A stretch of DNA of 64,000 nucleotides, from the IMG/VR virus record IMGVR_UViG_3300042914_001978; one strand, written 5' to 3'. The notes under the pieces were generated by a model. The model ran no database searches. It saw nothing but the letters and a program-made list of their open reading frames with translations, and was not told the origin of the DNA. The position numbers and the translations under genes were made by a program. Below are positions 1 through 64,000 of this stretch, one piece after another. How positions within the stretch are numbered: the first letter of the stretch is position 1; each line of letters begins with the position of its first letter. This DNA comes from an uncultured virus (IMG/VR IMGVR_UViG_3300042914_001978) (taxonomy: Duplodnaviria > Heunggongvirae > Uroviricota > Caudoviricetes).

Positions 1-130
1 CGATGGCGTCGTTCGCCGCGGCGACGAGCATGGTCTGCGCACCGCTCGGGATGTTGGAGATGGATGAGGCGTCGTTGCCGACACGTTGCCATGCGCGGAG
101 GAGGATTGATTGGAGTTGAACGGTTCGCAC
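1..130 (-). CDS. 5' part of a hypothetical, possibly structural, protein running off the window
   Basis: GTG at 130 opens MRTVQLQSILLRAWQRVGNDASSISNIPSG with no stop before base 1; same strand as upstream genes. Confidence 0.55.
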   Translation of the reverse strand, partial: MRTVQLQSILLRAWQRVGNDASSISNIPSGAQTMLVAAANDAI

Positions 131-157
131 GATAAGGAAAGTGTTTTGGTGCTTCGG

Positions 158-436
158 TTAGGCCGGTGTTTCGGTGAGGGCAGCGACTACCTCTTGCACG
201 ACTTCGGCAAAGCTGTGGGGCGGCTCGGTGAGTGCGGCTTCGATGTTGTCGGGGTCGAGGGCGGCGGTGAAAATAAGCTCGTTGAGCCACTGCTGGAGGG
301 CATCGGCCTTCACGGAGGTGCGGTCGGCTTGGGTAAGGAGTTGCCGCAGGTAGATGAGAAGTGCAGGACGGTCGCGAGACAGCACATGGTCGTCCAAGTG
401 TGCCTGCACGCGGTGGAGTGCGGTTTCGGCGGTCAT
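158..436 (-). CDS. hypothetical protein, possible fibre chaperone
   Basis: 92 aa, ATGA-coupled to the upstream fibre-like gene. Confidence 0.6.
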   Translation of the reverse strand: MTAETALHRVQAHLDDHVLSRDRPALLIYLRQLLTQADRTSVKADALQQWLNELIFTAALDPDNIEAALTEPPHSFAEVVQEVVAALTETPA

Positions 437-2052
437 GTGATGGGGATCAATACAACTCGTGAAGAGCTTTTGAGCGTGCTGGTGTTCGCGCTGGAGCTAA
501 CGAGCGCCCAGTTAAAATCGACTGTTCCACCAGCCGTGAATCGGACGGTCGAAATAGAAAAAACGGCCCCAACGAGTCCCGAGCTTGTTTGTGCAGCGGT
601 GGCCCGAAAGGCGCGGATAGAGGTCGAGCTAGGCGCGACCAGCGCGTTAGTGGTGCTGCTGTTGACGCATTGAATACCGTTGGCTGTAGCGCCGCCGTTG
701 ATATTCGGCGTTGATGCGTCTAACACGCAGCCGCCGCCGCTGGCTGCGACATCAAGTTGCAGGGAGGCGATGACTAAATAGTTGGTATTGGCCTGCGCGG
801 TGAAGCTCATGCCTGCAACAGATGCGGGCGTGGTGCTGGTGGTGTTTGCGTCTGAGGTTGGTGCCAAGACCACAGTGCCGTTGAGTTTGGAGAGTATTAG
901 GTCTGAAAGGAGGGCGAGGGTTCCGCTTGCTGCTGGAGCAGTTAATGTAACCGTGGATGTTGTGGGAACATTAGTGTCTACTTCAAAAGCGATTTTCTTG
1001 GAGGAATCTGAAGATCCGACAATGCGTAGATCTGCATCTGAAATGGCGTCGATGTTTCGGGATGAGGCCGTGCCCAAGGTTGGCTTATTTAAGATTTGCG
1101 CGTCTCCACTGACGGCATCCCAATCTGCGTTGACATTGACTTCTGCCCCGTCTGCCACATTCAATATAGTCCTTACTTGGCTTGCTGATAAGTCTTCGGG
1201 GTCGCCCGTGGAGGCTGTGGCCCGCCCCTTGATGGTCGATTGGGCCATGTTGGACAGCTTGGTATTATCCACTGCGTCATTGGCTATGGTGGCGGCGAAT
1301 GACCCCGTCCCGCTTCCTGTTACATTACCCGTGAGAGTAATTGTCTGATCACCCGTGTTGGTTCCTGTGATTGCATCCAGCTTCGTTTTATCCGCACTGC
1401 TCATGCTACCAGCCGCCGAAGTAGTGGCCGCGCTGATGCTGATTGCGGGGGTTGCCCCACCAGAAGAAGCGATAGGGGCGGTTCCCGTGACGCTGGTTAC
1501 GCCAGTCGCGGGCGCTGCCCCCCATTCTGGTGCGGTGGAAGTGCTATTTACTTTAAGGATCTGCCCTGCGGTGCCGATAGGAAGTCGTTCGTTGACCAAA
1601 GGGCCGCGATAGAGGGTATCGCCTTGGTTGGTGAGGATAGATTCTCCTCCTCCTCCAGAAGTTCCATAGCGAGGTAGAATCTGCCATCCACGGGTTACCC
1701 CCGTATAGATCATCGTGAAATAGGCTCCTTCGACATTGCAGACGAGGTTTTCTTCGATAGATTCGATTCTTTCCCCGTTTCGGGCGATGGTCAGGGGATT
1801 GGTGTCGAAGGTCTCCGAGTAGTCGAAGATATCGATGGAGTCTCCTTCATTCGGGTTGAGCGGGAGAGTAAGAGTAAACGTACCTCCAGAAGTATCTGCG
1901 GCGATATTCTGAGAATTAGAAAGCGTTTGCGGACTAGAGACTACCGTGTAGTTGATGTTAGCTTGCGGGCCAGTTGGCCCAGCAGGGCCGCGCTCCACCA
2001 CCTCAATGATCTCAATCTCCCTCTCTGTGATCTCAATGACCTCTTGGCTCAT
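433..2052 (-). CDS. tail fibre-like protein
   Basis: 539 aa Thr/Ser/Gly-rich; short collagen-like GPAGPTGPQ; DTSGGTFTLTLP..GD motif; GSMSSADKTKLD and ADWDAVSGDAQILNKP fibre motifs. Confidence 0.75.
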   Translation of the reverse strand: MSQEVIEITEREIEIIEVVERGPAGPTGPQANINYTVVSSPQTLSNSQNIAADTSGGTFTLTLPLNPNEGDSIDIFDYSETFDTNPLTIARNGERIESIEENLVCNVEGAYFTMIYTGVTRGWQILPRYGTSGGGGESILTNQGDTLYRGPLVNERLPIGTAGQILKVNSTSTAPEWGAAPATGVTSVTGTAPIASSGGATPAISISAATTSAAGSMSSADKTKLDAITGTNTGDQTITLTGNVTGSGTGSFAATIANDAVDNTKLSNMAQSTIKGRATASTGDPEDLSASQVRTILNVADGAEVNVNADWDAVSGDAQILNKPTLGTASSRNIDAISDADLRIVGSSDSSKKIAFEVDTNVPTTSTVTLTAPAASGTLALLSDLILSKLNGTVVLAPTSDANTTSTTPASVAGMSFTAQANTNYLVIASLQLDVAASGGGCVLDASTPNINGGATANGIQCVNSSTTNALVAPSSTSIRAFRATAAQTSSGLVGAVFSISTVRFTAGGTVDFNWALVSSSANTSTLKSSSRVVLIPIT

Positions 2053-2417
2053 CGGGCAATCTCCTGATAGACTTTAGCCTTACCTGTGGCGAATGCGATA
2101 TAGGTGTAGCCTTGGTAGAGTTCGATTTCGTAGACGTTGTCGCCTGCGGTCAGGTTTGCGGCCTGTGTGGCGGTGATTTCGATTTCGATGGTGCCCGCTG
2201 CCCCTCCCAATGTAATCCCGCTTCCAGAGGTCAATGTGAGCAAAGTAGCACTATCCTTCGCGCACTCACGGATGACCATGTTGGCCCCGTAGCCCGAAAG
2301 ATTGACTGGGACATTAGACTTTCCCTTGCAGGACTTAGTCAGATAACGAAACTTCGCCGTCCATGTCTTTCCTTGGACGATTTCAATATCTCTCTCAAGT
2401 CTCCAGTAGTTGGTCAT
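2049..2417 (-). CDS. beta-sandwich tail adaptor-like protein, paralog of 5097-5465
   Basis: DIEIVQGKTW..PVNLSGY.A.M.IR..YEIEL pattern shared with 5097-5465. Confidence 0.65.
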   Translation of the reverse strand: MTNYWRLERDIEIVQGKTWTAKFRYLTKSCKGKSNVPVNLSGYGANMVIRECAKDSATLLTLTSGSGITLGGAAGTIEIEITATQAANLTAGDNVYEIELYQGYTYIAFATGKAKVYQEIAR

Positions 2418-4771
2418 TGAAACAGGGGAATGCGGAAGGTCTGATTGGTTCCGCCGATATTCAAAGTAACATCCATCCAGCGAACTGCTGTATTGAAGTT
2501 TACTTGGTTTGAATTAGCCGTATTAGTGGGTGCGGCGTTGGTCGTGAACACTGCTGCTTGGAAGTTTGTAGGAGTCCAGTTTGTTAAAGTTGAGCCGACA
2601 TTTCCAATTACATAAGTTGTTCCAAAAGTGGAATTTAAACCTGTTGATCTTGTAAGGTTTCCTCCAGTAGTTGCACCAACAATTAAAGATCCTCCACTAA
2701 GACCTCCAAGAGAAACATTGCTGAACGTTGGAATATTGGTGGCACCAAGTTCGAGGTTGGTGCGGGTTGTTGCGGCGTTTGTTGTGCTGGCAAAGCTAAT
2801 TGCGCCAACGGTATTCATTCCGCTTCCTCCAAGATTCCATTCTCCGCCGCTTCCTAGGGTAAGATCTCCTTCTTCAAAATCAATTTCTCCATTAAATCCA
2901 ATTATTCCAGTATTGGTAAATGTATAATCACCAATAACAATTTTATTAAATGTAACATCATTCGTCGCGCCTAACCCAATCGCCGTGCGAAAATTCGTGA
3001 CGTTGGCGTTGGTGAGCCAAGCTGCACCGAGGCCGAGGTTGGTGCGATTGACCCCAGCAAATGCGCCAATCGTAAAACTGTTGGTGTCTTCGGTTAGCTC
3101 AATGCTTTGAAAGTTTGGTTCACTTGTCTCCCCCAACCCAATCTCCGTGCGGAAATTTGTTACATTTGTATTAGTGAGCCATGAAGCCCCCAATCCTAAA
3201 TTTGTTCTGCTTGCCGCCGCATTGGCTGCTGCGTTGGTTCCCGAAAAATAGATAGGCTCAATGTAGGAGATGTTGTCGGCCAACCTCCATTCTCCGCTTC
3301 GATACATCAGTAGAACCGTCTCATCAAGCTGGTTGAGTGTGATTAGGTTGGTTGCCGCACCCAACTGCCTAATTGCTGTCACTGCATTGGTTGAATTGGC
3401 AAGATGGGTAATAGTAGCTCTATCTCCTTCAAATGTGGTTGCGGGATTCGTGGGTAATGTCACCGTATTGGTAACCCCAGATACAGAAGGAGCAAGGCTG
3501 AACAAGAATAGGTTGCGGCTATTTGTCGCGGCATTTGTTGATGTTCCAGTAACATTTGTCTGGTATTGAACAGTTGTGGATATCGGGGCCGCTTGCCAAA
3601 AGTTGGTCGGGCTTACCACTTCTCCGTTGGTGTTGACCAAAACTGGATTGGTATTAGACCCAAAGAGAGCCGCTTGGAATGTTGCGGCGTTGGTATTGGT
3701 TAGCCCGCTCCAAGGAAGTCCAAGGTTGGTGCGAGTTTGAGCCTGATACAATGGGCGATTTGTTGCGCCACCAATCTGAATTGCGCCAGAATCAAATGTC
3801 CATTCTCCAAAAAATATTCTTGTTTCTGGCTCGATTATGTCATTAGTTCCCCATCTTATTACGGACTCGCTTAAATACAGATCCCCCAAATTTACCGTTT
3901 CAAATGTCACGCTATTAGTGGTTCCAAGCCCGATGGCATTACGGAAATTTGTGGCATCTGTATTTGTAAGCGCAGACCAGCCCAATCCAAGATTGGTTCT
4001 TGCGGTTGCGGCGTTAGTAGATGCGGTTCCGCCGTTAGCCAATGCCACTACCCCCGTAACGTTTGTGGCCAGTGGGGCTGTTCCTACAATATTAGAAGCC
4101 AACGCTACAGTTCCCGTAATATTTGCTGCGGTAATATTGCTTAATCCTGAAGCATTTCCGTTGGTTGCAAGCTTTGTATCAAGATTTGACTGAAGATTAA
4201 CAACTCCTGAAATGGGAATATTAGTCAAAAATGCGCCATTATTTGTAGACAAATTGGTTAAATTTGTGCTGGCTGGTTGAAATGCTGTAACCGAACTAGT
4301 TGCGACAGTTCCAAGTAAAAGTGCCGCTCTTGCAGCTTCTGCATTTGTAGCAATAAAAACTGCGTCTCCAATTGTTGTTATTCCAAGATTCTGTCTAGCA
4401 TTTGCAGCATTGGTAGCGCCTGTTCCACCTTGAGTAATCGAAAGGGTTCCAGCGAAATTAGTGAATGTTACTGAGGGAATGTTTGACGCTGCTATAACCC
4501 CGACAATACTTGTGGATTGGAGGTTGGTTAGCGCCCCACCATTACTAGTGGCAAGATTTGAAAGTGCCGCTGAAGAAGCTTGAAATGCAGTTGCTGGGTT
4601 TGTTGCAGCAGTCCCCAATCCAAGTCCAGTGCGAGCATTGGAGGCATCAACACTCCAGAAATTTGTTGGCTGAACAACAGTATTATTTGTTCCCACAAGA
4701 ACATTTCGCGTTTGTCCGAAGCCAGAAACAACCAAGGCTCCACCGATAATAAGTGAGAGAATATATTTCAT
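2414..4771 (-). CDS. Thr/Asn-rich repetitive fibre-like protein with signal-peptide-like N-terminus
   Basis: 785 aa; recurring RTNLGLG and TNFRxxIGLG motifs; N-terminus MKYILSLIIGGALVVSGFG|Q. Confidence 0.7.
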   Translation of the reverse strand: MKYILSLIIGGALVVSGFGQTRNVLVGTNNTVVQPTNFWSVDASNARTGLGLGTAATNPATAFQASSAALSNLATSNGGALTNLQSTSIVGVIAASNIPSVTFTNFAGTLSITQGGTGATNAANARQNLGITTIGDAVFIATNAEAARAALLLGTVATSSVTAFQPASTNLTNLSTNNGAFLTNIPISGVVNLQSNLDTKLATNGNASGLSNITAANITGTVALASNIVGTAPLATNVTGVVALANGGTASTNAATARTNLGLGWSALTNTDATNFRNAIGLGTTNSVTFETVNLGDLYLSESVIRWGTNDIIEPETRIFFGEWTFDSGAIQIGGATNRPLYQAQTRTNLGLPWSGLTNTNAATFQAALFGSNTNPVLVNTNGEVVSPTNFWQAAPISTTVQYQTNVTGTSTNAATNSRNLFLFSLAPSVSGVTNTVTLPTNPATTFEGDRATITHLANSTNAVTAIRQLGAATNLITLNQLDETVLLMYRSGEWRLADNISYIEPIYFSGTNAAANAAASRTNLGLGASWLTNTNVTNFRTEIGLGETSEPNFQSIELTEDTNSFTIGAFAGVNRTNLGLGAAWLTNANVTNFRTAIGLGATNDVTFNKIVIGDYTFTNTGIIGFNGEIDFEEGDLTLGSGGEWNLGGSGMNTVGAISFASTTNAATTRTNLELGATNIPTFSNVSLGGLSGGSLIVGATTGGNLTRSTGLNSTFGTTYVIGNVGSTLTNWTPTNFQAAVFTTNAAPTNTANSNQVNFNTAVRWMDVTLNIGGTNQTFRIPLFQ

Positions 4772-4772
4772 T

Positions 4773-5096
4773 TTACATTAGTCGCTTCCAAACCCGCTTT
4801 GTTCCTGTTTGGCTATCATAGTCATTGGGTCGGACTACGAATGGGAGACTTTGATCATCAGTTCCGTTGGTCAGTTGATAAATGGCTGGGATTCCGTCGA
4901 TCACCAAAAAGATAACAATCCCAACAGCATAAGTTCCACTAACCGTATTGAGTCCATCAAGATTAGTCGATCCGCCGCCATCCAATCCCGTAACAGATGG
5001 CTCCACGCGAAGGATATTGACGCTTGGAGTTTGAATCGGCGTTGATGAGACGCCGATAACGCTGGAAGAAGGAATGGGGATGCAAATCTTGCTCAT
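4773..5096 (-). CDS. hypothetical virion-module protein
   Basis: 107 aa tightly packed in the fibre cassette; VVRPNDY..VWKR end. Confidence 0.6.
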   Translation of the reverse strand: MSKICIPIPSSSVIGVSSTPIQTPSVNILRVEPSVTGLDGGGSTNLDGLNTVSGTYAVGIVIFLVIDGIPAIYQLTNGTDDQSLPFVVRPNDYDSQTGTKRVWKRLM

Positions 5097-5465
5097 TTAG
5101 CGGGTAACCTCTGGTGAAATGATAACATTACCTTGTAGGATTCGGGTTGTGATGGCCCCATCGTATAACTCAAGGTCATATACGGCTTTATCGCAGACGG
5201 AGAGGGAGGCGGTGTCGGACGCCGAAATAAATAGTCTAATAGATCCTGTAGTTTCATTCAAGATAATTCTACCATTGCCTACAGCAGTAGACAATTCAAG
5301 AATTAGTGCTTTGGATTCGGGCTTTGACCTGATGTGCATCTTGGCCGTAAACCCAGCAAGGTTGACGGGAGCCGAAGGTTCGCCCGTCTCATAGAAAAGA
5401 GTCTGATTAAATGTTGCTCCTTGGAATATACAAATATCGGCAACAGCAATAGGTAATTCGGCCAT
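5097..5465 (-). CDS. beta-sandwich tail adaptor-like protein
   Basis: IFQGATFNQ..PVNLAGFTAKMHIR..AVYDLEL..RILQG. Confidence 0.65.
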   Translation of the reverse strand: MAELPIAVADICIFQGATFNQTLFYETGEPSAPVNLAGFTAKMHIRSKPESKALILELSTAVGNGRIILNETTGSIRLFISASDTASLSVCDKAVYDLELYDGAITTRILQGNVIISPEVTR

Positions 5466-5483
5466 AAAAATTCATATTAGAAT

Positions 5484-7325
5484 CTACCAATTCTTCCTTA
5501 GAGTCAAGGCTTGTTTAAGTTTCTTGAAGGTTTCTTTATTAACTCTTTTCTTTTCTTCTATCGCTTCTGATCCCGCCATGGCTCCAAAGACTTTACGGGC
5601 GACAAACAATCCTACAGCAAATGAGTCAAATAAGTCGGGGGACTTTCCTATCCGTTTTTTCATATCGGTCTTGGACTCAATGATGATCTTTCTGGTTCGG
5701 CGCACATACTTCCTCTGGGTCATCTCCCATGCCAAATCGGGGCTGATGCCCTTTAGTTGTTCACATTCTAGGAAGTAGCGGGCGGCGAAGCACAGTTCTG
5801 AAGCCATGTTGTGGAACAATTCCTTGCCGACTTGGGGTTTTCCCGTGACCTCGTTCCTCATGGCGTATTGGGCACTTACTGGCAAATCTGAAGCCGCCCC
5901 TGCAAAACTCACTGCATGCCAACCCTTTAGGAGTTCTCGTTCTCCGATTGACCAGAAAATACCACCCGCCGAAGCATCTACCCCCATCCACTGATTTGGA
6001 ATTCCCAATTTGAGAGAGAGATCATGAATTTGCTGGATCATCTCATATTGGAAGTCTTCTTGAGATCCCGCCCTCCTATTGAGGACATACTGTTTCTCGA
6101 CAGCTATCGCCCATTTACCACTGATCAGCTTGCCATACTTGAGGTGGGTGAAGACAAACCTATCGCCACCTTCGGTGTAGCTAGGGTCAATTCCTGCAAT
6201 ATCTTTCGGGGTTCCGTCCCAGATCGGCTTGTCTAGCGCACCATGGCGAGCTAGGAGGATATCAGAGACAATCGTGGAGTCATCAGCATCAGCGGGAGGC
6301 CAGAAGCCCCTAAACTTTCTCCAATACTGGGGGTTGAGTTCTCCAAGTTCCTTTCGGGCTAATGCCACATCGTTTGGTTTTGGGAGGAACGGGTAGCGGA
6401 GTCCCTTTCCAGCATCGAAGGACTGTTGGTTGGGATTGTCGTTCTCTGAGTCAAATCGTATGCATACTCCCTCAATACCAGCCACTCGTATCTTCCAGTT
6501 CGGGGTTTGCTCGTCCACACTCATCCACCCCTTGATCGGTTCGCAAAATTTTCCGTGGGGATCAAAAATGGAGGACGGGTTACCCGCTCCAACGATATAG
6601 AGTTCTTGTGCGCCCTTAAATCCCCACACAGCCTCGTTAATTACGGAAGCCGAACAATCTTGCAACTCATCGATTATCAACACGATACGACGATTCTTTT
6701 TACCCTGAAGTCGTTTTTGGGCATCATCTTTGTATTCATCACCCGCTGCTAGAAGCATGATTGATGAAGCATCGCTTACCCCTGTTTCGGGATCGATAAT
6801 CGCCCCCTCCTCGTCCGAAAGCTTGATAATGTCCATGGATTCGATGAGCCTTCCAGAGGCTAGTCCCATGTTTCGGGCTTCGCGATACATCTTGACCAGT
6901 GCTGCCCAGATGCGCTGCTTGGCGTCTATTTTGCTCGTAGAGACCACAATGGTCATCGTATTGATTGGATCACAGAACCAGTTGACAAGAGCGAACGCCG
7001 CCATGCCATAAGACTTACCAGAGTCAGTTCCGCCAGCCAGACCAGTCACGCTTCGGACAAATCGATTGCCAGTTGCCCCGTCTACCTCGTAGACTTGATT
7101 GCAGAATGCCTGTGCGCTAAGTTCCGCCCACCTATGCCACTGAAAAGCTGGCCAAATAGCAGAGACAATATTTCGGTAATGCCTAGCTTTTCCGAGTCCG
7201 CCTTCTTCGGGTGTTAACCCCTGCAAGAAAGCATCCATCTCAATACGGATCGGTGTAATCGCCTGTCCGTCTTTGGGTAACCACAACCTCCCGTATTTCT
7301 CTATCCCTTGATCAACTGTTGCCAT
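5484..7325 (-). CDS. terL: terminase large subunit
   Basis: Walker A-like GGTDSGKS, Walker B IVLIIDE, GAGNP motif, RNase H-like IAGIDPS, C-terminal SPDLFDS. Confidence 0.9.
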   Translation of the reverse strand: MATVDQGIEKYGRLWLPKDGQAITPIRIEMDAFLQGLTPEEGGLGKARHYRNIVSAIWPAFQWHRWAELSAQAFCNQVYEVDGATGNRFVRSVTGLAGGTDSGKSYGMAAFALVNWFCDPINTMTIVVSTSKIDAKQRIWAALVKMYREARNMGLASGRLIESMDIIKLSDEEGAIIDPETGVSDASSIMLLAAGDEYKDDAQKRLQGKKNRRIVLIIDELQDCSASVINEAVWGFKGAQELYIVGAGNPSSIFDPHGKFCEPIKGWMSVDEQTPNWKIRVAGIEGVCIRFDSENDNPNQQSFDAGKGLRYPFLPKPNDVALARKELGELNPQYWRKFRGFWPPADADDSTIVSDILLARHGALDKPIWDGTPKDIAGIDPSYTEGGDRFVFTHLKYGKLISGKWAIAVEKQYVLNRRAGSQEDFQYEMIQQIHDLSLKLGIPNQWMGVDASAGGIFWSIGERELLKGWHAVSFAGAASDLPVSAQYAMRNEVTGKPQVGKELFHNMASELCFAARYFLECEQLKGISPDLAWEMTQRKYVRRTRKIIIESKTDMKKRIGKSPDLFDSFAVGLFVARKVFGAMAGSEAIEEKKRVNKETFKKLKQALTLRKNW

Positions 7326-7353
7326 TTATAAAATTTACACTACACTAATCGCA

Positions 7354-8124
7354 ATGGAGAAAAAGCGCAAGGTTGCAGAACGGGATTGGGATGCGCCCGA
7401 AAATCGACTTAAAAAACAGAATGCATTTCGTCTATATGCCGCTGGTAGGGAATTGCCAGAAGTAATGAAAGCTTTGGACACAAAGCACAAAGCCACGATT
7501 GAGAAGATGATATATAGCGAGAAGTGGGATGAGTATGCCAAGATCTGGCAGGAAAATCCCGAAAAAGAAAATCTTTATCCTTGGGACAAAGAACGCCCCA
7601 TAGCTCTAGTTCCGCCCCCCGCAAAGATGGAGGAGATGGATAAAAAACGCAGGCTTGAATGCATTAAGGGATTCTCCATGTATTGTTCGGGGCGCACCCT
7701 ACGGGACATTGCCGAGGAACTGAAGGTTAGCGAGTCTACCGTTTGCTTATGGCGGGATACCCAGCGTTGGATTCAGTGCAGGGAGCGTCTCGTCAACGAT
7801 CAATCCCCCGCCCCTTGGGAGGATGACGGGGTTCCCACTTTGATGTCGGAAATTACGGCTTCATTGGAGACCATGAAAAAATCGATCAAGTTTCTGACTG
7901 GCAAAGTATTAGTCAAGGCCGCTGATGCCGCGCAAGACCTTGATGGTATGGAAGCTCTTGGCATGATGAGAAATATCAAACAACTAGCCGAGGCAGCGTC
8001 GATCAACTTCTCTGAAGGCCCGAATCAGCAAAATGCTATTCAGATCAATATAGCCACCAAACTGGAATCCATGAAGATTCCCGAGGACTCAACCTACGAA
8101 GCGGAGCTTGTGGTTAATGAATAG
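7354..8124 (+). CDS. tandem-HTH protein, putative terminase small subunit
   Basis: two HTH-like repeats (AFRLYAAGRELPEV..W; GFSMYCSGRTLRDIAEELKVSESTVCLW); adjacent to terL. Confidence 0.55.
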   Translation: MEKKRKVAERDWDAPENRLKKQNAFRLYAAGRELPEVMKALDTKHKATIEKMIYSEKWDEYAKIWQENPEKENLYPWDKERPIALVPPPAKMEEMDKKRRLECIKGFSMYCSGRTLRDIAEELKVSESTVCLWRDTQRWIQCRERLVNDQSPAPWEDDGVPTLMSEITASLETMKKSIKFLTGKVLVKAADAAQDLDGMEALGMMRNIKQLAEAASINFSEGPNQQNAIQINIATKLESMKIPEDSTYEAELVVNE

Positions 8125-8716
8125 TCCGAGATTCTGCTATTCGCGTAAAACCACTGTCCCGCCGCAGGGCTGGTGGGTTAAGTGCCCAATTGTGGATGAA
8201 CCCGTCCACGGTGGAGATTTTTGGGATATGGTTGGTAATTGTGAAAAGCTTTTGGTTTCCAAGGGAATTACTCCGCCTATTGATTTTGTGTCGCAAATAG
8301 AAAACAATCTTTGTGACAGAATGGCTGGCAACGAAAACTGTGTGCCGTGTTCTCAAGAAAAACAGAAACTTGGTTTTTCAGAAATTGTTCGCTGGGTCAA
8401 GGCCATGTATCAGTTTGCCGTAAATGGCAAGTTTGAGCTTGTCTCACAAGAAGAAGCTGAACGCCGTGCCAAGATCTGTGCAGCTTGCCCTCACCAAATA
8501 GCAACATCTGGTTGTTGGGGGTGCAAGGGAATTGCTGGAATGCTGCCCCATATTGCAGGAGCCAGAAAAACTTCCTATGACTTGCAACTCAAGGCTTGCG
8601 GGGTTTGCGGATGCTACAACGCCGTGAGCGTCCACTTACCCGTTGAGGTGCAGGGCGGAGAGAATCTGGAATTTCCCGATTTCTGCTGGAAGTTTAAGCA
8701 ACCTCAAAGCGAGTAA
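8117..8716 (+). CDS. Cys-rich putative metal-binding protein
   Basis: ERRAKICAACPH, CWGC, CGVCGC and terminal CW motifs. Confidence 0.65.
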   Translation: MNSPRFCYSRKTTVPPQGWWVKCPIVDEPVHGGDFWDMVGNCEKLLVSKGITPPIDFVSQIENNLCDRMAGNENCVPCSQEKQKLGFSEIVRWVKAMYQFAVNGKFELVSQEEAERRAKICAACPHQIATSGCWGCKGIAGMLPHIAGARKTSYDLQLKACGVCGCYNAVSVHLPVEVQGGENLEFPDFCWKFKQPQSE

Positions 8717-9998
8717 TCGCCTTGTTAAAGCTCATGTTGGCAACGCCTGTCGGGCCGTCACGATGCTTACCGACAATGAACTCCATGGTGGGATTCTGCT
8801 CATGGTCTTGGGCATCCTCGCTATGAAGCATGATGACGATGTCGCTATCCTGTTCAATAGCTCCAGATCCCTTGAGGTCTGAAAGGCTTGGGCGTCCACC
8901 GCGCTTGTCGGGGTCGCGGTTGAGTTGAGCCAGCACCAGAACGGGAACCTTGAGGGTCTTAGCCAGATCCTTGATCCCGCCGCTGATCTCTTCCACTTCG
9001 CACACACGATTGTCTTTTCCACGCTTGCTGTCGCCCTTGACCAACTGAAGGTAGTCAATAATGACGAGGTCTAATGGCGTCCTTTGGTGGGCGCGGCGGG
9101 CAACCGCCTTGAGATAGCCTATGGACTTTGCCGAACTATCATCGCAGATGATTTCAGATCCGTGGATCTCTTGGATAGAACGTGCCAGAGATTGTTTTTG
9201 ATGCGGGGTGACCCGACCAGAAAGGATGTCAGCCGCTCCTACACGCGCCCGCGAGCGGATCATGCGTTCCATAAGCGCAACGCTGGTCATCTCTAAAGAA
9301 AAGATAAGCACCCGCTTTTTCTGGTTTAGTGCTACGTTTTCAGCAATCTGGAGTGCGCTTGCAGTCTTTCCTACTGCTGGTCTTGCCGCCAAAACAACCA
9401 TGTCTCCTCCGCGCAATCCAAACATAAGGATGTCATCCAATGGTGTGATTCCTGTGCGGATACCGATACAGGGCTTGCCAGCAATGGTGGATTCAATGTT
9501 CTGGGCAGCGCGGTCTAGGGCGCTATTGATTGATAGTTTGTCTCCATCATCAATCTCGTAATCGGCCCGCATCACGGTTGTTTCCGACCAGTTCTTTAGT
9601 TCTTCAATCTTCAGTTCGCGGTCTCTAGCCTTGTGAACCATGTCGTTGGCCAGATACTCCAAAGACCTACGATAACGGGCTTCTTCCAGCTTGGGGTAGT
9701 AGCGTTTCCAATTGTTGTGGGCTACACACGAAGTTGCAACTTCTGCAATCTTTTGTTCACCCCCAATGATGTCGTATTCGTTGGCCGCTTCGATTTCGGC
9801 TTTCACATTGATGATGTCTGCCTGCATACCCTTGGCAATGCAGCGCATAATCGCCCGAAAGATGATCTTGTTCTCCTGAAGGTAGAAATGATCCTCTTTG
9901 ATAGAAAGCAAGATTTCCCTTTGATCCTCTGTCGGCGCGTGGCAGAGGCAGGACAGGATTGCGGTTTCCGCCGATGGTTCGTAGATGACTTCGTGCAT
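8694..9998 (-). CDS. dnaB: replicative DNA helicase
   Basis: AARPAVGKT, FSLEM, IIDYLQL, LAQLNR, DLKGSGAIEQDSD, KHRDG. Confidence 0.97.
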   Translation of the reverse strand: MHEVIYEPSAETAILSCLCHAPTEDQREILLSIKEDHFYLQENKIIFRAIMRCIAKGMQADIINVKAEIEAANEYDIIGGEQKIAEVATSCVAHNNWKRYYPKLEEARYRRSLEYLANDMVHKARDRELKIEELKNWSETTVMRADYEIDDGDKLSINSALDRAAQNIESTIAGKPCIGIRTGITPLDDILMFGLRGGDMVVLAARPAVGKTASALQIAENVALNQKKRVLIFSLEMTSVALMERMIRSRARVGAADILSGRVTPHQKQSLARSIQEIHGSEIICDDSSAKSIGYLKAVARRAHQRTPLDLVIIDYLQLVKGDSKRGKDNRVCEVEEISGGIKDLAKTLKVPVLVLAQLNRDPDKRGGRPSLSDLKGSGAIEQDSDIVIMLHSEDAQDHEQNPTMEFIVGKHRDGPTGVANMSFNKAITRFEVA

Positions 9999-10006
9999 AG
10001 TAAGCG

Positions 10007-10969
10007 TTAGACAGCCGACTGGGCCTTTCGTTCACGCTTTCTTGCCAAAATCGCCAGCATCGATTGCCTGCGGCGTTCGCGCTCTGCTTCCGAGATGACA
10101 CGCTTCTTTTTCGCCTTTTTTGACGATTTACGCATCATTTCTGATGCTTTATCGTAAACCGTCTCCACTTGTGCATCATTGTTGACGCTTTGTGGCATTG
10201 GGAATCCTTCTTGGGCCATCTTGTGGAGTGACCCATCTTTACATCCGTGGATGACCACGGCTTGGCTGGAGATGACTCTATCTGGGCAAGTGACTCCTTG
10301 GACAGCTTGGGCTTCGGGGTCTTCGGCATAGAAGATAATCTTCCCATCCTTCCACTGGTAGTTGACACTTTTCCAGTAGGTGCGGATCAGTGGGGTGTCG
10401 CGGCCAATGGCCATGAAGTTCCAGCGGCAACGAACATCCCATGGTTCGGGGATGGTGCCTGCGTTTTTGTAAGCCAAATTGTAGGTCGATAAGGACTGCG
10501 CGGAAGGACAAAAGTCCAAGAAATTGGGAGGATAGACAGCACTGCCCACAATCATCCTGTAGATATTCTTCCCATTGGTTGCCATACCCCCTTCGTAGAG
10601 ATGGCCCATGATGCCGACTTTTCGGTGGTATTCGGCGTCCAAGTCATCTACCCATCCCTCTTTCATCGGAACACAATCTGGCTCCCAAAAGTAAAACGGA
10701 GCATTGGTTGAATACATGGCAGCAGCCACATCGCTGAACATCTGGTTCGGGCCAAGTGGCCAGCCATCAAATCCGTCTTGGGCGGTCAGGTGGTCAACTT
10801 CTGGAAAGCTTTTCTTGAGTTCGTGAATGACATCGGAAACACCAGATGTATCACTCTTGGTACATACTGTTGCCTTATGTCGCATGTTGATGCCAAAAGC
10901 TGTAATCGCTTTGGCCGACTCCATGGCCAGATCGGCATCCCCGTTGTGATAAGCAAATGCAATATTCAC
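10007..10969 (-). CDS. hypothetical protein, possible GT-A glycosyltransferase-like
   Basis: 320 aa; GWPLGPN and FYFWEPDCVP acidic motif; basic tail. Confidence 0.45.
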   Translation of the reverse strand: MNIAFAYHNGDADLAMESAKAITAFGINMRHKATVCTKSDTSGVSDVIHELKKSFPEVDHLTAQDGFDGWPLGPNQMFSDVAAAMYSTNAPFYFWEPDCVPMKEGWVDDLDAEYHRKVGIMGHLYEGGMATNGKNIYRMIVGSAVYPPNFLDFCPSAQSLSTYNLAYKNAGTIPEPWDVRCRWNFMAIGRDTPLIRTYWKSVNYQWKDGKIIFYAEDPEAQAVQGVTCPDRVISSQAVVIHGCKDGSLHKMAQEGFPMPQSVNNDAQVETVYDKASEMMRKSSKKAKKKRVISEAERERRRQSMLAILARKRERKAQSAV

Positions 10970-11157
10970 TGTGCGTCGAAGTTAAGCGGCCAGCTTGGGT
11001 GGATGGGGTCTTCCAGCCTCACCCTAACGTTTTTGTAGCCATGGGCCATGAGTCTTTGGGCTTCTTGGTTGGCCTCTTCTTTACTCATGCCAAACCTGTC
11101 CAGTTCCACAACTTTTTCTCCGTGGCACACAATGTAAGTTTTATTACTTTCGCTCAT
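10966..11157 (-). CDS. hypothetical protein
   Basis: MSESNKTYIVCHG start is ATGA-coupled to the upstream ORF. Confidence 0.55.
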   Translation of the reverse strand: MSESNKTYIVCHGEKVVELDRFGMSKEEANQEAQRLMAHGYKNVRVRLEDPIHPSWPLNFDAQ

Positions 11158-11387
11158 TTTTTCTTTTTTTTCTCTGATTGATTGATGTATTTTTGAAAGG
11201 ATTCGGCGCAATCTCTGGCCATCTCGATTTCTGATTCTGGGTCAAAGAAATAACCGCCACGTTCAGCGAACAACGCTTCCATTGGCAGGGGACTTCCTCG
11301 ACGAAACCGTGGGCCAACCACGAATGGGGAGACGGAGTCTTCATTGATGACGGTTAATACTACTTTGAATCGGGCCATGGACTCCAA
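11154..11387 (-). CDS. hypothetical protein
   Basis: 77 aa in a packed minus-strand run. Confidence 0.55.
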   Translation of the reverse strand: MESMARFKVVLTVINEDSVSPFVVGPRFRRGSPLPMEALFAERGGYFFDPESEIEMARDCAESFQKYINQSEKKKKK

Positions 11388-11548
11388 TACTTAATCACAC
11401 GCTCAAGTATATGTCCAATACCACTCCATCCATGGTGGGGATGGTAATGGCAGGCCCACCTCAATGGAGGGTTTGACTCGTCGTTTTTAATAAGGTAGAT
11501 TCCCTCAGTATCGGGCTTTGTATCGTTGTAATCGTTCCAAGTGATCAT
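11360..11548 (-). CDS. small Trp-containing phage protein (DUF551-like)
   Basis: MITWNDYNDTKPD..YLI..VIKYWSPWP. Confidence 0.5.
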   Translation of the reverse strand: MITWNDYNDTKPDTEGIYLIKNDESNPPLRWACHYHPHHGWSGIGHILERVIKYWSPWPDSK

Positions 11549-11555
11549 AGTAGGT

Positions 11556-11942
11556 ATGACAAGAAAAACTCCACTTCGTTCAAAAACTCCACTTAAACGC
11601 AGCGGAAGGTTGCGGTATGCATCCCCCAAGCGCCAGAGTGAATACAAGGAGTATGCAAAGGTAAAAAAAGCCTACTTGGCACTGCATCCCGTATGTGAGA
11701 AATGCAAGAAGGCGAAGAGTCAGGATATCCATCATAGGGCAGGCAGGGCTGGTCGCTATCTTTGTGACTACAGTCTGTTTGCCGCGCTTTGTCGAGCCTG
11801 CCATGACTTTATCCACCAGAATGGCAGAGAAGCCCGCAAGCAGGGCTGGATTATTGATACAGTTCATGTTCCTCAGTATCTGGCGGAAGAGCCTTCAGAA
11901 GTTCAATCTCCGCGCCAAAGTCAGGCTCATACTCACGAATAA
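11556..11942 (+). CDS. HNH-family endonuclease
   Basis: RKTPL repeats, CEKC..DIHH..LCRACHDFIH. Confidence 0.8.
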   Translation: MTRKTPLRSKTPLKRSGRLRYASPKRQSEYKEYAKVKKAYLALHPVCEKCKKAKSQDIHHRAGRAGRYLCDYSLFAALCRACHDFIHQNGREARKQGWIIDTVHVPQYLAEEPSEVQSPRQSQAHTHE

Positions 11943-12138
11943 GCGGATTCCACACTTTATTGCGCGGTGCTGTCAGATTCCGCCAGTTATCAACAAGATT
12001 AAGCCAGCTAGTCTCCAGCGGGGCGTTCCATTCCTCTTCTGGTGGGAAGTTCCAAGGATAGGGTCGCGGATAAGAAGCGCAACCACTTGCAATAAGTAGT
12101 GCTAATCCTATCCCTGCTCTTTGAAGTCGTAAAACCAT
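11851..12138 (-). CDS. putative lipoprotein
   Basis: hydrophobic leader ending in lipobox-like IASG|C. Confidence 0.55.
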   Translation of the reverse strand: MVLRLQRAGIGLALLIASGCASYPRPYPWNFPPEEEWNAPLETSWLNLVDNWRNLTAPRNKVWNPLIREYEPDFGAEIELLKALPPDTEEHELYQ

Positions 12139-12755
12139 AGCTCCTCCTCGCTTTCACTAACCCACCTGCTGCCTGTATGCTCGCAGCTAAACTCTTGGCT
12201 GAAAACCTTCCAGTTGGGCTTGGTTGGGAATTTTTTAGCGATAAACGATCCGCCGTCCATCCATAACACACGGTTGTTGGGTTGGATGAAGTATTGCCCA
12301 TCTCCCGCAAACACATGGCCGCATTTGTGTCCAGCAGCCATCTCTCCATAGCCACTTGTGTAATGGGGACCAAGGCACCAATCCAAGGTAAACATATACT
12401 TGGCCTTCTCAAAGTTTTTGTTCTTGAGCATTATGTTCGCTGCCCGATTCTTGCAGTAGTCCAAGATGTTAACCGAACAGTAATAACTCATGGAATCCCA
12501 AAGTTGTATCCAATCCAGAGGGTAAAACGTGCCACCAATTTCCTCAGTGTGGAGATAGTGGATCGGAACTCTGGCATGCTGGCTTCCGTATTCTGTCATC
12601 ACGCTAAACAACCCGCAACGTTGAGGGATGGAGGTGAAGGCAAATACTTCGACTAGTTGTCTTTCCCTGCTGACGCTGGGTTCCAAATCGTAGAAAAATC
12701 CCTCGTCTACGAAAGCAAAGAAGGTTGGGATGTTGACGTTGAGATAGTTGCTCAT
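12108..12755 (-). CDS. conserved phage hypothetical protein
   Basis: 215 aa; YLNVNIP, QLWDS, YMFTLDW, HKCGH, QPNNRVLW motifs. Confidence 0.7.
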   Translation of the reverse strand: MSNYLNVNIPTFFAFVDEGFFYDLEPSVSRERQLVEVFAFTSIPQRCGLFSVMTEYGSQHARVPIHYLHTEEIGGTFYPLDWIQLWDSMSYYCSVNILDYCKNRAANIMLKNKNFEKAKYMFTLDWCLGPHYTSGYGEMAAGHKCGHVFAGDGQYFIQPNNRVLWMDGGSFIAKKFPTKPNWKVFSQEFSCEHTGSRWVSESEEELWFYDFKEQG

Positions 12756-13033
12756 TGGTCGGCAATTTTGCGAAGGAGTCGCGTCTGCTCGCGCAGTTCG
12801 TAGAGTTGATTGTTCGCTGTAATCTCCGCACTCAAACGGGCGTTTGATTCGGCCAACTCCGCATTGATGCGGCGAAGGGTGGTAAGATACGGGCTTTCAG
12901 TGGGCTTAACCTCCACCGATCCCCTAATAACTTGAATTCGGCCCGAATTTAAATCATAGACCGTTCCATTGAACGATCCGTCTTGGGCAAGGGTATTACT
13001 CAGTAATAGGGGTAGTAGTAGTAGTTTTTTCAT
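12752..13033 (-). CDS. putative secreted protein
   Basis: internal start MKKLLLLPLLLSNTLA|Q resembles a signal peptide; coiled-coil tail. Confidence 0.55.
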   Translation of the reverse strand: MKKLLLLPLLLSNTLAQDGSFNGTVYDLNSGRIQVIRGSVEVKPTESPYLTTLRRINAELAESNARLSAEITANNQLYELREQTRLLRKIADQ

Positions 13034-13349
13034 AAGATATTCCATCATTGTGGCTATGATCCCCGAAGTTGAAGAAAATTCTGACCCACGGGCCTTCCTC
13101 ATCTTCGCCCTCTTCAAAGCGGGATTCAAAGTAGCTATGACCAGCATAGCTGTGCTTGACCGCCGCCTTCATGCAATCGCGGGCTGCTGCCCGAATAGCA
13201 GGCTCAAACGGCTCATCGTCTAGGAACCAGTCTTTGGGATAACCCCGCCCCATGGACTTGTAGACCTCCAAAACCTTCATGGCTGATTGGAAATCAAAAC
13301 TATCCATGATTTCATCTATCTGTAGTTGTATTGCTTCTTGTCTGTTCAT
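12996..13349 (-). CDS. hypothetical protein
   Basis: 117 aa, IDEIMDSFDF start motif. Confidence 0.6.
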   Translation of the reverse strand: MNRQEAIQLQIDEIMDSFDFQSAMKVLEVYKSMGRGYPKDWFLDDEPFEPAIRAAARDCMKAAVKHSYAGHSYFESRFEEGEDEEGPWVRIFFNFGDHSHNDGISYEKTTTTTPITE

Positions 13350-13357
13350 AAAAGAGA

Positions 13358-13438
13358 TTGGAGACGGGGTGGCGCAACTTCATTGGCCCCCCAGCCTTTG
13401 AAGCCTTCGCATTTGCATGCGGGTCTCCCCGCCTCCAA
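13358..13438 (-). ncRNA. multi-stem structured RNA candidate (c4-like)
   Basis: closing stem TTGGAGGCGGGG/CCCCGTCTCCAA; inner CGCAT-GCAA-ATGCG hairpin. Confidence 0.45.
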
Positions 13439-13535
13439 AAGTGTTCATACATACATAGACCATAGCCCCTTCGGGGCGTTCAATGTTTTTTTGAGCGTTT
13501 TTGAACTTGCCATGTCTGACCCTTTGTGAGAAATT

Positions 13536-13700
13536 ACATCAGTCTGATGTGAGAACCCAGACGATTGAGTATGAAACAAGAATTAACAATAAATATTAAT
13601 CTGCCATTCAAGTGGCGGGGTGAGGGAGTAACTTGCTTGTTTCATTGTCGGGTTCTCAATCATCCCACGCCCCGTCATTTGAGTGGCAATTTTATTTATT
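13536..13700 (+). promoter_or_regulatory. structured leader with alternative pairings and attenuator-like stem
   Basis: 13550-13558/13650-13658 and 13571-13580/13636-13645 are complementary; stem 13602-13620/13670-13688 is followed by a T-rich tract. Confidence 0.55.
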
Positions 13701-13703
13701 GCT

Positions 13704-14225
13704 ATGAAAAAAAATCAAACAGTCTATAAGCGGGTAACTAGGGGCGGATTTGTCCAGCTATCAAACGATCTCGTAAGAGATAAAAAGTTGTCATTTGGGG
13801 CGAGAGGTTTGCTGGCTATGGTGCTATCCAACGCCGATGAGTGGGTGGCAAATCGGGCTTACTTTGTAAACAACACCACAGACGGGGCCAACAGGGTCAA
13901 GACCTATTTTCGGGAATTGGAAAGTCTTGGCTATGTAAAGTATGAGCTTTCTGGCGGGGGTAAGGGAGGATTCTGCAATACTTGGACATTTTATGATGCA
14001 CCAGTTGCGGAAGATCAGCGTAGCAATCGCACAAATTGGCGTTCCCCTCTTTCCGTGGTCAAGGTTTCTAGCGCACGGGAAATTCCGTCCACGGGAAACC
14101 TCGACCACATTAGAACACCAATCTCACAGAATACCAATATACAGAATACAATGTATGATGATAATATTGTATCGGGTTATGGGGATGAGGAGGAGTATCA
14201 GGGAGAAATTCGGGGATTGTGGTAA
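13704..14225 (+). CDS. HTH replication-initiator-like protein
   Basis: FVQLSNDLVRDKKLSFGARGLL..RELESLGYV; internal DNA repeats. Confidence 0.75.
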   Translation: MKKNQTVYKRVTRGGFVQLSNDLVRDKKLSFGARGLLAMVLSNADEWVANRAYFVNNTTDGANRVKTYFRELESLGYVKYELSGGGKGGFCNTWTFYDAPVAEDQRSNRTNWRSPLSVVKVSSAREIPSTGNLDHIRTPISQNTNIQNTMYDDNIVSGYGDEEEYQGEIRGLW

Positions 14226-14294
14226 TCGGATGAAATCCCGAAATAATCCAGTTACTGACCGAACCGATAAGCCGCGCAGCGCAAGGGTTCCGCG

Positions 14295-14825
14295 ATGATA
14301 ACGCAATCTCAATACCAAGCCTACCTTACAACTCCCTACTGGCGAGAGGTGAGTAGGGCTGTCAAGAAACGGGCGGGGTTTCGTTGCCAACTCTGCAACA
14401 GCCCCCTAGACTTGCAGGCCCATCATAGAACCTATGAGCATAAAGGAGACGAGCTAAACCATCTTGATGACTTGATTTGTCTCTGTAAAAAGTGTCACAA
14501 GAACTTCCACGCCGTAGAACGCGAGGAATCCCGTAAGTTCCAGCGCAAGCTATCCCGACCCAAATTTGAACCACCCTCCGATCCCGTTCCCCCCAGCAAT
14601 CGGGACAAAGCCACAAATACCAGAGTTATTGACTCCAAGATTGTCGAAAGTCTCAAAGTCAAAGGTGGGATGACAGCAGCAACCCTCAAAGCCTTGGGAT
14701 TAAGTTGGAACTTCACCAAGCAACCCAACTGGCTTTTCAAGCTCCGAGGCAGAGTCATCACCGAAGAATCCTACCAGCAAGCGTTAGCTGGAAAGAAGAT
14801 CCGCGCCAGCAAGAGACGCCGATAA
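14295..14825 (+). CDS. HNH endonuclease
   Basis: YLTTPYW..CQLC..LQAHHRTY..LICLCKKCH. Confidence 0.85.
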   Translation: MITQSQYQAYLTTPYWREVSRAVKKRAGFRCQLCNSPLDLQAHHRTYEHKGDELNHLDDLICLCKKCHKNFHAVEREESRKFQRKLSRPKFEPPSDPVPPSNRDKATNTRVIDSKIVESLKVKGGMTAATLKALGLSWNFTKQPNWLFKLRGRVITEESYQQALAGKKIRASKRRR

Positions 14826-14867
14826 AATTCTATCCGAAGCGCAAGTCTTGTGCTATAAAGAAACCCC

Positions 14868-15572
14868 ATGGATAGTTTTCTTACTCGTTCAGCCAAGAAG
14901 CTGGAGCAGGCTTTGGGGGTTCCGCGCCCTTGGGAACTAACTCCGCCTACGGCCATAGGCTATCAATTGGCTACTGGAGAGGGATCTTTGGGCGAGAGGG
15001 CAAAAAGGGGTCTAGTTCAATTTATTGGGCGTTACGCAACCAACCTGACAGATCCAGCAGCATCGCTAAATCTTCCAAGCTTTAAAGATATGAAATTTAG
15101 AAATGTTGTGCAAGACCGTCCAGAATGGTTTGATTTAAGCCACTATTCAAATTACAACGAAAGAGAAAGCGGAGAGCTTGCTCCACACAGAAAAGCTAAT
15201 GAAGTAATGTTTAGAGAGATGTTCGATCTTCCATCAAGATTTACACCAGAAGAAGCTGGATTGAGAAAGATTGCTCCTAAAACATATTCTACAGATGACG
15301 GTCCACTAATGCCCTACGGCCCGAAAGAAGGTCTTTATTCTGAGCCATTTCAGGGGAGGTATGTAGTCACAAAAAACCCAAAAACCAAAGAGCTAGAATA
15401 TGAGGACGTTTGGGACATATCTTCTCCCGTTGAACCGTCTTATGCAGAAAATCTTGGATTTAAGGTTGGCGGATACGGACAAGAACAAGATCTTCTATCA
15501 CATATGTTGCGCGAAGCTATCGCGCCAATACTCAGCCCTGCCACCGTCAAGGGAAAAACACGAAAAAAGTAA
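14868..15572 (+). CDS. hypothetical protein, moron-like
   Basis: 234 aa; own extended -10 (TGCTATAAA, 14851) and downstream hairpins. Confidence 0.6.
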   Translation: MDSFLTRSAKKLEQALGVPRPWELTPPTAIGYQLATGEGSLGERAKRGLVQFIGRYATNLTDPAASLNLPSFKDMKFRNVVQDRPEWFDLSHYSNYNERESGELAPHRKANEVMFREMFDLPSRFTPEEAGLRKIAPKTYSTDDGPLMPYGPKEGLYSEPFQGRYVVTKNPKTKELEYEDVWDISSPVEPSYAENLGFKVGGYGQEQDLLSHMLREAIAPILSPATVKGKTRKK

Positions 15573-15729
15573 GCGCGGCTCCCGAAGAAACCGCGCTAAA
15601 CTTCGACCACCCCAACTACCCGTTAGAGAAAGCCCCGTGGGCTTTTGTCATTGAGGTGGGACTTTTGCAAAAGAACTTGGTTGACGAATATTAAACACCA
15701 GCTAGGTTTGTAAGTCAACACATAATCTT

Positions 15730-16038
15730 ATGATCGATACAACCATCCTACCTACTGAAATCCAAGAGAACCCCGAAATCACTATTGGTGAACTTGCTGA
15801 TAAACATGGAGTCAAATACGGAGCCATGGCGCAGGCCCTTCGCAAGAATGGGATTCGGGCCAAGCGCAAAAAGACTACCAAGAGGCGTATGCATGGTGGT
15901 CGGGCCTTCAAGGTGCTGGGCTACCTCATGGCCAACCCCGAAATGAACTTCGCTGCTATTGCCGAGCAATTCAACTGCACCCGCGAGTATGTGAGCCAGA
16001 TTGAGGCCATTGCCCGCCAAGAAGGGATCATTAAATGA
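15730..16038 (+). CDS. double-HTH DNA-binding protein
   Basis: NPEITIGELADKHGVKY and NPEMNFAAIAEQFNCTREYVSQI. Confidence 0.75.
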   Translation: MIDTTILPTEIQENPEITIGELADKHGVKYGAMAQALRKNGIRAKRKKTTKRRMHGGRAFKVLGYLMANPEMNFAAIAEQFNCTREYVSQIEAIARQEGIIK

Positions 16039-16208
16039 CTGTTGGACGAGTCTATTCCAACATCAATCCCGTCCATCCAGATGTGTTTGAAATCTTGCTA
16101 CAGCAGAAAGAAAGGCAACTGGAGAAGGCCCGCCAAGCACTGATGATGTGCATCGCTCCCGACCCCGAAGCCGAAAAACTTAAAGAGGAAGTATTGCTTG
16201 AGCAATGA
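16035..16208 (+). CDS. hypothetical protein, 57 aa, not in ORF track
   Basis: ATGA-coupled at both ends. Confidence 0.55.
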   Translation: MTVGRVYSNINPVHPDVFEILLQQKERQLEKARQALMMCIAPDPEAEKLKEEVLLEQ

Positions 16209-16597
16209 AAGAAATCCCCGCAGGCTATGTGGAAGTAAGCAAAGGAGTCTATGAACGAAGAGACATCATCAAACAAAAGGCTAGTGCTAAGACTAAACGT
16301 AAAGCACCGCCTGCCGTCACTCAACCGCCTCTTTTCGATGAACCACTTTCAGAGGTTGAGGGAAAAGAGGGAGATCCAAGCCGCCTGCTTGTCTGCATTG
16401 AAAGCGTCCGAAAAAATCGACTCCTCGACACCGACAATCTCTATGGTGGTGCGAAATTTTATTGCGATTTTCTACGCTACTGTGGGGCAATCCCTGACGA
16501 TACCGAAGACCAGATCGAACTCAAAGTCACGCAAAGGAAAACGAAAAAGGGCGAAGAAGAAAAAACCATAATTGAAGTTTGGGACAGAAGCCAGTAG
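16205..16597 (+). CDS. rusA: RusA-like Holliday junction resolvase, catalytic part
   Basis: RLLDTDNL..K..CDFL..CGAIPDD acidic motif set. Confidence 0.7.
   Translation: MKEIPAGYVEVSKGVYERRDIIKQKASAKTKRKAPPAVTQPPLFDEPLSEVEGKEGDPSRLLVCIESVRKNRLLDTDNLYGGAKFYCDFLRYCGAIPDDTEDQIELKVTQRKTKKGEEEKTIIEVWDRSQ
16251..16571 (+). CDS. overlapping ORF carrying a RusA-like N-terminal strand/PSxN/helix
   Basis: RLVLRLNVKHRLPSLNRLF..; AAAGGAG at 16241-16247 precedes the ATG. Confidence 0.5.
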   Translation: MNEETSSNKRLVLRLNVKHRLPSLNRLFSMNHFQRLREKREIQAACLSALKASEKIDSSTPTISMVVRNFIAIFYATVGQSLTIPKTRSNSKSRKGKRKRAKKKKP

Positions 16598-16763
16598 TAT
16601 AGGGCAAATGAACCAGTCGCAATTCGATGCTGATCTAAAAGTCGCCTACGATGACACGGGGGTTCTGATGCCATTCCCAGAACAAGAAGAAGGTTTTTGC
16701 GACAACCCTATCAGAATGTTATTTGAACAAGTTGAGGAAGAAGATGTCCAAGAAGAGGAATAA

Positions 16764-17336
16764 ATGGATCAAGCAACGATCAACTTTTTGGGGCGGGCCA
16801 TCCTCAAATACCGAAAGTTCAAGTTAACTTTCGTTCCCCAAAAATATCTCATCACGGGCAAGGCCACCTCTGTCGGCTGGGCGGATGACAAAGAGCTTCG
16901 CATCGCCACAAAGCGCCCCGTGTCCACATGGCTTGATGTCTTTGTCCATGAAACCTGCCATCTCGACCAGCAGACCAAAAGACCCAAGTGGCACAAAAAT
17001 AAAGAAGACGCTCTTGGCAAGGTAGACGAATGGTTGGCTGGAAAACGTGTGGACTATGTGGACAAATATATCCGACTTGTTATTGAACTAGAGTGGGATT
17101 GCGAGATGAGGTCTGTTCGTAAGATTGCCAGAAACAAGCTGCCAGTGAATCTCAAGGAATACGCCCAGATGGCCAATGCCTACATCTTGGGCTACCATTG
17201 GATGTTCAACAATCGAAAGTGGTGTAAGAAGAGTTACGAGACCACAAGGATCTGGACGCAGATGCCCGAAAAAATCATCCCCCTAAAGACTGCATTATTT
17301 CCCCCTAGCAAACTTACCGATCCGTACTATGATTGA
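16764..17336 (+). CDS. putative zincin-like metallopeptidase
   Basis: VFVHETCH (HExxH) with later ELEWDCE. Confidence 0.55.
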   Translation: MDQATINFLGRAILKYRKFKLTFVPQKYLITGKATSVGWADDKELRIATKRPVSTWLDVFVHETCHLDQQTKRPKWHKNKEDALGKVDEWLAGKRVDYVDKYIRLVIELEWDCEMRSVRKIARNKLPVNLKEYAQMANAYILGYHWMFNNRKWCKKSYETTRIWTQMPEKIIPLKTALFPPSKLTDPYYD

Positions 17337-17595
17337 TCTAATGAACAACGGGCTTAATGGCAAAGAATATGTCCCATGCCCTTCATGTAGCCAACTTGAA
17401 GAGATCAAGCAACTACTCTCCGAATATCAAACATTTGAAGGAGAAAGCCCGATTATCTCAATTGATCTACTAATTTCGGAAGTCAAGATGTGGAGATCTA
17501 AAGATAGCTACGAGCGCAAGCTGAAATCCACCATGATTGCCAACATGGTAAAGAAACTGGAAAACCAAGGATTTGAAGTTGATGGCAACAATTGA
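17329..17595 (+). CDS. hypothetical protein
   Basis: 88 aa in operon. Confidence 0.55.
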   Translation: MIDLMNNGLNGKEYVPCPSCSQLEEIKQLLSEYQTFEGESPIISIDLLISEVKMWRSKDSYERKLKSTMIANMVKKLENQGFEVDGNN

Positions 17596-18028
17596 CATTA
17601 AGTGGCAGGGGCGATTTATCAAGTTGGCCGAAGAGGTGTCCACATGGAGCAAAGATCCTTCGTCACAAGTTGGAGCGGTTATTGTCCGACCAGATCGAAC
17701 CATAGCATCCATAGGATTTAACGGCTTCCCTCGCGGAGTGGATGATGGTCATGAACGTATCGCAAATCGCGATACCAAACTTCTCTACACCATCCACGCC
17801 GAAATGAACGCCATCTTGTCTGCCAAAGAACCACTAAGCGGTTATTCTATCTTTGTCTGGCCCTTCCAGCCATGCGCCCATTGTGCATCATCAATTATTC
17901 AAGCTGGGATAAAAGAGGTTTACTGTCCATTCAACGCCCATCTGGAAAGTTATGAACGCTGGGCCGATTCCTTTAAAGCCGCCCTACAAATGTTTGATGA
18001 AGCTGGAGTTAGCGTTATTTTCTCTTGA
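17582..18028 (+). CDS. dCMP deaminase
   Basis: SKDPSSQVGAV, GFNG, HAEMNA, PCAHC. Confidence 0.95.
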   Translation: MATIDIKWQGRFIKLAEEVSTWSKDPSSQVGAVIVRPDRTIASIGFNGFPRGVDDGHERIANRDTKLLYTIHAEMNAILSAKEPLSGYSIFVWPFQPCAHCASSIIQAGIKEVYCPFNAHLESYERWADSFKAALQMFDEAGVSVIFS

Positions 18029-18060
18029 CATCCAGACAATCTACATCTTTATTGTTCTCC

Positions 18061-18285
18061 ATGAGCAACCAATTGGCTAGGGTATTTGAATGGATAACTG
18101 GCTGGAGGGAATATTCGGAGTTTGAAAAAGACCAAGAAGGCTACATCACCACCGAACGGGTTGGAGAATTCGGATCAGCAATGTTTCTATGGAGGGTTGA
18201 CAAAGAGCCAGTCCACCTCGACCATATGTACATGGACGGAGACATCTTCGTCCGCTTTAGCGAAAATTATCAAATCAACTTATGA
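18061..18285 (+). CDS. hypothetical protein
   Basis: ATG 18061; stop is ATGA-coupled to the next gene. Confidence 0.55.
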   Translation: MSNQLARVFEWITGWREYSEFEKDQEGYITTERVGEFGSAMFLWRVDKEPVHLDHMYMDGDIFVRFSENYQINL

Positions 18286-18521
18286 GCGAACAAACTGAAC
18301 AAACTGCCAGCCCGCTGGCCCCCGATAGCCTCCAAGAACGTGTAGACAAGGCATATATTGCCAAGGGCTATACACTTCTCAATGGAGGAACGGACAACAT
18401 CCTGATGATTCAGGGTGAGAAAAATGAGGCTACTGCCGATATCCTGATGACCTTTGAGGGGGCCAAAGAAATGGTTGAGCAGCTTGCGCCCGAAACACAA
18501 CCCAAAGAAGAAGAAAAATGA
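18282..18521 (+). CDS. hypothetical protein
   Basis: 79 aa, ATGA-coupled. Confidence 0.6.
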   Translation: MSEQTEQTASPLAPDSLQERVDKAYIAKGYTLLNGGTDNILMIQGEKNEATADILMTFEGAKEMVEQLAPETQPKEEEK

Positions 18522-18676
18522 CCAGTATCTGGCTGATCGGGGCGGTGGGAATATGTTACGGAATCGTTGCTCTAGAGCAGGCAATTCGCGGAAATATCGC
18601 CCTATCAGTCATTTGGGGAGGCTATTGCTTTTCCCAATGGGGATTACTTTGGGTAACGCTTTACGGAACCAAGTAA
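18518..18676 (+). CDS. small two-helix membrane protein, not in ORF track
   Basis: MTSIWLIGAVGICYGIVALEQAIRGNIALSVIWGGYCFSQWGLLWVTLYGTK; ATGA-coupled. Confidence 0.65.
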   Translation: MTSIWLIGAVGICYGIVALEQAIRGNIALSVIWGGYCFSQWGLLWVTLYGTK

Positions 18677-18896
18677 TTCTGGTATAATTCCAGCTTCGTT
18701 CTTTTACAGAAAGGAGGTGGAAAGGAATTGAATCACTACTACACTAATGGATTCGGCATTGTCTACGGGCCTTATGGTGGAATTGGTTACGCCCCGTGTC
18801 CCAAAACGAAACAGGATAAACCCAACTGTTTCGGGTTGTGCCGCTGGTTTGCGTATCTTTTTCTGTAGACAACGGGTTCAAACTACAGAAACAAAT

Positions 18897-18930
18897 GGGG
18901 GGAGGCACTAGCCTCCTCCCTATCTTTTTT
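18897..18930 (+). terminator. intrinsic terminator
   Basis: GGGGGGAGGC-ACTA-GCCTCCTCCC followed by TATCTTTTTT. Confidence 0.75.
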
Positions 18931-19198
18931 ATGGAAGCACTAACAACGATACTATGTATCTTTGCCCTGACGTTCTGGGCAAACATGAAAACAACGGGAA
19001 AGTTTTTGGATAAAGACCTATGATTGACTATCTCTTGGCTTACGGGCTTTGGATTGTTTTGGCATTGGTCGGGCTAAAGATTCTCAAGGATGTTATCAAC
19101 CCGCGATGAATCCTGTGGTCCTAGCCATCTCAATTATCTTCTCACTATTCTTCTGGGTCTTTACTTTCTATGGCATCTACTCATTCTTCTACTGGTAA
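18931..19198 (+). CDS. three coupled ~30-aa hydrophobic peptides (18931-19023, 19020-19109, 19106-19198)
   Basis: ATGA overlaps; each has one hydrophobic segment. Confidence 0.55.
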
Positions 19199-19383
19199 CA
19201 AGCTAGAGAATTGGATCAAGGCCCGCTTTGCCAACGAGTGTGATGTCATGAATATTCTTCAGGAATACGGAGTGGTGAGCGATAATTGCTTGTGGGCCAA
19301 GGATGTGGGCAACGATGGCGAGGCCATGATGTGGGCTGCGAAAAACTTTGAACATCTTAAACGCCAAGCTGTCTAACGCATCA

Positions 19384-19848
19384 ATGAACACATGCTATGA
19401 GGTCGGGCAGCGCGCTGAACAACGCTTTGCTGAACTGCTAACCAATCCTCATTTCTCCACACCAGAGCAGGACATGGAAGAACATTGGGATGTGGAATCG
19501 GATGGTAAACGCTACGATGTTAAGGCGATGAAGAAGTGGAGGCGGGATGACCCCGAACCCACAGATCGCATGCACTATGTGGAGCTACGCAATGTCCACG
19601 GGGAACTAGGCTGGCTTTACGGAGAAGCCGACTACATTGTCTTTGAGACCCGATCCTATTGGATTGTGGTCAAACGCCGCACCCTCATGCCCTTTATCGA
19701 AGGAATCACAGAAAATAGTGAACAAAGCTTGAAACCAATTGTCTATAGACTTTACCAGAGAACTGGTAGAAAAGATCTGATGACCGTAGTTCCCACCGTG
19801 GATCTACTGGCCATTAGTGAAACAACAATAAAGAAACCTAATATATGA
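19384..19848 (+). CDS. PD-(D/E)XK-type nuclease-like protein
   Basis: AEQRF..EHWDV..YDVKAMKK..YVELRNV..GWLYG. Confidence 0.65.
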   Translation: MNTCYEVGQRAEQRFAELLTNPHFSTPEQDMEEHWDVESDGKRYDVKAMKKWRRDDPEPTDRMHYVELRNVHGELGWLYGEADYIVFETRSYWIVVKRRTLMPFIEGITENSEQSLKPIVYRLYQRTGRKDLMTVVPTVDLLAISETTIKKPNI

Positions 19849-20060
19849 GCAATCAGCAACAAAAAGACAATTCGGGAGCATTGTTCCCGAACAAAAGTGA
19901 TAACCCCAAAGCCCCGACCCACAAGGGTAAGGTCATGATCAATGGTGTGAACCTTGATGTGGCGGGCTGGAAACAGAAGTCCCAAAAGGGAGTGGACTAC
20001 ATCAGCCTGAAGTTCTCTCCTCCTTACAAGAAGGAAGAGGAAGTAGACGAGGCATTCTAG
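19845..20060 (+). CDS. DUF736/PC4-like small ssDNA-binding protein
   Basis: GALFPNK..P..GKV..AGW..YISL, acidic tail ending in F. Confidence 0.65.
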   Translation: MSNQQQKDNSGALFPNKSDNPKAPTHKGKVMINGVNLDVAGWKQKSQKGVDYISLKFSPPYKKEEEVDEAF

Positions 20061-20124
20061 TCTTTCGGGGCGGGGGAGGGTCTTTTACTGGTGTTTTCTA
20101 CCTTCCCTCGCCCCACCTCTACAC

Positions 20125-21700
20125 ATGAATACAACTATCGCACAGCTTAACGACGATCTGGCCCACGCCGAAGCCACGTTAAGAACACTGTTGGAATCCA
20201 CCCGTGACTGGCTAGATAGCGACATCAAGGAGTCTGGAGAAGACTTCGTCAAGGGGATGCAACGCCGAATCATAGACCGCCACCCCCAATTGGGATGGGT
20301 TATTGACCCACTGGAGTTTTAAGGCATGAGCGACTCACCCGAAACAGATGCGTTTATTGACAGTCTACATGATGATTGGGATGTAGAGTTTGCCAATCTA
20401 ACAGCACATGCTTGCAAGCTGGAGCGCGAAAGAGACCAATGGCGCGAGTGCGCGGAAATGCTGGCTTTTGCTGTGAGGTTGGAAAGCCAGCAAACACAAA
20501 TGAATTGGCGGGCGTTTGCCCAAGACGGTCTTGCCGAGTTTGAGCGGCTGAAGGAGGGCGGGAAATGAGTGCTGGTAAAGGAGACAGACCAAGGAAGGTG
20601 GATGGAAAGAAGTATCGGGACAACTACGACTACATTTATGAAAGCAAAAGTCATCGGAATAAAGCAAGACCGCAACCCAGCAATTCATACCCCCAAACCC
20701 CGAAACGTGAACCCAAAGATCAATAAACTACTTAAGGACGGAAGGCTGCTCCCCATCTACAACGCCATAGGAGAGACTTTGTGCCTTGTTGGCTATCGGC
20801 GCAAGCCATCCAGCAGAAAGTCCCACCAGCGGCCATTTATGCTCAAGCAACCCATACCATTGGGGCCGATTGAGACCAACCCCGAAACTGAATGAACGAC
20901 AAAGCACTAGAAGCAGCAATAGCCCTCCACGACTTCATACGAAGCAACAGCGGGGAAACCGCCGACTGGCCCCTACAGATAACCTCCTCTGATAGTAAGA
21001 TATTGGAAGAGCTAGACCACCTCCTCAAAGACTTTCGCCAATTGGCCATAGCGGCTACCTAACGCATACCAAATGAACAATAGTTCAATTTTGGCTTGAA
21101 CAAACCCCCGTAGTTAACAGTCGCAACCCCGAATCCATGAAAGTCTCCATACGAACTGCATATAGGATAGTCAAGAAGACCGAAGACCAAGACTCCGACC
21201 CCATCTTCATCCCCCAATACCAAGAAGAGGGAAGCGAAGACTGGCACACCTTCAAAAACCGCATCCACGGCAAGGGTGGGGGCTACAACACGGTTTACTT
21301 CTACCTCCTATCCAAAGCTATCGACTACTTAGAACACCAGAAAGCCCTACAAGACGCTGTAGTGCATTACGAGGACGATGAGTCGGAATGGACGAAAAAC
21401 CTCCCGTAGGCCCATTTAAACGTAATTACGGACCATTGGTAGCCCAATACCAGACCCAACCCCGCAACCATGACCTACAAACAACTCTCAGGACTAATAA
21501 GGGCAACCCTAACCAAAGAGCAGGAAGACAAGGAAGTAGAAATAAGGATAGGAGACCAGTCCTACTCCAACCTATACCTCGTATCCACAGAAGAAGACCT
21601 GTTCCTGCAACCCCAACCAGCCCGAACCTGTACACAAAATCCCGAATCCATAGATACGTTCCCCCCAATATGTATAAGCCGTAGACATATTAAAGGATAG
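20125..21700 (+). other. run of small hypothetical genes (20125-20322, 20326-20568, ~20601-20895, 20892-21062, 21137-21409, 21470-21700)
   Basis: short, closely spaced co-oriented ORFs; no recognised motifs. Confidence 0.5.
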
Positions 21701-22380
21701 AGACAATTCCTTTAATAGAGTAACCCGTTATAAAACCAGCCCCGAATTTATAACAGAGAAAAATATTTAAGACGGGGTTCGCTTTAAATAAGGGGGTAGG
21801 GGGGGGGTCTCCAGAAAGAAGAGAGACGGGGGGGGGGAGGGGTAATGAATACGGGGTTTAAATAAAACTGTTGACGGATTACTTTTCAGCAGAAATCTTT
21901 TGAGAGGGGGTATTTTTCCCAGTCGCAGTGCCCGCGCCAAGAGAAGGGTGGGGTCAACACGGGTGTGGTGGGGGTCTGTGTGTTGAGAGGTGATTGTCGC
22001 TTGTCGCTGGCTGTCCCGCCCCGCTACGCTGCCCCGCCTTGTCCTGTCCGCTGTCCTGCCCCGCTCGCCATGCGTCCCGCTGTCCCTGTCTCCCTGTCCG
22101 CTCCACCTGTCCGCACTGATAGTTGGTTCGCGCTTGTCGCACCATCCTGCCCCATTGGCCTGACCTGATAGATGAGTCTCCGCTTATACGGCCATATGGC
22201 GAGACTTTCCATTTTTCTGGACTAGTGACCGCCAACAACGGACAGAGGAATGGGCGCAATCCTCGCGCAATCGACGCCCCAAATTCAAGCGCAATCAACC
22301 CCCGAATCCCGCCACCCAAATCAGGGCAAAGAAAAACCCTCCCCGACACTAGGCCAAGGAGGGCTTTATGGGTTTCTATC
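21700..22380. other. non-coding G-run/CTGTCC-rich region, candidate genome end or packaging region
   Basis: G homopolymers at 21791-21842; repeated (C/T)TGTCC at 22011-22112; no credible ORF. Confidence 0.45.
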
Positions 22381-22382
22381 TG

Positions 22383-22646
22383 CTAGGCGTGCGAGTGATT
22401 CGGGGCCAGCATCGTGCCCATCTCCATCATGCGAGCGTAGCCGCTAACGCGAGGGCGGAAACACCTTTTTTCCGTGACTGTCCCGACAATATCATGCCCC
22501 AAGGTCGCGACGATACGGCCAAGCTTCTCCTCATCGGAAAGCTTCTCGTCCGTGTAGGTGAACGTCACGAACGCGAGCGCATCAACCAGCAGATTATGCA
22601 AGGCGATTTCTCCCTTGCCCTTCGTTGTTTGTGTGGTGTTTTCCAT
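22383..22646 (-). CDS. hypothetical protein
   Basis: 87 aa directly behind a sigma70-like promoter. Confidence 0.6.
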   Translation of the reverse strand: MENTTQTTKGKGEIALHNLLVDALAFVTFTYTDEKLSDEEKLGRIVATLGHDIVGTVTEKRCFRPRVSGYARMMEMGTMLAPNHSHA

Positions 22647-22655
22647 ACGTTGGCA

Positions 22656-22683
22656 AATCTATCTCCCCCGCATTAATTGTCAA
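22656..22683 (-). promoter_or_regulatory. sigma70-like promoter
   Basis: TTGACA-16 nt-TAGATT, 9 nt before ATG 22646. Confidence 0.6.
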
Positions 22684-22833
22684 ATGATTTTTTTAATCTT
22701 TTTTTCTGGGGCATAGGACATTCAATGTCTCACCCCCTCGGACATTTCGTGTCCTACCCTCTCCCGCACTTCGTCAATTCTTATTTGTAATTATTCCAAT
22801 TTGCCCCCGCTAAAAATAAATTGAAAATAATTC

Positions 22834-22862
22834 TTGCCCACAATCCTCCCCCGCTTTAGCTT
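22834..22862 (+). promoter_or_regulatory. sigma70-like early promoter
   Basis: A/T-rich UP tract, then TTGCCC-17 nt-TAGCTT. Confidence 0.55.
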
Positions 22863-23184
22863 GTTCCCGTTATGAGTCAAAACACCATGAACGGCCAAGG
22901 GCATTGCGCCTTGGAAGGGAAGCTTTTGGAGGTCGGTTGCTATTCAGTAAACAAGGGGAAGTATGCGCGAAAGCTTTCCACCTCTCCCGTTACACGTTGC
23001 AAGCTTCATCTGTCTTGCATTGTTCGGAATCCGTCCCGCTTTGCGTTCTACGCTCAAGGCATCATTCGGGAATTCAAAGAAGCTTCTCCTTTCGCGCTAT
23101 GCGTTGGGGGGAGTGTGCTTTTTGTTTTCGGGGTCTCTCTGGTCAACTTCTTTTTTCAACACTAACACCTAACACTAACACCTA

Positions 23185-23895
23185 ATGAAAACACTACTCA
23201 GCATCGACACCAACGCAAAGACAGTCAAAGGGCAGGCAAGGGGATTCCTCACGGGGATTCTCTACCTTGCACCCGTGAAAGAGTCTGGCGCGATTAATGT
23301 ATGCCCTCACGCTTCCCAAGGTTGTGCGGCGGCTTGCCTATTCACGGCGGGGCGGGGAGCCTTTGACAACGTGCGGAATGCTCGCATTGCAAAGACTCTT
23401 GAATTCGTCCGTGATCGTGCCGCATTCATGGAAACACTCGCGGCGGACGTTTCGCGGCTTGTTAAAAAGGCCAGCAAAGCAGGAATGACGCCTTGCGTCA
23501 GGCTAAACGGAACCTCTGATCTTCCTTGGGAAAAAATCCCTTGCGGGTCGTTTGCTAACATCATGGAAAGGTTCCCCGCGATTCAGTTCTATGATTACAC
23601 AAAAAACCCGAATCGGATTGCGGCTTATCTGGAGGGCAAGCTTCCTGCAAATTATCAATTGACCTTTTCCCGTTCGGAAGACAATGGTCAGATTGCCCTT
23701 TCTATCCTTGGTTCTGGCGGGAACGTGGCAATTGTCTTTTCATCGGCCAAGCTTCCCGAATCCTTCCAAGGCAAGCCCGTTGTTGATGGGGACGAGTCTG
23801 ATTTGCGCTTTCTAGACCCTCGCGGCTGCGTTGTCGGTCTAAAGGCTAAAGGCAAGGCAAGAAAGGATCTTTCGGGCTTTGTGGTGCAAGTCTGA
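23185..23895 (+). CDS. GP88-like (radical-SAM-related) phage protein
   Basis: NAKTVK, CPHASQGCAAACL, VRLNGTSD, FYDYTK, DGDESDLRFLD. Confidence 0.75.
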   Translation: MKTLLSIDTNAKTVKGQARGFLTGILYLAPVKESGAINVCPHASQGCAAACLFTAGRGAFDNVRNARIAKTLEFVRDRAAFMETLAADVSRLVKKASKAGMTPCVRLNGTSDLPWEKIPCGSFANIMERFPAIQFYDYTKNPNRIAAYLEGKLPANYQLTFSRSEDNGQIALSILGSGGNVAIVFSSAKLPESFQGKPVVDGDESDLRFLDPRGCVVGLKAKGKARKDLSGFVVQV

Positions 23896-23970
23896 GGGTT
23901 TGCCCCGCCTCTGCCCTTTCCCTTCATGGGGAGAGGGTAGCACGGGGAAAATCCCCAAACCAAAATACAA

Positions 23971-24216
23971 ATGAAAACAAATGATATAAAGAAAGGGACG
24001 CGATTCCGCCTCCGTAACGGGTGGTTCGCGACTATGGCAGATAATCGCAAAGGTAATATCCGCCTTGCAGAGGTTGAGGGAGACTTCACCGAAACGGGGA
24101 GCGTTTACGCGCATGATATTGTTTCCGTTCTAATCGGGAACAATTGGCAACCCGTGGAGCATACGGGACAACAGGCAAAATGCAGGGATTTAAACTCCGC
24201 CCTTTTCGGTGGCTAA
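23971..24216 (+). CDS. hypothetical protein
   Basis: 81 aa; MKTNDIKKG..GSVYAHDI. Confidence 0.65.
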   Translation: MKTNDIKKGTRFRLRNGWFATMADNRKGNIRLAEVEGDFTETGSVYAHDIVSVLIGNNWQPVEHTGQQAKCRDLNSALFGG

Positions 24217-24286
24217 TAAATCGGCGGGGAGTTCAATCCTCCCCGCCTTACTCTTAAAAAATAAAAACCAAATAGAAAATAATCAC

Positions 24287-24622
24287 ATGATCACTAAAAA
24301 AGAAGAGTTGGAAATCATAAATCAGACCATTGCCAAGCTTGGCCCAAATTCCTACCTTGGCCCGTGGCTGTCCTCGGTTCGCTTTGAGTTGGAAGCGGCG
24401 ATTCGTTCGGATCTTGTCCCCGAAATTAGCCTTAAAGATACACGGGAACAATGCGAAAGACTTGTCGCAGACGCTAACAGACAGGCAAATTCCATGCTTG
24501 CACGGGCGGAAAATCAGGTTGCGGAAAAAGAAAAAGAGGCGAAAGCTTTAATAAATCGCGCACGGGAGAGGGTGCTTGAAGCGCACAAGGCATTGGTCGC
24601 TCTCGCCATGAATTCCCTTTGA
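24287..24622 (+). CDS. hypothetical coiled-coil protein
   Basis: MITKKEELEII start after an A-rich leader. Confidence 0.6.
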   Translation: MITKKEELEIINQTIAKLGPNSYLGPWLSSVRFELEAAIRSDLVPEISLKDTREQCERLVADANRQANSMLARAENQVAEKEKEAKALINRARERVLEAHKALVALAMNSL

Positions 24623-24626
24623 TCCT

Positions 24627-24878
24627 ATGGAACCACTAACAGAAAAAGAGGCAAGATCGGTCATCAATGGCATATGGGGACGGGGGGACAATATGTCTTC
24701 GCGACTCTTCAGGGAATTAGATGAGAGACTCCCCGCAAGTGATCTTCCCATATTGGACAGACTGCTATCAGTTTGCAACCTGTTAGAAGAATATAACAGA
24801 CGGGGACGCCCCGCCTTTGCCAATTTCCGCTACTGGTGGGATTGGCTGAATGCCCCGAAAACCTTTGGCAACCTCTGA
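24627..24878 (+). CDS. hypothetical protein
   Basis: 83 aa in operon. Confidence 0.55.
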   Translation: MEPLTEKEARSVINGIWGRGDNMSSRLFRELDERLPASDLPILDRLLSVCNLLEEYNRRGRPAFANFRYWWDWLNAPKTFGNL

Positions 24879-25013
24879 AGGTGACAAGGTGCGCGGAGTC
24901 CGATCCTCCGCCCCGTCCCGCCCGATTTTCGCGCTTTAAATGCCCGCTAGAACGCTTTTTATCCCCCTCCCGCCATGGTGACATCCCCCAAGGCAAGCCC
25001 GATCCCCCGCGAC

Positions 25014-25379
25014 ATGGTGACAAGGGGCATCAATATCAACGACAAGGTGCAACCTTTCACCGATCAAATCCTGACGGGGCAAAAGACAATTGAAACGAGG
25101 CGGACCGATTCCCTCCGCCCCTATGTCGGCCAGCGTGTCGGAATAATTCGGACGGGGAAAGGTCAGGCAATGCTTGTCGGATTTGCTGTTATCGGGGAAC
25201 CTGTATTTTACAGAACAAAAGCGGAATTTTCCGCCGATTTTGCGCGGCATCAGGTAGGTGACAAAAGCAAATTCGGATTTAAGCGGGGCGGCAAATTCGG
25301 ATACCCTCTCACCATGGTGACAAGGTGCAAACCGCAACCTGTCTTTTCCCGTGGAATCATTGCCCGAAAACTTTTTTGA
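25014..25379 (+). CDS. ASCH domain protein
   Basis: QPFTDQILTGQKTIETR matches GxKxxExR. Confidence 0.8.
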   Translation: MVTRGININDKVQPFTDQILTGQKTIETRRTDSLRPYVGQRVGIIRTGKGQAMLVGFAVIGEPVFYRTKAEFSADFARHQVGDKSKFGFKRGGKFGYPLTMVTRCKPQPVFSRGIIARKLF

Positions 25380-25514
25380 TGGGATGCGAAAAAAATCAGT
25401 TGACATGACAGGAAAACCACTTACTTTTAATTTCATCGAACCAAACTTTGCCCCGATAGGGTGACAAAATGCGGAACGATAAAACCACAAAAACACAACT
25501 AGAAAACACAAAAC

Positions 25515-26560
25515 ATATGGGACACATGATCGTAGAACCTTGGGATATCGTGATAGCAAACGACAACCCGCAATGGCATCGCATGGCGAAAGTTCATGCG
25601 GAAATCACCGATAACGTAGTCGAGCCGCAAATGTTCGACATTCTGGAAACCTCCGCCTTTTCGACAATCGACGGGACAACCCGTGAAATCGACGGGGAAA
25701 AGGTGCTTTGGGCAGACCATCGCAAGGTGCGTCCTGACCTGACAGCAGAACAGGCAATCGTGAAACTCCATGTTCCGAAAGTTGGATATCGCGCCATTTC
25801 AAATCGCGATGTTTGGAACACGATGAAAAAAGCCCTCACCGATTTGGGTTGCAAGGTCGCATCGGTTTGCACGTTGGAACGGGGCAAAAAGTTCGCGCTG
25901 AGTGTCGATATCGGAGGTTCCGATATGGTCATCAATAAGAATAACTACAAAGCATTCCTTAACATGGTGACCTCGCATGATGGCACCATCGCAATGGAAG
26001 CTTTTGATGCGTTCATCAAAATCATTTGCATGAACACATTCCAATGGTCGCGGGATGCCGCGAAAAACAAGTTCAAAATCTACCATACCAAAAATGCGGA
26101 TCTCGCGATGGATGGTTTGGGGGATTTGCTCAACGCTATCCTGAAAGGTCGCGTCGAGGCCAAGGAAGTGCTGGAATACCTCGCAACCCATGCCTGTGAC
26201 GCAAACGATGCGATGGCAATGGCAGCAGGGTTTTTCTGCCTGACCACAGAGGCAAAGGAAAACAAACTCTCCACCCGTAGCTTCAATGCCGCGACAGAGA
26301 TCACCCGCCTCTATGCTCACGGGATCGGAAACGAGGGACGTTCCCTCTATGACCTCGCAAATGGTGCAACCGAATACTGGACTAGCGGACTAGGTGTCGG
26401 GCGTAATGCTGATGCCGCATCCCAAGTCTATCGTTCGGAAATGGGTTCTGCTGCTGACCGCAAGCATGAATTCATCACTATGCTGGCGGATGACAAGACT
26501 CGTCCCGTGATGCTCTCGCGGGGCCGCGAGGCAGTCAGACAAGCAGTCCTAGCCAATTAG
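25515..26560 (+). CDS. DUF932 family protein
   Basis: WH near N-terminus, Y..ISN, TSHDGT, IICMNT, HTKNA, LANGATEY. Confidence 0.8.
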
Positions 26561-26805
26561 GGTTGTCCCGTCTGTCCTCCCGTCAATTCGGGCGGGAGGA
26601 TAGCAGGGGGAACCTTCCCCGATCAAAACACCATGAACGCACAAACTGAAAACGAGCAGGGGCAATGCGCCTTGCATGAAGAGGAAATTGACTTGATGAG
26701 GATAGCGGCGAGGATCACGGCATTCTTGAAGGAACGCCGCGAATTCCCCAACCCATCAGACTATCATCCGTTCTATGCGGCTGAATAAAAAAAACCATAC
26801 ACAAA

Positions 26806-26985
26806 ATGAATAACCTGACTAACAAATCCAAAGTGAAAAAATACATTCTGGAATTCGCGGAGGCAAATCGCGCCCACAAGTTTTCCAGAGTGTCGCAGGA
26901 AACTATCGACAGAGTCGAAGCGGCGGCACGTTCTGCTTGCAAGGCTATCGTCACCCAAGCCCCATCTAAAGGAAAGACACTGTGA
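26806..26985 (+). CDS. putative minimal histone-fold protein, 59 aa, not in ORF track
   Basis: SKVKKYI..RVSQETID..GKTL; stop is GTGA-coupled to the next ORF. Confidence 0.6.
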   Translation: MNNLTNKSKVKKYILEFAEANRAHKFSRVSQETIDRVEAAARSACKAIVTQAPSKGKTL

Positions 26986-27146
26986 CTGCCATACTAAAAG
27001 AAAACCAAATCAAGGGTATACCAGCAGGAACCTACTGGTTCTTGGGTGACTATGCCATCCGCATGATCAATAAATCGATTCTGTCGGATGACTCCTACAA
27101 GCTGCCGAAAAACTTCCTTCAAAAATTAATAAACAAATCAAAATGA
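26982..27146 (+). CDS. hypothetical protein, 54 aa
   Basis: GTGA/ATGA coupling at both ends. Confidence 0.55.
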   Translation: MTAILKENQIKGIPAGTYWFLGDYAIRMINKSILSDDSYKLPKNFLQKLINKSK

Positions 27147-27385
27147 TACCGCTCCACACTGACAGAAAGATCACTCAACATATGATCGATGCATCCCCTG
27201 ACATGATGGACGCATTGCTTCGCCTCACTCATCCCATGGCGGATGACGATGACGTTGAATTCGCCCGTTCTACCATTCGGAAGGCGCGGGGATTCAAGGA
27301 AACAAGCTACGATGATGTCCGCGAATCCTGCCATGACAAATGCGCGGCGGATGCTATCGGCGGAAATGGTTGGGCGAATATCTGA
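27143..27385 (+). CDS. hypothetical protein
   Basis: IDASPDMMDAL..IRKARG motif typical of small early phage proteins. Confidence 0.6.
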   Translation: MIPLHTDRKITQHMIDASPDMMDALLRLTHPMADDDDVEFARSTIRKARGFKETSYDDVRESCHDKCAADAIGGNGWANI

Positions 27386-27387
27386 CA

Positions 27388-27678
27388 ATGCCCCGCCGTC
27401 TGGTCAAGTTGTGGATATGGGATGATCTACCCATCCCTGCGAAAGTCCGATCCTTTCCCACATTCACCCATCCCCTCCACGATATGCTGAAGCTTTTGGA
27501 GATTGGTCAGGCGATGGATTGGCCGAAAGATTTAAACGAACAAGACCCAAACAAGCTTCGCTCCATCATGCAACGCCATCAAAAATCAACTGGAAAAAGA
27601 TTTACCCTGCGGACCATCTGGCCTCGCCCGTGGTCAGGTGACAAGGGGAAAACAATCCGTATCTGGAGGACCGCATGA
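27388..27678 (+). CDS. putative small DNA-binding protein
   Basis: LEIGQ..KRFTLRT..IRIWRT. Confidence 0.55.
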   Translation: MPRRLVKLWIWDDLPIPAKVRSFPTFTHPLHDMLKLLEIGQAMDWPKDLNEQDPNKLRSIMQRHQKSTGKRFTLRTIWPRPWSGDKGKTIRIWRTA

Positions 27679-27912
27679 AAAACTATTTCCCTTTTGTTGC
27701 CCATTTCTTTTCCCCTGCTCGCCGTCTGGCCCCCCGTCCCTTCCTATCGGGGCGGTTCCGAATCATGGCAAACTTGATGGCGTTCTTTTCTTCCTTGGTC
27801 AAAGGCGGAGGAGTCCAAGGCTTGTCCGCTTCTGGCGCGGGCGCTTCCCCGTCTTCAGGAGGAAAATCGTGGATTGACCAACTACTTTTCATTGAACGTC
27901 GAGTGACGGGCA

Positions 27913-28777
27913 ATGTCTAACACAACAGCTACCACCATGAAAACCAAAATCCAATCGTTTAAACCAAACCTACAGAACATGATGCTGATGGATTCTGTGC
28001 TACGCACGGCAATCCGAAATGCCTACAGCAACCGAAACAAGGGACTCCTCTCTGTCTATAAAAAGTGGAGGAAGGACGACCTCCGCGACACCATCAAAGC
28101 TTACCGCATCATCAAGGCAACGGAGGTTTCCAATGTTCACTGATGCATGTGGCAATGACCACTACGAGATCTGGGAAGGGATTAAGATTAATGGCAAGAC
28201 CCACCAGTCCCGTCCACTCTATGCCCTGTGCCAAGAGTTTGGAAACGCGCAGGTTCTGGACGCATGTATGCACCTTGGATGTATGCCTTACGTTCAGGAT
28301 CTTTCCGCGATTCGCGCCGAATGCCAGCGTCAGGAGGATTCTTATGTCTAAAGAACAAGTGAAATTTGTCTGCGACTTGTGGCATGATGCCATGCTCAAG
28401 ATTCGCGGCCCAAAACAACAACCTTCGCTACTAGCGCGGTCTATCCAGTTCAGCACTAAAGCTAATTGGATGCAACGTCTGGTAGCCTACCGCCAGTTAG
28501 ATAACTGGCTTTCCAACAAACACACAAAACCATGATCCACCACCACATAACCAAAGCTGGCCTCAACGCCGAAAAGCGTTGCAGGGGAAGGGTTACAGTC
28601 TGGAACGATTCGGCTAACATCGAATTGACCATGAGTGTGGCCGAATGCCGCAAACTGGAACGCCGCTTCTTTATTGATATCGAAGACATTATCCCCAACG
28701 ATTTGATGGGAAAGATCTTGGAGCATTTCCGCGATCTCGGTCAACTCTACGATCAGGAGGATCTATGCTTAGTATGA
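27913..28777 (+). other. small hypothetical genes (27913-28143, ~28133-28351, ~28344-28535, 28532-28777)
   Basis: overlapping start/stop chain. Confidence 0.5.
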
Positions 28778-29128
28778 TCGAATCCTTCGGAACCATCGTT
28801 AATACGATTGTTCTTTTCATTGTGGTTGTCCTTTTCGGGGCAACAATCGTCAACCAAATCGTAGAACTATTCAAAAAATGATAGATCTATTTTTCATAAC
28901 TATGTTTGTATTCGTTTTCGGATACATCATTTACTACAACATCGATCAAATTAGAAAATACAGAAAATGAAACCCTACGCATTCATGGCCCTTGTTGTCT
29001 TGGTTACCGCTTTCTTGTGTGTGGTAACCGCCATCGAAGTAACACCGCGCAAACCAAAGGGAGAGACAGTCCATATCCTTCCCCGTGTCGAAGAGATGCC
29101 AACTAATCCTAACCCGTTTAGTTTTTGA
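28774..29128 (+). CDS. three coupled small membrane peptides (28774-28881, 28878-28970, 28967-29128)
   Basis: ATGA overlaps; the last stop overlaps the primase TTG. Confidence 0.6.
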
Positions 29129-30705
29129 TCTCTGAAACAACCATTGCTTCGATAGCGGCGAACGTCCGTCTCTCTGAAGTAGCAGGGGATTACTTCCCTG
29201 TGAAAAAGAGGGGCGGACGATTCGTTGCGCTTTGTCCTTTCCATCGGGAGAGGACTCCTTCTTTTTTTATCAATGATGAAAAAGGAAACTATAAATGTTT
29301 TGGATGCGGGGCAGGTGGGTCGGTCTTCCGCTTTGTCATGGAGATGGACAAGATTAACTTCCCAGAGGCTGTCCGTAAGCTTGGGGCCAAGGCTGGCATA
29401 GCCATAGAGGAGCAGGAAAGTGAGGCCGACAAGCTACGAAAGGGCTTGGTATCTGTGGTCTATAAAGCCCACCAAGAATTTTTCAGTTTTCTTTTAAGTA
29501 AGGAGGGGACCGAAGCCCGAAAAATCCTTAAAGAGCGCGGATTCAATAAAGAGATCTGCGAGGAATGGAAGATCGGCTTCGCCCCGAACAGGTATAATCT
29601 ATCTGGTAATACCAATCATCATACCCTATCGGGTCTAACTTACGATAACGGGACGTTGCGTTTTTCTAATCGGATTATGTTTGGGATAGCAGATGAGGCG
29701 GGTGCTCTGGTTGGATTTAGTGGGAGAACCACCGATAACCACCCTGCCAAGTATCTCAACTCCCCCGAATCCCCCCTATTCCATAAGGGAAAGCTTCTCT
29801 ACGGGCTGGATAAAGCCAAACGATCCATCATTGATTCGGGGCAAGCGGTCATTGTCGAGGGACAGATTGATACTATCAGATGCCACTTGGCTGGGATTAC
29901 CAATGCTGTTGCTCCATTAGGAACTGGGTTTACCGCTATCCATGGGGCCACCATTCGTCGCTTGTGCGAAGAAGCCATCTTGGTATTCGATGGGGACAAA
30001 GCGGGGCGAGAGGCGTCATTTAAGGCATTTGCGGGGCTGGCAAGCCTTGGGGTCAAAGTCAAGGCCGTCATGCTGGCAGATGGAGATCCCGATTCCTTTT
30101 TGGTTTCGGGGGGTGATCTTGCGAGTCTGATCTCAGAAGCTAAACTATACCCCGAAGCACTGGCTGAATCACTGGATAAAAATTCAATTGAGGATAAACA
30201 GATTGCCATGGGCAAGGTCGGGCAAGCCCTCTCAGTCTTGGAAGATGGAATCGAAAGGGATGAGTTAGCTAATCGGTGTGCCAAGCTGCTTGGTATCAAG
30301 CCCTCACAGCTAAAGAAGCAAGCCGCTATGGGCGGAGGACACATAGCCTTGCCAACCGAAACCCGCTACGGAGAGCAGAAAGGAGAGGCTTGGAAACAGT
30401 TAGTTGCCCACCTTCTACTATGCGGCAAGGCCATCGCATCAAATTATAATTGGAATTTGTTGTCGGATAGCGACATACAGATCATAATGGATTCAGACTA
30501 CGAGGCAGGGAATCCCTCCTCCATAGCCAAGGTTATTTCACAGTTGGATAATAATGCGGAGGCGGCGATAAGTGGGATATCCCACCAAGATATATCCGAT
30601 CTGGATATACATAGTATATACAAGTCCATGCTGGAAGCGGAGATCAAACGCCGCACCTCCATGGTTGACTTGATGCCCTTATTGGATACGCTCAAAAAGC
30701 TATGA
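29125..30705 (+). CDS. dnaG: DNA primase
   Basis: CPFH..CFGC zinc finger, KYLNSPE, VEGQID, FDGDKAG, DPD. Confidence 0.96.
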   Translation: MISETTIASIAANVRLSEVAGDYFPVKKRGGRFVALCPFHRERTPSFFINDEKGNYKCFGCGAGGSVFRFVMEMDKINFPEAVRKLGAKAGIAIEEQESEADKLRKGLVSVVYKAHQEFFSFLLSKEGTEARKILKERGFNKEICEEWKIGFAPNRYNLSGNTNHHTLSGLTYDNGTLRFSNRIMFGIADEAGALVGFSGRTTDNHPAKYLNSPESPLFHKGKLLYGLDKAKRSIIDSGQAVIVEGQIDTIRCHLAGITNAVAPLGTGFTAIHGATIRRLCEEAILVFDGDKAGREASFKAFAGLASLGVKVKAVMLADGDPDSFLVSGGDLASLISEAKLYPEALAESLDKNSIEDKQIAMGKVGQALSVLEDGIERDELANRCAKLLGIKPSQLKKQAAMGGGHIALPTETRYGEQKGEAWKQLVAHLLLCGKAIASNYNWNLLSDSDIQIIMDSDYEAGNPSSIAKVISQLDNNAEAAISGISHQDISDLDIHSIYKSMLEAEIKRRTSMVDLMPLLDTLKKL

Positions 30706-32054
30706 CGCTTCTCAATTTGGGCAGGCTGGGGGACAATGTAAACCTTCTTCCCGTAGCCTACTCGGAACATCTCAAAGGACGGCGTCCTACCATCGTTACC
30801 TCGGCAAAGTATGCCGATATCTTTGAGGGAGTTAGCTATTGTGATGTCAAAAAGTATAGCGGAGACCCCGTAGAACTACAGCACTGCATCAACCTCTGTC
30901 AATCCTTGCCCGATCTTCGGGTCTTCCAATGGTTCATGCACCCCAAACAGACCAGACAGGAACGCAACTACGCTTTGGAATGTTACCGCTTGGGAAGATT
31001 TCCCGAACTATGGAGACGCTATCCCTATGTGTTTGATCGGCGCAATCCCGAACGGGAACATCAATTACTAAACCAGATTTTTCCGAAGGTCTATGATATC
31101 CAGCCCTTCATTGCCGTGGCGACCAAGGGAGTCTCTTCGCCATTCGCGCATAGCAAACAATTGATAGATGGATTGCAATCCAGATTCCCCGAATACAAAA
31201 TTGTAGACCTCTCCAATATCCAAGCAGAAAAGCCCTTTGACTTACTCGGAGTTTTGGATGCGGCGTCCTGCCTCGTCACTATCGACACCCTCCATCTATG
31301 GCTTTCCAATGCCTCCAAATGCCCCGTAGTGGCACTTTTAAACGATGGATATATGGGAAGTCCACCCTCAACCCGCACCATTGCCTCCTTCCGCTACAGA
31401 GATTTCCACCTAAATCAGGTGTGCGACGAAGTGGAAAAATCCCTCCTCCCCGCTGGTCAGGTATGGGGAATTGTCCACCAACACGGCAACGAACGCCGAC
31501 ACAAAGTAGCACTTAAAAGCTATTCCAAATTTGATACACTCCTAACTACCAAGACTCTTTCTCGGACGGCGCAATCTCTGGGAGACCATAGACCTCTACG
31601 GATGCTCAAGGATATGCTGGGCCACGCTCTGAAGTTTGCCAGTTATCGGGACATTATCATCTGGACAAACGACGATGTGGAAATTCTGGATCTGTTTCCA
31701 GTGGTTAACCATGTGAGACAATTCGGGGCCGTCACCATCCGCCGCGACCCCTCTCATATGGGCAGGGAGATGATGGCTTTCCGCTGGGACTGGCTGGCAG
31801 ACCGATTCCACAACTTCCCCGATGGAGTCATGGCTGGGCCGTGGTTTGATCTGGCTATCGCGGCTTGGGTTCGTAACCACTTTGGCTGGCGGTCGGATTT
31901 TGAGAATATCAAGGAGGACAGATTCCCTTGCGAGATCCCGAATGATGGGATATTTTACCACCCCGATGACCATGAATCATCATGGACTTCCTACATGGAT
32001 GCCCCTGCCTCCAAGTGGAATGAGAGACTATGGAAAATGGAGATAAGCAAATGA
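30702..32054 (+). CDS. glycosyltransferase, GT9-like N-terminus with second domain
   Basis: LGRLGDNV, LVTIDTLHLWL..PVVAL; later WTNDDV. Confidence 0.65.
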   Translation: MTLLNLGRLGDNVNLLPVAYSEHLKGRRPTIVTSAKYADIFEGVSYCDVKKYSGDPVELQHCINLCQSLPDLRVFQWFMHPKQTRQERNYALECYRLGRFPELWRRYPYVFDRRNPEREHQLLNQIFPKVYDIQPFIAVATKGVSSPFAHSKQLIDGLQSRFPEYKIVDLSNIQAEKPFDLLGVLDAASCLVTIDTLHLWLSNASKCPVVALLNDGYMGSPPSTRTIASFRYRDFHLNQVCDEVEKSLLPAGQVWGIVHQHGNERRHKVALKSYSKFDTLLTTKTLSRTAQSLGDHRPLRMLKDMLGHALKFASYRDIIIWTNDDVEILDLFPVVNHVRQFGAVTIRRDPSHMGREMMAFRWDWLADRFHNFPDGVMAGPWFDLAIAAWVRNHFGWRSDFENIKEDRFPCEIPNDGIFYHPDDHESSWTSYMDAPASKWNERLWKMEISK

Positions 32055-32560
32055 GAAAACTAAACTTGGGATGCGGAAGCAACATTCTGAATGGATGGGA
32101 GAATCATGATGCGGATTTGGATATAAGTAAGCCACTTCCATACGAAGACAATTCAATTGATTTCATCTTTGCGGAGCATGTGGTCGAGCATACCACAACC
32201 CCTGATGCCGTGAGGTTTTTCACCGAATCCTACCGAATCTTAAAACCAGATGGGATACTACGGATTGCGGTTCCTAGCGTAGACAAGATCTACGATTTGG
32301 CAGACGGGCCGTATCTCAAGTGGCACGGGCAATCTGGATTCGGGGATGGATCGAAACGAAAAGCTGTTCAGTCTATCCTATTGGATCACGGCCATCTCTC
32401 GGCTTGGAATCATTCGATCCTTGAAGCTTGTTTTTTTGCTGCGGGATTTGATCCAGATAAAATTTGTGGTTGCGGATTTAGTGAACTGGAGGGTCATGGC
32501 AAGGTAATCGGGGATCACAACAACAGAATTGAAACTATTATTATGGAGGCAGTGAAGTAA
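32051..32560 (+). CDS. class I SAM methyltransferase
   Basis: KLNLGCG, EHVVEH, RILKPDG.LRIAVP. Confidence 0.9.
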   Translation: MRKLNLGCGSNILNGWENHDADLDISKPLPYEDNSIDFIFAEHVVEHTTTPDAVRFFTESYRILKPDGILRIAVPSVDKIYDLADGPYLKWHGQSGFGDGSKRKAVQSILLDHGHLSAWNHSILEACFFAAGFDPDKICGCGFSELEGHGKVIGDHNNRIETIIMEAVK

Positions 32561-33121
32561 ATGTTAATTCAAGACGGACATCTCGGAGGGTTTATCCAAG
32601 GCGGAGACCCCGATACCTATGACCCAGTCATATGGCAAAAACTGATCGATACGTTCAAGCCAAAGAACCTGATTGATGTTGGATGCGGCGAGGGTCATTC
32701 AGTCAAGTGGTTCGTGGACAATGGTGTGGATGCCATTGGAATTGAAGGCTCGCACAAGGCTTTGGAGAATAGCCCCGTCAAAGACCGTATCATCCTCCAT
32801 GATTACACCAAAGGCCCATATAAAGTTGAATCAGAATTTGATATGGCTTGGTCTTGCGAGTTTGTTGAACACGTTGAGCAGAGGTATGTGAACAATTATA
32901 TGGCTACGTTTAATTCAGCCAAGATCGTGGCCATGACCTACTCTGAACCACAGTGGAGTGACGGGGGCCACCACCATGTCAATTGCCAGCCGCAATCCTA
33001 CTGGAATGACATCTTTGAATTCTGGGGCTACGACTGGATGGAAGAGTTCTCGCGGGATTTGAGGTCTATTGCTACGGCGCGTTGGGTTAAGCCCACACTA
33101 TCCATCTATCGTAAGAAATGA
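32561..33121 (+). CDS. class I SAM methyltransferase
   Basis: IDVGCGEG, SCEFVEHV, HHVNCQPQSYW. Confidence 0.88.
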   Translation: MLIQDGHLGGFIQGGDPDTYDPVIWQKLIDTFKPKNLIDVGCGEGHSVKWFVDNGVDAIGIEGSHKALENSPVKDRIILHDYTKGPYKVESEFDMAWSCEFVEHVEQRYVNNYMATFNSAKIVAMTYSEPQWSDGGHHHVNCQPQSYWNDIFEFWGYDWMEEFSRDLRSIATARWVKPTLSIYRKK

Positions 33122-33762
33122 ATTACGTTGTTGGTTCGGGCTACCACTACCGATCTGATTGGGATCGGTCTTTTTATGATATCTGGCGTGAGAACACCGA
33201 AAGATATACCCACGATTACCATATCATCTCAACTGTCAGGAATGTTCCAGCAATCAACCACATCCTCTGCAACCATAATGCTGGGCATGTCGGGGATCTG
33301 ATCAAGGAAGGGCGTGAAGGGCTCTGCGGATGGTCGGCATCTATCTGCGCCCTAGCTATGATTGCCTACAACTGTGGCAAGGATTTTATCTACAAAGAAG
33401 CTGATTGCTTGTGGTTCGGGCCTGTCCCAGAACGCATGTATCAGGATCTCGGTGATAAGGGCATGGTCTTCGGGGCGAAGATGGGTGCCGCGCCTTGGAT
33501 GGCTTGCGCTCAATCCACCTTCCTGATCCGCCATAGTTTCATTCTGGATTTCTTGAGGGGTTATCTCTTTCTTCCCCATGACAAGGATATGCTCCCAGAA
33601 GATAAGTTTGTGAAGCTTGAGGAGAATAGCCCAGACCGATACGGAAGGCTTTCCTTCGGGGTTGACCGCATGAGGCCGCTACCTTGGGACGCCGAAGTAT
33701 GGTATGCCCAGCAATGGACTCAGGAAGAACTGGACGAGGCTAAGAATCGCGGATTACTGTAA
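33118..33762 (+). CDS. putative glycosyltransferase-like protein
   Basis: DFIYKEADCL acidic motif; cluster context. Confidence 0.45.
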   Translation: MNYVVGSGYHYRSDWDRSFYDIWRENTERYTHDYHIISTVRNVPAINHILCNHNAGHVGDLIKEGREGLCGWSASICALAMIAYNCGKDFIYKEADCLWFGPVPERMYQDLGDKGMVFGAKMGAAPWMACAQSTFLIRHSFILDFLRGYLFLPHDKDMLPEDKFVKLEENSPDRYGRLSFGVDRMRPLPWDAEVWYAQQWTQEELDEAKNRGLL

Positions 33763-34395
33763 AATAACTTCTCCCTTGAATAAGCCTCGGTTTTGGCTGA
33801 GTCGGGAAGCCACTCCAGAAAATGTGGAGAACGTCCTGACAAAGTAATTGAAGTGGGACATCAAGAAAAGATCCAGCACTCCGTCTCCGCCCGTCAAATC
33901 CCAAGAAACCGCGCACCCATCCTTGCGATCATTGGAGAAAACCACAATGGCGGGATCTTCCAAGCCCCATGATTCTATGGCCTGTTTTGTCTTGTCCATG
34001 TATTGGTCTTTGGTGAAGTAGAACTTTCCATCATTCCAGTGATCGTAGTCCCCGTGGCGCATATGGACGGCCACCAAATCCCGATTACCAAAGCTATCTA
34101 CCATTGACTTGATCTTGTCTTGGTATTCTGGCTTTAAATCTAGCTCAGTAAACCTCAACAAATTGCCAGCATCCTTGGTTTCCTCCCACTCTATAAGGCG
34201 GAATTTATCCATGTTTTTATGGTAGTATTCTCCGCATCGAAACTTGTCAGAGTTGAAGTAGTGGCGGCAACTATCCATGTATGGGAAGTAGAGATCCTCT
34301 ACTTCGGGATAGGTGTTGAATACATGGTATAGAACTACCAATTGGTTGCCAAGACCAACTGGCTTCTTGAACGCAAATCCGCTTTTCTTTTTCAC
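33754..34395 (-). CDS. GT11 (alpha-1,2-fucosyltransferase)-like protein
   Basis: GLGNQL, VAVHMRHGDY, DLFLMS..STFS; GTG start coupled to the upstream stop. Confidence 0.75.
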   Translation of the reverse strand: MKKKSGFAFKKPVGLGNQLVVLYHVFNTYPEVEDLYFPYMDSCRHYFNSDKFRCGEYYHKNMDKFRLIEWEETKDAGNLLRFTELDLKPEYQDKIKSMVDSFGNRDLVAVHMRHGDYDHWNDGKFYFTKDQYMDKTKQAIESWGLEDPAIVVFSNDRKDGCAVSWDLTGGDGVLDLFLMSHFNYFVRTFSTFSGVASRLSQNRGLFKGEVILQ

Positions 34396-34970
34396 TTGAT
34401 GAATAATAGCTTGTAGCAATGCTCAAAGACAAACTCATTGTCGGGATTTTCCCGCAACCAAGAAGCAATGAGCTTATATTTCTCTTTGGTCACAGACAGC
34501 AACACATCTCTTGATGCCATGAAAAAGCAGCAAGTTTCGGTCTCGTAGCGGTATGGAAGGGTCAAATTAAATCTCCAGCAGAAATCCACAATAGCCTCTT
34601 TGTTTCGGATGGTTGGAATATCAATGAATCCATTGACGATTTCCCTTTTGTGAAATGTCGGGTTGTCCTTCCTCCAAGTGCATGGGAATTGATAGAAATC
34701 GATATCTTGTTCGGCATGTTCAATAAATTTATCAATAGATGGCTGGTGATTATGCAAATCATCCTGAATGAAGATGGTTTTATCTGCTAGATTGTCATAG
34801 TTCTCTAGGATGTGGAGGATGTATACCGATCCTTCGCGCCCATAATTGGCTATCGGAATATCAGTAACTCTGTTTACTGGCTTTCCAGATTTATTATAGA
34901 CCCAAAGGTCGCCCGAAAGATCCAAGAAATCCAGAGAAGAATGATGGGATACTACAATTCTCCCATTCAT
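34392..34970 (-). CDS. DUF3431-like protein
   Basis: VYNK, NYGREGSVYILHILENYDNL..TIFIQD, FEHCY. Confidence 0.75.
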   Translation of the reverse strand: MNGRIVVSHHSSLDFLDLSGDLWVYNKSGKPVNRVTDIPIANYGREGSVYILHILENYDNLADKTIFIQDDLHNHQPSIDKFIEHAEQDIDFYQFPCTWRKDNPTFHKREIVNGFIDIPTIRNKEAIVDFCWRFNLTLPYRYETETCCFFMASRDVLLSVTKEKYKLIASWLRENPDNEFVFEHCYKLLFIK

Positions 34971-34976
34971 ATCTCA

Positions 34977-35159
34977 TCAGCGTCCGCTACGGATGCGGGC
35001 CAGTTCTGCCTCGCGCTCCTTGGCCTGCTTGTCGATATCGTTTTTGAGCTTGGTTGTTATGCGCTTGAGATCTGTGTCCATGAATCTGAAGAAGTAGGCC
35101 CACTCAACACCTGTAGCAAAGTAAGCATAGGCTTGTTCGTTGCCAGTATAAATACTCAT
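34977..35159 (-). CDS. hypothetical protein
   Basis: 60 aa between co-oriented genes. Confidence 0.45.
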   Translation of the reverse strand: MSIYTGNEQAYAYFATGVEWAYFFRFMDTDLKRITTKLKNDIDKQAKEREAELARIRSGR

Positions 35160-35191
35160 CTCTTCATCGCTTAGAAGTTGCGCGGTTTGAT

Positions 35192-38100
35192 CTAGTCTTT
35201 GGAATCCCGATACATTGTCTTGGCAGCTTCCTCGGTGGCGCGAAGCAATGCCTTTTGGGTGAGGTAGTAGTCGCGGGAAATACCATTGGCCTCAAGATCC
35301 TTCTGTTTCATTTTTCCAGAACGAACCATGCCGACCACTCGGAATTCGGGGCGGCGGCGGATGGCGTTGATAACGTCTTTACGTGATAGATCAGGGCGCT
35401 TGGCTTTGAGATCTTTGAGGGCGCGGTTGAATTCTCGTTGATTGTCATCTGTCACAGCAAAGAAGATCTTGGCATATTCTTGGGTTACTGGTTCGGTGCG
35501 CTGTTCCTTCTCGTATTCTTTGATTTTTTTCTGGAAGTCTTCGGTCTTGGGTTCGTCGTTAAGCACATCTGCAACCCGTTCTTTGAGTTTGAATCCAAGT
35601 TCTCCAGTTTGAATCACGCCAGCAAGCGGAGTTCCGTAGGCAATACCAGCGATCCCAGCAGCCTTTTTAATAGTGCGATATGTGGTGTCCCAGAACTTGG
35701 GATCACCAGTAACCTCGTCAATCTTATCTTCGCTTACCTCGTCAAGCGCCCTCTTGGCAAGAAGCATTGTGTCGTAAACCCCGAAAACAAAACTAGAAAT
35801 AAGATCAATCTGCATGGGCTTACGCATGTTTTGCGGAGAGAACAGCGTTTCCGTAAGATTTTGCAGGGTGCTACCAACAACAGGAACAATGGAGAGCGGC
35901 GTTCCTGCAACCTTTCCAAGAAGTTGACCCCAAGTCTTTTCTTCATCTTCATCTGGCGGGAATAGAAGGCTGTAGAATGCGTTAGATATGGCCCTGCTTG
36001 CGGCCAAGCTTATTGAGAGAAACGTCAATTGGTATGCGGCATCACGCAAGTTTTCTCTTCCACCCTGTTGCGCCTTTAGCATGGCCTCGGCAAACAAAGA
36101 ATACTGTTTGCTGACTGCGCTTTGGAACATGATAAATACTTTGAATACAGGGTTGCGCCCAGCAAACTGAAACACCCCAGTTCTGTCGGCACCATGGGCT
36201 GTGTTTTCTGAACGGAACATCATCTTCGTCCACTCACGGGCCACAGCTTCATTAAATTCTTCGGTTCCTTTTTCAAGGGTGGTGCGGTCTTGAACAACTT
36301 GTTGCGCCAGCTTGTAACGAACCAGCGCACCCCAACGATCAGTTCCCTCAAGCCAACTCATGGCGGCAGTCTCAAGATTCTTTCTCCATTTGCGATTTGA
36401 TGGTGCATTGGAAAGACCGCTAGTAAACTCTTGAATAAACCCACCGTCTCCATATCGTTCGTTGTAATACGGGGCGTATTTGGAAAGAACGTTTGCCATC
36501 TCAATCCTGTCGGATTTTTTGGTAGCTTTAAGTCCAGCGGGAAATGCTTGTGCCAAATATTTGAATCCATCTTTTCCGTAGTAGGCTACAGCAATCGGAA
36601 TACCCACAGGGTTTTGCATGGCAGCATGGAGCTTGAAACCAAGAACACCAACACCAGCATTACCAACCAGTGTGGAGAGAAGGCCAGCGGGAATTCCAGC
36701 GGGAGGTGTGGTCTGCTGCCTAACCATCTCTCGGATCATGGTTAGCCCATCCTCGCCAATCTTGGAAGCTAATGGGCGGGCGATGGCGGGGTCTCCTAAG
36801 ACCATTTCGATATCGCGGACAATGGGAAGGTATGCCCCGATCCTTGCGTCATTGGTCACATGATAGTCAAGACGCTCAAGGAAATCCACGGCGCGGAGCT
36901 TGGACTTGGAACGCTCGTCACGTTCCTTGAGATAGCCCACATCATCCACGCGCCTTTGATAATAGGCGATATAATCCAAATCTTTTTTAACTTCTGTGGC
37001 GCGAGTCCACTTGTCTGCGGTTCTCGGATAGTAGGTTCCAGAGACAGCCTTAATGCCGTGACCGTAGGCTTGGACAGAAGCATTCTCCAAGATCTGGAAT
37101 AGATCATTGTTATAGAGTTCCACCATCATATCCACCATCTGGTTATCCTGATCGGTAGCCTTATTTAGAATTTCGATATAGGTTTCTGGCGTGATCTTGA
37201 CGGTGTCCACTTCGGCTAGATCAAGGCGATCAATGACGTAGCCCCCAGAATTGACGGCACGTTTGAGGTTACTCGGATCGCGCATAGAGGCGAGAATGTC
37301 CAGCAATTCATAGCGGCGGACTTTGATGGGCTTGGTTCTGCCAGCGGAATCAACACCAGTAAGTTCGATAACCTCTTTGGAATATAGATCGTAGTCCTTG
37401 GTTCCGATTTCCAGTCCAGTAATCTCTTTAACTCTGGATTCGATCTTCTTCTTGAGATCACGGCGCACACGCAACTCGTCCTGATAGGCGTCTAAGGTAA
37501 GGCGGTCATAGACAAATTCGCTGAGTTTGTTTAACCCAAAAGCCCGAAGAATATTCTCCACCCTAGCCCCTTTGTAGATAGCGACCTTATTGAATAACCC
37601 GATACCCTGTCCTCCGTCTTTGCGGGCCTTGGCAATTGATTTAACCTTGTCAATTTCCTCGGAAATCCCTGTAATAATTTCTTGTCTGGTTTCTTGTTTA
37701 TTAAACAGCATCTCTCCCCTAGCTACTTTATCGGCGTGGAGTGTGGTGTTGATGATACGGGAGATCTCTTTAAGGGCATCCAGTCCAAGGGACTTGTCGA
37801 TCTTGATAGCGCCCAAGGCTCCTTTTTGTTTGAGATACTTTTCAATGGCCAGATCCTGCAACGCACCCACGGGGTCTGCCTCATAGCGACTGATGGCATC
37901 TTCGATCTTGGCTCTAGTTTCGGGGCCGATCCCCTTCTTGCTGTAGGTCTCGACAAAATCCCGAAGAACGGCCATAGCTTCTTGGCCAATCTCATTTGCT
38001 TTTACAGCCTTCTGGGCGCGGTCTAAGGACTTCTTGGCTCCCGTTACAGCCTCATCCAATCGGGCTTGATTGAGGCCATTCTGGGCGGCTTCTACCACCT

Positions 38101-41100
38101 TCTTGAGTCCTTCTAGGCCAGTCGCCCGCTCCAAAGTTAGAAGCTGGTCTCCAAGATATTGCTTGGGCACCACCTCCCGAAGGATCTGCTTGGCTTGGCG
38201 AAGCTGCTCTTCGATCTGCTTTTTCTCGGTGGCCTTGTCGGTCTTGGGTTTCTTGACCCCGATATCGTAGGCAATACGGATGGCCTCGGCTATGGAATCG
38301 ATAGACCCAGTAGCCTCTTCCAGCTTGATCATCCGCTCCTTCTCGCGCTGCTGTCTAGCAGTTACAGCAGGCAAGGCCCGATCCATGCGGACTCTGGCGC
38401 GTTCCTTGGAGTCTGTTGCGTTCTGGGCTAGTTGGTAGACGTTGGCAAAGTCGTTAGCCGTCTTGTCGGCTTGGGCTACATCAAGATTTGTAAATTGAAC
38501 GATGGCATTCTTGAGTGCCGCTGCCCCCAACCCCGACTCCATCCAAGTAGCCATGATGTCTTGCAATGAATAGGTAAGCTCTTTACCAACAGCAGTTTCT
38601 GATCTGCTATCAAGGATATCAGAGGCCCGCTTCAAGAGACGCAATGCTTCGGCCTCGCTGGTTCCTTTTTCGGGCTTGGCAATCTCCTTGCCCTCCACCT
38701 TCACTGTCGGCATTAGCCCGCCATTAAGTTCTAGCCAAGTTGCCGCAATATAAGGATTGTAGGCTTCTCCTAGATTAAAGAATTGGGGATTAAGAAAGTC
38801 TCCCAAGGTCATGCCGTTTTGGTAGCTGGCTTGGGCTTCTTCGCGCAACTCGGCAGGAACCTCATCAGGAAGGATAGAATGTCCCGTCACTAACTCTTGT
38901 GCTTTCTTGGCTTCGGAGCGTTGGGTCACTGCTTCTTCTGTTGTTTCGTTAGAGACTTCTTCGTTGGTTTCGGGGTCGGGCGGGGCCATCGGAGGAACGC
39001 CAGTCACGGGAGGTTCGGGCGGCTGTATGGTTGGCGGCATTGCTGGTGTAGTCACATCCATGCCCGCTCGTAGATTTGCATCTATCCTTTCTTGAACCGT
39101 TGCTCCACGGGCTGGAGCTTCAAGTTCTGCCAAAGAGTTGGTGGCGTCTATTACTGCCGCTGCCATTGTGTCGCTTTCAAAGCCAAATATGTCCCGAACA
39201 AGTCTTACGAAACGCTCGTAAATGGACGGCTGGTTTTTGACCTTAATATTTTTGAGAAGATCTTGAAACTCTGTCGAACTCCAAGTCTGTGCGATAAACT
39301 CATCCAAATTTGCTAAGGCATAAAACTCGTTTGAGGTAAAGTTCTTGCCAGTAAACTTGTTGATAAGTGGTATCTTCCGCGCAACAGCCTTGTTCATGGA
39401 GTATGTTGGATCTAGATCAGCCAACCCTCCGTCTCTGAAATATTCATTAGTCAAACCAAGCTCATCTAACGTTTGCTTGTATAGATTAATAATTCTTTTA
39501 ATTTGATCTGGTGTGTCTGGACTAGCCAAGGCTTTGTCCAAGGCATTCATGTAATCCTTACCACGAACATGCTTGGATCTATCGGCCACATATTTCCTCA
39601 TGGCGTCCGCCGTTAGACTGTGTGCAACTTCGTGGATTATGGTTCTGATTGAGACCAAAAATTCCTGACCACCAGATGTGGCGGGAACACGAATGAATCC
39701 CTCGTTGGCGCGGTATGCCCTGTCTCCACCGCGAGCCTTTTTAATGAAGTCTGCGTCTAGAAGACGAAGAGGAAGTTTTGCCAAAACAGACGCCGCCCTG
39801 CGGAGTATTTGGGCTTCGGTTAAGGATCTTCCCTCTGCCGTCTTTAACTGTGCCCCAAGGTTTAGCCCAGCTATATAACGAAGGGCTTCCCTTGCTGTTA
39901 GTTCAAAAAGTTTTGAAGACGGAACAGATTCAGAAGCTATTGTTTGGCTTGCACTGGCTGCTTCTTCGGCTGCGAAATCGACAATCGGCGGCGATACATC
40001 TCCCGCAACCTCGCGAGCGTTTCCGTTATCTGGAAATCGCTCATTCCACTTTGTTTCTGCGGCGGGGGTGGCGGCTGCAATTTCGTCGGCAGTGAAACCT
40101 CGGCTGCTTGCTTCTTGGATGTATCTTTTTGCATCATTTGAATTAAGCAGCCTTTGTTCTGTTAATATTCCAGACAGTGCCGCTCGCTCTAGTATTGAAA
40201 GCTTACTGAGTTCAGCCTGTGCCGCAAGGCGTTTTTTGATTACGCTTACTGGAATCCCATACGTTTTTCCGTCATATCCTTCAAAGAAAAATCCAGCAGG
40301 GGCGGGTTGCTCTTTTTTGAGCATGTCTATCGGAACTTCAAATACTTCATTATTGAATATTGATGTAGCTGTTTTCTCGTCTATATCGTATTCCTTGGCA
40401 ATTCTCGCCACTTCTTCGGGAGTGGTGAGTGCTGGCGGGACATAGACATCCCCAACCAGCGCCCATCCTTCGGGCATACGAACGTTCGGTGGAACTTGAT
40501 CCACTCCGATACGAAGCCCCTTGGAAATGGCCTCTGCTGCGGCTACGCTGGCCCCTGTGTCGATTTGGATCTTTCGGGCTTCGGGGGTCAAGCGGGGGCG
40601 CTGATCTTGTGGGAGAGCATCAATACCAGCCTGCGTAATGACTTGCTGGCCTTTGTATTCCTCGGCAAATCCTTGCTCAACAAGAGACTCAAACTCTGCT
40701 GGAGTTGCTTCAGCGCGAGCCACACGCCCGATTGACTCAACTTGAGGCTCGGCAATAAACGCCGCTTGACCAGCAGCTACCCTGCGAGCTTGTGCTTCCT
40801 GCTCTAGGCGGGTCGCTTCTGCGGTTGCGCGTTGCTCAAGTTCCCTGACCCCTGCTTCAACTTCTCCAACAGTTTCGGGGATCGCGCCAGCTTCGACAGC
40901 AGGGCGAACCTCCGTGCGGATTGAGGACTTGTATCTTTGGTATTCTGGGTTGCTTTCATAATTTGATATATCTTGATCTAAAAGGAGGAAAGGTTCTGCC
41001 ATTGCCGCCCTTTGATCTTCGGATATGGGCAGAGCATCGATGATTCTGAGCGCACTGTCAATGAGTCTGTTGGCTTGGGAGATCTGTTCTGGCTGAACCT

Positions 41101-44100
41101 GACGGTAAAATTCGGGCGTGTCCGAAACCTTCTTGGCTCGCTTGCCTTCTTGAACCACCTTGGATTCACCAGTGTCGAAGAGATCGGCAAGGTCATTGAG
41201 GGTCTGAGATTTCTCAATCTCAATTAGTGCTGCGGGAGTTTCAAATTGATCCTCAGTTGTATCAACCTCTTCTTGGGCAATGGTCGGTTGCCCTTCAATG
41301 ATGGTTGCTATTTCGGCGCGGGCTTCTTCGGGGCGCTGTCTGCGTTGGCCGCGCCTTGCCCACTGGATGCCTTCGATTTCTCCAAGTGTCTGGGTGGGCT
41401 GAACACCCACTTCATATTTCTCTTGGGTGCCAAACTCGCGGAACACCACCTGACCGTCTTCTTCGGTCAACGAACCCCGCATCCCCTCATAAACGAAAGT
41501 ATCTTTATCTCGGATAGAATCGGCAATCGTCCTAACTGCGGGGGTAATGCGCTCTTCTTCTCCTCCACCAGCAGCCTCCACGGGAACCTCAAGTTTGCCG
41601 ACAAAGTTATCCACCAATTCTCTCACGGAGCGGATGGCTTCTTGCGGGTTTTCTTCAACCACTTGAACAAACTGGTTGTATCTTTCCTCACTCAAGAACC
41701 GCTTGAATTGCGTCTTGTCCAGTTCGGCCACCGTAAACTCATTTTTATTGATGAGGTTTTCTATGTAGGAGATGTCATTTTTGAAGTTCTCCACCGTGAC
41801 TTGGTTGAGTCCTTCAGTCGGGCGAATGGTCTCACTAACCACCACTCGCGCCATGTCTTGGAAGATCTGGGATCGGTCATCGGCGTCAATTCGTGCCAAG
41901 GCTTCCTGCACGGCTTGGTTCTCTTGGGCAATTTCCTGTTCGGGCAAACGCACCAGCGAGTCGGCAATTTCAACATCGATATTATCTTTAGCCGCTTCTA
42001 CAACGGTCTTCATGGCCTCGGCGGATTCGGGCGTAAGCCCCTCGGCATTGATGGCCGCTTGTTCCGCCGCATCGATAGCTGCTTGCTCGGCTCTTAATTG
42101 CTCGGCTCTTGCTGCGTTGTATTTATCAAGATCTTTGAGTTTGTTTTCCATGATCGTGTCCCGCCTTGCGCGGATTGTATCCACTGTAAACTTGGCACCA
42201 CCCAACGGCAGGAGACCCAAGGCCATGCCAGCAAGATCCTCTGCCCCCATAGTCGATTGGGCTTGGTGGGCACTGACGTAGTTGCGGAGATAGGCTTCCT
42301 TCCATTCTTCGGTAAACTTTTCCTGTCCAGTCTCTACGGCAATGTTTAGTCCGCCACTCAAGACCCTGCCAACAGTTGTCTTTCTTGCCGACTTCGGAAG
42401 ATTAATAAACATGGTTGGTTCGACAAGCTCTGTAACACTGGGCAACTGAGATGCATTGAAGGCACCAACCGCCTCTTTATAAAGTTGTTTCTTCTGATCG
42501 TCCGAAAGATCGTCAATCTTTTCGACATTCGCGGTTTCCAAAAAGTCTTGGACTGTGGTCTGGAACCAATCAAGTCCATAGATGTTGGCATTGGCCACCG
42601 CTCCAGCGCCACCAGCAAGCCAAGGTGCGGCTTGTTGTCCAAGCTGATTCAGGGTTGGGCTACGAGCGGCTGCACCCGCGACAAGAGAAAGTCCACGAAT
42701 AAGAAGCTCTCCACCTTTTTGAGTGGTAATTTGCGCTCCGACTTGACCCATAACTTGTCCAGCCATAGCGGCTGTTCCGCTTTGAAAAGGATCTTTCTTT
42801 TGCTGTTGTTGCTCAATTGTCTTATTGATGATTTGAAACGCCGCCTCCATGGCCCCATCTTCATTTCCTTCCGACAAAGCCTCGCGGAGTTGTTGTCCCT
42901 CAAGAGCCATTGAAACATACCCCTCTGTGCCTTGTTCAATGCCAGAAAAGTAATCCATCGTAATGGCCGCGACCCCCTTGCGTTCTTCTGCATACTTTTC
43001 AAACGCCTCCTCCTCAGTGGTTCCTTTAACTCTTTTTTGATAGTCGGGAAGGTTGCGGAAGAACTCTAGCTTGTTCTGGCGATCCGCCAAGGCTGTCGCG
43101 TCAATGGCTTCAATGGATGCCTTGCGCTCCACATCGTTGATATCTCCATCTTCAAAAAGCTCTGAAACAATTTCTTTCTGTCGCTCAAAATCCTCTTGAA
43201 CGTCTCGCGAAAAAATGGGCTGACCCTGAATAACGGCAACTTCTTTTTCGCCCTTTTGAACCGCGATAAATTCTTGTGCGTTCTGGCGGATCTCGTCTTG
43301 CTGATCCTTTGGAAAAGTGGAGATGAGTTTTTCTATCTCAGCTTCTGTGGTTACCTTGTTTTCAAGCTGTTTATCTTTGGCTCTCTGCCAAGCCTCTTGA
43401 GCTAATTGCGGGCCTTCTGGCCTGTCGGGAAGATCAAATGGAAGTGTGCCGAAAGCTTCTTGAACTTCTTTGGCATACTCATCAATGGCAAACTTATCGT
43501 TGACCTCAAGCTGCCGCAAAAGAGATGCCGTCTGTTTGGACAGATCAAATCTTTGAGTGTAGCTTTCCGCCGCACCCCTGATGAAGGCCGTCTCTTGGTC
43601 GTTGTATTTCTTGGTAATATTTTCTATAGCCAATTCGCGATCCTCGCTATCTGGAATAGCGCGAGCCTGCTCCATTTCCGATTGAAGCGCCGAATCAAAT
43701 TCATAGAGGCGATCCGCCACCGCATCCCCGAATACGGGATCAAGGCGGAGATTTTCAATCTGATCTACGCGAGCCTGTTGGCGCTCGGCATTAACCCTCT
43801 CAACTTCGGGGCGAAGAGTCTCTAGTTTTTTCTGTTCTGCATAAAGACCAAGCTCTGCTTCATGGCTTTTCTGCCACGCCGCCACCATCTCCTCTGTTTC
43901 TTCGGGAGTCCTGTCGGGCTTTTGATATAGGTCTCCATAACGTGAGTAGTTCTCTTCGCGGGACTTAGCCATTGTCTCTGCGATAGATGCGGCAGTATTG
44001 TAATCTTCTATGGGATCAACCGCGAATTCATCCAAAAAAGAAAGATCCTTTTCTGGCACTTCTTCTTCCTCTTCCTTAAATTGATCAAGAAAAGAAAGAT

Positions 44101-44158
44101 CTAGTTCTTCTTCTTCCTCTTCTCCAAATGCATCAAGGAATTTGGTGTCAATGGCCAT
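35192..44158 (-). CDS. giant (2988 aa) helical internal-virion/ejection-like protein with HExxH module
   Basis: acidic N-terminus, Ala/Glu-rich helices, IIHEVAH, hydrophobic C-terminal region; position in the structural operon. Confidence 0.7.
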   Translation of the reverse strand: MAIDTKFLDAFGEEEEEELDLSFLDQFKEEEEEVPEKDLSFLDEFAVDPIEDYNTAASIAETMAKSREENYSRYGDLYQKPDRTPEETEEMVAAWQKSHEAELGLYAEQKKLETLRPEVERVNAERQQARVDQIENLRLDPVFGDAVADRLYEFDSALQSEMEQARAIPDSEDRELAIENITKKYNDQETAFIRGAAESYTQRFDLSKQTASLLRQLEVNDKFAIDEYAKEVQEAFGTLPFDLPDRPEGPQLAQEAWQRAKDKQLENKVTTEAEIEKLISTFPKDQQDEIRQNAQEFIAVQKGEKEVAVIQGQPIFSRDVQEDFERQKEIVSELFEDGDINDVERKASIEAIDATALADRQNKLEFFRNLPDYQKRVKGTTEEEAFEKYAEERKGVAAITMDYFSGIEQGTEGYVSMALEGQQLREALSEGNEDGAMEAAFQIINKTIEQQQQKKDPFQSGTAAMAGQVMGQVGAQITTQKGGELLIRGLSLVAGAAARSPTLNQLGQQAAPWLAGGAGAVANANIYGLDWFQTTVQDFLETANVEKIDDLSDDQKKQLYKEAVGAFNASQLPSVTELVEPTMFINLPKSARKTTVGRVLSGGLNIAVETGQEKFTEEWKEAYLRNYVSAHQAQSTMGAEDLAGMALGLLPLGGAKFTVDTIRARRDTIMENKLKDLDKYNAARAEQLRAEQAAIDAAEQAAINAEGLTPESAEAMKTVVEAAKDNIDVEIADSLVRLPEQEIAQENQAVQEALARIDADDRSQIFQDMARVVVSETIRPTEGLNQVTVENFKNDISYIENLINKNEFTVAELDKTQFKRFLSEERYNQFVQVVEENPQEAIRSVRELVDNFVGKLEVPVEAAGGGEEERITPAVRTIADSIRDKDTFVYEGMRGSLTEEDGQVVFREFGTQEKYEVGVQPTQTLGEIEGIQWARRGQRRQRPEEARAEIATIIEGQPTIAQEEVDTTEDQFETPAALIEIEKSQTLNDLADLFDTGESKVVQEGKRAKKVSDTPEFYRQVQPEQISQANRLIDSALRIIDALPISEDQRAAMAEPFLLLDQDISNYESNPEYQRYKSSIRTEVRPAVEAGAIPETVGEVEAGVRELEQRATAEATRLEQEAQARRVAAGQAAFIAEPQVESIGRVARAEATPAEFESLVEQGFAEEYKGQQVITQAGIDALPQDQRPRLTPEARKIQIDTGASVAAAEAISKGLRIGVDQVPPNVRMPEGWALVGDVYVPPALTTPEEVARIAKEYDIDEKTATSIFNNEVFEVPIDMLKKEQPAPAGFFFEGYDGKTYGIPVSVIKKRLAAQAELSKLSILERAALSGILTEQRLLNSNDAKRYIQEASSRGFTADEIAAATPAAETKWNERFPDNGNAREVAGDVSPPIVDFAAEEAASASQTIASESVPSSKLFELTAREALRYIAGLNLGAQLKTAEGRSLTEAQILRRAASVLAKLPLRLLDADFIKKARGGDRAYRANEGFIRVPATSGGQEFLVSIRTIIHEVAHSLTADAMRKYVADRSKHVRGKDYMNALDKALASPDTPDQIKRIINLYKQTLDELGLTNEYFRDGGLADLDPTYSMNKAVARKIPLINKFTGKNFTSNEFYALANLDEFIAQTWSSTEFQDLLKNIKVKNQPSIYERFVRLVRDIFGFESDTMAAAVIDATNSLAELEAPARGATVQERIDANLRAGMDVTTPAMPPTIQPPEPPVTGVPPMAPPDPETNEEVSNETTEEAVTQRSEAKKAQELVTGHSILPDEVPAELREEAQASYQNGMTLGDFLNPQFFNLGEAYNPYIAATWLELNGGLMPTVKVEGKEIAKPEKGTSEAEALRLLKRASDILDSRSETAVGKELTYSLQDIMATWMESGLGAAALKNAIVQFTNLDVAQADKTANDFANVYQLAQNATDSKERARVRMDRALPAVTARQQREKERMIKLEEATGSIDSIAEAIRIAYDIGVKKPKTDKATEKKQIEEQLRQAKQILREVVPKQYLGDQLLTLERATGLEGLKKVVEAAQNGLNQARLDEAVTGAKKSLDRAQKAVKANEIGQEAMAVLRDFVETYSKKGIGPETRAKIEDAISRYEADPVGALQDLAIEKYLKQKGALGAIKIDKSLGLDALKEISRIINTTLHADKVARGEMLFNKQETRQEIITGISEEIDKVKSIAKARKDGGQGIGLFNKVAIYKGARVENILRAFGLNKLSEFVYDRLTLDAYQDELRVRRDLKKKIESRVKEITGLEIGTKDYDLYSKEVIELTGVDSAGRTKPIKVRRYELLDILASMRDPSNLKRAVNSGGYVIDRLDLAEVDTVKITPETYIEILNKATDQDNQMVDMMVELYNNDLFQILENASVQAYGHGIKAVSGTYYPRTADKWTRATEVKKDLDYIAYYQRRVDDVGYLKERDERSKSKLRAVDFLERLDYHVTNDARIGAYLPIVRDIEMVLGDPAIARPLASKIGEDGLTMIREMVRQQTTPPAGIPAGLLSTLVGNAGVGVLGFKLHAAMQNPVGIPIAVAYYGKDGFKYLAQAFPAGLKATKKSDRIEMANVLSKYAPYYNERYGDGGFIQEFTSGLSNAPSNRKWRKNLETAAMSWLEGTDRWGALVRYKLAQQVVQDRTTLEKGTEEFNEAVAREWTKMMFRSENTAHGADRTGVFQFAGRNPVFKVFIMFQSAVSKQYSLFAEAMLKAQQGGRENLRDAAYQLTFLSISLAASRAISNAFYSLLFPPDEDEEKTWGQLLGKVAGTPLSIVPVVGSTLQNLTETLFSPQNMRKPMQIDLISSFVFGVYDTMLLAKRALDEVSEDKIDEVTGDPKFWDTTYRTIKKAAGIAGIAYGTPLAGVIQTGELGFKLKERVADVLNDEPKTEDFQKKIKEYEKEQRTEPVTQEYAKIFFAVTDDNQREFNRALKDLKAKRPDLSRKDVINAIRRRPEFRVVGMVRSGKMKQKDLEANGISRDYYLTQKALLRATEEAAKTMYRDSKD

Positions 44159-44169
44159 TGCCAGATAGA

Positions 44170-45267
44170 TTAATACGATTCACCAATGCTTTTCAAGAGC
44201 CGAATAGCCTGCTTGTTTTTTGGATGCTTGATGTCTCTGGCGATATCTTTGGCTGCTGTAATCTGTTCTGGTGTATATTGCGGTGCTTTATCTTCTTCCT
44301 TTTTCGGCTTTGGCTTGGCACCACTCAGGCGATCAACCCTTGATTCAGACTCTTTCACATCCGCGAGTGCCCGACGATATGTTTCGCTTTCTTCAACAGG
44401 ATCACCACCTTCATCCAGAAAAGCACCAAGTCTGGCTTTAGAATCGGCCAATTGGTCTTGCGCTTTTTGTAGCTCAGTTCTGGTGTCTTCAGGCTCTTTC
44501 CTTGTTTCGGCTGCTACCGCACGTTCGCCAATCAATGTATCAGTGGCTCTACGAAGCCCGCCGATATCATAAGTTTCCCCGCCTTGCTGATTTAGTGTTT
44601 TAAACTTAGCAATGTCGGCTTCTGAAAGTCCTTCCCGTCTTGCCGCGCTCACGGTATCTTCAACAATTTTATTCTGTTGCGCTTCAACAGAGGCAGTATT
44701 TGCTCTAGAATTTTTATCTTTATAAAAATAAATCTTTCCAATAGTCTCATCTTCCCAAGCTCTTGGAGCAATCTTATTAATTTCATCAGAAGCGGCAGCA
44801 ATCCCCTCTGGTGTGTCTGGATATTTTCCAAAAATTTCTCTCGCTGTTACGGCTTGCTCTTTGATGATTTTTTGATTTTGAAGATCAGCAGCTAGTTCAG
44901 TCCGCTTTAGTTCTAAGGTAAGTGACTTTGTTTGATAGTCCAAATCACTAATCAACATATTTTTATTAAATTCCTCAACTTGCCTTGCTTCTTGCTGCTG
45001 TTGAATGATGGCAGCTTGTTCCGCATCCCATGCTATCCTTTGTCTAATGGCCCTACGAGAAGATCCTTGCGGGCGACCACCGTATTCTTCGGGCAAGTCC
45101 GCCACTGTGGCTCGCCCAGACTCAATCTCCCGCCCCACACGCAAGGCCCGAAATGCATCCTTCTCTTCTTGGCTTGCCAAATCAGATGGCCCCCACCCCC
45201 ACCTAGAACGTGGACTGGTTTCTACTCTGGCGAGCATTTGCGCTCTATTGCGGTCTCCTATGGCCAT
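44170..45267 (-). CDS. putative internal virion protein
   Basis: 365 aa coiled-coil directly upstream of the giant gene. Confidence 0.55.
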   Translation of the reverse strand: MAIGDRNRAQMLARVETSPRSRWGWGPSDLASQEEKDAFRALRVGREIESGRATVADLPEEYGGRPQGSSRRAIRQRIAWDAEQAAIIQQQQEARQVEEFNKNMLISDLDYQTKSLTLELKRTELAADLQNQKIIKEQAVTAREIFGKYPDTPEGIAAASDEINKIAPRAWEDETIGKIYFYKDKNSRANTASVEAQQNKIVEDTVSAARREGLSEADIAKFKTLNQQGGETYDIGGLRRATDTLIGERAVAAETRKEPEDTRTELQKAQDQLADSKARLGAFLDEGGDPVEESETYRRALADVKESESRVDRLSGAKPKPKKEEDKAPQYTPEQITAAKDIARDIKHPKNKQAIRLLKSIGESY

Positions 45268-45268
45268 A

Positions 45269-46051
45269 TTAGTAGTTTGCGTAAGGGAATGTTAGATATC
45301 CGCCAAATCCAGTAAGCGAAGAATAGTCTGGCATTTCTGGAAATGGAGGAGGTGTTGCGATTGATATCGGGCTTGGCCGCATCCCAACTGCTCCGCCAAA
45401 CGGAGTAAATGCCATCGGTGAACCAGTATATCCCATTACATCTTCTTCTTCCATTTCTTTTCTTGTTTTCGCTTTAGCAATCTTTTCGGGATTTGATCCG
45501 TATTCTGGATTGCGCGGACCCTTTCTTTCTGGAATGCCAGTTCCTCCTTGGCCCCACACTGGAGAGTTTTCATAGTTCCGTCCAGCAATCGGGCGATCTC
45601 CAGTGTAATTGCTCCATCCACGTTGGTCTGTGTTAGTTGCTGGTCCGAATCCTCCATATTTACCCATACCCATCAATGTTCCCATGGGGCGACCAGTAAC
45701 AGTGGAATAAAATTTATTTGGATCTTCATAGCGCCCAACGCGCTCGCCGCCGCCTCTTCCTCGTCTAAAAAGTTCTGGAGCTTCTACATATGGACGCCCT
45801 CCAGCCTCACGCATGCCGCGCAATTCTTGTGCTGCGCCTCTGCCAGCGGGTGTGACATTAACCTTTCCGCGAAGTTCTGGTTTAAGTTCTGCAACAGGCG
45901 CGGTTCTTCCGCCAAGTCTTTCCATGTATGAAGGCGGTCTCCAATTCCAAATATCACCACCTATGGTGCCGCCACCAAAAGAATAGGCATATTGCTGTCT
46001 AGCCAGATTGGCTAACAGTTGCGCGGAAATATCCTGATTTTCTTGTTCCAT
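45269..46051 (-). CDS. Gly/Pro-rich hypothetical protein
   Basis: 260 aa abutting both neighbours. Confidence 0.55.
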   Translation of the reverse strand: MEQENQDISAQLLANLARQQYAYSFGGGTIGGDIWNWRPPSYMERLGGRTAPVAELKPELRGKVNVTPAGRGAAQELRGMREAGGRPYVEAPELFRRGRGGGERVGRYEDPNKFYSTVTGRPMGTLMGMGKYGGFGPATNTDQRGWSNYTGDRPIAGRNYENSPVWGQGGTGIPERKGPRNPEYGSNPEKIAKAKTRKEMEEEDVMGYTGSPMAFTPFGGAVGMRPSPISIATPPPFPEMPDYSSLTGFGGYLTFPYANY

Positions 46052-46813
46052 TTATCGTCTCGGAAAACTCGGTGTTTGATAGGATTGCATCCAAGACGGC
46101 ATGCGTGGTGTGGAAGGTCCGACAGCAGGATACATTGTTGATCTTGTTGGTGAGGCTTGCGGTGAAACTTGCGGAGGCCTAACTCCAAGCATTCCCGCCA
46201 TTCTTGACATAAGGCCACCACGAATTGCTTCCATCTGTGGAAGATATCTTGCTTCAGATTCTGCGCGGGCGCGCTGTGCCACAATATTAGCCCTTTCAAG
46301 ATTTTCTCTTTCTAAGCCAAGAGAGTAGGCTCTGAGACCAGCTTCATTTACATCTCCAATCGCCGCCAATCCAACTCTTGCTTGCGCCTCGCCTAATCCG
46401 CGCTCGGCAGCGCGAAGTCCAGCACCTTGTCTAAACTCGCCAAATTCATATTGACCGCGCTCCAACCCAAGCTCTCCCATGCCAGCAGATGCAGCAGCAG
46501 AGCGAACTTGAAACGGTGCCATCTGTTGTTCTTGTCCAAAACGGAATCTTCCAGACTCAAGTCCAAGTTTAGCTTGTTCAATTTGCAATGGAGAAAGCTG
46601 CCTTTCTTGACCAAGCCTAAATCTTCCAGCCTCAAGACCCAGTTGTTGTTCTTGAACACCAAGTGCAGCTTGTTGTCTCCTGAACGGCGACATAGCCCGC
46701 TGTTCTTCTAAATTAAATCTTCCAGTCTGCAAGGCAAGAGAGCGAGATGGATCTGACGATGCGGAAAACATCCCTGAAGCACCACCACCCATTCCTAAAG
46801 AATTATATATCAT
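46052..46813 (-). CDS. Gln/Gly-rich repeat protein, pilot/ejection-like
   Basis: LGLEAGRFRLGQE / LGLESGRFRFGQE / LGLERGQYEFGE repeats. Confidence 0.55.
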   Translation of the reverse strand: MIYNSLGMGGGASGMFSASSDPSRSLALQTGRFNLEEQRAMSPFRRQQAALGVQEQQLGLEAGRFRLGQERQLSPLQIEQAKLGLESGRFRFGQEQQMAPFQVRSAAASAGMGELGLERGQYEFGEFRQGAGLRAAERGLGEAQARVGLAAIGDVNEAGLRAYSLGLERENLERANIVAQRARAESEARYLPQMEAIRGGLMSRMAGMLGVRPPQVSPQASPTRSTMYPAVGPSTPRMPSWMQSYQTPSFPRR

Positions 46814-46817
46814 AGCA

Positions 46818-47792
46818 TTAAGTCATGTTTACTAGTCTACGAGTCAACCAAGGAGCGATTTGCATAACCCCTTCTTGCCCTGCGTTATACTCTTTTAATT
46901 CGGAGTTGAGAAGAAGAATTGCTCTGTCCATATAATATTGTCCACGCTCGACATCGGCTTTTTCTTCGGCATTCAGGGCCATGAGACCCAGCTTAATAGC
47001 TTCCAGAGAATCAGGATAAAGCGGATCATTGTCGCTAATAGCCCAACAATGCTTGCGCTTGAAGATGCCTTGGACGCTGTCCCAATTGCGATCTACCAGA
47101 TAGCGGCGGTAGCTTATAACCCGCTCGCCTGCCTCATACTTCGCCAAGGTTGTGGCCCCAGCCGATAGGGATACAACGCCCGTGGTAGGGGTTTTCTCGA
47201 CAGAATAGATCTCCGCAAATGTCTGGGTTGTGGTTTGGGTTCCATCTCCAAGGTCAAGACGAATTCCCTCCACTCGTTCTCCATCCACTGTAGAATAAAT
47301 TTTATTCCCATTTGAGTCCTTTCCGCGAATCCAGATGTAGCTTCCAGCACACTCCGTTTCGCTGCTAGATAGGGTAAGTTGGGACGGCGTCTCAATGTCC
47401 CGAAAAGTTACAAACCCCTCGCCCATATCCTGAATCGGGCCATAGTATTTCTCATCCGCCTTACGGATGCCGCGCCCTTGAGGAAGATACTGATACCACT
47501 CGCTTTGCACGGAAATGGTTTTATAACCCGCCTTACCAGCCCGAATACAGGTCTCCAGATGACGAGGGAGGGTAATGAACTTATTGTCGTTGGCGTCCTC
47601 GTAGGCCGTGATCATGGCCTGAACCAAGGTGCCGACCCATTTCCCTTCCGAATGCACCCGCTCACAGAAGCGGTTGATGTTGTTGCGGAGTTCGGCCTCT
47701 GCATCAAAACCCGCCAGATCGGGAGGATCGGCAACTGGTTTTACTGATGTGGGGATTCTCTCGCAAGCGAGACCTAGACTTAATGAGGACAT
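46818..47792 (-). CDS. putative head-tail adaptor/tail tubular protein
   Basis: 324 aa; INRFCER, ITLPRHLE, helical C-terminus; first gene of the operon. Confidence 0.5.
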   Translation of the reverse strand: MSSLSLGLACERIPTSVKPVADPPDLAGFDAEAELRNNINRFCERVHSEGKWVGTLVQAMITAYEDANDNKFITLPRHLETCIRAGKAGYKTISVQSEWYQYLPQGRGIRKADEKYYGPIQDMGEGFVTFRDIETPSQLTLSSSETECAGSYIWIRGKDSNGNKIYSTVDGERVEGIRLDLGDGTQTTTQTFAEIYSVEKTPTTGVVSLSAGATTLAKYEAGERVISYRRYLVDRNWDSVQGIFKRKHCWAISDNDPLYPDSLEAIKLGLMALNAEEKADVERGQYYMDRAILLLNSELKEYNAGQEGVMQIAPWLTRRLVNMT

Positions 47793-47802
47793 TTTGCCCG
47801 CG

Positions 47803-47831
47803 AAGTTACCACGCCCTCTCTAGAAGGTCAA
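47803..47831 (-). promoter_or_regulatory. sigma70-like promoter with extended -10
   Basis: TTGACC-17 nt-TAACTT, 10 nt before ATG 47792. Confidence 0.6.
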
Positions 47832-47838
47832 TAGCAGA

Positions 47839-48636
47839 TTATTGCTTGAAAAGTAAATCCGCCGAAGCCCCGCTCCCCACCCATGGCAAAAACTGTTTAA
47901 GATCTTTTACGGGCCACTCCGTATTATTCTGTAATCTTTCCCAATCCTCACAAGCATTCTCGTATCCGCCTTTGTATATACGTTGCTTCTGGGCTACTTG
48001 TTGCGGGGTCACCCATGCCATGTGCAGGATCTTGCCGACAGCCATTAAGGTCTTGCTGCGATCCAGTAGTTGTCCGCGATTGCCATTGAATACGGGTGGT
48101 TCATGGCGTTCCATCCAAAGTCCAACATTATAGCGCCAAGCCCGAACCCACTCATTCTTCCTATTGCCATAACCATCTATAGACGAGGACTTTACATTAG
48201 GCCCAAGCATATAATCCATTTCAAACTGAGCGGTATTTGCTTCGGGGTTTGCGGCGAATAGCTCGACCAATCTCCGCATTTGTTCCTCAGTCCACAATTC
48301 ATCACTATCCATTTGGAGTAAGACGCCGTCTTTCTTGAATGCCGTCAACGCCGCATTGATCATCTCCGTCTTTCCACCCCATTCCGATTTGCTATTAACT
48401 GTGATTCGGGGATGGGTGGCCAAGACTTGCAGGAATTGATGGGTGCCATCATGGGAAACCTTCCCAGTCTGGTTACCCATCCAAGCCGTATCCTTCTGGG
48501 GCATCGCCGCTCCCTCAACAATTGACCAGTGCCAATCCGTGTCCTTTAATCGGCACAGTTCAGCAAATTGCGCCCCGATCCACGGAGAACCATCAAGAAC
48601 AATAGTAAAGATATTGAGGGTCACAGCCCGTTCCAA
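47839..48636 (-). CDS. GT-A fold glycosyltransferase
   Basis: IFTIVLDG, IVEG, SHDGT, LLQMDSDELW (DxD). Confidence 0.75.
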   Translation of the reverse strand: MERAVTLNIFTIVLDGSPWIGAQFAELCRLKDTDWHWSIVEGAAMPQKDTAWMGNQTGKVSHDGTHQFLQVLATHPRITVNSKSEWGGKTEMINAALTAFKKDGVLLQMDSDELWTEEQMRRLVELFAANPEANTAQFEMDYMLGPNVKSSSIDGYGNRKNEWVRAWRYNVGLWMERHEPPVFNGNRGQLLDRSKTLMAVGKILHMAWVTPQQVAQKQRIYKGGYENACEDWERLQNNTEWPVKDLKQFLPWVGSGASADLLFKQ

Positions 48637-48845
48637 AGATCTCCCTGACCAAGCTCGTCTAGATATTCTCCAAAGGTCACCATCTTCTGTTCGTTGTAAA
48701 CGTAGTCAAACAGGTGGTCTTTAAGCTCTCCCTCACCTAACTCAAGCTCAAAGCACAATGACTCAAAGTAAGAGTCCTGAACCCTTGAGAGTTCATTAAC
48801 AAAGTCTTTGACCTTGAAGATGCTATCGTCTGGGTGTGGTTTCAT
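48621..48845 (-). CDS. hypothetical acidic protein
   Basis: 74 aa, ATGA-coupled. Confidence 0.55.
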   Translation of the reverse strand: MKPHPDDSIFKVKDFVNELSRVQDSYFESLCFELELGEGELKDHLFDYVYNEQKMVTFGEYLDELGQGDLWNGL

Positions 48846-48979
48846 TTTTCTTTGAATCCGCCCTTTTTCGACTTCATCTTCTTATAGACCTTGGGGTCGA
48901 TAGTGGATTTGGATTTCGGGCGGCTAGTGCCAGACTTTTTCCTTGCGTTGATATTGTCGTATAGTCCTCGTTTTTTCAT
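48842..48979 (-). CDS. small basic phage protein, 45 aa, not in ORF track
   Basis: MKKRGLYDNINARKKSGTSRPKSKSTI.. Confidence 0.65.
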   Translation of the reverse strand: MKKRGLYDNINARKKSGTSRPKSKSTIDPKVYKKMKSKKGGFKEK

Positions 48980-48984
48980 AGTAG

Positions 48985-49218
48985 TTATTTCTTTTTGACT
49001 GATTTAGATCCTTGGCATCCCCACTTCTTGCGGGAAAGGCTGTTGGGAGAATTGCGGTCTTTGCGCCAATCTCCTTTGATTTTGTTGCTACGGGCACAGT
49101 AGGCATCGGCGCGGGGGCTACCAATGGGGCCAATCTTGCTGCCCTTCTCTCCGTATTTTACGGTCTTCTTACGCCCTGTATCGGGGTTGGTCACTGTTTT
49201 GCTAAATTTCTTTTTCAT
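48985..49218 (-). CDS. small basic phage protein (YCARS family)
   Basis: RADAYCARS..SRKKWGC. Confidence 0.7.
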   Translation of the reverse strand: MKKKFSKTVTNPDTGRKKTVKYGEKGSKIGPIGSPRADAYCARSNKIKGDWRKDRNSPNSLSRKKWGCQGSKSVKKK

Positions 49219-49221
49219 AGT

Positions 49222-50094
49222 TTAGTTGGTTTTTAGGTTTCTTCCAAAATTGCACCATTGCCTGACTTGGCAATAGCTAAGACATCTTGTTTCCTCACCC
49301 TCCCGTTTCTCAACATGACCGTTGATTCTTTTTGAGTGTAACAAAGCTTCAGCCTCAGATCCGTAAACGCCACCATTAACGGCACGTTTCGCTCCTTTTT
49401 CTTTGAGGACGGCCCACGTTGTGGGTTTGCTCCAACGCTCTTCCTCGGTGCAGACGGGAATGTCATCCTCTTTTTCTACCAGCTTTGCAGCATTGTGCAA
49501 GGCGATACGGGAACGAATGTAAGCCATTGTTTCGGCCTCATGCCAAATTTGAAGCGGGATTTCTTGGATGGCGCACTTGGGATAGTCGGATTTGAATTCG
49601 GCATCCTTGCGCTTCCAATCTTTACAGACAAGTAGAATGGCCAGTTTCTTGGGGTGGATTCCGTTGTGTTCGCACAGGAGTTTGTTGACGTTGGCTTGCT
49701 TTGTCCACTCAAGCTTGTCATCACTCATGGCTTTGTAGACGCTGCTGACCTTGTAATCCCACAGGGTTTCAGTCTCGCGGTCATAGAGGTCGATCTGTCC
49801 ACCCAGCTTGACCCCGTCCACATCGATATAGTATCTCTGTTCGCAGATGTATCTTTCGGGATTTCGCTTGGCAATCTGCTCCAGAACGTAGTGGTTGGCC
49901 GTTCCCAGCATTGTCCACACTTTTTCGGAACAATCCATGGTGATCTCGTCGCCATGGCGTCTCCACAATTCAGAAATCTTGGGAGGCTGGGCCAATCCAG
50001 TAGTAGTGATGTCGGACTCGCCTTTGCTGTATGTGTCCTCGCTGACAAGGTCTACGAAGGGTTGTGGAAGATTGTAGATATTCGATATGGTCAT
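49222..50094 (-). CDS. Cas4-like PD-(D/E)XK exonuclease
   Basis: GTANH, EQR, GQIDL, WDYK, Q.NV, terminal RC..YC....C. Confidence 0.85.
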   Translation of the reverse strand: MTISNIYNLPQPFVDLVSEDTYSKGESDITTTGLAQPPKISELWRRHGDEITMDCSEKVWTMLGTANHYVLEQIAKRNPERYICEQRYYIDVDGVKLGGQIDLYDRETETLWDYKVSSVYKAMSDDKLEWTKQANVNKLLCEHNGIHPKKLAILLVCKDWKRKDAEFKSDYPKCAIQEIPLQIWHEAETMAYIRSRIALHNAAKLVEKEDDIPVCTEEERWSKPTTWAVLKEKGAKRAVNGGVYGSEAEALLHSKRINGHVEKREGEETRCLSYCQVRQWCNFGRNLKTN

Positions 50095-50561
50095 AGTTTT
50101 TCCTCTACTTCTTTGCTGGCATACCAGCGCCATCCCTTCCAAGATCCCGCAACTTTTTGTTTCGGGGTTCCATTTGAAAGGTGTGGGCGAAGCCCCGAAA
50201 GACATTTATAAGCATTACATAAATCTGATGTCCCAAAACGTTTCCACTGTAAATCTTTAATATCAAAAAGATTGCCATGAGTGCGTAAAAATTCCGCCAA
50301 GTTTTTAAATTCATAAACAACATTCTTAGGAGAACGAAACCTCCAAATAGAAGAACGAAAATGCTGTTCTCCCTTTTGAAATTTAGGAAGGGCAAGTCTG
50401 GCTATGGTTGCTTTTTCGCGATATTTAAAAGATACAATCCGCGCTGCATTTTTAATTTTTTGCGAATTACGTATGCCAGAAAGTTTTTTTTGTTTATATA
50501 GATCTGGATTTTTTTCGCGCCACCGCAAGATGTTTTCAATTGGTGAGGGTCTGGTGATCAT
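50091..50561 (-). CDS. basic protein with NUMOD-like DNA-binding C-terminus
   Basis: WRFRSP..YEFKNLAEF..SWKGWR; AT-rich. Confidence 0.55.
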   Translation of the reverse strand: MITRPSPIENILRWREKNPDLYKQKKLSGIRNSQKIKNAARIVSFKYREKATIARLALPKFQKGEQHFRSSIWRFRSPKNVVYEFKNLAEFLRTHGNLFDIKDLQWKRFGTSDLCNAYKCLSGLRPHLSNGTPKQKVAGSWKGWRWYASKEVEEKL

Positions 50562-50594
50562 GTGTAGTTTGACAGGTGTGTGTTTGATTCGTTC

Positions 50595-50670
50595 AAAAAG
50601 AGGCGGGGCATGGAGCGACCCCATATTAAGCGCAACTACGTCCTTGCGAACAGTAGCGCACCCCGCCAAA
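50595..50670 (-). ncRNA. three-stem RNA candidate/terminator (c4-like)
   Basis: GGCGGGGT/GCCCCGCC closing stem, GCAA-capped arm, ATGGGG-TCG-CTCCAT arm, T tract. Confidence 0.5.
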
Positions 50671-50673
50671 GGA

Positions 50674-50835
50674 TTATTTACCCTTCTTCTTTTTGCTCAT
50701 GCCAGCTTCGCTCGTGGCAATTGCCTTCGCTTGGGAGGGCTTGGTCACCTTCTGGCCCGAACTGCTCTTGAGTTTCCCCTTGGAAAATTCGCGCATTACG
50801 GTTGCCACTTTCTTTTCTCCTTTGGATTTTTTCAT
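50674..50835 (-). CDS. DUF6496-like small basic protein, not in ORF track
   Basis: KVATVMREFSKGKLKSSSGQKVT..QAKAIATSEAG. Confidence 0.75.
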   Translation of the reverse strand: MKKSKGEKKVATVMREFSKGKLKSSSGQKVTKPSQAKAIATSEAGMSKKKKGK

Positions 50836-50838
50836 ATA

Positions 50839-51114
50839 CTATGCTGCTATTAGTTGGTTGTTGTTTGACTTCGGCGTTTGGACGCCCAAGAGTTTGCAGA
50901 GGTATCGGATGTGGAAGCACTCTTTGCGGAATTGATAGCCTGAACAAGTGCAGGAACACCCTGTGATATCCCCGATTTCATCGGTAGTGAATTCCACCAT
51001 GTAGTAGTCTTCGCGATTCGTCCGACTTTGAACGAGGAATGATCCCTTATCATGCGACAGAATTTCGATGCCATGGTTTTGGCTGGAATCTCCGCGCTCT
51101 CGCTCATCAGTCAT
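50839..51114 (-). CDS. SWIM zinc-finger protein
   Basis: CTCSGYQFRKECFHI. Confidence 0.8.
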   Translation of the reverse strand: MTDERERGDSSQNHGIEILSHDKGSFLVQSRTNREDYYMVEFTTDEIGDITGCSCTCSGYQFRKECFHIRYLCKLLGVQTPKSNNNQLIAA

Positions 51115-51763
51115 TCGCTTGTGGACTATTCAAAGATTCGGCCTTGCTTGCCCCGAAGCCCAATTGTTCTGGGGTGTATGCTGTAATGGGCATTGCTGAA
51201 ATGTGGCCTTGGCGATCCGCTTGAATGAAGAGGGTAGTTGCGATTCCCTGACGATGCTGCTCTGGAAGGTTTAGCTCTACCGCAATGTCGTTGGCCTTCT
51301 TGACGCACAGACGCATCAGGTTTGCCGCCTGACAGAGGAATTGCTTGGCGTCTTTGTCTGGGTGGGGCGGAGCCGTAACAACCTTTTCTGCGGGCTTCTG
51401 GGGCGATTGAGAGGTGTTAATGGTGTTCCATGTAACGGGCTTCGATTGAGTGGGGGCCGCAGGCAGACTGGAAGCGGGAACCCCAGCAGGCTGGATCTCC
51501 ATGGAATCGGTCTTCTGCTTGGAGTTACCAGAGGCAATGAGTACTACGGACTTGCCAACATATTGCTGGAACTTCGACGCAATGTCCTTATTCTCAGTGA
51601 AATACACATGGGCTGCGCCATCAACAATTAATTCGATAACGCACAATGAGTTGTTCTTCACCCATTTAGGGGGCGATTTGACGGCTACGAGTTTCGGCCC
51701 GTTTTTAGCCAAGGTAAAATGTGAGAGGACTGGTGCTTTGGGTTGGTTTGATTGATATGCCAT
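51107..51763 (-). CDS. hypothetical protein, possibly recombination/ssDNA-related
   Basis: 218 aa; beta-rich N-terminus, Pro linker, ATTLFI motif; upstream TTGACA..TATAAC. Confidence 0.5.
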   Translation of the reverse strand: MAYQSNQPKAPVLSHFTLAKNGPKLVAVKSPPKWVKNNSLCVIELIVDGAAHVYFTENKDIASKFQQYVGKSVVLIASGNSKQKTDSMEIQPAGVPASSLPAAPTQSKPVTWNTINTSQSPQKPAEKVVTAPPHPDKDAKQFLCQAANLMRLCVKKANDIAVELNLPEQHRQGIATTLFIQADRQGHISAMPITAYTPEQLGFGASKAESLNSPQAND

Positions 51764-51810
51764 ATAGGTAGGTGTTCGTTATATCCGACAACCCAACTTG
51801 TCAAGCGTTC

Positions 51811-51846
51811 AAAAAAAGCGGGGCCGAGTTTTTAGCCCGACCCCGC
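51811..51846 (-). terminator. intrinsic terminator
   Basis: GCGGGGTCGGG..CTCGGCCCCGC followed by TTTTTT. Confidence 0.7.
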
Positions 51847-51905
51847 CCCACACACATGAAAACAGGAAGACGAATGCCTTCCAAGTGAGCAACTTATCAT
51901 TACTG

Positions 51906-52634
51906 CTAACCAATGCAAGGCATTTTTGCGCCCTTTTTCAAATTTTCTTGAGGATAAAGCGGCTGAAGATTTGTCCAGTGGCAAGCCGCCTTTAATTGTT
52001 TTGAATCGGTGAGATCAAAAGAAGCAAGAGGTCGGATATGATCAATATGGAAGCTGTTTGGTTTGTCCCAAGACATGCCATCGCGAAACTGTTTTTCAAT
52101 GTGCTTCTTTAAAAAAGCATAAGAGCATCCAATAAGTTCTCGCGTTTTATGAGATTTTTTGATGTTTGATAGTCTTAAGGCAGACGTTATTCTACTTCTT
52201 ACTCTTAAAGATAGACAAAATTGAGGATCTTTTACTCTTCTTTCTTGAAAATATTTATTAGTTCTTTTTTTAACTTCTGGGCGTCTTCGATATTCATACA
52301 TTTTGACTTTTTTTCTTTCTTTGGCGTGTGGTCTTTTTGCCCATTCTAATTTTGAAATTTTTACTTTTTCTTTGTGTTTTTGGCGATACCACTCCATGTA
52401 TTTCCTAACCCGTTCTTTGTTTTCAGGAAGGTTTCTTTTTCTGGTTAATTCTTCTTTTCTTTGTTGATACCTTTGAGCCTCCCTTTTAAGTTTTTGATGC
52501 TGTCTTTTTTGAAACTTCTCTACTTCAAGCCAAATTTCACCGAGTTCAGCTTTATTCTTGTATTTTAAGTATTCCCAGAATATCTTTCCGTCTTCGCGAG
52601 TATCACCTTTTTTGTGTTTTTTATCAGTTTCCAT
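51906..52634 (-). CDS. HNH homing-endonuclease-like protein
   Basis: ELIGCS, GMSW, HIDHIRPLASFDL, HWTNLQPL..ENLKK. Confidence 0.85.
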   Translation of the reverse strand: METDKKHKKGDTREDGKIFWEYLKYKNKAELGEIWLEVEKFQKRQHQKLKREAQRYQQRKEELTRKRNLPENKERVRKYMEWYRQKHKEKVKISKLEWAKRPHAKERKKVKMYEYRRRPEVKKRTNKYFQERRVKDPQFCLSLRVRSRITSALRLSNIKKSHKTRELIGCSYAFLKKHIEKQFRDGMSWDKPNSFHIDHIRPLASFDLTDSKQLKAACHWTNLQPLYPQENLKKGAKMPCIG

Positions 52635-52718
52635 GATTCATTATCATAATAGCTGGTTTTACACCGAACTCAATAAAGAATCTTGATAAACTGTTGATTA
52701 TAGAATAGATTATATTTA

Positions 52719-55151
52719 ATGGAACAACCGCCCCTAAACCGCTCCTACGTTATTTCTTATGCGGCGAACGATAGAGACTTTCCAACGATTGGACTGAGAG
52801 CAGATCCCCGTGTTGCGGGGTATCGGGTGCCAGAGGATTTAAGTCCCCATCCTGATAGCAAGCGTTATCCTAACCATGTCTTTACAGGTTCCCAGCCTTC
52901 CAATGGGGACGAGCGGGTTACCCACATTTACGAGATCCTACCTTCTCCTTGGGTGCCGTTTACCCGCTACGATGACGATCTGGGCCCGATTCAGGGAAGG
53001 CGCAGGGCAGTCAAAAACGAGAACCAACAAGCCAGTCTAGCCACCGATAAAAAGGTTTCCTATGAGGGTCGCGAGGGTTCGGCAATTGTTTCAAATGAGA
53101 TTGAAGAAACTTGGTCAATCAAGACTGATGAAGATGGCAACTCTCTTTTTCCTATTCGGGATCGGGATTTTTATGATGCATCCCGTGGCCCCGTTCAAGA
53201 ACGCCGTCAACTCTTCGTGCCTACGGGAGAAGAAGAGGGAAGCCTAGAAAATATCAACGGAGTTATTACCCAGACCTCCTACGAACCTTACAACGAATTT
53301 CTTTCGGTCAAGATTGTCCAGACCTACAAGGTGGATGGTCCGCAACTGATCGGCAAAGCAACCAATGAAGAAGGACAATTGGTTACAATAACAACCCAAA
53401 GAAAGGCAGCATTGGGATATGTTCCGCCAAATCCGACCTCAACCAAGATCGTTGAAGTTTCTCGCGAGGATGCCGAATCCTTAGTTGAACGCATTGTTGA
53501 CACACCCGAAGTTTTCGGAGCCAGAATTTACCGCAAAACAAAAGAAGACCTTACCCCGCAAAAATTTAGAGCTTCCCAAGAAGATCTCACATTTGAGCAG
53601 ACAATTGCTGGAACAGCTAACCCAAATATCATTTTACTTTCTGGAGAGTTTGCCAAAAGCGAACAGCAGGTTACAAAATTTGTTAAGAGGGTTTCCACAA
53701 CTTCAAGAGCGATTACCGAAGCAGTAACATTGGTTGAGAGCGTTTTAACTCCAGACGGCCAAGTTGGAACAAGAACGCTAACCCTTGATAGTGATCCACA
53801 GGAATTTGTGCCGTCCGCACTTTTAATTGATGCCAGTATTGAAAACTTAGGTGATGGAAGAACTGTAAAAACAGAAACGGTTGTTCCACAAGTTTTTTCA
53901 GCAAAAACAATTCAAAAAACCAAGTTGGATAATGTTCCAGAAAAATTTAAAGTATTAAAACCAGAAATAATTACAGAAGAAACAGTAGAGGGAACCATTA
54001 CTGAACCATCTCTTGGCAATGAAGACCTATCAAAATCAGAACAACAAGTAAATAAATTTTTAAAACGAGTCAGAACAATAAAAAGAGACAACTCAACCAC
54101 GGGAACAATAGAGGGTAAAATTTTTACAACAGAGCTTGGAGGAGGGTACGCCAGAGTAATAGAAACCTACCCATTTGGTGGTGGAGAAACTTCATCTCCA
54201 GCTTTTGGAACAATTGATGAACAAATAGAAAATTTGGGGGATGGAAAAAAATATAGCAGAAAAACAATACTGGATACGCCGCTTCCAAGGCTAAGTGGAC
54301 AAGATTACGATCAAGAGCTTGATATTGTTATTCCATATAAACAGTTTTTTGCAGAAGCTAATACCAACTCTGCAACAGGAGAAAGAAAAAGAGTTACTCC
54401 GAGAGACTTAAAGCATAGCCAAGTTGTTGAATATGATGTCGCAGAAGCCCAAGAAGCCCTAGATAACTACTACTGGGAAATTCCAGACATGGTAAGCATC
54501 TCACTTCCAAATAAACTTATTTCTGTTGTAGCTGTTATTCAGCGTTCAACAGGAGAGTCAGAAGGCACGGGATTTGGAGACACTTATTTTTATACCACAT
54601 CAAATTCAAATTCATCACGAGGAAAGGTTATCTACAACATAGAAGAGGGCTTTAATGGAAATATACCTGCAATTAGAGCGGTTTTTTTCCTGCCTAAAGA
54701 ATCATCAAGTCCAGAAAATGTTTTAGCAGTAGTTCAAGCTAAAAGTGCAGTAGATGGGTTTTTCCCCAACGCAAGACCCCAATCACATGAGCTTGTGGTT
54801 TTTGGAAGCTCTGAAGATGTTTCCGAATCAAAAAGCGTGTCATTTACTTCTGGATCAGATAGTTCGTCGAAATCTGCTTCTTTTTCTATAGACTCAACAA
54901 CAATACCTTCGACCATTCACGAAAGATTGACAGTTGGTTCAAATATAGATGATCTAAATCCAGATAATAACAACTCTCCACAAGGTTCAAGCATTAGTGC
55001 CGCAGTTCGTCCAAACATCCTTGAAGCAACTAATCCATTCCCTGTTTTTCCAACTGGAAAATTTTTGTATCAAATAAATTCAACACCTTATAGATTTAGC
55101 TATGTTAGGGTTGAGGCTATTATTGTAAAAATAACAGAAGAATATGTTTAA
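52719..55151 (+). CDS. large beta-rich repeat protein, probably virion-associated
   Basis: 810 aa; internal duplications (KSEQQVxKFxKRV; ENLGDG). Confidence 0.6.
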   Translation: MEQPPLNRSYVISYAANDRDFPTIGLRADPRVAGYRVPEDLSPHPDSKRYPNHVFTGSQPSNGDERVTHIYEILPSPWVPFTRYDDDLGPIQGRRRAVKNENQQASLATDKKVSYEGREGSAIVSNEIEETWSIKTDEDGNSLFPIRDRDFYDASRGPVQERRQLFVPTGEEEGSLENINGVITQTSYEPYNEFLSVKIVQTYKVDGPQLIGKATNEEGQLVTITTQRKAALGYVPPNPTSTKIVEVSREDAESLVERIVDTPEVFGARIYRKTKEDLTPQKFRASQEDLTFEQTIAGTANPNIILLSGEFAKSEQQVTKFVKRVSTTSRAITEAVTLVESVLTPDGQVGTRTLTLDSDPQEFVPSALLIDASIENLGDGRTVKTETVVPQVFSAKTIQKTKLDNVPEKFKVLKPEIITEETVEGTITEPSLGNEDLSKSEQQVNKFLKRVRTIKRDNSTTGTIEGKIFTTELGGGYARVIETYPFGGGETSSPAFGTIDEQIENLGDGKKYSRKTILDTPLPRLSGQDYDQELDIVIPYKQFFAEANTNSATGERKRVTPRDLKHSQVVEYDVAEAQEALDNYYWEIPDMVSISLPNKLISVVAVIQRSTGESEGTGFGDTYFYTTSNSNSSRGKVIYNIEEGFNGNIPAIRAVFFLPKESSSPENVLAVVQAKSAVDGFFPNARPQSHELVVFGSSEDVSESKSVSFTSGSDSSSKSASFSIDSTTIPSTIHERLTVGSNIDDLNPDNNNSPQGSSISAAVRPNILEATNPFPVFPTGKFLYQINSTPYRFSYVRVEAIIVKITEEYV

Positions 55152-55626
55152 ACAACCCATATCTCCATTTACGCCGTATGTAATTCCAAGAACACCGAAC
55201 ATTGGCGCTGATTCAAAAACAAATAATTTTTTATCTGCTAAATCTGGAGCCAGTAGCGAAGAAAATCCTTCAAGATTTCTTGAATGGAAAGAACAGCCCA
55301 ATATACCCACTGGTGAAGATAACGATATGCTTAAATGGTCTGGAGAAGAATGGGTTGCTTTCTCGCCCTCTGGATCAGAGGAAGAGCCACATTATCTTAA
55401 TTACGATGGTGAAGAGTTAAGTTGGTCGCCAGTTAAATCATCCTTTGAAAAGGGAAAAAATAAAGGAGACATTCTTTATTGGGATCCAGAAGCTGGAGAA
55501 GATGAAGAGGGCGATTGGGTGGTTTTGCAGGCTCCAGCAAACTCAAGCATCGCTATACAAGAATTTTTAATATGTGAAGACGGTGAGGCCGCAACAAAGC
55601 ATATGTTGGTTTGGGAGACAACATAA
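55144..55626 (+). CDS. hypothetical protein with fibre-like W repeats
   Basis: DMLKWSGEEW / LNYDGEELSW / GDILYWD. Confidence 0.55.
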   Translation: MFKQPISPFTPYVIPRTPNIGADSKTNNFLSAKSGASSEENPSRFLEWKEQPNIPTGEDNDMLKWSGEEWVAFSPSGSEEEPHYLNYDGEELSWSPVKSSFEKGKNKGDILYWDPEAGEDEEGDWVVLQAPANSSIAIQEFLICEDGEAATKHMLVWETT

Positions 55627-55655
55627 AACTAATAGCGCCAAAGTAATAATTAATT

Positions 55656-56300
55656 ATGGAGGAGGCATTTAGATTTTTTGGTTTATTTCCATTTTGTCCA
55701 AAGAAAGAAGGATTGGACGAAATTAGCGGTGTTGACATGTCATTAGATGATGCCATGTTTTTATATTGGAAAGCGAAAAGCGTACAAGTTAATGTAAACT
55801 TTTCTTATCTTGGATATCCAAGCCCGCCATCAGTAGAAAATTTAACTACAATTTTTGATAACATTAATGAAGAAAAAGAAATATCACCATCATCTATCCA
55901 AGAAAGGGTATGTTATAACTCAATAAAAATTTCAAGTTTTGATGGAGATGAGTTTCCCTTTCCTGTTGAAGACTTTGAATACCTTATAACTTTTTTCGCA
56001 GATGCTCGCCCATTTGATCCTAATGAGTATCCACAAGCTACGACAAATTATCCAATTACTGAATCCAGCACCATAAGGGTCCATATGCAAATTGATATGA
56101 GAAATGGTGGATATTACACAAAAATGATTTCTGGTAATCCTCCATTTGCTGGACAGTTTAATTTTTCTTTTCCAACATATTTGAATGTTAATGGAAATCA
56201 ATACACCATAAATACAACTCAAACAGTATCTGGACTTCCATTTGCAGAATCTCCAGATAATCCAAATCTTCAATACAGTGCAACCATATCAGTCACATGA
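55656..56300 (+). CDS. hypothetical protein
   Basis: 214 aa, AT-rich, ATGA-coupled to the next gene. Confidence 0.6.
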   Translation: MEEAFRFFGLFPFCPKKEGLDEISGVDMSLDDAMFLYWKAKSVQVNVNFSYLGYPSPPSVENLTTIFDNINEEKEISPSSIQERVCYNSIKISSFDGDEFPFPVEDFEYLITFFADARPFDPNEYPQATTNYPITESSTIRVHMQIDMRNGGYYTKMISGNPPFAGQFNFSFPTYLNVNGNQYTINTTQTVSGLPFAESPDNPNLQYSATISVT

Positions 56301-57046
56301 AATTTTGGTTTGCTTATTCGCATAGGCCAGAAATTTATGGTGAAGAAATGTTGTTTCTTTTTCTTGCAAACAACATGAACCTTCAAAGCGGAAATTCAAT
56401 AGGATTGATTGCAAGCAAGGAGGACAAAAAATTTCTTGAGTCTTTTGGTTGTCGATACAAAGAATTTATTGAGGCAGATTTAACTGGAAAAAATGGAGCC
56501 TTAATTAAAATTGAAGCTATCCAAAAATTTTTGCCAGATGGAGATGCCCTTATTGATGGAGATGTTTTTTTAAGCAAAAAATTAAATCTCAACCCATCTT
56601 ATGCTTGGGTTCTTAATTATGAACCATTATATTTTTTCAAAAAGTATAATGACGACTATCTCAAACAATGCGTTCCAACAGGAAATAGAACAATTAATGC
56701 AGGATTATTATACGCTCCCAAAGATCACTTTAGGGAATATGCAAGACAAGCCGAACATCTTGCAAAACAAGAAAAGTGCATTGGGCATACATATGAACAA
56801 ATGTTTTTTTTAAAATATTGCCAAGACAAAAATATTGAAATTTTTGCAATTTACCCAAAAGAAGTCCACCTTAAATCAGAAGTTGAAATTATGTGGCAAG
56901 AAAGCGGTGTGCGACATCCGTTTTGTTATAAATGTTCATTGATAGAAACTCAACGCTGTATTCAAATTGCCATGAAATTTGGAAATAAAGAAGATATAAA
57001 AAAATTTATTATTCAAAAACGGCCATATTATAAAACAATGATTTAA
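56297..57046 (+). CDS. putative GT-A glycosyltransferase
   Basis: KIEAI, LIDGDVFL (DxD), INAGLL, EQ. Confidence 0.6.
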   Translation: MKFWFAYSHRPEIYGEEMLFLFLANNMNLQSGNSIGLIASKEDKKFLESFGCRYKEFIEADLTGKNGALIKIEAIQKFLPDGDALIDGDVFLSKKLNLNPSYAWVLNYEPLYFFKKYNDDYLKQCVPTGNRTINAGLLYAPKDHFREYARQAEHLAKQEKCIGHTYEQMFFLKYCQDKNIEIFAIYPKEVHLKSEVEIMWQESGVRHPFCYKCSLIETQRCIQIAMKFGNKEDIKKFIIQKRPYYKTMI

Positions 57047-57333
57047 ATTTTTGGCCTGACAAATACCATCTCGCGGGTTTTACCAGTTTGAATAACCTTT
57101 TTCTTTATCGACTCCATCTTGTCGCTATTAGCCAACTCCAACACCCTCTGCCTTGATAGGCTGGTCATTCGGGCGACATCCCGAACCGTCTTCCATCCTT
57201 CGGCCTCCATGGCTTCAATTGTGGTCTTGGTGTTGTCTTCCCTGAAAGACTCCCAGACGCTATCCCATGACGGGACTACAATTTTATCATCGGAGCCTTT
57301 TGCTCTTCCAGTTTTGCTATGATGGGTTGCCAT
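57043..57333 (-). CDS. small HTH protein
   Basis: WKTVRDVARMTSLSRQRVLEL. Confidence 0.6.
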   Translation of the reverse strand: MATHHSKTGRAKGSDDKIVVPSWDSVWESFREDNTKTTIEAMEAEGWKTVRDVARMTSLSRQRVLELANSDKMESIKKKVIQTGKTREMVFVRPKI

Positions 57334-58064
57334 GTGTATGTTCCTTTGTTAACGGTGAAAGTGACGAAACCGAAGTCCACAATACCCGTGCAGCGTCTGG
57401 CTCCGTAGCGACTACCGAATCCTTGTAGGGCTGGGGTGGTCATAGCCAGCCAGTCTGGGCCTCCAGCAAAGTTATGGTAGTGGACATGGGATCTGATAAA
57501 TACATCTCCCTTGGGCTGCAACTCTTTTTCGGCCCATATAAGGTTCCAGAGGCGGTCTCTGGCCACTCCGCTATGGCGACCGTGGGGAATGCCGCTGGAG
57601 CCTGCTGGGTGGTGTTTAAGGTCAAACACAACCCCTTCTACATCCACCCACTCATGTTCTCCAATTGCGGCGTCTACACGCTCTGCGATGATGTTTTCCC
57701 AATCCTCCGAATCTCCCGTATGGTAAGGGGTTCCACGGGTAATCACAATGGAACAGTTTTTAGATTTCGGGATTTCGCGGATAATCTTAACCGCCATATC
57801 GCACTGCTCTTCCATGTCGGTAGTGATCTGTTCTGTTCCGCCCGACTTCTTACCAGTCCCATCTACGAGATCCCCGTTGATAAAGATGATATCGTATGGG
57901 CCGTTTTTGCGGATGTTCTGGCTATACCAATTGTAGTAGGCTTTGTTGGCATTGACCCAACGTGCCCGCTCGTCTGCTGGCTCTTCAGGTAGATAACCCT
58001 TTGGGGTTAGTCCGACCTTGTGGCCGCAATGGAAGTCCGAAAGGACTGCTATTTTTTTACTCAT
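57276..58064 (-). CDS. calcineurin-like metallophosphoesterase
   Basis: SDFHCG, NGDLVDG, GTPYH, KHH, SHVH. Confidence 0.85.
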   Translation of the reverse strand: MSKKIAVLSDFHCGHKVGLTPKGYLPEEPADERARWVNANKAYYNWYSQNIRKNGPYDIIFINGDLVDGTGKKSGGTEQITTDMEEQCDMAVKIIREIPKSKNCSIVITRGTPYHTGDSEDWENIIAERVDAAIGEHEWVDVEGVVFDLKHHPAGSSGIPHGRHSGVARDRLWNLIWAEKELQPKGDVFIRSHVHYHNFAGGPDWLAMTTPALQGFGSRYGARRCTGIVDFGFVTFTVNKGTYTWQPIIAKLEEQKAPMIKL

Positions 58065-58663
58065 AGAGAGGTTGCTTGGTTACAGAGATCCAGACACCGT
58101 GCGTAGCCGCAAATATCTGCGACTGAGTCCCGATGACGGGGTGAGTTGGTAAGTCTGGAGAGTTTGACGGCGATCATGCACATGGCGATTTGTTGCGGGG
58201 TTACATTGACTCCAAGGATGGCTCCCCACATCTTGGCTTGTTTGGTAAAGTCATCAATCGGGCTTCCGTAGTCGCTTTGGCGATCATAGGAAGTAAGACG
58301 TTTGGCGATGTCGCACACATCTTCTTTCTCCAATTTAACCATGGAAGGGTAAAGACGCAAGGGTTTTTCCAGCCATTGGGCTACGGCGACTTCCGCTCTG
58401 GCTCCTTTGGATTTCTCCCACTTCGGAAGAAGAACCAACTCATCGCACTCAAAGACCGCATCAATGTCTCTTCGGGCGGCTTCCTCAATAAACTTCCCGT
58501 CCATTTGAGAATTGTGTGGATCTAGTCCAAGATTCTGATCCATTCTTGCTGGGTTAATTACTTGATGTCCCGCCTTGAGCAAGGCTTCTTCAGCTTCAAA
58601 AAAGGCAGGGTGGTTTAATTTTGGGTAGCCCCTCATAGGGCCACAGATATATACTGTAGTCAT
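58061..58663 (-). CDS. DUF4406 (NDT-like) plus DUF6378-like fusion
   Basis: VYICGPMRG..INPA..WEKSKGARAE, then RQSDYGSP..KLSR..HRDSVADICGY. Confidence 0.8.
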   Translation of the reverse strand: MTTVYICGPMRGYPKLNHPAFFEAEEALLKAGHQVINPARMDQNLGLDPHNSQMDGKFIEEAARRDIDAVFECDELVLLPKWEKSKGARAEVAVAQWLEKPLRLYPSMVKLEKEDVCDIAKRLTSYDRQSDYGSPIDDFTKQAKMWGAILGVNVTPQQIAMCMIAVKLSRLTNSPRHRDSVADICGYARCLDLCNQATSL

Positions 58664-58676
58664 GGTTGTGTGGTTG

Positions 58677-58898
58677 TTAGTGGATGGTGATGCCGTAGTC
58701 GGCAATCAAGCTGTAAAGAACTTGTCTAACTTTTTCAATAGTTGCCCCATCCCAATCGGGATGAGAATTATACTTAAGATGAGAGCGAAGCTCGTCATCA
58801 AAATGCCCAAGAACACAGCGAAAATCGCTTGCTTTGCAAGCATCTTCAAACTCCTGTTGTTCTTCTGGAAGGGTGAAGGATAGGGTTCCATTGGCCAT
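58677..58898 (-). CDS. hypothetical protein
   Basis: LSFTLPEEQQEF..LRSHLKY. Confidence 0.6.
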   Translation of the reverse strand: MANGTLSFTLPEEQQEFEDACKASDFRCVLGHFDDELRSHLKYNSHPDWDGATIEKVRQVLYSLIADYGITIH

Positions 58899-58908
58899 TG
58901 TGTGTAGT

Positions 58909-59169
58909 TTATGTGTCTTTGATTACTTTTTCTAAATCCCCGTCATCCAAGTCGTCGTCGTCCTCATCCTCTTCTTGTCCATAGAGAATGTCATGGATAT
59001 TGGATACAATGCCTTCGATGGCATAATCATTTCCAAACTTGAGGAAGGCATTTTTGGTTTCGGTGCCGTCCTGAAAGGTGGCAACGACAAAGCCCGAATC
59101 AAAGTATTCAACCAAATCGCGACATAGTTTGTCCAATACCTTCTGGAGTCTCTGGTCATGAGATGCCAT
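58909..59169 (-). CDS. hypothetical protein with acidic tail
   Basis: LVEYFDS..FGNDYA. Confidence 0.6.
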   Translation of the reverse strand: MASHDQRLQKVLDKLCRDLVEYFDSGFVVATFQDGTETKNAFLKFGNDYAIEGIVSNIHDILYGQEEDEDDDDLDDGDLEKVIKDT

Positions 59170-59173
59170 TGGT

Positions 59174-59326
59174 CTAGTCTTGGGTTTCTCCGCAATGCTT
59201 GCATCGGATAATATTGACGCCTCCCATTGATAAACGTTCAATCTTTTCCGACCCACAGTAGAAACAGGTTTTGCTTTCGGGCTTGCGGTAGATCTTTTTC
59301 TTTCGGGGCTTGGGCTGGTCTTTCAT
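59174..59326 (-). CDS. small zinc-ribbon protein, not in ORF track
   Basis: CFYC..CKHC; ATGA-coupled to the endolysin stop. Confidence 0.6.
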   Translation of the reverse strand: MKDQPKPRKKKIYRKPESKTCFYCGSEKIERLSMGGVNIIRCKHCGETQD

Positions 59327-61035
59327 CGCGCTGTTGACGAGTTAATCCTGACGTAATTCCTTACCAATGAAGATGTTCTGGTTTTGAGCCACACGCCGTC
59401 ACCAGAGGCAGAATCTCGCGTTCCTCGACCATTGGTATTGTGTGTAGGTATGTAATTATCAGTAATGAAAAGTTTTGATTTTGCGGACACGGAAATACAC
59501 TGAACTTCTCCCGTTCCGCAACTTTCAACAGAAACAATCCTTCTAGCCCATGCTGCATTTCTAAATTTAAACCTGTCGGCCTTTCTTTTTAATCTGAACA
59601 AATTAAAAAACGGCATATTTATGTTTTGAAGTCTGTAACAATCTCTGGCTCTTTTGGGTGTTTTTTGGGTTGGGGATGTATAAAATATATTTGTTTTCAG
59701 ATTCAAAGCACAACGCCCGCCCAACGAACGAATGACATCCATTAAATCTTCGCTAAGTTTTTGAGATGATGAGGCAAATTCGCACCTTCCAATCTTATCA
59801 ACGGTTCCATCCGAGTCCATTAAACCCTGAACCAAACTTAATCTATCTTCAATAGATGCCATTTTGTATGCGTATGGTATAAACTTCTCAAAAGATTTTT
59901 TACCGTAAAGACCTAACCCCTTTAAAATGCGTATCATTTCGTTTTTCCCAGTTATTGAAACAATCCTGTGGTTTCCCCTTACCGCATTTTTATTTGAAAT
60001 GTGGGGCTTGATAATATGTCCAGAGATAAGACTATTTCCAACATAATTAATTATCTCTTCATCAACATTTGTAAAACCCAAATAGCCTCCAGACATTCCG
60101 CCTTCTCCCAAAAGCAAACCCATTAAATATGGATCTATGGGAAGATCATCGCTTTTTGCAAAATCTACTGGATGTATTTGCGGAACCCTTGGTCTTGCTT
60201 TTGTTTTTTCAATAAGATATTTAAGGTCAACAGTGCTCAACACTTTGTCTTTAACGCCATAGACCTGAACCGTCCATAAATGCTCATCACACGCAATTGC
60301 GCTGGATTTATCTTGTAGACTAATCTTGTATAGATCTCTTTTACCTTTTTTAAAAACTCCAGTAACAAATGATGTTTCGCCGCTTGGATCAACGACTGCA
60401 TCTCCAACCTTAATATCTTTCATTAATTTAAACCCATTCGGCGTCAAAACTTTTGATGTTAACGGCAGGGCATTTCCCTCCACGCATTGGAAGTTTTTTT
60501 CACCAACCTTGACCACAATCCCGATATGGGAAAAATCAAAGATGACAAAGTCCCCCACTTGAGGCTTGGCTTTTGAGGATAAAACCTTGGTGGTAGCGGG
60601 ACGCCCCTTTGCCCACTGGATATACCCGAATGCTGCTGCGGTCTTGGGTCTCCACTTGTCAGGAGTCATCACCTTTAGCCCCAGCCACTCGGCATTCTCC
60701 TTGTCCTTGAGCCACTCTTGAATTACCCAACCCGTAAACGCCGCACACCACGGCCATGAAGCTGGCTTCAGACTGGTTGCCGATTGGTACTTGCGGATCT
60801 TGGCCCCGTTGTTGTTGCCGCCAGACTCCTTCACCCCGACTTGGGATAGGGCAATCTTGGCCAGATTCTCAAGAGCCTTTGGGGTCTTCTGTTTCGGGGC
60901 GGGCTTGGCCTTGGCTTCTTTTGGCGGTTCGGGCTTTAAGCTCTCTTGCGATTCGGACGGCAAGCTCGGTGAGGACGGCGCTTGGCCAGTATCAAAGCCG
61001 ATAAAACCAAAGAGTTTCTGGATTAACTTTAACAT
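59323..61035 (-). CDS. CHAP-domain endolysin interrupted by an intein
   Basis: SQVGVKE, PWCAAF, FSHIGIV, VEGN|intein|TN. Confidence 0.88.
   Translation of the reverse strand: MLKLIQKLFGFIGFDTGQAPSSPSLPSESQESLKPEPPKEAKAKPAPKQKTPKALENLAKIALSQVGVKESGGNNNGAKIRKYQSATSLKPASWPWCAAFTGWVIQEWLKDKENAEWLGLKVMTPDKWRPKTAAAFGYIQWAKGRPATTKVLSSKAKPQVGDFVIFDFSHIGIVVKVGEKNFQCVEGNALPLTSKVLTPNGFKLMKDIKVGDAVVDPSGETSFVTGVFKKGKRDLYKISLQDKSSAIACDEHLWTVQVYGVKDKVLSTVDLKYLIEKTKARPRVPQIHPVDFAKSDDLPIDPYLMGLLLGEGGMSGGYLGFTNVDEEIINYVGNSLISGHIIKPHISNKNAVRGNHRIVSITGKNEMIRILKGLGLYGKKSFEKFIPYAYKMASIEDRLSLVQGLMDSDGTVDKIGRCEFASSSQKLSEDLMDVIRSLGGRCALNLKTNIFYTSPTQKTPKRARDCYRLQNINMPFFNLFRLKRKADRFKFRNAAWARRIVSVESCGTGEVQCISVSAKSKLFITDNYIPTHNTNGRGTRDSASGDGVWLKTRTSSLVRNYVRINSSTAR
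59437..60471 (-). mobile_element. 345-aa class 3 intein with LAGLIDADG homing endonuclease
   Basis: Ala1 ALPLTSKVLTPNG, block B DEHLW, block F VQCISV, terminal THN, +1 Thr; LMGLLLGEG and VQGLMDSDG. Confidence 0.92.
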
Positions 61036-61097
61036 GGGGCCGACTGCTCACCCATTCATTTTACCACTTGCACTGACGCCTGCCAATATCCCAGTTC

Positions 61098-61274
61098 CTA
61101 GAAATCCGCTCCACCTCGGACTCCGATGGTGACGGAAGTTTTTCCATCATTGCCCCGCTTCCCTTTGACCCAGAAGCGGATGGAACTGAATAAACGGACA
61201 AGGAAACTTCTGCGATCTTCTTCGCGCTTTTTGGTAAATATGGCTTTGAGGACTTCATCTTTGATTGGTTTCAC
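61098..61274 (-). CDS. 58-aa lysis-region protein, not in ORF track
   Basis: GTG overlaps the upstream TGA; MKPIKDEVLKAIF..VTIGVRGGADF. Confidence 0.55.
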   Translation of the reverse strand: MKPIKDEVLKAIFTKKREEDRRSFLVRLFSSIRFWVKGKRGNDGKTSVTIGVRGGADF

Positions 61275-61606
61275 TTACGTTTACGCTTGGTTGCGGGCTT
61301 TTTGACTTCAATGGCCCTGCGGACTTCGGTGAAGGTAATAGGCCCAGCCACTCCATCCTCATCCGTATTGACCAAGGCTTGGATTTTTTTAACTCCCCTG
61401 ACGTTCACTTCGTTGGTGACGTAGTTAACGATAGAGATAAGGAGGGCAACAATAAAGCCTGTGAGACTGACCTGATCGACGGATTCGGCCAGCTTTGGAT
61501 CAACCATAGCAAGACGGGAGACAATAGCGGCTACCGCCATGGCGATGAGAGGTGTAAGAACACCGCCCGCCTTACTGACCAAGAATGCTAGAAGTTTGTC
61601 TTTCAT
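61271..61606 (-). CDS. holin-like membrane protein
   Basis: two hydrophobic helices; DGVAGPIT motif; basic tail; upstream of the endolysin. Confidence 0.55.
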   Translation of the reverse strand: MKDKLLAFLVSKAGGVLTPLIAMAVAAIVSRLAMVDPKLAESVDQVSLTGFIVALLISIVNYVTNEVNVRGVKKIQALVNTDEDGVAGPITFTEVRRAIEVKKPATKRKRK

Positions 61607-61887
61607 TGTTCGATTTTGACACGTTGGACAGCCGATTCAATAGTAAAACGAATCAAGGATTCGGAGGCATCAATCCCATTGCGGATGGCTGCGCTGGTGA
61701 GCTTTTTGACAGCGGCCTCGCGCTTTTGTGCGCCAGTTTTGCTGGTGTCGGCCAACTCGCGGACAATGTCCAAGGCGAGAGGTAGGAGGCTGGACGCCGC
61801 ATCCACAAACAATTCTTTAAGGATAGGTGCGTAGAAACTCCAGATTTTGGAAGGAATACCCAGAAGGGTGGCAAAGAATGATTTCAT
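61603..61887 (-). CDS. holin-like protein
   Basis: TGAQKREAA..IESAV pattern of LL-H-type holins. Confidence 0.5.
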   Translation of the reverse strand: MKSFFATLLGIPSKIWSFYAPILKELFVDAASSLLPLALDIVRELADTSKTGAQKREAAVKKLTSAAIRNGIDASESLIRFTIESAVQRVKIEQ

Positions 61888-61902
61888 ATATTTAAAGCTA
61901 GA

Positions 61903-62175
61903 CTAGAATCCTTTGGATTTCAAGTAATCTTCGATTCTTTTTGTGCGCTCATCAATGCGGGCTAGGGTCTCGGACCTCTCTTGGTTTTCCTTATTAATCA
62001 TTTCAATCCGCGCATCTTGTTTAGCATCATTAGCTTGGATAGACCGCATTTGTTCGGGCAAGACAACCCACCCATTGAGGGCGGAAAACGCTGTAACCAT
62101 CAAAGCTACTCCCGCGATCAACTCGCTCATAGTTAACTTGATCCCTCGTTCGTTGCGGACTGTTTCGATGCTCAT
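61903..62175 (-). CDS. membrane-anchored coiled-coil protein
   Basis: one TM segment then LARIDERTKRIE. Confidence 0.6.
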   Translation of the reverse strand: MSIETVRNERGIKLTMSELIAGVALMVTAFSALNGWVVLPEQMRSIQANDAKQDARIEMINKENQERSETLARIDERTKRIEDYLKSKGF

Positions 62176-63308
62176 GGTAGTGATAGTCCCGTCCCAATGG
62201 TGGATTTGTAAAGATCGTAAAGTTCCTCTCTTTTGTCATGTATATGCTTGTGAAACACGGCATGAATTGCATAAGTTCCCCTTGCGTCATTTTCATTTAA
62301 TACCCAATTGCCATTGGGGGCAGCCCCATCTGTTGATGCTGCGCCAAAAGCCGTTGGATTTGTTTTGTTGTAAGTAACAAAACCCGCTTCAGCACCATCA
62401 AGCGTTGCAATGTAACTGTGCCATTGCCCAAGATCAAATGATTCACGTGTGGCCGACACATACCTTGTGTCTGATGTGCTAATTCTATGGGTTCCGACTC
62501 CTGTAGAAACATTAATCCGAGTAGCAGATGGCCAACTTGCATCTTGCCTACTCCACAGAACAACCTTGTTGCCAGCATCAAGACTTGCATATTTTTGAAC
62601 ACCAAAAATAGCAAATTCCCCATAGCTATTTAGATTTGATGTGGCTCCAAAATTTATTTTTTGGCCGCTGGACGCACAGTCTATACCATCATTTTCCCAA
62701 GTCGGATTATTAACCAAAATTCCGTTATAAGTGCCAAGACCGCCCAAGCTGTAAGCCGTGGTTCCCGTGCCTGCGTTTTGGATGCTACGAAGTGGCCAAG
62801 CAACCATGGATTCCCACAGCCCAAGATTCTTTACTCCTTTAACAAATGCATCCAATCCCTCAATGTCCGTGGCTCCACTTGCGGCAATAAATGCCAATAC
62901 ATCACTGTCTGTTGATGTATAAATAATAATGGAAGCCACTTGATAGCGCCAAGGCCAGTCAATATAGGTGGCTAGGTTTGCGGGATTGGCCGTGTCACCG
63001 CGATAGGCGGCGGCAATATGTCCCAAAGCTTGTTTCTCACTCCAGTCCGTAGTGCCCGCGCTCGACCCCGAAACAACATCATAGATAGTTTTCCAGACAT
63101 ATTGTTTGGGAAGGGATATGTAATCTGCCTCGCTTTTGGGCGCGCCTTCGGCTACCGCAATCTTGGCCCACAAATACTGCTCTGGGAGGGTATAGTAATC
63201 CGCGACCGATCCCGAATACTGAACATTAACCAGCCACTGGGCAAGCATCATCCTTCGGGGCTGATCCGCCGCCGAAGCAAAAACACTATCTAAAGTAGGG
63301 AGAGCCAT
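62172..63308 (-). CDS. virion protein with LamG/concanavalin-like C-terminus
   Basis: repeated Y..LP..Y.W N-terminus; FVKGVKNLGLW; beta-rich C-terminus with GQWHSY. Confidence 0.55.
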   Translation of the reverse strand: MALPTLDSVFASAADQPRRMMLAQWLVNVQYSGSVADYYTLPEQYLWAKIAVAEGAPKSEADYISLPKQYVWKTIYDVVSGSSAGTTDWSEKQALGHIAAAYRGDTANPANLATYIDWPWRYQVASIIIYTSTDSDVLAFIAASGATDIEGLDAFVKGVKNLGLWESMVAWPLRSIQNAGTGTTAYSLGGLGTYNGILVNNPTWENDGIDCASSGQKINFGATSNLNSYGEFAIFGVQKYASLDAGNKVVLWSRQDASWPSATRINVSTGVGTHRISTSDTRYVSATRESFDLGQWHSYIATLDGAEAGFVTYNKTNPTAFGAASTDGAAPNGNWVLNENDARGTYAIHAVFHKHIHDKREELYDLYKSTIGTGLSLP

Positions 63309-63327
63309 AGCCTATGGTCTCCGTCCT

Positions 63328-63570
63328 TTAAGCCATGCCCATGATACGCTCACCCATGCCAGCCATCGGAGCGGCAGCTTCCATTTCGTCAGTAGCCTCG
63401 TCCTCCATCTCGTCTTCGTCTTCGGCTTCTTCAGCCGCAATCTCGACGCCAGCCAACATGGTGGGAACCAGCGAATCTCCATCAACACGGAAGGTCACAA
63501 GCTCTTCAAAGGTGTCGCCATCAGCAACATCTTCAGGCAGGGTATAATCAGTCGGTATAGTTAGTTTCAT
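63328..63570 (-). CDS. small acidic protein
   Basis: 80 aa with GAGGAG upstream. Confidence 0.65.
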   Translation of the reverse strand: MKLTIPTDYTLPEDVADGDTFEELVTFRVDGDSLVPTMLAGVEIAAEEAEDEDEMEDEATDEMEAAAPMAGMGERIMGMA

Positions 63571-63580
63571 AATAGTTATT

Positions 63581-63638
63581 CTCTCCTCATAGAGCTTGCC
63601 TTAGATTTTACTCCAAGGCAAGCCTTGATGAATAGAGA
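63581..63638 (-). promoter_or_regulatory. long imperfect hairpin covering the RBS of the next gene
   Basis: GCTTGCCTT/AAGGCAAGC core extended by flanking pairs that include GAGGAG. Confidence 0.5.
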
Positions 63639-63646
63639 CTAACTAA

Positions 63647-64000
63647 TTACGCGAGGTAACCGTATCCGCTATTGCTGGGACAGGTCATCAGGTCGCCCGC
63701 CAGATTGCAGCGGAGGTGGAGCAGATAGTACCCAAATTCAGGGAAGATCTGCTTCGCCGCGCAAGCCATCTTGGCGCGCCAGTAACCACTGTTTTTGTCA
63801 GGGTTGCAATTCTTGTCGTACTCGTTGATCCAGCGGAAGTCTCCGCGATAGTTCTGAGCATCATAAACAAGCTTGCCAACCTTGAGGTTCGGGTTCGGGA
63901 CGAGCCACTCAACGGCCTTCGGATGGAAGATAACCGTGGAGGTATACTTCGCAGCCTTGTAGGCGGGGTTGATGATGTATTTCGTTCCCTTGACCGCGCC
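63647..64000 (-). CDS. 3' end of probable major capsid protein (partial)
   Basis: open frame from 64000 to TAA 63647 (..NYRGDFRWIN..CNPDKNSGYWRA..); C-biased codons; followed by a hairpin. Confidence 0.55.
   Translation of the reverse strand, partial: GAVKGTKYIINPAYKAAKYTSTVIFHPKAVEWLVPNPNLKVGKLVYDAQNYRGDFRWINEYDKNCNPDKNSGYWRAKMACAAKQIFPEFGYYLLHLRCNLAGDLMTCPSNSGYGYLA

Follow-up and report, generated by a model that had tools for sequence, protein, structure and literature searches.

The stretch of DNA analysed here (the window) comprises 64,000 nucleotides of an uncultured lake phage of the Caudoviricetes (IMG/VR record IMGVR_UViG_3300042914_001978) and carries, on its plus strand, an open reading frame (ORF A) with a second one (ORF B) nested in the +1 frame relative to it (Table 1). 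In translation A reads ...SRLLVCIESVRKNRLLDTDNLYGGAKFYCDFLRYCGAIPDD and B reads ...LVLRLNVKHRLPSLNRLFSMNHFQRLREKREIQAACLSALKAS; residues S59-V68 of A (16379-16408) and I42-S53 of B (16374-16409) are encoded by shared bases in two frames, in agreement with the initial annotation, which had read the end of a helix and the strand SRLLVCIESV out of the same nucleotides. The neighbouring genes form a phage replication and nucleotide module, encoding a DnaB-like helicase, a DnaD-like initiator, an HNH endonuclease, a DNA-binding protein and a dCMP deaminase. An ORF on the minus strand within this module (12108-12755) matches the phage 'ferredoxin' PHROG phrog_3704 (E 3.7e-36). The small acidic ORF that follows A and B in the window is also found downstream of the gene in relatives and retrieved no match in a PHROG search. 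In two relatives (L063 and P0096) the B frame lacks a stop and continues into the downstream gene (MTRALLIQAYW...), and in two others (L055 and L058) it is the A frame that continues into it.

Table 1. Features of the locus in the window (positions are those of the whole stretch).
Feature	Position	Strand	Description
ORF A	16205..16597	+	130 aa; N-terminal motif, unselected linker, then RusA-like core (beta2-alpha2-beta3-beta4)
ORF B	16251..16571	+	106 aa; +1 frame relative to A; own AAAGGAG and ATG
Overlap of upstream ORF stop and A's ATG	16205-16208	+	ATGA
A N-terminal motif IPAGYVEVSKGVYER	16214..16258	+	AF2 beta-hairpin, pLDDT 64-68
B ribosome-binding site (AAAGGAG 16241-16247) and ATG (16251-16253)	16241..16253	+	inside A codons SKGVYE
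Selected part of B, residues 11-50	16281..16400	+	strand LVLRLNV, PSLN turn, helix HFQRLREKREIQAACLSAL
Doubly coding stretch	16382..16400	+	A R60-L-L-V-C-I65 (beta2 start); B A45-C-L-S-A-L50 (helix end)
B tail, residues 51-106	16401..16568	+	catalytic half misread in +1; stop-free
A catalytic motif region	16427..16501	+	D75-T-D77-N78, K84, D88, D98-D99
Downstream small acidic ORF MNQSQFDADLKV...	16608..16763	+	11 nt past A's stop, 37 nt past B's stop

The C-terminal part of A resembles RusA-type Holliday-junction resolvases. Residues 63-128 match the RusA-like PHROG 34 (E 4.8e-5) and PHROG 1682 (E 1.5e-4), and the AF2 model of A (21-row alignment, mean pLDDT 70.5) shows a weak hairpin at the N-terminus, then a disordered linker and, from residue 61, a confidently predicted core (strand 61-69, helix 76-92 and strands 104-112 and 120-126; pLDDT 78-89). 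The initial description of A as the catalytic part of RusA behind a disordered-looking N-terminus is upheld by these results. Comparison by hhalign paired A 57-126 with RusA 51-118 (31% identity, E 0.0027, probability 11%), aligning DTDNL, K84, D88 and D98-D99 of A with DLDNL, K76, D80 and D90-D91 of RusA. The catalytic residues of RusA (D70, D72, K76 and D91) have equivalents in A according to this pairing and to conservation in 21 homologues, where D75, K84, D88 and D99 never vary and D77 and N78 hardly do. One clade (L026, L030, L033, L036 and L037; 2/48 in the diverse set described below) reads DPCNA in place of DPDNL in the A frame, and this replacement of the second catalytic Asp by Cys and of the following Leu by Ala may denote an altered or inactive active site.

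Structural comparison with the RusA fold was limited to the C-terminal two thirds. VIA-align superimposed A 59-129 on E. coli RusA (1q8r_A 53-118; Z 4.3, rmsd 2.7, 64 residues aligned, 20% identity), RusA ranking second and tied with unrelated beta-alpha-beta-beta folds, including 4-OT/MIF-like ones (Z 4.4-3). A Foldseek search of the PDB with the A model gave nothing at E <0.5, and searching PDB sequences with the profiles of A and of B gave no RusA match. Pfam returned no family for A (E up to 10), and B gave three weak, unrelated matches only; no RusA match occurred among 37 B-type relatives at E up to 1. Since the alignments of A start at RusA residues 51 or 53, A possesses beta2 and lacks a counterpart of RusA 1-52, including the long helix.

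Ahead of its linker, A carries an N-terminal motif that is near-invariant among relatives of only 42-45% overall identity, and in columns 1-23 the third codon position is the most variable one in many columns (27 loci). A-type proteins of a wider family (for example L073, L081, P0245 and P0295) have a conserved (R)LFPNASKSF(I/L)xAN at their N-termini, as against PAGYVEVSKGVYER in the clade of the window.

The AF2 model of B (42 rows) contains helices 24-29 and 32-56, residues 21-50 being predicted with pLDDT 85-91, and the tail is a low-confidence helix. Residues 11-50 of B are presumed to be the counterpart of RusA residues 1-52. Their strand-P-x-x-P-S-x-N pattern resembles LPWPPSNN of RusA, and one B-type protein matches positions 26-74 of PHROG 1682 (E 0.02), just before the positions matched by A (81-140), a collinear but weak correspondence. 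Among 37 B-type proteins compared with this PHROG, three match at E <1, all at E 0.02 or worse, and the front half of B aligns to a narrow RusA profile with E 0.54. Complex prediction for A with the front half of B scored 0.57 (runs 0.57, 0.61 and 0.57; best of three controls 0.02), with contacts agreeing by at least 89% between runs and a partner pLDDT of at least 76. The mark used in this test is reached by 116 of 157 solved complexes and by 2 of 215 mismatches, of which only 18 solved complexes and both passing mismatches score 0.60 or less, these counts holding only roughly here given the custom alignments employed; the likeness of the pair to single-chain RusA may also drive the score. 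The prediction thus lends weak support to the formation of an A-B complex.

As had been noted from the sequence, B has a start of its own. The AAAGGAG lies 3 nt before the ATG, which is kept in 28/28 distinct nucleotide versions of this stretch in the clade of the window, the Shine-Dalgarno sequence being present in most of them. Both Tyr codons in the B start stretch are TAT in every version having Tyr, against 51% in the background, indicating strong conservation of the entire stretch. Within the wider family, an in-frame ATG precedes the strand in all but one of 48 sequences (the exception is L061), only 4-13 nt after the ATG of A in several of them, and most of these starts are devoid of a Shine-Dalgarno sequence. 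No hairpin masking the ribosome-binding site of B was predicted (16190-16290, z -0.54), and the consensus fold of the start region in 14 relatives had -0.63 kcal/mol and no compensatory pairs. A mini-ORF of three codons (ATG TGG AAG TAA, 16227-16238) lies in frame with B and terminates 2 nt ahead of the AAAGGAG; its ATG stems from the invariant TAT-G in GYV of A, and it is kept by most versions in the clade of the window.

The locus is present in many lake-water metagenomes. Contigs from three lake-water metagenome runs belonging to three studies, which extend from 16217, 16225 or 16226 to 16643 or 16652, show 0 differences and 0 gaps, with no indel listed. Homologues of A numbered 94 at E <=0.01 (98 candidates), with near full-length coverage in most. 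From the relatives, 66 viral loci were fetched and 34 of these examined; in 34/34 the +1 frame is open and encodes the strand, P-S-L-N, H-W and a helix ending in S-A-L, even where A identity is only 35-45%, and the +2 frame is full of stops. Also, in the window as in all 34 loci, the B frame is open over 95 codons or more. In a second set, consisting of 79 loci of the wider PSWN-type family, both frames are likewise present, and the A-frame motif occurs in 139 of the 146 records gathered. The nested ORF with its strand, PSLN turn and helix is therefore as the initial annotation described it. A single continuous ORF appeared neither in the metagenome contigs nor in the 34 loci, front part and core occupying separate frames both in the window and in all relatives that were examined. 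Given the indel-free contigs and the maintenance of both frames in relatives, the two-frame layout is not an error.

A profile of the front half of B (27 sequences) was compared with 1.84 billion representatives and retrieved 233 protein clusters at E <=0.001, 69 of them at <=1e-10. A motif scan of the 150 best matches found the C-half motifs absent from the same frame in 147, the exceptions being P0133, P0234 and P0242; P0133 and P0242 are deletion variants, and P0234 is considered below. Nearly all of 57 B-type proteins read by eye consist of the front half followed by a tail rich in S, T and K, that is, the misread catalytic half. Searches by tblastn of 50,697 GenBank phage records with A, an A-type protein of the wider family and a B-type protein gave no convincing match, and a B-profile search of bacterial genome contigs found no relatives.

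Some members of the family deviate from the common pattern. P0135 (249 aa) matches DNA methyltransferase PHROGs over its first 136 residues and ends in the front half of B plus tail, the B frame of this phage being open back into the adjoining methyltransferase gene. The B-type proteins P0127 and P0233 switch near their ends to the A-type beta3-beta4 reading (...IETRQKK..ERVEITV and ...VTQRKPEGGEAECTEVAITYP, respectively), which may reflect either assembly indels or natural variants. In three lake metagenomes, summed contig depth was 109-531 over the start region (16189-16269), which holds the N-terminal motif of A together with the Shine-Dalgarno sequence and ATG of B, versus 15-24 over the gene interior (16270-16620), and several contigs connect 16254 or 16259 to 16619-16665 through sequence of unknown nature. 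From this difference in depth and these connections, many co-occurring phage strains seem to share the flanks and to carry other versions of the gene.

Selection was assessed frame by frame by placing the codons of 27 diverse loci onto the alignment of A and recording the variability of each codon position. In columns 1-25 the third position of A is the most variable one, denoting selection on A; in columns 27-65 it is almost fixed and the first position of A, which is the third of B, varies most, denoting selection on B; and from column 69 onward the third position of A is again the most variable, denoting selection on A. The analysis was repeated with 48 segments of <90% nucleotide identity anchored on the first Asp of DxDN. 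In these, selection on B runs through its F-L-S-A-L to position -9, where Leu occurs in 47/48 (Leu50 of the window, 16398-16400). A is already selected at -14 (Arg in 40/48, Lys in 4), where the entropy of its third position is 1.64 bits and the two B residues overlapping it are variable (2.6-3.2 bits), at -7 (Ser in 40, through both TCN and AGY codons) and at -5 (Arg in 47 of the 48). The selected parts of A and B consequently overlap by about six codons (the doubly coding stretch of Table 1), Arg60 of A being preserved through synonymous codons.

Codon usage in the overlap bears the mark of both frames, with the reservation that the following counts treat related sequences as independent, adjacent synonymous sites varying freely. 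The B Leu codons at -9 and -12 are TTR in 47/47 and 32/33 cases, together 79/80 versus a background of 27%, and those further upstream in only 6/36; a CTN codon would place Pro, Ala, Thr or Ser in the strand of A. Similarly, the B Ser codon is TCC in 29 of 39 TCN codons (31% background), by which the Arg of A is kept, and B Phe is TTC in 39/44 (54% background). The shared bases are thus under purifying selection in both frames, as is expected of dual-coding genes.

The tail of B behaves differently from its front half. At the positions examined it shows no amino-acid conservation of its own, and its residues flip between T, I and M where A keeps Asp. When synonymous codons of A were resampled in the core, about two stops were expected in the +1 frame; the tail is nonetheless open in 25/27 sequences, against a mean simulated probability of 0.09. 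Also, it spans at least 51 codons in 46/48 (all but L009 and L059), the observed length being reached in simulation with a mean chance of 0.14, and the stop of B usually falls 3-14 codons ahead of that of A. The reverse test covered 21 of the 27 sequences, the six distant loci being out of register in the alignment of A; in 21/21 the A frame stays open over the selected part of B, with a chance of 0.05-0.42 in each.

These observations are best accounted for by a split RusA-like Holliday-junction resolvase made of two separately translated chains from overlapping frames, which is probably what the locus encodes. The two-chain reading derives from the selection on both frames in shared bases, the openness of both ORFs and the start proper to B. 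B would start at its own AAAGGAG and ATG and supply the front third of the fold (strand, PSLN turn and long helix). A, starting 46 nt upstream of B and coupled to the preceding gene, would read the DNA of B's front half in the -1 frame as a disordered linker and then supply beta2 and the catalytic alpha2-beta3-beta4 core with its DxDN, K, D and DD. Both chains would be translated and dock non-covalently, and would pair like the RusA dimer into an active enzyme that cuts junctions within the replication and recombination module of the phage. Of the two polypeptides assembling into one enzyme that the initial annotation had offered as one of its readings, the overlapping, separately started chains agree with the selection, the open ORFs and the B start, and their assembly is a conjecture towards which the complex prediction weakly points. 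Metatranscriptome coverage from one run was confined to 16632-16800, outside A and B.

Alternatively, B could be an independent small overprinted protein, for instance a regulator or a DNA binder, with A alone acting as a trimmed RusA-like nuclease. The front half of B has no significant sequence match to RusA, and the conserved N-terminal motif of A could replace the missing strand. However, A and B were found together at all loci examined in a very broad family, A by itself has nothing equivalent to the front part of RusA with its long helix, and B offers, in the order required, a strand, P-S-x-N and a helix, together with the collinear, if weak, PHROG 1682 match; the contrast between the complex score and its best control adds weak support on the same side. 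An unrelated B is therefore unlikely. Overprinted viral genes, a class reviewed in PMC3494269, also have both frames of one stretch encoding protein, yet one of the frames is there usually a new, unrelated protein, whereas the frames of the present locus appear to hold complementary parts of one old fold.

E. coli RusA itself (DLP12 prophage; PDB 1Q8R; Pfam PF05866) shares with the locus the succession of a strand, DxDN, K, D, DD and two strands, and the gene for A is also situated within a phage replication and recombination module. In contrast, RusA is one chain of 120 aa in one frame, while the front third is here in another frame, and bases for the end of the helix and the start of the strand are shared between frames. 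A has, in addition, its N-terminal motif and a 35-aa linker, and B has a 55-aa tail. In PHROG 1682 the stretches matched by A and by one B-type relative are consecutive in the profile, suggesting a single frame, whereas in the present gene they occupy overlapping DNA in two frames.

Programmed -1 frameshifting is known from genes of phages and bacteria such as dnaX, those of the tail chaperones G/GT and of the IS3 transposases, and the locus is like them in having two overlapping frames whose parts would jointly form one protein. Under this alternative, ribosomes starting in B would shift by -1 into A and make a fused RusA-like chain, perhaps beside plain A. The shift would need to fall between Leu50 of B and Arg69 of A (16401-16408), and the selected frame does change from B to A within about three codons. 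Unlike in the known cases, the junction shows a B-frame slippery heptamer (X XXY YYZ) in 0/48 diverse sequences (a weak tetramer only in 10/48), its bases are not conserved, there is no stimulatory RNA structure downstream (the folding of 16402-16490 is no stronger than that of shuffled sequences, z -0.29), selection on both frames spans the junction, and the zero frame continues for about 55 codons rather than stopping. Moreover, a fusion within 16401-16408 would lose residues 60-65 of A, which are selected in the A frame and align with beta2 of RusA, and one at GAA-AAG would lose residues 40-50 of B, so that any single-shift fusion forfeits either the end of the helix or strand beta2, both of which are under selection. 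Neither the open tail of B nor the open linker of A would be required by such a shift. Two particular sites were rejected. The shift near GAA-AAG (16362-16367) put forward in the initial annotation is not supported, B-frame selection extending 11 codons beyond a site that is itself unconserved, and the A6 run at 16411-16416, a candidate for ribosomal or transcriptional slippage, lies after the invariant Arg69 codon of A and is absent from relatives.

One protein, P0234 (100 aa), is an exact fusion of B to A (...AAFLFALS followed by ARRRRLLD..DNL), just as recoding would produce. It is, however, a singleton on one contig with other indel-like oddities, and the protein closest to it, P0281 (front halves 90% identical), has two frames, for which reasons P0234 is probably an assembly error. 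In the PRFect study, 'RusA/RuvC' is listed among the genes with predicted shifts in actinophages (PMC10274946), which also speaks for recoding. Weighed together, this evidence makes a recoded fusion rather improbable. A single chain could also arise by two programmed shifts, from the A motif by +1 to the front half of B and by -1 back to the A core, in keeping with the A, B, A order of the selected blocks; B having its own Shine-Dalgarno sequence and ATG, neither switch having a conserved shifty site, the selected parts overlapping and neither long open frame being needed, this is very improbable. Finally, a frameshift mutation or an assembly error would yield overlapping ORFs with halves of one fold, but identical, indel-free contigs in three runs and purifying selection on each part across hundreds of clusters leave a broken gene hardly credible.

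The split-enzyme model does not by itself explain the open and unselected tail of 55 codons in B. For a tail that is nearly always open, one guess is a tether that lets the chains assemble during translation, another a coupling with the gene downstream. In the former case, A and B would be an obligate two-chain RusA, and the tail would tether the front half to a ribosome on the same mRNA until the catalytic half is made by a ribosome in the other frame. This elaboration of the two-chain enzyme is unlikely; if true, it would represent co-translational assembly in cis and a gene architecture selected for assembly, not for sequence.

Full-text searches of a collection of papers retrieved no description of a two-frame RusA architecture. 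Dividing a small one-domain nuclease between two overlapping frames that share about six doubly selected codons would be an uncommon means of encoding an enzyme, and hundreds of phage lineages have conserved this architecture. Only one of the two ORFs is reported by gene callers, and it receives no Pfam assignment, and the few source names seen are 'hypothetical protein', suggesting that a widespread phage resolvase is being missed. The locus also provides a natural test case for the limits that dual coding sets on codon choice, for the assembly of split enzymes and for why an unselected frame stays open, questions that are accessible with simple expression constructs.
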